A model generated the notes under the pieces. That model saw only the letters and a list, made by a program, of their open reading frames with translations. It was not told the origin of the DNA and searched no databases. DNA of 26,170 bases from a virus (taxonomy: Duplodnaviria; Caudoviricetes), in IMG/VR virus record IMGVR_UViG_3300020045_001001, positions 1 to 26,170 of that record; one strand, 5' to 3'. Of this stretch, positions 1-26,170 are shown piece by piece; the stretch's first letter is position 1, and every line of letters begins with the position of its first letter. The translations under genes were made by a program, and so were the position numbers.

Positions 1-39
1 GGGGTATCTCTTAATCGGAGTACCCCCTATAATTTTATT
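1..39 (+). terminator. Probable intrinsic terminator hairpin (upstream gene lies outside the window)
   Basis: GGGGTA-TCTC-ttaatc-GGAG-TACCCC imperfect stem at 1-26, followed by an A/T-rich tract (ctataattttatt). The left arm may be cut by the window edge. Confidence 0.5.
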
Positions 40-50
40 AAGGAATACAA

Positions 51-359
51 ATGCGCCCACAAGTAATTACGCAGTCTGGTACAGGAACCTCCGCATGGAT
101 TCCATTAGACTATAAACAAGCTCCATTTAATGTTGGTATGGGAGCCGTAGTAACAGGAACAATTACGTTTGATGTTGAACACACCTTCGATGATGTGTAT
201 GACTCTACCGTAACTCCAACTGCTTTTAAGAATTCTACGATTGTTGGGAAGACCGCGAACACAGATAGTAATTATGCTTTCCCTATTCGTGCTGTACGTA
301 TTAATAATACAGCAGGTACTGGTAGTGTAACATTGACAATCTTACAGGGAATACGATAA
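51..359 (+). CDS. Hypothetical virion protein, 102 aa, beta-rich (possible decoration or fibre adaptor)
   Basis: RBS AAGGA upstream of the ATG; TAATG overlap with the next gene; Thr/Gly/Val-rich; located in the structural arm. Confidence 0.7.
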   Translation: MRPQVITQSGTGTSAWIPLDYKQAPFNVGMGAVVTGTITFDVEHTFDDVYDSTVTPTAFKNSTIVGKTANTDSNYAFPIRAVRINNTAGTGSVTLTILQGIR

Positions 360-1822
360 TGACTGTCTCAGTTGGTAATGGGGTTTCTATAGGGAACTTA
401 GTTACTTCTACCGTCGATCCTGTCACCGGGGGGATTAGAACTTCGGTTGCTGGAAGCGAGACTGGCCGGAAGTACCTCGGCCTCGTGGCATCTCGCGGCC
501 AATGCCCCTCTGACAAGGGCAATGCAAATAAGCAGTGTATGGCCCGATCGAAGCACGTTGCGATGGCAAACATCGCGTCGCTGCAACTCGTGTACGCGAA
601 CTGGATGGCCTATCAGTCCGGGGGCGAGACGACGCCGGGGGCGGCATCGCAATACACAGCGTCGATCGAATACCCAGTCGGCACACTCACCCGAGTCACG
701 TTCTCGGGCGCAACGACTGGAATCGTCGCCGATGGTGACACGCTGGTTTCCGACGCTGTTGCGATTGATATTCCGAAGGGCACCGCATTCTACGTTCGCT
801 CGTGGCAGTTTAGCCCCGGGTCACTTGGCATCATGTTCATGCAGAACGCCGGGCTGAATAACGTCGTCGGCTCCGTGCCCGCGAGCGGCGAATGGTTCGC
901 GTTTGGAACCACGACGGCGGACTTGACGGGCGTAACGACGAATGCTAACAACGCGCTCAGTCCTGGACATTTCAAGCCGACGGCCATTATTGGCCTTACG
1001 GACAGCCCGACGATCATGCTGATTGGTGACTCGCGCCTGGAGGGCGGGATGGTGCGGGACACCATCCCCAATGCCTTCGGCGGCATTGGGCAGCTCGATC
1101 GATCTTTGGGCGGAAGGTTCGCCACGCTGAGCGTAGGCCGGGGCGGCGAGAAGGCGTCTGACGTTGTTGGCTCGGGGTCGGATAAGCGGGTCGCGCTGTC
1201 AAAATACGTGTCTGCCGTTGTCAGCAACTACGGAATCAACGATTGCCACAATGGAGCTGCTGCGGCCACCACCATCGCAAATCTAGCGACGCTGGCGGGG
1301 CGGATCAATAAGCCGTTCTATCAATGCACGGTATCCCCCGAATCCACATCGACGGACAACTGGTCGACGGTCGTGAATCAAACCCCTAACGCCGTAGGGA
1401 ACCCATTGCGCGTCGCTTTGAATGGGCTGATTCGCAATGGCCTGCCTGCCCCGTTTTCCGGGTACATCGAGATAGCAGACCCGACAGAATCCTCCCGCGA
1501 TTCTGGCGCGTGGAAAGTCCCCGGCGCGTCATTTACGTCGTCAGCAATTTCCGCCTCGGTAACGATCCCCGTTGCGTCACCCGTTGGGATTCTGGCCGTT
1601 GGGCAAACGCTGTTCGGCACAGGAATAACCGGAACGCCGATGATCATCGGGCTAAATTATTCAGCCGGCTCTGTGTCGTCTGTCGTCGTCAATGTCGCGC
1701 AGACGCTTACCGGCACCCCGGCTATAACGACGGCACACACGACTGATGGGATACACGGAGGGATGTCGGGGAATCAACTGATTGAGTTCTCACCAGCCTT
1801 CGCCAATTTCTTGCCTGCGTAA
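359..1822 (+). CDS. SGNH/GDSL hydrolase-domain spike or fibre protein (putative polysaccharide deacetylase), 487 aa
   Basis: All four SGNH blocks are visible: I MLIGDS, II SVGRGG, III SNYGIND, V TTDGIH. TAATG-coupled to the upstream gene. GC-rich (57-68% in three hand-counted 60-nt lines) after about position 440. Confidence 0.85.
   Translation: MTVSVGNGVSIGNLVTSTVDPVTGGIRTSVAGSETGRKYLGLVASRGQCPSDKGNANKQCMARSKHVAMANIASLQLVYANWMAYQSGGETTPGAASQYTASIEYPVGTLTRVTFSGATTGIVADGDTLVSDAVAIDIPKGTAFYVRSWQFSPGSLGIMFMQNAGLNNVVGSVPASGEWFAFGTTTADLTGVTTNANNALSPGHFKPTAIIGLTDSPTIMLIGDSRLEGGMVRDTIPNAFGGIGQLDRSLGGRFATLSVGRGGEKASDVVGSGSDKRVALSKYVSAVVSNYGINDCHNGAAAATTIANLATLAGRINKPFYQCTVSPESTSTDNWSTVVNQTPNAVGNPLRVALNGLIRNGLPAPFSGYIEIADPTESSRDSGAWKVPGASFTSSAISASVTIPVASPVGILAVGQTLFGTGITGTPMIIGLNYSAGSVSSVVVNVAQTLTGTPAITTAHTTDGIHGGMSGNQLIEFSPAFANFLPA
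423..440 (+). repeat. Left member of an imperfect inverted repeat pair (TCACCGGGGGGATTAGAA); putative recombination site
   Basis: 14/18 identity to the reverse complement of 1825-1842 (TCAGCGAGGGGCTTATAA). It lies at the AT-to-GC transition inside the SGNH gene (codons DPVTGGIR). Confidence 0.55.
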
Positions 1823-1824
1823 TT

Positions 1825-1842
1825 TTATAAGCCCCTCGCTGA
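1825..1842 (-). repeat. Right member of the imperfect inverted repeat pair (TTATAAGCCCCTCGCTGA); putative recombination site
   Basis: Begins 2 nt after the SGNH stop codon and ends 62 nt before the recombinase ATG; 14/18 inverted match to 423-440. Confidence 0.55.
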
Positions 1843-1904
1843 TCCGCGCCCGACCACAAACCGAAAATCGCACCTTCTCTGCACCATCCTAACTTTGGAG
1901 CATT

Positions 1905-2801
1905 ATGAATATATTATCTAATACTATAGGAATGTTTGTTCCAAAGTATAGGACCATACAGCAGTGGTCTGTTATATACAAATTATTAATAGAGGATAAA
2001 CCTATTTGTGATAAAACAAAAGCAAATAGACTAACAAGTTTACAATATATCACCACTAGATTTGGTGATTCTATTATAAGTAACATTCGTCCACATGAAA
2101 TTTCCAAGGCAATCTTAGAATTGTATAAAGAAAAGCCACAAAAAGCTAAACGAGTATTAATAGAAATCAAAGATTGTTTTGCAGAAGCTCTTATATATGG
2201 ATGGATCAATAGAAATCCAGCAATAGGTGTTAAGATTCCACCAGTAAGAGTTGTAAGAAAGCGATTGACTCTAGAACAGTGGTGGGGAATGTTAAAAGAC
2301 TCTATGATAGAAACACCTCCATGGGTTTCTAGAATGTTAGCTCTAGCCTTAATTACTGGGCAAAGACGTTCTGATTTAGTTAAGATGAGATTTTCTGATA
2401 TATGGGATGATGCCTTACATATAAAACAGCATAAGACAGGCACCCTTATAGCCTTACCATTGGATCTTACTTTAGATGCCATAAGTGTATCTCTTAGAGA
2501 TCTTATAGAAGATTGTAAATCTTATACCACTAAAGGAGAGACATTGCTACGTAAACATAATGGAGAGTCTTTGGGAGATGCCTCTCTTAGTGCTAGGTTT
2601 GAAATTACTAGAGAGAAGGCTTTAGGAAGTATACAACATCCACCGTCTTTACATGAATGCCGCTCACTTTCTGAACGCTTATACAGAGTACAAGGTATTA
2701 ATACAATGATGTTACTTGGGCATAAACACCAAACAATGACAGATTTATATAACGACGATAGGGGCCTATCTGATGGAGTATGGAAGGTACTTTCTATATG
2801 A
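1905..2801 (+). CDS. Tyrosine recombinase of the lambda Int family, lacking the N-terminal arm-binding domain, 298 aa
   Basis: Catalytic set R (ITGQRRSD), K (QHKTG), HxxR (HECRSLSERLY), H (LLGH), Y (DLYNDDRG) parallels lambda Int (HELRSLSARLY, LLGHK, YRDDRG). RBS GGAG; AT-rich. Confidence 0.93.
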   Translation: MNILSNTIGMFVPKYRTIQQWSVIYKLLIEDKPICDKTKANRLTSLQYITTRFGDSIISNIRPHEISKAILELYKEKPQKAKRVLIEIKDCFAEALIYGWINRNPAIGVKIPPVRVVRKRLTLEQWWGMLKDSMIETPPWVSRMLALALITGQRRSDLVKMRFSDIWDDALHIKQHKTGTLIALPLDLTLDAISVSLRDLIEDCKSYTTKGETLLRKHNGESLGDASLSARFEITREKALGSIQHPPSLHECRSLSERLYRVQGINTMMLLGHKHQTMTDLYNDDRGLSDGVWKVLSI

Positions 2802-3094
2802 GAAATTATTATGTATCTGGTCAGTGGAATTTAATCTGTGATTCATGTGGAAAGAAGATTAAAACCGGGAAGGCGAAGAAACGGTGGGATGGTTTAGTTG
2901 TCTGCCCAGAAGATTACGAGCAACGACATAGCCAAGACTTTGTTCGTGCTAGACAAGATAAGATTACAGTACCATTTACACGACCAAGGCCGCAAGACAT
3001 TTTTGTTGATGTTGTTTATGCGTGTACCACCGATGGCAAAACAGCAATAGCTAATAGGGCTGTTGCTGGTTGCTCTATTACAGGAACCACTTAA
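2798..3094 (+). CDS. Phage virion-module protein with Cys motif (CDSCG...WDGLVVC), 98 aa
   Basis: ATGA overlap with the recombinase stop; RBS GGAAGG; start revised from 2780 to 2798. Confidence 0.75.
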   Translation: MRNYYVSGQWNLICDSCGKKIKTGKAKKRWDGLVVCPEDYEQRHSQDFVRARQDKITVPFTRPRPQDIFVDVVYACTTDGKTAIANRAVAGCSITGTT

Positions 3095-3095
3095 T

Positions 3096-3554
3096 ATGGC
3101 TAGTACCGTATTTATAAATAATAACACAGTGATTGTAGCGGACTGGCTAAATGATGTTAACGCTGCTACATACTTGACAAGTGGTTCGGTATTAACTGCC
3201 GAGACGGTTGCCACGGAGTTAGCTAACAAAGTGCCCCGCACTACTCCTACAGGATCTGCAACATTACCATCAGGGACCACAGCGCAGAGGGATGCCACTC
3301 CTATAGATGGAATGATTCGTTATAATAGTACCCTCTTGCAGTTTGAGGGGTATTTTAACGGCTTATGGCAGAGTGTTGGTGGGGGACAGTTGTTGGGGAA
3401 TGCATCCATCAAAGGTATATTCTATAATGCTAATACTATTAGTGAAAACATCACAATCGTATCTGGAACAAATGGACATAGTGCTGGTCCAATAGCAATC
3501 ACACCGGGGTTCTCGGTTGTTATTGAACCTGGTGCAACATGGAAGGTACTATAA
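3096..3554 (+). CDS. Tail fibre-associated protein, 152 aa
   Basis: ATG 1 nt after the upstream stop, with AGGA upstream; the LPSGTTAQR...GMIRYN...FEGY motif is typical of phage fibre proteins. Confidence 0.75.
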   Translation: MASTVFINNNTVIVADWLNDVNAATYLTSGSVLTAETVATELANKVPRTTPTGSATLPSGTTAQRDATPIDGMIRYNSTLLQFEGYFNGLWQSVGGGQLLGNASIKGIFYNANTISENITIVSGTNGHSAGPIAITPGFSVVIEPGATWKVL

Positions 3555-4033
3555 TGAGTGTAAATATTGATGGTAATACGGGGATTGATGAGGTTCAGCC
3601 GGGTTGTGTTAAAGGAATCACTGACGGAAGCAATGTGCCTGCTGGGTATGTCGGAGAGATTTTAAGTGCGGCTGCTAGTGTTGCTGGAATCTTAAATGCA
3701 ACTGCGTTTACATCAGCAACCCTAAACCTCTCACCGGGGGTGTGGGATGTAAGCGGGTTGTTAATTGTTGGCGGCACAAGTGCTACTATCTCTCTGGCTT
3801 CTGCCGATGTTTCAAGCACAGCCTCAGCGCTAAATGCTGATAGTGTTGCGCTTCAGTTGGGGGGCAGCGCGTACACTACAGCGGCCACCGGCCCGTTAAG
3901 TATCCCGACAGTAACCCGTAGAGTAGTGCTGACGGCACCCGCCAACGTGTATCTAGTAGGAACTTTTTACTTTGGGTCCGGAACCCTGGCCACTAATGCA
4001 AGTGGTAAACTTACTGCTCGGAGGGCCGCATAA
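3554..4033 (+). CDS. Tail fibre or receptor-binding domain protein, 159 aa
   Basis: TAATG overlaps at both ends; G.TDGS...AGYVGE, LSPGVWDV and terminal ARR motifs resemble phage fibre C-terminal domains. Confidence 0.7.
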   Translation: MSVNIDGNTGIDEVQPGCVKGITDGSNVPAGYVGEILSAAASVAGILNATAFTSATLNLSPGVWDVSGLLIVGGTSATISLASADVSSTASALNADSVALQLGGSAYTTAATGPLSIPTVTRRVVLTAPANVYLVGTFYFGSGTLATNASGKLTARRAA

Positions 4034-4260
4034 TGGCAAATGATCTTCAACTCAATTCGATCCAGCTTGGTAACAACGCCGATCCTAGTAAGAACTACGT
4101 ACTCAAAGTTCCTTTGGTTGCCGATGGCACCCTGCGAATTGAACGGGGGGATGGGACAGGCCTCGGCAACTACGTTAACGATGCGGCAGCGGCCGCTGGG
4201 GGAGTTCCCCTGAATGGCCTGTACCGTAACGGTAGTCTGCTGATGACAAGGGTAGCGTAA
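4033..4260 (+). CDS. Small fibre-related protein, 75 aa
   Basis: TAATG coupling at both ends; C-terminal NDAAAAAGGVPLNGLYRNG resembles a fibre terminal motif. Confidence 0.7.
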   Translation: MANDLQLNSIQLGNNADPSKNYVLKVPLVADGTLRIERGDGTGLGNYVNDAAAAAGGVPLNGLYRNGSLLMTRVA

Positions 4261-4487
4261 TGGCAAACATAGGACTTAGAACGAACCCTGCCGGTGATGG
4301 TGGTGCTATTACCCTTGGCGGCACCGATGTGGTTAAGGTGGATGCCTCCAGTATAACAATCCCTGTTATTACCACGACTCAGAAAACTGCATTAGGCAAT
4401 GCAGCAGCCAGAATAGTGTTCGACTCTACTCTTGGAAAACTGTGTATCAACGATGGGGCTGGTTGGCAAACAGTGACCTCAGTATGA
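4260..4487 (+). CDS. Small fibre-related protein, 75 aa
   Basis: TAATG coupling; P..TTTQK.AL...IVFDSTLGKLC...G.GWQTVTS fibre-type motif. Confidence 0.7.
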   Translation: MANIGLRTNPAGDGGAITLGGTDVVKVDASSITIPVITTTQKTALGNAAARIVFDSTLGKLCINDGAGWQTVTSV

Positions 4488-4533
4488 GGCTCCAAGAGCT
4501 TCGCCACAATAATGAGCTATATTAGGAGAAAGT

Positions 4534-4770
4534 ATGAATGAACAAGACATTAGACGAGAGTTCGACTTTCTTCTACAGACCCATAGGGAAGATGAGGCAG
4601 AGCAGTTTGCCTTAATCCAAGCAGATATAAAACAATTACGCACGGATATGAGGGCTTTCACGGATGCTTGGCAACAAGCTCGTGGGGTAGTTACTTTTAT
4701 TAAGTGGGTAGTTAGTATCGCTGGAGGTATTACAGCCTTTTTACTATTTATTAAGGATCATATCAAATGA
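4534..4770 (+). CDS. Coiled-coil protein with a C-terminal transmembrane helix (holin-like or XhlA-like), 78 aa
   Basis: Strong RBS AGGAG; hydrophobic segment WVVSIAGGITAFLLFI near the C-terminus; ATGA overlap with the next gene. Confidence 0.65.
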   Translation: MNEQDIRREFDFLLQTHREDEAEQFALIQADIKQLRTDMRAFTDAWQQARGVVTFIKWVVSIAGGITAFLLFIKDHIK

Positions 4771-5477
4771 CATCAGGAACAACCACATTCTCTGTTACAC
4801 GGGATGATATTATTAAAGGGGCTTTACGTAAGATAGGTGTGGTTGCTCAAGGTGAACTCCCCACGGCAGATCAAACGACTGAGGCGGCCTTTGCATTAAA
4901 CCTAATGGTAAAGGCATGGGAAGCAGACGGGATGCCCTTGTGGGCCTTGCGTACTACTCCTATTCCTTTAGTTTATGGAAAGACTACATACACGGTAGGT
5001 CCTGTTGGGGATGTTATTACAGATAAGCCCCTGAAAGTATTGCAGGCATGGAACAGATCTACCTCTAATATAGACATTCCTATGCGCCTTCTTACCAAAC
5101 AAGAATATAACATTCTCGGTAATAAGAGTACATCAGGTAAACCTATACAATTATATTATGAGCCGCGTCTTACCGATGGGGTTGTCTCTTTATTCCCAAC
5201 CCCGACAGTGGCAGATGTGCTAGAATCCACGATATATATTGTATATCAGAGACCATATGAAGATTTTAATATTGCTACAGATGCTCCAGATTTCCCACAA
5301 GAATGGTATGATGCCGTCTTGTACGGACTCGCTGTTCGTTTAGCACCTGAATACGGAGTTCCTATAGATCAACGGCAAGTGCTTGGTCGTGAAGCTGCTG
5401 ATATTAAGGCTGCTGCTATGTCGTTCGGAACAGAGGAGGGTTCAATGTATTTTATGGTTGAACGTAGAGGATGGTAA
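4767..5477 (+). CDS. Head-tail adaptor / packaged DNA stabilization protein (P22 gp4-like), 236 aa
   Basis: N-terminal DIIKGALRKIGV...ALNLMVKAWEADG and C-terminal LAVRLAPEYG patterns resemble P22 gp4-type adaptors. Confidence 0.75.
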   Translation: MTSGTTTFSVTRDDIIKGALRKIGVVAQGELPTADQTTEAAFALNLMVKAWEADGMPLWALRTTPIPLVYGKTTYTVGPVGDVITDKPLKVLQAWNRSTSNIDIPMRLLTKQEYNILGNKSTSGKPIQLYYEPRLTDGVVSLFPTPTVADVLESTIYIVYQRPYEDFNIATDAPDFPQEWYDAVLYGLAVRLAPEYGVPIDQRQVLGREAADIKAAAMSFGTEEGSMYFMVERRGW

Positions 5478-6493
5478 CCCAACTACAGGATGTTGCTAAT
5501 ACAGTAGCCAAAGAGAAGATCAGTAGTGACCGGTTACGGAATGAAGAGATTCGCCGTAGCATGGCAGACCCATGGAGTGCCACTACAGAGGCTACAAGTT
5601 CTGGTAGTGGTACTACCCCTTCAAGTCTCACTCAAGTGTCAACCACGCCCTCTGGTGTGGCTCCTACGATGGCTAGTACGTATAGCAACCTAAAGAATAA
5701 TTTCCAGGCTCTTGGTCTAGATGATACAACAAACAATGTAGCCAACAATTCCAAGGCAACGGATTCTTTTGGATCAACAACCAATTGGAAGACACAGGGT
5801 TGGGCACCGGGGGCTGCATCCTTAGGGGCAAACCTACTTGGTGCTGGGAAATATTCCGGTTTAGCTGGGGCTGCTACTAGTCTTATGCAAGGTAACACTA
5901 CTGGTGCAACGGCCGGACTTGCTTCTACCATAACAAACGCCCTTAGTAAAGGACAGTATCCGGGATTAGGTAGTGCAGTTGGGACAATAGTCGGGGGTGT
6001 TCTTGGAGACAAAAGTGCGTCCGATATAGGAAAAAGCCTTTTTAATTCTGGGCTTGGTACTTTATTTGGTCTTGCTAATCCTGTTGCTGGTATTGGATAT
6101 AACGTGGCTCGTATGCTTGGTGTAGATCCAGCACGTGGATTATCGTCCTTATTTGATACAAAGGATTATGCATCTGAAGGCGGACATGTAGGAGGTTTTG
6201 TGACACCACAATCAGATTATACAGGGTACACTCCAGGACAGGCGTACGAACCGGGCACAAATAACCTAAGTGTGGCAGCTCCAGAAACATCTACAGAATA
6301 TGGATATTCACCTGAAGGATATGGATCTGGTGAGTGGACCCCCTCATTAGGATCCATCTTTACTAATGGGCAACTTAGTGGTGGGACATCAGGGTATTCT
6401 CCCGGAACGTATCATTATGGATATAGTAATCCTGCTGCGAGTTATGGTGGGTGGTCTAGCAGCTCAAGTAATGGAGATAGTGGAGGTGATTAA
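5471..6493 (+). CDS. Gly/Ser-rich putative internal virion or ejection protein, 340 aa
   Basis: RBS-like GGAGG/AGAGG upstream; overlaps the upstream gene; TAATG-coupled to the next gene; glycine-rich hydrophobic middle and low-complexity Gly/Ser/Tyr tail. Confidence 0.6.
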   Translation: MVTQLQDVANTVAKEKISSDRLRNEEIRRSMADPWSATTEATSSGSGTTPSSLTQVSTTPSGVAPTMASTYSNLKNNFQALGLDDTTNNVANNSKATDSFGSTTNWKTQGWAPGAASLGANLLGAGKYSGLAGAATSLMQGNTTGATAGLASTITNALSKGQYPGLGSAVGTIVGGVLGDKSASDIGKSLFNSGLGTLFGLANPVAGIGYNVARMLGVDPARGLSSLFDTKDYASEGGHVGGFVTPQSDYTGYTPGQAYEPGTNNLSVAAPETSTEYGYSPEGYGSGEWTPSLGSIFTNGQLSGGTSGYSPGTYHYGYSNPAASYGGWSSSSSNGDSGGD

Positions 6494-7932
6494 TGGCACA
6501 AGCAGCTAAGAAGAATAAGTATCAAGTACAAGAAGTTCGTGTGCCCTTGATTGGTTCTATGACTAATCGCTCTGAGGATGTATCAAAGGATCAACGATTT
6601 GTCAATATCTTTCCTGAGACACGTAAAGTAGAGGCAATTGAAAGCACACGAATCTTTCTTAACAAACGGCCGGGCTTATCTTTATATAAGGTATTTGGTC
6701 CTGGGCAAGGCAGGGGGATTGTTTGGTTTCGTAGTAAGTTTTATGCAGCTATTGATGGTAAGATATATGAGGATGGAGTTACTCCAACTGTAGTTATTAC
6801 ACTAGTAGATGCTACTACTAAGGTAGGGATGATTGTATGTAATTCCGCCACAATAGGGGATTACTTATTTATCTGTGATGGAACTTATGGATGGGTTATA
6901 AACTCAGCAGGTGTTGTGACACTTGTTACAGATCCCGATTTTCCAACTCCCCATATCCCAACGCCTACTTTTATTGATGGTTACCTTTTGTTGGCTAAGG
7001 GCAGTGATGTTTATAACTGTGTCTTAGATACACCCACTTCATGGGAACCCGGAGAGTATCTAACTGCCGAAATGTTCCCGGATGCTGTTGTTGCTTTAGG
7101 CAGACAGAATAACCAAGTAGTTGTCTTTGGTGAAAGTAGCACAGAGTTTTTCTATGATGCTGCTAATACTAGTGGCTCTCCTTTGAATCGGAATGAATCC
7201 ACTACCCTGCAAACTGGGTGTGCTTTTCCCTTTGCTATATATCAAAATGAGAAGACTTTTATCTTTACTGGACAATCTGATTCAGGCGGTAGAGCAGTCT
7301 GGCAGGTAGATGGCTTTCAACCAAAAAAGATTTCTGATGAGTATATAGATCGCATCTTAGATAAAGAGATGAACTCAACTGGAGTTCGTGGGTTTGGTTT
7401 TAGATCTATGGGACATTTATTTTATTTAGTAAATCTACCCACGCTAAATCGGACACTAGTGTATGATACAGAAGAAAAGTTATGGCATGAGTGGTCCACC
7501 AATAGTGGATCGTCCCATACTTCCTTTATGTGTAGTTACATGTGTGATTCCCATACTGGGTCAGCCTATCTTCTCCACAATTCTACCGGGACTGTTTATA
7601 AACTGGATACCACTGTTTATACAGATGCTGGAACGGCAATTCTAGTTGATATTACGACTAATAAATACGATATGGATACATACAAAAGAAAGTTCATGTC
7701 AAATCTTAGACCTGTTGGGGATAGATATAATCAGGGGAGTATTGATGTTAAGTGGTCCGACGACGACTACCAAACTTGGTCCAATACAAAGACTATAAAT
7801 ATGGAAGACGGCTTTCCAAACTTTGCACGATTAGGGGCTTTTCGTCGTCGGGCGTTTAACTTTAAGCATACTGGTAATAACCCATTGCGGTTGGAGTCAG
7901 TAGAAGTCACTTATTATGAAGGGGATAGTTAA
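6493..7932 (+). CDS. Tail hub/nozzle, packaged DNA stabilization protein (P22 gp10-like), 479 aa
   Basis: RBS GGAGGT; size, position and motifs (KRPGL, FIDGY, TAEMFPD, VFGESSTEFF, TLVYD...WHEW, WSDD...TWS, RLG..R.R.F) fit gp10-type beta-propeller tail proteins. Confidence 0.8.
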   Translation: MAQAAKKNKYQVQEVRVPLIGSMTNRSEDVSKDQRFVNIFPETRKVEAIESTRIFLNKRPGLSLYKVFGPGQGRGIVWFRSKFYAAIDGKIYEDGVTPTVVITLVDATTKVGMIVCNSATIGDYLFICDGTYGWVINSAGVVTLVTDPDFPTPHIPTPTFIDGYLLLAKGSDVYNCVLDTPTSWEPGEYLTAEMFPDAVVALGRQNNQVVVFGESSTEFFYDAANTSGSPLNRNESTTLQTGCAFPFAIYQNEKTFIFTGQSDSGGRAVWQVDGFQPKKISDEYIDRILDKEMNSTGVRGFGFRSMGHLFYLVNLPTLNRTLVYDTEEKLWHEWSTNSGSSHTSFMCSYMCDSHTGSAYLLHNSTGTVYKLDTTVYTDAGTAILVDITTNKYDMDTYKRKFMSNLRPVGDRYNQGSIDVKWSDDDYQTWSNTKTINMEDGFPNFARLGAFRRRAFNFKHTGNNPLRLESVEVTYYEGDS

Positions 7933-8726
7933 TGGCAAATATCTTACCACCCCCTCCTATTAATGATGCTCCTGGAAGTTTTACTTGGTTAGAATGGTAT
8001 AGGCAGTTGCGTTCCTATGTATCAACTACTGGCTCAGTTCCGTGGTATATTATTGACTTTGCTGGATCTAGTATCACAGATATTGTTAGTAGGGATCATG
8101 GAAATCTACAAGGGTTACAGGGGGGCACTGCTGGGGAACATTATCATCTAACCGCAGCACAGATAGCTAGTATTGGTGTAGGGGCACACAACTCTTTAAC
8201 TAGTATACAAGGGGGTTCGTTAACTGAGAGATATCATATAACAGCGGATCAACATTCTGGAATAAGCAATAGTTTAAATGTACAGACTACCGGAAGTGGT
8301 ATAGTTTTACCAACCACTCCAACAGTGTTTACTCCGACAGTGACTACTGTTTTAAGCAATGGCATAACGTACAACTCTGGTACTGGAGAAATAACCTTCA
8401 CGCATGGGGGAGTTTATACACTCCAACTTTCTCTCAACGCGTCGGCAAGTGCGGGAAATAGGAAGGTATATTTTTATGCTGCTATAGATACCGGAGGTGG
8501 GTATGCTATTAGTAGATATAGTGCTAGATCAAAAGAAGTTCCTCCTAGTATAGAGGATCAGGTGTTGTTTTCATCTACTAATTATTTTAGTAAGGGAACA
8601 AAAACTAAGCATTATATCTGGGCTAGTACAAATACAATTACATTAAATTCCACAGACGTTCCTGGAACCACCGCTGGAACTGTCACTATACCGGCTTTTA
8701 GGATGTTATGGACGGGTTCGTTGTAA
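7932..8726 (+). CDS. Putative tail needle or fibre protein with a 30-aa tandem repeat, 264 aa
   Basis: TAATG coupling; follows the gp10-like gene (P22 gp26 position); repeat units HGNLQGLQGG...HYHLT and HNSLTSIQGG...RYHIT. Confidence 0.65.
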   Translation: MANILPPPPINDAPGSFTWLEWYRQLRSYVSTTGSVPWYIIDFAGSSITDIVSRDHGNLQGLQGGTAGEHYHLTAAQIASIGVGAHNSLTSIQGGSLTERYHITADQHSGISNSLNVQTTGSGIVLPTTPTVFTPTVTTVLSNGITYNSGTGEITFTHGGVYTLQLSLNASASAGNRKVYFYAAIDTGGGYAISRYSARSKEVPPSIEDQVLFSSTNYFSKGTKTKHYIWASTNTITLNSTDVPGTTAGTVTIPAFRMLWTGSL

Positions 8727-8755
8727 TTGACATTGGTGTTCAATTATGATACACT
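8727..8755 (+). promoter_or_regulatory. Sigma70-type promoter upstream of the ejection-protein genes
   Basis: Perfect TTGACA (8727-8732), 17-nt spacer, TG at 8747-8748 and TACACT (8750-8755), all in a 56-nt intergenic gap. Confidence 0.7.
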
Positions 8756-8782
8756 ATTTACATATAATGAAAGGAACTACCA

Positions 8783-9652
8783 ATGGATGATTGGGAATAT
8801 AATAACACAGAGGATGATTATTGGAGTGATACTGGGAATGAAGCAAACCCAGATACATACAATGACTACCCGGCAGAAGATAATTATTGGAGTGATACAG
8901 GAAACCAACCCGCACAAGATACACCAATATACGATGATAATGCCGGGGATTATACTGGATACACTCCTGGTGGTAATAATGCAAACATTGCTACCAATGC
9001 TCCAGTAGGGGGCACTCCAGAAGCCGTGGTTACTCCACCTTGGTATAGTAGCTTCCTAGGTAGTGCCACTCCGAATACAGGGGGCGGTATTACTCAGATG
9101 TTAGGTTCTATCTTTGGTGGGGGTAACTTAGCAACTTTACTTAGGGGATCTGCGGCTGTGGCTGAAGGTAGTCAGAATAAAGAGAAAGCTGCGGCACTAA
9201 CTAGTATCGCGAATAACACTACTCCTACCGGCTCGATAGATCCATGGTCTAGTCAACGTCCCTTCTATCAACAGCAAGCACAGACAGCCGTTACTGATCC
9301 GTATAGTTCTCCTATTGTGGCTGCTCAAATTGCACAGTTACAAAAAGCACAGAATATTAAGGATGCGGCTGCTGGCAGGCGTAGTAACTCTTTGCAGGGA
9401 TCTACTGCTGTAATGAGTGAAGCAGCTAAGATTGCGCAGAACTATCAAGCACAGATGGCACAGCAAGGTGGATCGCAGGTTACTCCGAATAGTAATGTGC
9501 AGGCGCAACTTCTATCTCAAGCGGCTCAGTCTGGCACACAGGGATATCTCTCTCCTATTATGAATGCTCTTGGGTACAACTCCCAGACTAGTAATAATGA
9601 TGCCACACTACAACAACTTCTGGCAGCTATGAATAAGATGAAGGCAGCGTAA
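8783..9652 (+). CDS. Putative DNA ejection (pilot) protein with acidic repeated N-terminus, 289 aa
   Basis: RBS AAGGA; Gly/Ala/Gln-rich; position after the tail genes; TAATG-coupled to the next gene. Confidence 0.65.
   Translation: MDDWEYNNTEDDYWSDTGNEANPDTYNDYPAEDNYWSDTGNQPAQDTPIYDDNAGDYTGYTPGGNNANIATNAPVGGTPEAVVTPPWYSSFLGSATPNTGGGITQMLGSIFGGGNLATLLRGSAAVAEGSQNKEKAAALTSIANNTTPTGSIDPWSSQRPFYQQQAQTAVTDPYSSPIVAAQIAQLQKAQNIKDAAAGRRSNSLQGSTAVMSEAAKIAQNYQAQMAQQGGSQVTPNSNVQAQLLSQAAQSGTQGYLSPIMNALGYNSQTSNNDATLQQLLAAMNKMKAA
8808..8898 (+). repeat. Intragenic direct repeat with 66-nt period (EDDYWSDTGN / EDNYWSDTGN)
   Basis: cagaggatgattattggagtgatac (8808-8832) versus cagaagataattattggagtgatac (8874-8898), 23/25 identical. 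Confidence 0.85.
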
Positions 9653-10620
9653 TGCAGACTATTGATACTGGATATAAACCTGAGTTTGGATTAGGGGCTT
9701 TGTATGCAGGTCAGAATGCGGCTAACTCTCAGGCTATGAATGATGAGGAGTTAGCCAAACTCTTTCTTGCTAATCAAACCGCACAACAATCTTATGGTCA
9801 AGTAGAACGAACTAACCCCTTAGAAGTAACTCGTATGCAGAACGCGAATACAGTTGGTGGGTATGATGCTGCTCTTGCTAGAGCAAAGCAATCTAGTCCC
9901 TCTTACATCCCTATGTCCCTTTCGGGACAAGAGGCGCAGATGCAGAATCAGATGACCTCTGCGGATACTGGTAAGCTTATGGCTCCTTTTGTTCGTGAGC
10001 AAACTAAGGCTACAGCACAAGCAGATACACAGAAACAACAAGCTTTGTGGACTCTTCAAAACATAGATAGCCAGTTAAATGCGGAGGGTGGAACAGACGC
10101 GCAAGGGAATATAGTTAAATTCACTCCAGGTCAAATTGGTTTCATGAAACAGAAGAGACAGGAGATTGCAGATCAACTGAAATCCACACCGGAGTTTCTG
10201 GGTAAAGAGTCTATTAGTGCTGAGGACAATGCTACTAAGATTCAGATTGCAGAGATACAGGCCGCTGCTGCACGTGATGCTGCTGCCTCCCGGGCTGCTG
10301 GTGTTGGTAATATCAAGCCACCTAAGACAGCAGAAGAGGCTCTTATTCGGCAGATTGCTAATCAAGAGGCTGCTGGAGAGATTACTGCGGAAGAGGCTCA
10401 GAAACAACGAGCCGAGATCGAAGCTGCAAAACGTGCTGCTAACCGCGCTCCTGGTACTGGTCTTGTTCCTGATGGTAAGGGTGGTTGGACACTAGCGCAA
10501 CAAGAGAAGGTACCAGCCTACACACCGCCAGCTAGTAATACTCCAGCACCGAAAGCAGAGACAAAAGAAGTTAATGGGGTTACCTATATAAAGGTACCCG
10601 GTGGTTGGAAGAAACAATAA
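9652..10620 (+). CDS. Putative internal virion or ejection protein, 322 aa
   Basis: Gln/Ala-rich helical composition; lies between two other ejection-type genes. Confidence 0.65.
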   Translation: MQTIDTGYKPEFGLGALYAGQNAANSQAMNDEELAKLFLANQTAQQSYGQVERTNPLEVTRMQNANTVGGYDAALARAKQSSPSYIPMSLSGQEAQMQNQMTSADTGKLMAPFVREQTKATAQADTQKQQALWTLQNIDSQLNAEGGTDAQGNIVKFTPGQIGFMKQKRQEIADQLKSTPEFLGKESISAEDNATKIQIAEIQAAAARDAAASRAAGVGNIKPPKTAEEALIRQIANQEAAGEITAEEAQKQRAEIEAAKRAANRAPGTGLVPDGKGGWTLAQQEKVPAYTPPASNTPAPKAETKEVNGVTYIKVPGGWKKQ

Positions 10621-10633
10621 TAAAGGAAAGTAA

Positions 10634-13600
10634 ATGGACTTTATATCAGATGCAGAAATGGATACGATGTCAGCTTCAAAAGATTTCATCTCCGATGAGG
10701 ATATGGCTAAACAATCTGCACCTGATTTTATTCCTGATACCCCTTCGTTAGTAGATTTAATTCCTGGTGCGCACTCTGTTACTCCTACTCCGGATCCCAC
10801 AACCTTTGAGTATATGAAGGGGTCTGGGGAGGCAATTGGTAATGTGATTTCTGGTGGTACTACCGGCATGCTTGGTGGTACTCTGGGAATGATTGGTAAT
10901 CCAGTTAAGCAAGCAGTAACAGGAAATATAAAATCTTATGGGGATTTCTCTAAGGCCCTAGAAGAGGGTTTCTTTGGTGGTATGGAAGCTGGTACATATC
11001 AGCCGAAGACCGAAGCCGGACAAGAGATTGTATCTAAATTTGTTGCTCCTGTTATAGAAAATCTAATGCCTATGGCGGGGTTAGCTGGTTCTTTAGGGCA
11101 TGCGCCATCTAAGGTTAAAGGGATTAAAGAAGTTAGACCAGAACTAAAGTTTGGTGTTGAAAAGGAATTTATTCCCGAAGCCTCTGGCATATCTAAGGGG
11201 GAGCATGATATGCTCTCTAAGGTACAGAGGAATGTGGACGATAAAGTCCGGAATATCAATGAACAGATTACTGTAATAGAAGAGAAGATTGGTAAGACTG
11301 GTATTGCTCGTGATGAGGATATTATGCTCTTGCAATATCTTGAAGGGGAATTGAATAAGAAGGCCAAGGATCTCGTTGACGTTGAGTCTATTTTATCTGG
11401 GGATGTTACCAAGAGTACGGCTGAGGAATTAGCTTTACGTCAGGACTTGCGTATACAAGAGATCATGGAACAGATGAAGGAGCAGCGCAAAGGTAGGTCT
11501 ATGCCCTACGTAGAGGCACCGCCAGAGGGTTCGTTAGTTCCACCTGTAGAGGTAGCCTTAAACAAGATTGGTGAAGCCTTACAAGAGCCTCCTGAGAGGG
11601 TGTCTGTTCGTCTTGATACAGTGATAGAGAAGCTTAGTAAGATTCCAGAAGAGGCTACCGGAGAGTACAATGCTCTGCGTGAATCCCTCTTAAAGGAAAA
11701 AGAAGCCTACGAGTCTATCCTTAAAGGTGAGCAACCTAATCTTAGTTGGTTTGAAAATAAACAAGTTCTAAAGGAAGTATCCATCCCAAGAGATGTAGTG
11801 GATGGTATTGTTAATCGAGAACTTCCTTCTGCTACCGAAACTCATTGGTTGCTTCGTGATGCGAAGACCACTGGGGAAGCTTTTGCTAAGATGCGGGAAG
11901 AGGGTGTGGGTACTAAAGGACAACGAGTGTTAATGGATCTATTAGAAAAGATACCACACGCTATGTCTGCTAAACTAGAACATAGTCTTGCTACTATTAT
12001 GAATGATCGTGGGGCCAAGGCATCAGGGCATTATGATGCTGGAACCCATACTGTAGCATTACATGAGGCAGCTACGATAAAGACAGTGCTACATGAAACT
12101 ATCCATGCTGCTACCGTACATCTATTAGATCAAGGTACATCTAAAGCAACAGTAGCTTTCAAAGCACTGTTCGATAAATATAATGACTTCCTAGGTACTG
12201 TTTCTAACAAAGCTGGTGTGCCTCATTATGGATTCAAGAATGTTAAGGAGTTCATCTCAGAAGCATTCACTAATCCAGAGTTTCAATCCTTCTTGGCTAA
12301 GATTGCATCTGACTCACAACTAGGTAAGAAGTCCCTTAGTATGTGGGAGAAGTTCAAACAACTTATTAAAGAGAGTCTTAACTTCCCCAACGAGTACCGT
12401 TCTGTTTTAGATGATGTGTTGGATGCTGGTGCAAACCTTATGGAGTCTGTGAAGACTCGTAGTGAGGAGGTATTCCAGAAGATGTCAGAAAAGACAGGGG
12501 CAGATAAGGTATCCTTTAACACAGAGGAACTCCCTACTAACAAAACCATGCGTGGTGTTTTTGGTAGAAACTTCTTTGGTATGAATACAATGGAGGGATT
12601 TTATCTGGATCATCCATTAGTGCAGGACGCCTTTAAAGGTATTCGGGAATCGTGGGAACAAGCAGATAAGATACAAAATAGTCTTTGGCATGGAACTGGG
12701 GAGGTTATTAGCTCCGGTAAGATGCACTTCTATGATACGCTGAGTAAGGTTAAGAATAAAGGTAGTGCTATCATAGCTGTAATGAAAACCTCAGATGCAG
12801 ATATGGGGATTATCCATGATCTGTTTAAGAAGGGCTTTGAGGATGCTATAGATTATGCAAGTAACTTAGAAAAGAATGGTGGGCACCTTACACCAGAACA
12901 AGTAAAGACTTACACGGTCTTGTCTGAGTTGTTTGAGAATATGTATAAAGAGACTGTGAAAGTACAACGGAATCTAAATAAAGCCCACGAGTTGCCTTAT
13001 CGTGCTGGTTGGTATCCAGCTAATCGTAAGGGAAAATTCTCAGTTGAGGTGTCCTTTAAGGGTAACTTAACACATAAGCAAACGTTCCCTACAAGACAAT
13101 CGGCTGATGTCTTTCGTAAGAAGCTTACTGATGGAACGAACTTAAAGTTCTTAGATGTATCTGACGTTATTGATTCTAGTATTCCAGATAAACAACAACT
13201 CAACATAGAGATGGCTAATATTATTGGGGATCATCTAGAAAAGAAGTATAGAGAAGCCGGTCCAGCACTAAAAGAGACTATTGACGATTTGATGTACACC
13301 ATGCAATCTCGTGGAGGTAAGTTGGGTTATCATCATCAATTCCGTGCGAATGTCAGTGGGTATAAAGGATCTGAACTTTTCCATAGTTCTGCGGAACTTG
13401 GTAACTCTTTTAAGGAAGGGATACAAGGAGAGGTTAATAACTTTGGTATGAATCTTCGTACATTAATGGTCAAAGCAAAGTTACAAGGTAAGGTAGAGAG
13501 TCAATCTTTTAAGGAGTCGTATCCAGTAGATCATGCGGCAATAGAACAGATGTATGAAAGTGCGTTAGGTAGAAACAAAGATTTCTTTGAACAACCAGAA

Positions 13601-15190
13601 CGTAACGTAATACACGCTGTAGATAAGATTGTAGATACACTCTCTCAGAAGGTACTAGGTAAGCAGTTTGAAGCAAAGAGAGATAGTGCGCTAGGTAAAG
13701 TATCGAATACCTCCATGCGAGCTTTCTATGCTACTAAGATGATGGCTAAACCCGTCTTCTTATTAGGTCAGTTGCTGACAACTCCTATGATTATTCCTGA
13801 GCTTGCTCGTGATGGTCATGGTCTTCGTGCCTTTGCTTCTTTTGGTAAGGGGGTTACTAAGTTACTAACCGGCGATAAAGTTCTTTGGGATCATATCAAA
13901 CAAGTCTCACAAGAGTATAATGTCTTTGAGGCACAGTTCCTAGAATCCATGAATCTAGATAAGCACACCAATACCAAATGGAATACTGAAAAAGTATTGG
14001 ATATGTTGGAGGATTATGTTGTTTTGGGGAAAGTTGGGAAGGCTGCGGACTCCACGTCACGTTTGATCTCTTATGCCACAGCTTATACACACTTCACTGA
14101 TCTTGGATTAAAACCAGCAGAGGCTTCATATAAAGCTCGGTTAGTGACAGACAAGGCGATGAATGTATATGAGACTGGAAGATCAGCACCGATCTTTGAA
14201 AAGTTAGGAGCAGTTGGTAGGGGAATGAAACCCCTAAGTTCTTTTGGTCTGAATCAATTAGGTAATGTTGCATCTTATCTGAAAGAGGCAAAGAAAGGCA
14301 ACGTGGGGCCAATTATTGCTTACGGACTAGTTACTACTGCTATGGGTGGGATATTCAGTTTACCCTTTATTCAGGAGTACGAACGTTTCCGTAAAGTAGC
14401 TGGAGTTTTCTTTGATCTTAACATGCCCTCCATCTTGCAGGTTATGGCAAGTGATGAATCTTTCTTAGACAGACTACAGATTGTTGAAGGAGATAAGAAG
14501 GATGTTCTGTTGTATGGTCTTCCAGCATTATCTGGTATGGATCTCTCTACATCTATCCGCACGAACGAAACCATGTTCTCCATCTTAGCAGCAATTGCTT
14601 TAGGTGAAGAGGATGCCAGTAAGTTGCTCCCAATTCTTGGGGCTACTAAAGATACTGTTGCAGCAATCCCTAAGATTGCTAAGACGTTAGCTGGTAATGC
14701 CTCCGTGGGAGAGGGTAGAAAGGCCGTGGATGCATTAGTAACAGGCCCTATAGGGTACGGGACCAAAGAGGCATTAGATCTCAACACAACGCGATTCCTG
14801 GGCAAACAGACAGGGATGATGCCAACAGGTGTAGCTGGTGATGCGGACATGCCAAGAACGAAACAGGATATTGTGGCGGGTTATCTTGGAACAAAAACAA
14901 TTGCTCAAAAGAAACAAGATCAATTGAATTTTGATTTGGTTGCACAAGATAAACAGAAACAGAAACAAATCCAGAATGGTGTTAACATGTTAGTAGAAAC
15001 AGGAGACAATAAATATATCCAGAAGCTACTTGACTTGGGTTTAACAGCGGAAAAGATAGATGCGGGTATTAAATCTGGAGCCTACAATAAGAACGTAGAT
15101 CAGTATATTCGTTACTTCCGTAGTGCACAAGGAACAATTGATCCAAAGAAAGCATCACTTATGATGCACTTTCAGAAAGGAAATAAATGA
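10634..15190 (+). CDS. Large internal virion/ejection protein with a zincin-like metallopeptidase motif, 1518 aa
   Basis: RBS AAGGA; GHYD...VLHETIHAAT...EFISEAF (HExxH plus downstream Glu); last and largest gene of the ejection cluster. Confidence 0.75.
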   Translation: MDFISDAEMDTMSASKDFISDEDMAKQSAPDFIPDTPSLVDLIPGAHSVTPTPDPTTFEYMKGSGEAIGNVISGGTTGMLGGTLGMIGNPVKQAVTGNIKSYGDFSKALEEGFFGGMEAGTYQPKTEAGQEIVSKFVAPVIENLMPMAGLAGSLGHAPSKVKGIKEVRPELKFGVEKEFIPEASGISKGEHDMLSKVQRNVDDKVRNINEQITVIEEKIGKTGIARDEDIMLLQYLEGELNKKAKDLVDVESILSGDVTKSTAEELALRQDLRIQEIMEQMKEQRKGRSMPYVEAPPEGSLVPPVEVALNKIGEALQEPPERVSVRLDTVIEKLSKIPEEATGEYNALRESLLKEKEAYESILKGEQPNLSWFENKQVLKEVSIPRDVVDGIVNRELPSATETHWLLRDAKTTGEAFAKMREEGVGTKGQRVLMDLLEKIPHAMSAKLEHSLATIMNDRGAKASGHYDAGTHTVALHEAATIKTVLHETIHAATVHLLDQGTSKATVAFKALFDKYNDFLGTVSNKAGVPHYGFKNVKEFISEAFTNPEFQSFLAKIASDSQLGKKSLSMWEKFKQLIKESLNFPNEYRSVLDDVLDAGANLMESVKTRSEEVFQKMSEKTGADKVSFNTEELPTNKTMRGVFGRNFFGMNTMEGFYLDHPLVQDAFKGIRESWEQADKIQNSLWHGTGEVISSGKMHFYDTLSKVKNKGSAIIAVMKTSDADMGIIHDLFKKGFEDAIDYASNLEKNGGHLTPEQVKTYTVLSELFENMYKETVKVQRNLNKAHELPYRAGWYPANRKGKFSVEVSFKGNLTHKQTFPTRQSADVFRKKLTDGTNLKFLDVSDVIDSSIPDKQQLNIEMANIIGDHLEKKYREAGPALKETIDDLMYTMQSRGGKLGYHHQFRANVSGYKGSELFHSSAELGNSFKEGIQGEVNNFGMNLRTLMVKAKLQGKVESQSFKESYPVDHAAIEQMYESALGRNKDFFEQPERNVIHAVDKIVDTLSQKVLGKQFEAKRDSALGKVSNTSMRAFYATKMMAKPVFLLGQLLTTPMIIPELARDGHGLRAFASFGKGVTKLLTGDKVLWDHIKQVSQEYNVFEAQFLESMNLDKHTNTKWNTEKVLDMLEDYVVLGKVGKAADSTSRLISYATAYTHFTDLGLKPAEASYKARLVTDKAMNVYETGRSAPIFEKLGAVGRGMKPLSSFGLNQLGNVASYLKEAKKGNVGPIIAYGLVTTAMGGIFSLPFIQEYERFRKVAGVFFDLNMPSILQVMASDESFLDRLQIVEGDKKDVLLYGLPALSGMDLSTSIRTNETMFSILAAIALGEEDASKLLPILGATKDTVAAIPKIAKTLAGNASVGEGRKAVDALVTGPIGYGTKEALDLNTTRFLGKQTGMMPTGVAGDADMPRTKQDIVAGYLGTKTIAQKKQDQLNFDLVAQDKQKQKQIQNGVNMLVETGDNKYIQKLLDLGLTAEKIDAGIKSGAYNKNVDQYIRYFRSAQGTIDPKKASLMMHFQKGNK

Positions 15191-15705
15191 GTCGGTTTAC
15201 AGACTGTCTTTCTATTATCTGTGATGCGGAGGGGGGTTATGTAGATGATCCCCTAGATAGAGGGGGTGCTACTAACTGCGGGATTACCACACAGACTTAT
15301 CATAATTGGTTAACCCACCATGGATTACCACTTAAAGATGTGCGAGATTTAACTGAAGAGGAAGAGGGTGCTATATACCAAGATTCTTATTGGACTTCTA
15401 ATCTTCCAATAGGACTGGATCTACTTGTCTTTGATTCTGCTGTACAGCATGGGAAGAATCGTGCGATACGATGGTTGCAGGGGATCATAGGAGTTGCTAC
15501 AGATGGTGTGATAGGTCCAAAGACTATGTACCGTTTGAATGCTTATGTGTTGCAATACACTCTCCCTGTTTTGATTGCACATTACATAGAAAAACGTAGG
15601 CAATTTTATGCCGCCATTATCACATCCGATCCGACACAGGCAAGATTTAAACGTGGATGGGAAAATCGGATGACTAAATTGGAGGGGATTCTAAATGGCT
15701 TGTAA
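15187..15705 (+). CDS. Endolysin, glycoside hydrolase family 108 with C-terminal peptidoglycan-binding domain
   Basis: EGGYVDDPLDRGGATNCGIT signature, FDSAVQHG, DGVIGPKT, F.RGW.NR; ATGA overlap. Confidence 0.92.
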   Translation: MSRFTDCLSIICDAEGGYVDDPLDRGGATNCGITTQTYHNWLTHHGLPLKDVRDLTEEEEGAIYQDSYWTSNLPIGLDLLVFDSAVQHGKNRAIRWLQGIIGVATDGVIGPKTMYRLNAYVLQYTLPVLIAHYIEKRRQFYAAIITSDPTQARFKRGWENRMTKLEGILNGL

Positions 15706-15733
15706 GAAAAAAGGTGGCGGTAAAAAGAAGTAA
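15695..15733 (+). CDS. Putative 12-aa basic micropeptide MACKKKGGGKKK
   Basis: GGAGGGG 7 nt upstream of the ATG; overlaps the endolysin end; stops at the terminator. Confidence 0.5.
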   Translation: MACKKKGGGKKK

Positions 15734-15773
15734 AAAGAAAGCCCGGTTACTCATAAAGAGTCCGGGCTTTTTT
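15732..15773. terminator. Bidirectional rho-independent terminator between the convergent genome arms
   Basis: AAAAAGAAA-GCCCGG(tt)ACTC-ataaa-GAGT-CCGGGC-TTTTTT: a GC stem with an A-tract on the left and a T-tract on the right, where the + and - gene blocks meet. Confidence 0.92.
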
Positions 15774-15777
15774 ACGT

Positions 15778-15855
15778 CTAGAACAATTCTAACTGTTGCA
15801 TAAACAACCAAACTTCAACTTCCATTTCTTGTTGTTGCTCGAACAACTCATCCAT
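15778..15855 (-). CDS. Small acidic hypothetical protein, 25 aa (MDELFEQQQEMEVEVWLFMQQLELF)
   Basis: Translated by hand; TAATG overlap with the upstream small ORF; RBS AAGGT; ends just before the terminator. Confidence 0.5.
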   Translation of the reverse strand: MDELFEQQQEMEVEVWLFMQQLELF

Positions 15856-15983
15856 TATTTTTTTACCTTATAGAAACCAACAAACACTCGTACAATTCCC
15901 AGATCAAACACGACTGCGCGTGCTTCCCATAAGAATTCCAGTCCAATCATACAGCCAGTAATCGCCTTACATTGTACAAACAA
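15855..15983 (-). CDS. Small hypothetical protein, 42 aa (TTG start; MFVQCKAITGCMIGLEFLWE...DLGIVRVFVGFYKVKK)
   Basis: Translated by hand; starts 1 nt after the HNH stop and fills the gap exactly. Confidence 0.5.
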   Translation of the reverse strand: MFVQCKAITGCMIGLEFLWEARAVVFDLGIVRVFVGFYKVKK

Positions 15984-15984
15984 T

Positions 15985-16530
15985 TTATACCCCACACGAA
16001 CCTCCCACAACTTTTGTACACCATGAGAGGAATTCTTTTTCTGACATGTCGTTTTTCATAGAGTTAATCCGTTTATGTACCCATTGTATGTTTCCTAAAT
16101 GGTAACCAATAGAAGAGTCTATACGATCTATAGACGCTGTAGATTGTTTCCATCTTGTATCTTTTCGTACTAAGGTAAGTTGTTCTTTTGTATAGGCACA
16201 TCTACCTTCTTGCTTTTTCCATTGCTCTACAAGATCTAGTAGAGTAATAGTAACTTCTTTCTTTCTAAAAGAAAGCCTATTTAAATACTGTTGTGAAACT
16301 CCTTCTAAACCTCGCCAATAAGGGGACTTTTCATGCTCTCGTTTTCTAGCAGAGCATGTTCTACAAGAATGGGTTCGACCGTTATGTAATTGACTAGCAC
16401 GTCGTTCAGATTCATAACCACAAACACATCTTACTTTCCAATAATGTTCGTGTTTAAAATAAGCATATCCAAGAACAAGCCAATCACCTACTGATTTTCC
16501 TTCATACTCAGATAGGAGTATCCTACCCAC
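15985..16530 (-). CDS. HNH-type (putative homing) endonuclease, 181 aa
   Basis: N-terminal W..RCVCG...SCRTC module; C-terminal CAYT...SIDRIDSSIGY..GNIQWVHKRINSMK nuclease motif; overlaps the nrdJ stop. Confidence 0.8.
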   Translation of the reverse strand: MGRILLSEYEGKSVGDWLVLGYAYFKHEHYWKVRCVCGYESERRASQLHNGRTHSCRTCSARKREHEKSPYWRGLEGVSQQYLNRLSFRKKEVTITLLDLVEQWKKQEGRCAYTKEQLTLVRKDTRWKQSTASIDRIDSSIGYHLGNIQWVHKRINSMKNDMSEKEFLSWCTKVVGGSCGV

Positions 16531-18169
16531 CGCATGTGCCCCCTCTGTTCGTAATTACACATACGTCATTCTCTTCATAGATGGTACCTTTATGCTTCAC
16601 TGCATCTGCATAAGGTACTTCTGTTAGGGGTTGACCTCCTCGACTACCATCTGGGTAACATGTAAATCCCCTAAGTCGTGGAGCGTACTGTGACAGGCAG
16701 TCAGTAAATCTTTGCACCGTATCCTCACAATTATCTTTCGTTCCCCAAGCGGGTAAATTGATGGTGGAACTGATAGACATGTCAACGTAATCTTGAATGT
16801 CGGCTTGGAAGGCAATTCGTTGTTCATAATTATGGCTCAGTTTGTATGCAGTATCTATAGACTCTGGATCGAGTCCGTACTGTTTGATAAGGATGTCCGC
16901 AGTTGAATCAACAACGTACTCATATTTCCACTTTGTTCCGTCAGTGAGGTAACGTCTCTTGTAAGCAACTGCGAATAATGGTTCAATTCCTGTAGTCGTT
17001 CCTGCGAGTATGCCAATTGATCCTGTAGGAGCGATAGCTCTGTATGCAACTGGTTTACTAATGTAGAGATGCTCGCAGTGTTCGTCGGCCGCTCGTTTGG
17101 ATTCATCTCTATATACCTTTAACCATTCATGCAACTCCGGCGTGACTTGATAAGATCCTCGTCGCTGTAGAAGCCACTCGTGGATGCCCATGAGACCGAG
17201 ACCCAACCGTCGATTTTGCTCCCGGACTTTATAGACCTTATCATAGGGTAGATCGGCTCGAAGAGTCCCGCATACCAAGAACTTTGATGCGAGTTGAACA
17301 ACATCCTTGAATTCATCCAGACTTGATATATTGCCAAGATTGATTGAACCAAGATTACATACGTCAGAGTCGTCTTCGCTCGTAACTTCTGTACAAGCGT
17401 TACGCAAGGTTTCATTCTGCTTATCTCCAAAGTTAAAGCTAAAACCGGGTTCACCAGTCATCATTGCCTGACGACAGTTCTCTTTGAATGTATGAAGGTT
17501 ACTACGATCTGCGTTATACAACCACTTATCATCATAATTCACAGAGATGTTAGTCATGTCCAGCATGGCAGGGAAGTTGAAGTCCTTTGCCTTAGCTGCC
17601 TTTACATCATCGGACCAATTCTTAACTTTAAGGAAGTCGGGGATATCTTCATGAAGCCAGTTGAGTGAGGCGTAAATTGCAGAACGCCTGCTACCTCCCT
17701 GCATAACACTTCGTCCGATCTCATTAATTGCAGACATAAGTGGGATAGGGCCTGAGCTTGTTCCCCCTGTCCTTGATAAAGGTTTACCTGATGGTCGTAA
17801 GCGCGAATAATCGTTTCCAATTCCACCCCCTGTTGTAAGACAGTTAGTAGCCTTCCATGCTGTGTCCGCCCAGTCTTGCCTGGTGTCCTCTTCGGATCTT
17901 AGTAAGTAACAGTTATTGTAAAACTTTGCGGGCCGTCCTGCGTAGTAAAGGTATCGGCCACCTGGTAAAAACCGCATTGTCTTAATATACGCGACAAGTT
18001 GCGCTCTATCTCCGGCTGACATAAGGGGCTGTACCGTACCCCATCGGCTTCCACATACGTCTTCAACGAGCCGTTCGGCAAGCGAATCCCACGTATCATT
18101 AATGCCTTGTGCATATTTGTTCCTAAAGATATTGGTTGCGAAGCTGGTCTTAAACCTGTTTATCTGCAT
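16523..18169 (-). CDS. nrdJ: Ribonucleotide reductase, class II (adenosylcobalamin-dependent), 548 aa
   Basis: FLPGGR, NNCY, GGGIG, QGGSRRSA, NACTE (thiyl Cys), CNLGSINL, RRLGLG, IAPTGS, DMSISST. GFTCYPDGSR lacks the class I YY pair. C-terminal Cys pair present; no nrdB in the window. Confidence 0.9.
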   Translation of the reverse strand: MQINRFKTSFATNIFRNKYAQGINDTWDSLAERLVEDVCGSRWGTVQPLMSAGDRAQLVAYIKTMRFLPGGRYLYYAGRPAKFYNNCYLLRSEEDTRQDWADTAWKATNCLTTGGGIGNDYSRLRPSGKPLSRTGGTSSGPIPLMSAINEIGRSVMQGGSRRSAIYASLNWLHEDIPDFLKVKNWSDDVKAAKAKDFNFPAMLDMTNISVNYDDKWLYNADRSNLHTFKENCRQAMMTGEPGFSFNFGDKQNETLRNACTEVTSEDDSDVCNLGSINLGNISSLDEFKDVVQLASKFLVCGTLRADLPYDKVYKVREQNRRLGLGLMGIHEWLLQRRGSYQVTPELHEWLKVYRDESKRAADEHCEHLYISKPVAYRAIAPTGSIGILAGTTTGIEPLFAVAYKRRYLTDGTKWKYEYVVDSTADILIKQYGLDPESIDTAYKLSHNYEQRIAFQADIQDYVDMSISSTINLPAWGTKDNCEDTVQRFTDCLSQYAPRLRGFTCYPDGSRGGQPLTEVPYADAVKHKGTIYEENDVCVITNRGGTCGG

Positions 18170-18281
18170 ACTCTTTCATTTCTTTTAGTTGTGCATCCTT
18201 TTTTGCTGCCTCCCTAGCCACCTTACGGACTAGGGAAGCTTTCCGCTCAAGCTTCTCCTGTTTCTTCTGCGACAAGCTCAT
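18150..18281 (-). CDS. Small basic hypothetical protein, 43 aa (MSLSQKKQEKLERK...)
   Basis: Translated by hand; RBS GAGGA; overlaps both neighbours and fills the gap before nrdJ. Confidence 0.5.
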   Translation of the reverse strand: MSLSQKKQEKLERKASLVRKVAREAAKKDAQLKEMKEYADKQV

Positions 18282-18405
18282 CGAACTTTTCCTCAATCTT
18301 ATAATCAAATACGTCTACAATTTCTTCTGAGGTAATGTCGAGCTTCTCTACGAGAGTGGCCGGATCATAATCCACTAAGATGTTGTTTAACTCTTTAGGT
18401 GTCAT
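18247..18405 (-). CDS. Small acidic hypothetical protein, 52 aa (MTPKELNNILVDYDPATLVEKLDITSEEIVDVF...)
   Basis: Translated by hand; ATGA overlap with the upstream gene. Confidence 0.65.
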   Translation of the reverse strand: MTPKELNNILVDYDPATLVEKLDITSEEIVDVFDYKIEEKFDELVAEETGEA

Positions 18406-18776
18406 TTCTTAAATCCAGTTACGATGCGCTGCCCGAACAGAAAGCCGAAGGCAATGTTGGCCCCTTCCAGGCCGATGGCCTTGATGGTGGCATCAACCCC
18501 ACTAAAAGCAAGACCAACACCCCCCAGAATGACCGCGAAGGCTGCTAGGTAACGCGCAGAGGCACGCAAATCTACTACCCATTGGCTAGGTGTACCTACA
18601 GGAGTGTCAAGGGCAGCAACAGCCCCCATGCGACGAATCTCCTGCTCATCTAGTTGAATCTGCTCTGCCACTGTAGTGGGTTTAACTCCACCAACAGCAA
18701 CATTAATTACCTGTTTGATCCCCTCCACCCCTACAGGAACTAGGGCAGAGAGGAGTGTAGTAAGTAGCAAACTCAT
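18402..18776 (-). CDS. Membrane protein, probable 3TM-type holin, 124 aa
   Basis: Hydrophobic N-terminus, PSQWVVDLRASAR motif, two further hydrophobic segments and a terminal GFLFGQR...KK. Confidence 0.6.
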   Translation of the reverse strand: MSLLLTTLLSALVPVGVEGIKQVINVAVGGVKPTTVAEQIQLDEQEIRRMGAVAALDTPVGTPSQWVVDLRASARYLAAFAVILGGVGLAFSGVDATIKAIGLEGANIAFGFLFGQRIVTGFKK

Positions 18777-19030
18777 TTGCAGTATCCTTCATCATAGGCG
18801 TCTATTGCAGCAAGCACAAGGGCACCTACTTTAATCAAGTTCGATCTAAAGTCTTCTTGTTGTTGTTCATTTTTATGGACTTTTTGTGCAGCACGTCCGG
18901 CATAAGCAATAATATAAGCAACCCAATCATTCTGTGTATTTGATTTATCAAATTGTTCTGTATCCCCTCCATGTTTACAGAAAGCAATTTGCCTTTCTCG
19001 TTCTTTTATTATGGCTTGTATTGCACTCAT
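18773..19030 (-). CDS. Hypothetical protein, possibly all-alpha NTP pyrophosphohydrolase-like, 85 aa
   Basis: I.KERERQ...W...LIKVGAL.LAAI pattern; ATGA coupling at both ends. Confidence 0.6.
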   Translation of the reverse strand: MSAIQAIIKERERQIAFCKHGGDTEQFDKSNTQNDWVAYIIAYAGRAAQKVHKNEQQQEDFRSNLIKVGALVLAAIDAYDEGYCK

Positions 19031-19353
19031 CGGTTATCACCATCCCCTTGAATTGTCTTTGCTGTGGCACGTTCTTGCAGCTTCTGATAATTATATGCAG
19101 CTACTTGTTCTAGATTCACACCAAGATTGTCACAAATACGAGCAAGATACCAAAGTACATCTCCAACCTCAGCAATGAATGCTTCAGGAGGGATACTATC
19201 TCCTCGGATAATCTTTTTCAACTTACCAGAGACTTCACCAGCTTCTGATGTAAGACCGTGTACGAGATAGTTAATTTCTTGAAAGCCATGTTCACCAGCA
19301 CCAGGATACACTGCGGTTTCAATAGTCTTGTTTTGATATTCAATGATGTTCAT
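19027..19353 (-). CDS. mazG: MazG-like nucleotide pyrophosphohydrolase, 108 aa
   Basis: GLTSEAGEV..KLKK..R and EVGDVLWY motifs (ExxE...ExxD). Confidence 0.85.
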   Translation of the reverse strand: MNIIEYQNKTIETAVYPGAGEHGFQEINYLVHGLTSEAGEVSGKLKKIIRGDSIPPEAFIAEVGDVLWYLARICDNLGVNLEQVAAYNYQKLQERATAKTIQGDGDNR

Positions 19354-19682
19354 TTAATTCCTTTATTTTGTTTAAGCTCCAACTCCAAAATAGCCAGAGC
19401 ATTCCAAGCTGCATGTGCGAGGTGTGTTAACTTTGTTTCATCATCTAGTGGCTGTCCCCCAAGGTGGGTAAACAGATGCCTTAGAAGGGCATCCTGATAC
19501 CTTGCTGGGCCATTCTGAACAGATTGCCACCCATTATCCGTGTACTTGTTTGCACCGAATGTTCCCACTTGACCTACTGCATAGAGGGCTTTACTAAATC
19601 CCCCTAAGACCAAGGACAGTCTAACTTTTTTACTATCATCCTTAGCTCCTATTTGATGCAGATCGTTTGAGGAGATAGTCAA
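19350..19682 (-). CDS. dATP/dGTP diphosphohydrolase-domain protein (DUF5664-like); start uncertain
   Basis: GAKDDSKKVRLSL...VGTFGANKY..NGW...RYQDALLRHL...DDETKLTHLAHAAWNAL. Candidate starts are TTG 19682 or ATG 19844 (GGAG upstream). Confidence 0.75.
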   Translation of the reverse strand: MTISSNDLHQIGAKDDSKKVRLSLVLGGFSKALYAVGQVGTFGANKYTDNGWQSVQNGPARYQDALLRHLFTHLGGQPLDDETKLTHLAHAAWNALAILELELKQNKGIK

Positions 19683-20418
19683 GGGTGATGCTGTGGCATT
19701 GGAAGCTTCCGTCGTTAACTTCGTAGAGCATGTGGATTCCCCGGAAATAATTGTTACCCTGCGGTCCGAGGTACTCTTCGTCGTGTTGGTAACAGCACCC
19801 AGCGAATAATCCGGTAAGCATTTTTCCATCGGCGCGATACTCATTATATATCTCCATTTTTTGATTGTGGCCCTGGACGCAGGACATATGTTTTTTTGTA
19901 ACCAAAGCACGGGCTGAGGTAACTGCTCGATTCATTACACCAGAAGCAAAGTAATGAGAATAGGCAATACCGTCAATCACTACGGGTTCTAGATAAGGAT
20001 GTACATCCCAACCATAGGCCCGATAGTTAAGATCATCAATAGAAAGAGTACCAGCCAACTTTGCATCTTCATTTATTGCCCTATCAATTCGATCTTCATG
20101 ATTACCTAAGAACAAATCCATCGTTGGGTAGTATCTTTTCTTTCGGTTCTTGATGGCATTTGTATTGTAGTCATACATAGGTTGCAATAAGATTTCCATT
20201 GCATTATGTGAGGCAACAATATCATCATTATACCTACGGCCTTCATACTTACGTTTACCAAAGTCGTAGACACTAAGAGAAGGCATGTCTGCAAAGTCAC
20301 CCAGACACATGATACGATCTGGTTTTTTCTCTACAATATACTCACCAACTGCTTTGAGAAATGACACATCTTGTCCTGGCTTTACCTGTACGTCTGGAAT
20401 GACGCAATGGGTAGTCAT
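19642..20418 (-). CDS. Calcineurin-like metallophosphoesterase, 258 aa
   Basis: IPDVQ, LGDFAD, LGNHE, YSHY and QGHNQ metal-binding motifs in the canonical order. Confidence 0.88.
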   Translation of the reverse strand: MTTHCVIPDVQVKPGQDVSFLKAVGEYIVEKKPDRIMCLGDFADMPSLSVYDFGKRKYEGRRYNDDIVASHNAMEILLQPMYDYNTNAIKNRKKRYYPTMDLFLGNHEDRIDRAINEDAKLAGTLSIDDLNYRAYGWDVHPYLEPVVIDGIAYSHYFASGVMNRAVTSARALVTKKHMSCVQGHNQKMEIYNEYRADGKMLTGLFAGCCYQHDEEYLGPQGNNYFRGIHMLYEVNDGSFQCHSITLDYLLKRSASNRS

Positions 20419-20537
20419 TAGATGATTTCCCAGCTAAGAACGTCAGGATCATTCCCAACAAACTCAATAGCATCATCCTTTGTATCAAAGACATGAATTT
20501 CATAGTAGTTCTTATAACGCATACGAATCTTAATCAT
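20418..20537 (-). CDS. Small hypothetical protein, 39 aa (MIKIRMRYKNYYEIHVFDTKDDAIEFVGNDPDVLSWEII)
   Basis: Translated by hand; ATGA overlap upstream and TAATG overlap downstream, filling the gap exactly. Confidence 0.7.
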   Translation of the reverse strand: MIKIRMRYKNYYEIHVFDTKDDAIEFVGNDPDVLSWEII

Positions 20538-20887
20538 CGGAGGGTTCTTTCTTCCTTAGTTTTTTTCTTGTGGCAGGGCTTACATAAAACTTGGAGGTTT
20601 TCTATTGGACAGAATAACCGTTCAATAAACACATTCCAATCAATGAAACCATCACCAACAGAGACGACAGGCTCGATGTGATCTACTTCCACATCTTTTG
20701 AGGTATAATCCTCTTGACATTTAGCACAAGTATAGTGCTTTGCCAATCGCTTTGTCTTCTCGTTAATCCTCTGTCCAGTACATGCGGCTTGTAGGCACAT
20801 ATATTTCGGTGGCCAGCGGCGTGCGCCGGTACGGAGTGCTGATACAATGAAACTTTTTACTCGACCCGCAGTCCACTGGTCACCCAT
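20534..20887 (-). CDS. HNH endonuclease-family protein, 117 aa
   Basis: CAKC...VEVDHIEPV...ENLQVLCKPCHKKKT. Confidence 0.85.
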   Translation of the reverse strand: MGDQWTAGRVKSFIVSALRTGARRWPPKYMCLQAACTGQRINEKTKRLAKHYTCAKCQEDYTSKDVEVDHIEPVVSVGDGFIDWNVFIERLFCPIENLQVLCKPCHKKKTKEERTLR

Positions 20888-21126
20888 TACGGATTTTCCT
20901 TGGACTCTTCCGAGTATGTCTTGACATTAACTAAATCAAGGGCTGACTTATTGGCTCCATAGATTCCGTCGGCTCCCCATTGCAAGGGGTACCATACATC
21001 ATCTCCGGGATCGTAATAGGCACCGTTGAAATATCGTCCGTCAAAAACGTCGTAGATTCTAATACTCGATCCACCTCTTGTTTCAATTGGTTTGGTAAAG
21101 CTAAGTGTCCTACGCGGTGTGCCCAT
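20887..21126 (-). CDS. Hypothetical phage protein, 79 aa, overlapping the exonuclease 3' end
   Basis: Strong RBS GAGGAG before ATG 21126; TAATG coupling to the next gene; FTKPIETRGG...W...G...LDL sequence. Confidence 0.7.
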   Translation of the reverse strand: MGTPRRTLSFTKPIETRGGSSIRIYDVFDGRYFNGAYYDPGDDVWYPLQWGADGIYGANKSALDLVNVKTYSEESKENP

Positions 21127-21812
21127 GTAACTCCTCTCTCTTGCATGATCCAAAGGCACATAATGTTTTGTGTGAAACGTACCACATCTTCATTATATAA
21201 AGAGAGGACAACGTTAATCATCTCTTCTTCTGTCTCTAATGGATCAATAATCTTTCCTGCTTTTACTGGCCCCAATCCATCAATACCAAGGATGTTATCT
21301 ACTTTATCGCCAATAAGCATTTGCTTATAGCAATACTTAATACCATCTAATGGGGCTGTATAAGTCTTCTCATCTCGAACCCAGTTATAGTGCCAACCAG
21401 GAATCATGAGGAGATCTTTATCTATTGTTGCTATGATTGAGTCTTCTGTCTGAGCTACACCAAGAAGATCATCCGCCTCGCAACCATGAGATTCTGTAGC
21501 ATTCCATTCTTTTAATAAAAATGCTTTACAATCTGCACGGAAGCGAGGATCGATAGTATCTCGACGATTGGCTTTATATTCCGGATACACACGGTAACGA
21601 AAGTTGGCTCGTCCAGATAAGAAACATTGGTACGTATCTGCCCCTGTCGTATGGATTAACTCTCTCATAAGAGTATCACAACGAGCAATGGCGATTTCAC
21701 GCTCAAAGTTTGTTTCTTCTTCTGTTAGGGTGCGAGGTTCTGCCTTCTTTGACGGCTCCATAGATGCAGCACATCTGTATGCTACAATATCACCATCTAC
21801 GAGGAGTTGCAT
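20931..21812 (-). CDS. 5'-3' exonuclease / flap endonuclease (T7 gp6 or T4 RNase H-like), 293 aa
   Basis: LLVDGD, NFR...YKANR, EADD, TIDKDL, GDKVDNILGIDGLGPVKA (helix-turn-helix region). Confidence 0.9.
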   Translation of the reverse strand: MQLLVDGDIVAYRCAASMEPSKKAEPRTLTEEETNFEREIAIARCDTLMRELIHTTGADTYQCFLSGRANFRYRVYPEYKANRRDTIDPRFRADCKAFLLKEWNATESHGCEADDLLGVAQTEDSIIATIDKDLLMIPGWHYNWVRDEKTYTAPLDGIKYCYKQMLIGDKVDNILGIDGLGPVKAGKIIDPLETEEEMINVVLSLYNEDVVRFTQNIMCLWIMQERGVTWAHRVGHLALPNQLKQEVDRVLESTTFLTDDISTVPITIPEMMYGTPCNGEPTESMEPISQPLI

Positions 21813-22030
21813 TAGTGTTCTACTTTAACACGAGCAAGGGTGTGGTTTGGATACCAATATTCCACGTTATCTTTTAGATAGATATATAATCCAGTAAGAC
21901 CCATATCATAGGATTGAACATCCTCAAATGTTGGACCAAGGAAATCTAAAGGAAGAGGATTCCCTCTAGCTTTCATAGCTTTCATTGCAGATGTGCGTGC
22001 TTTCTTATTCAATGTAACTATAACTTTCAT
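21812..22030 (-). CDS. Hypothetical protein, 72 aa
   Basis: RBS GGAG; TAATG coupling at both ends. Confidence 0.7.
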   Translation of the reverse strand: MKVIVTLNKKARTSAMKAMKARGNPLPLDFLGPTFEDVQSYDMGLTGLYIYLKDNVEYWYPNHTLARVKVEH

Positions 22031-22371
22031 TACGTATCTCCGACAATAGAATTAAATAATACAATACGATCTGTTTTATTTAATAGGTTTAACTTCTTAG
22101 CAACCTCTGTTGCATGGTACATCTTCAAGAAGTGTAGACAGTTATCTGTAAGAAGAGCATTTAAATTTCCCTTACGATACGCTTTCCACACAACATTTGG
22201 ATAATGATCGGGACCGCATACTGTCCAACCAAGTGCCCGCATTTGTTCATCAGCAATCCCCAAATGATACACAAAGAAGACTTGATCTATATCAGTGTTA
22301 GTAACTGGTGGGTCACAGATATAGGAACTCCCCGTAGGGAAGGTTCCTTTATGCATGTGTTCTGGAATCAT
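22030..22371 (-). CDS. Putative minimal nucleotidyltransferase (Pol-beta superfamily), 113 aa
   Basis: TGSSYICDPPVTNTDID fits the GS-x(10)-DxD pattern; RBS AAGGA. Confidence 0.55.
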   Translation of the reverse strand: MIPEHMHKGTFPTGSSYICDPPVTNTDIDQVFFVYHLGIADEQMRALGWTVCGPDHYPNVVWKAYRKGNLNALLTDNCLHFLKMYHATEVAKKLNLLNKTDRIVLFNSIVGDT

Positions 22372-22519
22372 ACAATCCTTCTAAGGCATTCGCTGCTTCT
22401 TCTAAAAGATCTGCCAGTCTATCTGGTTTACCTTCTTGCACACTTTTTCGTGTGTCTATCTGCCTACGTATCGCTGCCCTGATACGTAAGCGAGATATTA
22501 GATCAGTATGGGATATCAT
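22349..22519 (-). CDS. Hypothetical phage protein, about 56 aa
   Basis: LISRLRIRAAIRRQI..RKSVQEGKPDRLADLLEEAA; overlaps both neighbours; start 22519 or 22534. Confidence 0.65.
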   Translation of the reverse strand: MISHTDLISRLRIRAAIRRQIDTRKSVQEGKPDRLADLLEEAANALEGLYDSRTHA

Positions 22520-23048
22520 CTTCCATATCAGCAAAGTTAGGTTCAGGGGTATCTAACTTTACACCTTTTTGAAACACCCAATTGCAGTACATGTCAGCAA
22601 CCTTGAGGATCTCTTCCAACTCTGGTTTGGTTTTGGAATTACTGGTCACTGTTTCGATAGCATTTGACAGAGAAGACTGCCGTACAATGAGAACTTGTCG
22701 AGCAGCGCGTTCATCTGCGGTTTCATAAGTGCTCTTTGGAGAAGCGAAGCCGGCTTTTGCTGGTGGAGCATCCGGAGTTGCTGCTGGAGTGCTACCACCT
22801 TCATCAACGGCAACCCAGTCCCAGTATGTAGTTTCTGCATTTTTCTCCGTAGTCACAGTAAGTTTCTGTCCTTGTTGTGCTTTGGACAGGATGTTAAACA
22901 CGTCCTTATATGTAAAGGACATAACCTTCTTGCCTTCAATCTTGCCTGTGTCTACTCGACGGAAGGCAACATCCAGCATGGTGTAGCTACCCTTAGCTGT
23001 GGGCTTGGTGATACTCTGAACATTAATAATCTCAATTTCAAATTTCAT
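22503..23048 (-). CDS. Putative single-stranded DNA-binding protein, 181 aa
   Basis: RBS AAGGAG; beta-rich N-terminal half; acidic C-terminal tail DMEDDIPY like SSB tails; located between the polymerase and exonuclease genes. Confidence 0.7.
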   Translation of the reverse strand: MKFEIEIINVQSITKPTAKGSYTMLDVAFRRVDTGKIEGKKVMSFTYKDVFNILSKAQQGQKLTVTTEKNAETTYWDWVAVDEGGSTPAATPDAPPAKAGFASPKSTYETADERAARQVLIVRQSSLSNAIETVTSNSKTKPELEEILKVADMYCNWVFQKGVKLDTPEPNFADMEDDIPY

Positions 23049-23057
23049 ATTACTCCT

Positions 23058-23794
23058 TTAAATTACTGTTAAATCTTTCATGTTTGGACCATAACCCACC
23101 TCACAAAGCAATGGAAGATTCCAATCCACTTTGAAAGCTGTCGAGATACTCTTAGGCATATCCCTAAAGGTTTCATCTATCATCTCTTTTGCTGCCATTA
23201 TATTCTTTTCTGGTACATCTAATACTATACTATCATGTACCGTGGAAATAAGCAACCCCTCTAGTCCAGATTTGAACCAGCGATTTGCGAATGAGACACG
23301 CGCAACTGCCATAACATCCGTTCCACATCCTTGATTGATATGGTTACAGATGTCGGGGATGTTCCACTCTGGGCCTCTTGCAGTCTGCCTTTGAGTGTGT
23401 TCATGCACTCGTCCAAAAGGACTAACATTAAATCCTCTTGTAGTGACCTCTTGGATAAGTTCGATGTGCTTTGCGTTAAGTCCATAATATTTCTCAAAGA
23501 AATTGTCAATAATCTTTTGCCAGAACTTCTGACTTGTACTTACTTGGGAGAAGTCAGGATCGTGTGCATAAGCAAAAGCAGGACCCCGGTAAATACACCT
23601 AAACAGAAAGATCTTACTGATGAGGCGAGATATGAGCTTGAGGTCTTTTTGGTTTTTTGTATGGATGTCATTTAGTTTTGGGTTGTCTACAAATTCTAGC
23701 CACTCTTGAATTCCATTCTTATCTTGACTAAGGAACAAATACGAGATCCATACGGTAGCTCCAGCGACTTTACGTCGGCATTTACGATAGTCAC
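23058..23794 (-). CDS. Family A DNA polymerase, C-terminal catalytic part, interrupted by an 8-nt out-of-frame insert at 23751-23758
   Basis: GTG 23794 (GTGA overlap, RBS GAGGT) reads MTIVNADVKSLE (motif A). After CTACCGTA another frame reads WISYLFLSQD...RLISKIFLFRCIYRG (motif B)...STVHDSIVLD (motif C). Removing the 8 nt gives a 242-aa ORF. Confidence 0.85.
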
Positions 23795-24255
23795 TGGTCG
23801 CAAACCTCACTTCCGATCTCAGGTTGATCGGTTACTTGGGGCCAAGTCAGTCTATGCTGAATCTCTGCAATAGATCGTTGGCACATACCATACAACTTTG
23901 CATATGCTCGTTGTGTCATTTCTTTCTTTCTTATATGTCTCACAATGTCTGGTGTTGCCTTAGCATTATGATGCTTAATTCCATTGTTATGTGGGCATCT
24001 GCCTTTAGCATACATATCCCGCATATTGTCTCTATGCGTGCCTAAAAACAAATGTTGTGGATTAACACAACTAGGATTATCACAGGTATGACAGACATGG
24101 AGTTCTTGTGGAAAACTTCCTTTGTAAAACTGGTAGGAATATCTATGGGCCATCATCTGTTTATGGTAACCATATCCCTGTCGATGCTTTGGACCAAACC
24201 ATTCCCAGCATTCGTCTCCTGTTCCTTGTTTAAAGTTATCTTCCCATTTAATCAT
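23791..24255 (-). CDS. HNH homing endonuclease between the two polymerase parts, 154 aa
   Basis: ECWEWFG...GYG...AHRYSY...VCHTCDNPSCVNPQHLFLGTHRDNMRDM, followed by a C-terminal HTH-like segment. Confidence 0.9.
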   Translation of the reverse strand: MIKWEDNFKQGTGDECWEWFGPKHRQGYGYHKQMMAHRYSYQFYKGSFPQELHVCHTCDNPSCVNPQHLFLGTHRDNMRDMYAKGRCPHNNGIKHHNAKATPDIVRHIRKKEMTQRAYAKLYGMCQRSIAEIQHRLTWPQVTDQPEIGSEVCDQ

Positions 24256-25390
24256 ATCTACTCACACAATATCTTTTACAGCCGGGGGGCATGTTTTGTT
24301 GGTTAGGTTTGGTTCCACTAAGGCGTCCAGTGATTGCAACACATTGGTTAAACTGTCCATGGACGATGTTATCCTGCCACGAGTGTTCTTGAATAAGATT
24401 TGGGATTCCGTCGTAGTAGGTACCCCTAAGCTTCTCAATTCCACGGCGGTCAAGTAGAGCCTGAATGATTTTCTTAACTCTGCCAGTGCTTCTGAGATTA
24501 TTAAGTACGTCTTCACTGGTTCCATAATACCCCTCTTTGGCTAAGGCACTTCCTTTTAATGGCTCTATGAGCCTAGCAAGTTTATATACTTTTTCCACAT
24601 TCTGAAACTTCGCCTGGCCCACTCTTGCACCAGACTTAAAGACTCCAATAGGAACCTTAACAGTCTCAGAGATTTCTCCACCATATAGCATACAGCTAAT
24701 GTGATTAGGAGAACCAAGATTGATGGGAATATCAGGAAACTCAGAATAAATGATAGCATCAAACTTGGTGCTTTCTTTTTCCAGTCGTATAGATTCCGCC
24801 TTCGCTGCGTCACTTGCGAATAAAAAGCCATTATATTCCATCTCCTGTAACACCATCAAATCATAACAAGCTAAACGAAACAGTCGATACTTACTTGCAT
24901 GTTCTGGTTTCTTGAACTCTTCTACTTGAGCAAGGTAAAGCAAGTAAGTGCTTGTGATATCACCTCGAAGGTACTCCTCAAGGATCTCATGCGGGATGGC
25001 ATCTGTGTTAATTCCCCTCTCCCAATATTCCGTCTTAACAATGTCCAGCTTCCGAGGCAAGCCTCTGTTAGCGCATGACTCATCTAGGCTTGGATACTTC
25101 CAACGTTGATTGGATAGAAAGAACTCAGCTAACTGGCAATCCCATATAGGTAAACGTAAGTTAAACTTGATACCAATCCTACGACACCAGTGAAGATCGA
25201 ACTTAGCATTAAATAAAACCACCAATCCGGCGGAAGTAATGGTTTGCTGGACAGCCAATAAATTGGAAGGAATAAAAGGGATATAAAGCTTATCGGTGCC
25301 AATAGCCCCAAGTACCAAAAAGTTAGTTGAATCAAATGGATCTCCTTTGTGTTGGGTAGTTGTTTCTGTGTCGAGCGAGAAGATTTTCAT
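24248..25390 (-). CDS. Family A DNA polymerase, N-terminal part (3'-5' exonuclease plus thumb/palm start), 380 aa
   Basis: ExoI LDTETT, ExoII FNAKFDL, ExoIII YLRGD; HGQFNQ...TGRLSGTKPNQQN. Confidence 0.9.
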   Translation of the reverse strand: MKIFSLDTETTTQHKGDPFDSTNFLVLGAIGTDKLYIPFIPSNLLAVQQTITSAGLVVLFNAKFDLHWCRRIGIKFNLRLPIWDCQLAEFFLSNQRWKYPSLDESCANRGLPRKLDIVKTEYWERGINTDAIPHEILEEYLRGDITSTYLLYLAQVEEFKKPEHASKYRLFRLACYDLMVLQEMEYNGFLFASDAAKAESIRLEKESTKFDAIIYSEFPDIPINLGSPNHISCMLYGGEISETVKVPIGVFKSGARVGQAKFQNVEKVYKLARLIEPLKGSALAKEGYYGTSEDVLNNLRSTGRVKKIIQALLDRRGIEKLRGTYYDGIPNLIQEHSWQDNIVHGQFNQCVAITGRLSGTKPNQQNMPPGCKRYCVSRYD

Positions 25391-25662
25391 TTATCTCTGG
25401 GCCAATGGTCTGGTAATGCTTGTAATGAAATATCCTTGAATCGTATCTGATTGAAGAATTGATTCTTATTCATGAATGCTTTGCAGATATCATCTACCAA
25501 GGCTTTCTTCATAGGTAGGGGAATTTCTGTCCTATTCCGAATACACTTGGCAAACATATCTGCCTCATACTCTCGCATATATGCCTCCTTTGCGAAGTTT
25601 TTAGCAACCCACTCTCGAAACTCGACAGTGCGATACTCTGTTGTTTTTTTAGGAGTTACCAT
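25387..25662 (-). CDS. Hypothetical protein, 91 aa
   Basis: TAATG overlap with the helicase and ATGA overlap with the polymerase. Confidence 0.7.
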   Translation of the reverse strand: MVTPKKTTEYRTVEFREWVAKNFAKEAYMREYEADMFAKCIRNRTEIPLPMKKALVDDICKAFMNKNQFFNQIRFKDISLQALPDHWPRDK

Positions 25663-26170
25663 TATTTATAATCCGAATATCTTGCTCGTTGGGGTTCTAT
25701 GATAGCGTCGAACTTGCCATGCCTCATAGTATTGTCAGTGTCTTCATCGCCAGATAGCTTGTTCTTGCTTGCGTGAAAGTGGCGAATATATTCAAAACCA
25801 TCTTGATGTGTGGCGCCGATGCCTAAGATCCAATCAGCTTCTGCTTGTTTGGATGTTTTGGCGGAAGCTACATTCTCCATTGTGAGCCACTTTTTACCTT
25901 CACCTGTGCCATCTGCTTGACATACACCGATTACTGGGCAATACATCTTTGCTAGTTCCCTAGCCCATTGATAGATGGTTCCCAGTCGGAGATCTTCCCG
26001 GTCTCCTACAAAACCCTTCACCTTATCGAGTTGATCGAAGATGATGCAGGAGGGGTTAAGTTCGCGGCATATACGCTCCACTTGGGTCTTAGATATACTA
26101 GCCGAATCGTATATCTTGAGTTTACCTTTGATTAGATTATGGTAACGGAGGTTTGAGTCTTTCTTATCGA
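25662..26170 (-). CDS. DnaB/T7 gp4-type replicative helicase, C-terminal part (5' end outside the window)
   Basis: Frame is open to the window edge; Walker B IIFDQLD, GVCQAD, KQAEADWILGIG and SKNK motifs. Confidence 0.85.
   Translation of the reverse strand, partial: DKKDSNLRYHNLIKGKLKIYDSASISKTQVERICRELNPSCIIFDQLDKVKGFVGDREDLRLGTIYQWARELAKMYCPVIGVCQADGTGEGKKWLTMENVASAKTSKQAEADWILGIGATHQDGFEYIRHFHASKNKLSGDEDTDNTMRHGKFDAIIEPQRARYSDYK

Follow-up and report, generated by a model that had tools for sequence, protein, structure and literature searches.

A putative tyrosine-recombinase system for exchanging surface-enzyme domains between phage genomes at two heterospecific sites

How does a single phage gene come to join a short start of phage-like composition to a long GC-rich remainder, next to a gene for a small tyrosine recombinase? 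The question arises from a stretch of 26,170 nucleotides (the window, positions 1 to 26,170) in the Caudoviricetes record IMGVR_UViG_3300020045_001001 of IMG/VR, where the original prediction saw a host-recognition domain swapped at a pair of inverted sites. Its observations are partly confirmed, and its interpretation—double-crossover exchange between genomes—is supported. Two sites, an in-frame fusion, replacement of the cargo at the sites, and a link between site type and recombinase clade are demonstrated by the comparisons that follow.

A fused gene and its boundary sites

Base composition changes within gene 359-1822 where it was expected to: G and C account for 19-21 of 50 positions before 425 and for 26-34 of 50 after it. 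The predicted contrast of a GC-rich block with a phage-like start and an AT-rich recombinase gene is equally clear in GC3, which is 0.69 over 425-1822, 0.36 in the first codons, and 0.23 in the recombinase gene, a value that marks the latter as adapted to its host phage genome. Other genes of the window have a GC3 of 0.27-0.41 in 12 of 13 cases tested, the remaining 75-aa gene standing at 0.54. Relatives were predicted to diverge near 423-440, and they do: a related locus, L001, is 96% identical to the window until it departs at 439, and homology picks up again at 2801. The anchor is common to L001, L003, L004, and L005, whose C-termini beyond it are unrelated, and it is predicted to be disordered in a monomer structure model. 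The protein encoded just upstream has no match in Pfam or PHROG searches; its relatives are encoded at 13 viral loci (63-100% identical), and its counterpart in L001 lies two genes downstream of the major head protein. Judged from sequence, gene 359-1822 is a 21-codon phage anchor joined in frame at site A to a GC-rich SGNH cassette (Table 1).

Table 1. Features of the cassette locus (window coordinates)
Feature	Position	Strand	Description
Upstream gene, 102 aa	51..359	+	Context, outside cassette; no family; relatives at viral loci
Constant anchor, codons 1-21	359..421	+	Phage-like composition, GC3 0.36
Site A	416..436	+	Outer arm 416-422, spacer TCACCGG 423-429, inner arm 430-436(439)
Exchangeable cassette (putative)	430..1877	+	Residues ~25-487; predicted beta-sandwich plus SGNH esterase domain; GC3 0.69
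B-type inner arm	1826..1842	+	Arm 1826-1835 directly after stop codon, then non-consensus 7-mer
Site B, likely right crossover point	1871..1891	+	Consensus spacer TCTGCAC 1878-1884, degenerate arms
Tyrosine recombinase, 298 aa	1905..2801	+	Lambda-Int core-binding and catalytic domains, without arm-binding domain
Downstream gene	2798..3094	+	Conserved, context; homology with L001

What does the cassette encode? Its assignment to the SGNH enzymes was borne out by a match to phrog_8480 (E = 3e-47) and by an SGNH fold; a Pfam search gave no match for this protein. At E values of 4.5e-17 to 1e-12, the modeled structure resembles polyvinyl alcohol esterase as well as carbohydrate acetylesterases. 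The characteristic motifs are present (GDS nucleophile G223-D224-S225, block III N294, and DxxH D463-G-I-H466), and the catalytic residues S225, N294, D463, and H466 are kept in 46 homologues.

Where exactly do the boundaries lie? On the left, site A is the window's top match to the family profile described below (score 38.6); it translates in frame as D-P-V-T-G-G-I, and synonymous codons are fixed within it. On the right, matters are more complex. The original prediction had set 18-mers at 423-440 and 1842-1825 against each other as one imperfect inverted repeat. Their 14/18 identity was reproduced, as were the distances of 2 nt from stop codon to right 18-mer and of 62 nt from there to the recombinase start, but the match is weak alone: when the two boundary boxes were shuffled 2000 times, 2.5% of the trials gave at least 14/18, 81 inverted matches of at least 14/18 occur within 359-2801 (counted in both directions), and the pair is not among the 25 longest ranked by a repeat finder. 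What survives of the repeat is a pair of ~10-nt inner arms; the 7-nt spacers conserved in the family differ. Two heterospecific sites, each an arm-spacer-arm unit, describe the boundaries better than a single inverted repeat.

The right-hand site itself moves from 1825-1842, its originally predicted position, to about 1871-1891, where the conserved spacer is found and the B profile has its top match in the window (score 12.7). The arm after the stop codon (arm-profile score 12.5) occupies the usual position of a B arm, and the right-hand site is split in the window, as are comparable B sites in L005, L014, L015, and L016. A contig of 151 nt and depth 2, obtained from a different sample, aligns with 1877-1934 apart from a single difference, has another cassette end upstream, and carries a canonical B arm where divergence begins, just left of 1877; because this one short contig diverges there, we place the breakpoint at 1877/1878. 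A search of sequencing runs yielded one run with 5% of words, which covers 5 of 30 bins on 1-4000 and is therefore uninformative on habitat, inversion, or circles; only the loose end at 1877 was used. Because its B site is degenerate, the window's own copy may be inactive.

The recombinase and a family of cassettes

The description of the neighboring enzyme as an arm-less lambda-type integrase held up: it matches PF22022 and PF00589 only, and its fold is like residues 75-356 of lambda Int. Lambda Int supplies the top fold matches (E = 5e-21), and the integron enzyme 2a3v follows at E = 7e-7. With core-binding and catalytic domains and an intact R-K-H-R-H-Y set (R154, K177, H250, R253, H273, and Y282, invariant in 57 aligned proteins), it belongs to the tyrosine recombinases of lambda-Int fold. 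Its best 120 homologues are 288-320 aa long and 56-66% identical (search covered 163-522 aa). A search of viral contigs with the recombinase as single query returned no match, and an alignment-based search succeeded.

Is the arrangement found elsewhere? As predicted, sites are conserved beside recombinase homologues while the intervening DNA varies. Our comparison set comprised 88 cassettes, in which A has the 7-nt spacer TCACCGG, in frame, and B the spacer TCWKCAC, past the stop. (Most cassette counts exclude L043 and L183 as false pairings; site logos exclude L001 and the window, whose sites were hand-placed, the B position of L001 being arbitrary.) The logos show one arm type, with the strongest arms pointing into the cassette, and the B outer arm is poorly kept where the recombinase gene comes next. 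Among loci found by A alone, B lies downstream in the same orientation in 24 of 28 (0, 0, and 0 of 28 at three control positions) and in the opposite orientation in none of the 28; among loci found by B alone, A lies upstream in 34 of 47 (controls 2, 0, and 2). Of 85 cassettes, 58 keep the anchor frame open until a stop codon between -11 and +5 relative to B, and extra sites at the profile threshold occur at five loci besides the window. In 101 loci found without using site A, the A peptide is upstream in 50 and downstream in 6. Its codons include ACC in 48 and GGG in 47 of 54 matches, compared with frequencies of 0.23 and 0.20 in cargo genes; site A thus appears to be conserved at the DNA level, beyond its peptide.

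Replacement of the cargo is seen directly in near-identical phages. The flanks of L185 and L242 are 98% and 98% identical and those of L214 and L221 98% and 100%, and in both pairs the cargoes are unrelated. More generally, upstream alignments that extend to A stop at +11 to +25 in 26 of 33 cases, and those on the downstream side begin within -6 to +6 of B in 23 of 32; the pairs are not independent. The converse also occurs: L162 and L173 share a cargo, 77% identical from A-2 to B-5, in unrelated flanks, and six of seven cargo-sharing pairs lack a common flank. Among cargo pairs with unrelated flanks none exceeds 77% DNA identity; the comparison thus offers no example of very recent transfer from one phage to a distant one. 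Cargo GC spans 0.45-0.62 and flank GC 0.37-0.69 in 86 cassettes, and recombinase GC at 19 loci correlates with that of the flanks (r = 0.91), not with that of the cargo (r = 0.05). Cargoes are typically 400-700 residues long; 72 of them form 45 groups, 39 of 71 have no Pfam family, and most are predicted polysaccharide-modifying enzymes. The window phage and dozens of unrelated phages appear to share the same socket layout.

Site type tracks recombinase clade in a quick tree in which the window protein sits on a long branch. One clade has a TCWKCAC site upstream in 34 of 38 members, and a second spacer type occurs at 16 loci, every one of them outside this clade; of 30 loci inspected for the second group, just three (L039, L040, and L043) showed a site A. 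Among recombinase homologues, those of L014, L018, and L031 come with consensus sites. Most cassettes are not accompanied by the enzyme. A recombinase match lies within 400 nt in only 7 of 69 B loci, one of these being a fragment, and none of 10 cassette-bearing records (eight of them at least 90% complete) encodes one, two positive controls having been detected. It is also absent from the records of L185, L242, and L214, all of which are incomplete.

Crossover routes and related systems

How might cargoes be replaced so precisely? Because near-identical phages hold unrelated domains between exactly these sites, the neighboring recombinase likely swaps them. We consider natural cassette exchange the likely explanation, with A x A and B x B crossovers between phage genomes and the enzyme often acting in trans. 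Each site would consist of two inverted recombinase-binding arms flanking the 7-nt spacer, and like would pair with like: A x A would fuse two genomes and B x B would resolve them, the differing spacers disfavoring deletion or inversion of the cassette. Partner genomes would meet during co-infection or superinfection of a lysogen, the recombinase gene would remain with its phage while its product is often provided in trans, and the fusion product would be a virion component that acts on polysaccharide of the host surface. Lysogens with the locus include Dechloromonas and Rhodoferax strains (L114 and L117). Of 24 pairs with a common downstream flank, 12 have different centers in spacer B, as expected if spacer B can travel with the cassette.

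Several known systems offer parallels. Engineered recombinase-mediated cassette exchange uses heterospecific lox or FRT sites with incompatible spacers, one enzyme, and an exchangeable cassette; it resembles the window system in having two sites and one enzyme but is a laboratory design, and our literature search found no natural phage example of heterospecific-site cassette exchange. Nor did that search, which covered few subscription journals, find a description of this cassette system. In integrons, a shared pool of promoterless cassettes is moved by a stationary tyrosine recombinase. A cassette pool and a stationary enzyme are features in common, and small extra genes gather at site B in the cassette family; however, the window system appears to have no attC-like hairpin sites and has no IntI, its sites are of the 21-nt core type, and usually one main cassette is replaced and fused in frame, not stacked.

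The pdif/dif modules of Acinetobacter plasmids also lie between paired tyrosine-recombinase sites, whose spacers must be identical or nearly so for recombination, and a single module is proposed to be replaced via a cointegrate when left and right spacers match (PMC13141974). Replacement of that kind, with the spacer matched on each side, is found here too. On the plasmids, pdif recombination uses host XerC and XerD, two different arms, and 6-bp spacers that vary among sites, in whole-gene plasmid arrays (PMC13141974), whereas the window system has one phage-encoded lambda-type enzyme, one arm sequence, and two fixed 7-nt spacers, and its crossover within a reading frame yields a fusion protein. 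It is not a pdif system, yet by analogy it appears to work like pdif module replacement.

Could the cassette instead move as a circle? On this alternative, which we regard as unlikely, the recombinase joins A to B and releases a cassette circle, and another circle enters the empty site or inserts beside the resident. Such a reaction would need only the two bases, TC, with which both spacers begin. The crossover regions of CTnDOT likewise share just 2 bp by the cleavage site, and 2 bp of homology suffices for the first exchange by IntDOT (PMC2034462); that element carries its own integrase and its targets vary (PMC2034462), whereas in the cassette family the moved unit excludes the recombinase gene and neither spacer varies in type. 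The inward-pointing strongest arms favor circles, as do small genes flanked on either side by a B site in L025, L035, and L022 and the tandem cargoes of L225 (the only tandem second cargo seen), where a hybrid junction of B arm and A spacer lies between the two and A and B can therefore recombine or be joined. However, B-B units fit like-with-like recombination equally well. Ten matches to an empty-site pattern were taken as chance, none being similar to cassette loci by tblastx, although the pattern is narrow and empty phages may be unfit. Of 15 matches to a B-arm plus A-spacer pattern, one is the hybrid junction, several are ordinary A sites, and others look like chance; only one lies at a cassette's right end. 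Finally, heteroduplex resolution should mix spacers at both ends, but the spacers seen upstream of the recombinase are of the B type.

Less probable again, and clearly improbable in our view, is that the sites are short homologies for RecA or Red-like annealing proteins, with the recombinase a passenger or relic. The lack of a recombinase in most cassette-bearing phages would fit, as would broken recombinase genes adjoining B in L196, L271, and L207 and swaps between (incomplete) records in which no enzyme was detected. Yet inverted arms around a 7-nt spacer, ~21 nt in all, are the layout of tyrosine-recombinase core sites; B stands directly upstream of the recombinase in most members of the TCWKCAC clade and changes with clade; and all six catalytic residues are invariant in the aligned proteins.

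We give very little credence to an invertase or shufflon, in which inversion of the DNA between oppositely oriented sites would exchange the C-terminus or silence the gene. The inner arms are indeed inverted, the window's 7-mer at 1836-1842 agrees with spacer A at 5/7 positions when inverted, and the Rin shufflon of Bifidobacterium prophages is built alike: its enzyme is a phage-encoded arm-less tyrosine recombinase, and a constant N-terminus is joined to a variable C-terminus at an in-gene site with a second site just past the stop (PMC6109161). Rin uses identical 11-bp sites to invert stored C-termini of 95-100 residues within one genome (PMC6109161); in the window system the sites differ, there are no stored alternatives, cargoes typically have 400-700 residues, and variation lies between genomes. 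Thus, of the features of shufflons and of Rin, Gin, Cin, and Min, the in-gene constant/variable fusion is present, but identical inverted sites and stored C-termini are not. Family spacers are mismatched in inverted orientation, oppositely oriented B sites are missing from the A loci, the inverted frame in the window shuts after about 14 codons, and near-identical phages show replacement, not inversion. The earlier judgment that simple inversion would be unproductive is upheld: inversion is without support, and the opposite strand of the window cassette encodes no alternative C-terminus. An ordinary prophage integrase with its att site beside a moron is largely refuted and scarcely credible: the nearest annotated relatives are lambda-type integrases (34-38% identical), but the enzyme lacks an arm-binding domain, no phage-host junction with an att site is present, the sites are flanked left and right by structural or packaging genes of phage, and what they enclose is the C-terminal part of a single gene.

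Virion role and wider meaning

On which part of the virion would exchanged domains act? Of 35 anchors scanned, 30 have no family and three match the head decoration family phrog_122; genes upstream of cassettes are mostly portal, terminase, and capsid, and some homologues are annotated as minor tail protein. Identified anchors and neighbors point mostly to the head module, not to tail fibers, and cargoes are predicted surface-degrading enzyme domains. To call the cassette a "receptor module," as originally proposed, is to infer a role, because polysaccharide-modifying enzymes predominate among the cargoes, and head or packaging genes among the identified anchors and neighbors.

Chance or homologous recombination is usually credited with the swapping of depolymerase and receptor domains among phages. 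In this family the swap points are known to a few bases, a candidate enzyme is adjacent, and one socket serves across the full range of flank GC (0.37-0.69); domain exchange is thus open to direct test using a single small protein and a pair of 21-nt sites. These sites double as a tag for a large set of predicted surface-active enzyme domains, and a compact recombinase with natural heterospecific, frame-keeping sites could serve as a cloning tool. More broadly, though with somewhat less confidence than for the crossovers themselves, we lean toward an exchange network in which unrelated phages of Betaproteobacteria share one socket and draw on a common library of enzyme domains, placed onto virion anchors by an arm-less integrase that a minority carry and that acts in trans. 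If true, this network, comprising two or more site-specificity groups, would join shufflons and diversity-generating retroelements as a source of diversity in host interaction.

Paired sites at the ends of the cassette

Are the ends of the GC-rich SGNH cassette marked by sites that recur in other phages? In the window, the original prediction of an imperfect inverted 18-mer at 423-440 and 1842-1825 (14/18 identical), together with a GC step, was reproduced in full; the cassette has a third-position GC of 0.69, the recombinase gene one of 0.23. Taken alone, the inverted match is weak: it was reached in 2.5% of 2000 shuffles, and the region 359-2801 holds 81 matches of that grade, both directions counted. 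The case for its being real depends on comparison.

Independent pattern scans yielded 45 loci for the in-gene site (A) and 90 for the downstream site (B), and all loci merged into 88 distinct cassettes. In both sites a 7-nt spacer separates inverted arms, the strongest of which point toward the cargo (the coding DNA between A and B); the logos read AATCCTG-TCACCGG-GGGGATT for A and AATCCCC-TCWKCAC-NANGAT for B. TCACCGG occupies 81/84 A spacers and one of four TCWKCAC forms 80/83 B spacers, though the search patterns bias both counts. When the loci counted are those with 2.5 kb or more of sequence on each side, B lies downstream in the same orientation in 24 of 28 A loci (controls 0, 0, and 0), and A lies upstream in 34 of 47 B loci (controls 2, 0, and 2). 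The sites are kept while the intervening DNA varies, as predicted, but A and B are two different sites with unlike spacers. A test of A free of pattern bias drew on 101 loci found without it, a few contigs possibly being counted twice: the A-encoded peptide lies upstream in 50 loci, as against 6 with it downstream, and of 54 matches 48 use ACC and 47 use GGG (0.23 and 0.20 in cargo genes). By its fixed codons and upstream bias, A is conserved as DNA.

In 58 of 85 cassettes the anchor frame stays open across A and stops at B; in the other 27 it ends earlier, and several of these hold further genes. In five loci (L014, L032, L119, L216, and L249), what follows A encodes a related short peptide, 33-36 aa in length, and then a stop; in the first three the main cargo is encoded separately, from a start of its own.

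At the right-hand end of the window cassette, the proposed site stood as to its B-type arm but not its spacer, the consensus spacer lying further downstream. From another sample, a contig of 151 nt aligns with the window across this second spacer, and upstream of the match it has a canonical B arm and a stop codon; on the evidence of this one short contig, the right breakpoint falls at the second spacer. L005, L014, L015, and L016 likewise have split B sites, and the window copy of the system may be partly decayed.

Features of the window and of compared loci
Locus	Positions	Feature	Remarks
Window	333-360	Sigma-70-like promoter match	11/12; second hexamer overlaps start codon at 359; possibly chance (8 sites vs 5.2 expected)
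Window	359-1822	Anchor-cargo fusion gene	21-codon anchor
Window	416-436	Site A	
Window	~1530-1735	Low-confidence cargo segment (residues ~391-458)	~65 residues directly before catalytic DxxH motif; missing from closest homologues
Window	1825-1842	Proposed right-hand site	B-type arm, non-consensus spacer
Window	1877-1934	Match to 151-nt contig	One difference
Window	1878-1884	Consensus B spacer	Weak arms
Window	1905-2801	Recombinase gene	
Window; L001	2801-4540; 4424-6290	Second variable block	Small tail-fibre-like genes (window ~3000-4540) also swapped in L001; no A or B sites
Window	3723-3748	Weak second A-like match	Score 18.4 vs 38.6; inside ORF 3554-4033, different frame, near local GC rise; probably chance
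L225	3031-4520	Tandem cargoes	SGNH cargo (33% to window cargo over 332 aa), B-arm/A-spacer hybrid junction, 90-aa second cargo, normal B
L263	102-3290	Two cassettes in one phage	Divergently transcribed; B at end of each

Exchange of cargo between phages

A search with the upstream 102-aa gene returned 13 loci. One of them, L001, is 96% identical to the window across 1-439 and then continues into an unrelated 510-aa frame, so that identity stops where a breakpoint had been proposed; it lacks the recombinase, and homology rejoins at 2801. The anchor and site are common to L003, L004, and L005, which among them hold three further unrelated C-termini, each cassette ending in a B-type site. Five of the 13 have a different gene at the gene-359 position, two (L011 and L012) have an anchor-like start with site A absent, and two were too short for judgement.

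Unrelated cargoes occur in the pairs L185/L242 and L214/L221, whose flanks match at 98-100% on either side. Upstream alignments reaching A stop 11-25 nt past the spacer start in 26 of 33 cases, downstream alignments start within 6 nt of B in 23 of 32, and a single alignment per set extends well into the cargo, although these pairs are not independent, and many loci come from a few samples. The cargoes of L162 and L173 are 77% identical from A-2 to B-5 and lie between dissimilar flanks, and five of the other six cargo-sharing pairs likewise share most or part of a cargo without flank similarity. Two of 47 homologues of the window cargo (P0125 and P0126) have different N-termini, then an A-like peptide and the same cargo start. 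Cargo GC spans 0.45-0.62 and flank GC 0.37-0.69 (86 cassettes, slope 0.2). Judged by these comparisons, it is the cassette that moves.

The recombinase and a predicted route of exchange

As predicted for an arm-less lambda-type enzyme, the recombinase has core-binding and catalytic domains only; it folds like lambda Int 75-356, its catalytic set is intact and invariant among 57 aligned homologues, and homologues are 288-320 aa long (best 120 of 554). The alignment search yielded 52 viral, 48 metagenome, and 31 genome loci. A motif match of at least 12/17 lies within 200 nt upstream in 58 of 88 loci with a near-complete recombinase gene at 40% identity or more. In 19 loci, recombinase GC tracks the flanks (r 0.91) and not the cargo (r 0.05); by composition, the recombinase is resident and the cargo foreign.

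A quick tree of 77 recombinase proteins (27 without a site by pattern) placed all 34 TCWKCAC-site loci inside one 38-member clade (support 96) and 16/16 loci whose spacer is of a second type (CTCGCGC or GTTGCGC) outside it. This second group (L039, L040, L043, L046, L078, L104, L121, and others) has the same arms with other spacers; in L039, L078, and L121, the B site comes after the recombinase gene and is on the other strand. A recombinase match lies within 400 nt of only 7/69 B loci, at odds with a simple cis model. The enzyme was also missing from all 10 cassette-bearing records searched, of which 8 are nearly complete, and two positive controls were detected; supply in trans would thus be needed, and we infer it. 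Broken recombinase genes directly after B in L196, L271, and L207 show secondary loss. Two of these remnants keep the C-terminal part and begin abruptly at B, at a point where the coding sequence of the gene is itself B-like; the third has an internal deletion.

How might A and B recombine? Lambda-type tyrosine recombinases require matching bases beside each point of cleavage but accept mismatches in the centre. The A and B spacers agree at their left edge and disagree at the right, and B spacers vary at positions 3-4, differing in 12/24 pairs with a common downstream flank. The left-edge-only match, under these spacer rules, predicts like-with-like recombination: A would recombine with A and B with B, and cassette exchange would take two crossovers via a cointegrate. 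Exchange via a cointegrate is proposed for single dif modules (PMC13141974).

In the main rival explanation, the cassette is excised as a circle through two bases common to A and B, in the manner of IntDOT, for which recombination on two shared bases is possible (PMC2034462). One hybrid junction (in L225) and small genes lying between two B sites would fit such a circle, but there was no empty site among 10 empty-site pattern matches and only 1 of 15 B-arm/A-spacer matches had a right-end location. Neither inversion nor ordinary integration was supported by the loci compared. In L025, L035, and L022, genes of 85-177 aa are enclosed by two B sites in direct repeat, immediately before the recombinase gene, and the L025 gene is also found after B in L263; such mini-cassettes may be collected at B in an integron-like way.

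By the defining tests of each, the A/B system is not a shufflon, a pdif module, or an integron, although it serves the same purpose as the Rin shufflon (PMC6109161) and probably uses the same chemistry as pdif modules. No description of it appeared in the literature searched, mostly from journals outside subscription.

Cargo, anchor, and phage

What do the cassettes carry? The window cargo is, as predicted, an SGNH protein: a beta-sandwich plus an SGNH domain with its triad intact, its nearest fold matches being polyvinyl alcohol esterase and carbohydrate acetylesterases. In all, 72 cargo frames fall into 45 groups. Of 71 frames other than the window cargo, the matches were to SGNH/GDSL families (22), polysaccharide deacetylase (3), beta-helix (2), and GH5, rhamnosidase, CotH kinase, fn3, and BclA_C (1 each); 39 had no family match. 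The cargo of the L156 cassette is the CotH-family kinase, not a carbohydrate enzyme.

Among anchors of at least 50 aa (35 of 40 scanned), three matched head decoration and two phrog_673, with no match for 30. Portal, terminase, capsid, and neck genes make up most of the upstream neighbours identified (64/74 scanned); three are tail tube genes. The left part of the window, a virus record of 26 kb, holds head-tail adaptor, head closure, and endolysin genes, and in L001 a major head protein gene lies a short way upstream of the studied region. Close recombinase homologues in named genomes are mostly from Betaproteobacteria (Dechloromonas, Azonexus, Rhodoferax, Denitromonas, and Zoogloea).

The A/B cassette system is a real, widespread exchange system, for which we infer the mechanism. 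The fused protein would likely be a virion-surface enzyme directed against host polysaccharide, and its display on the head is at least as likely as on the tail.
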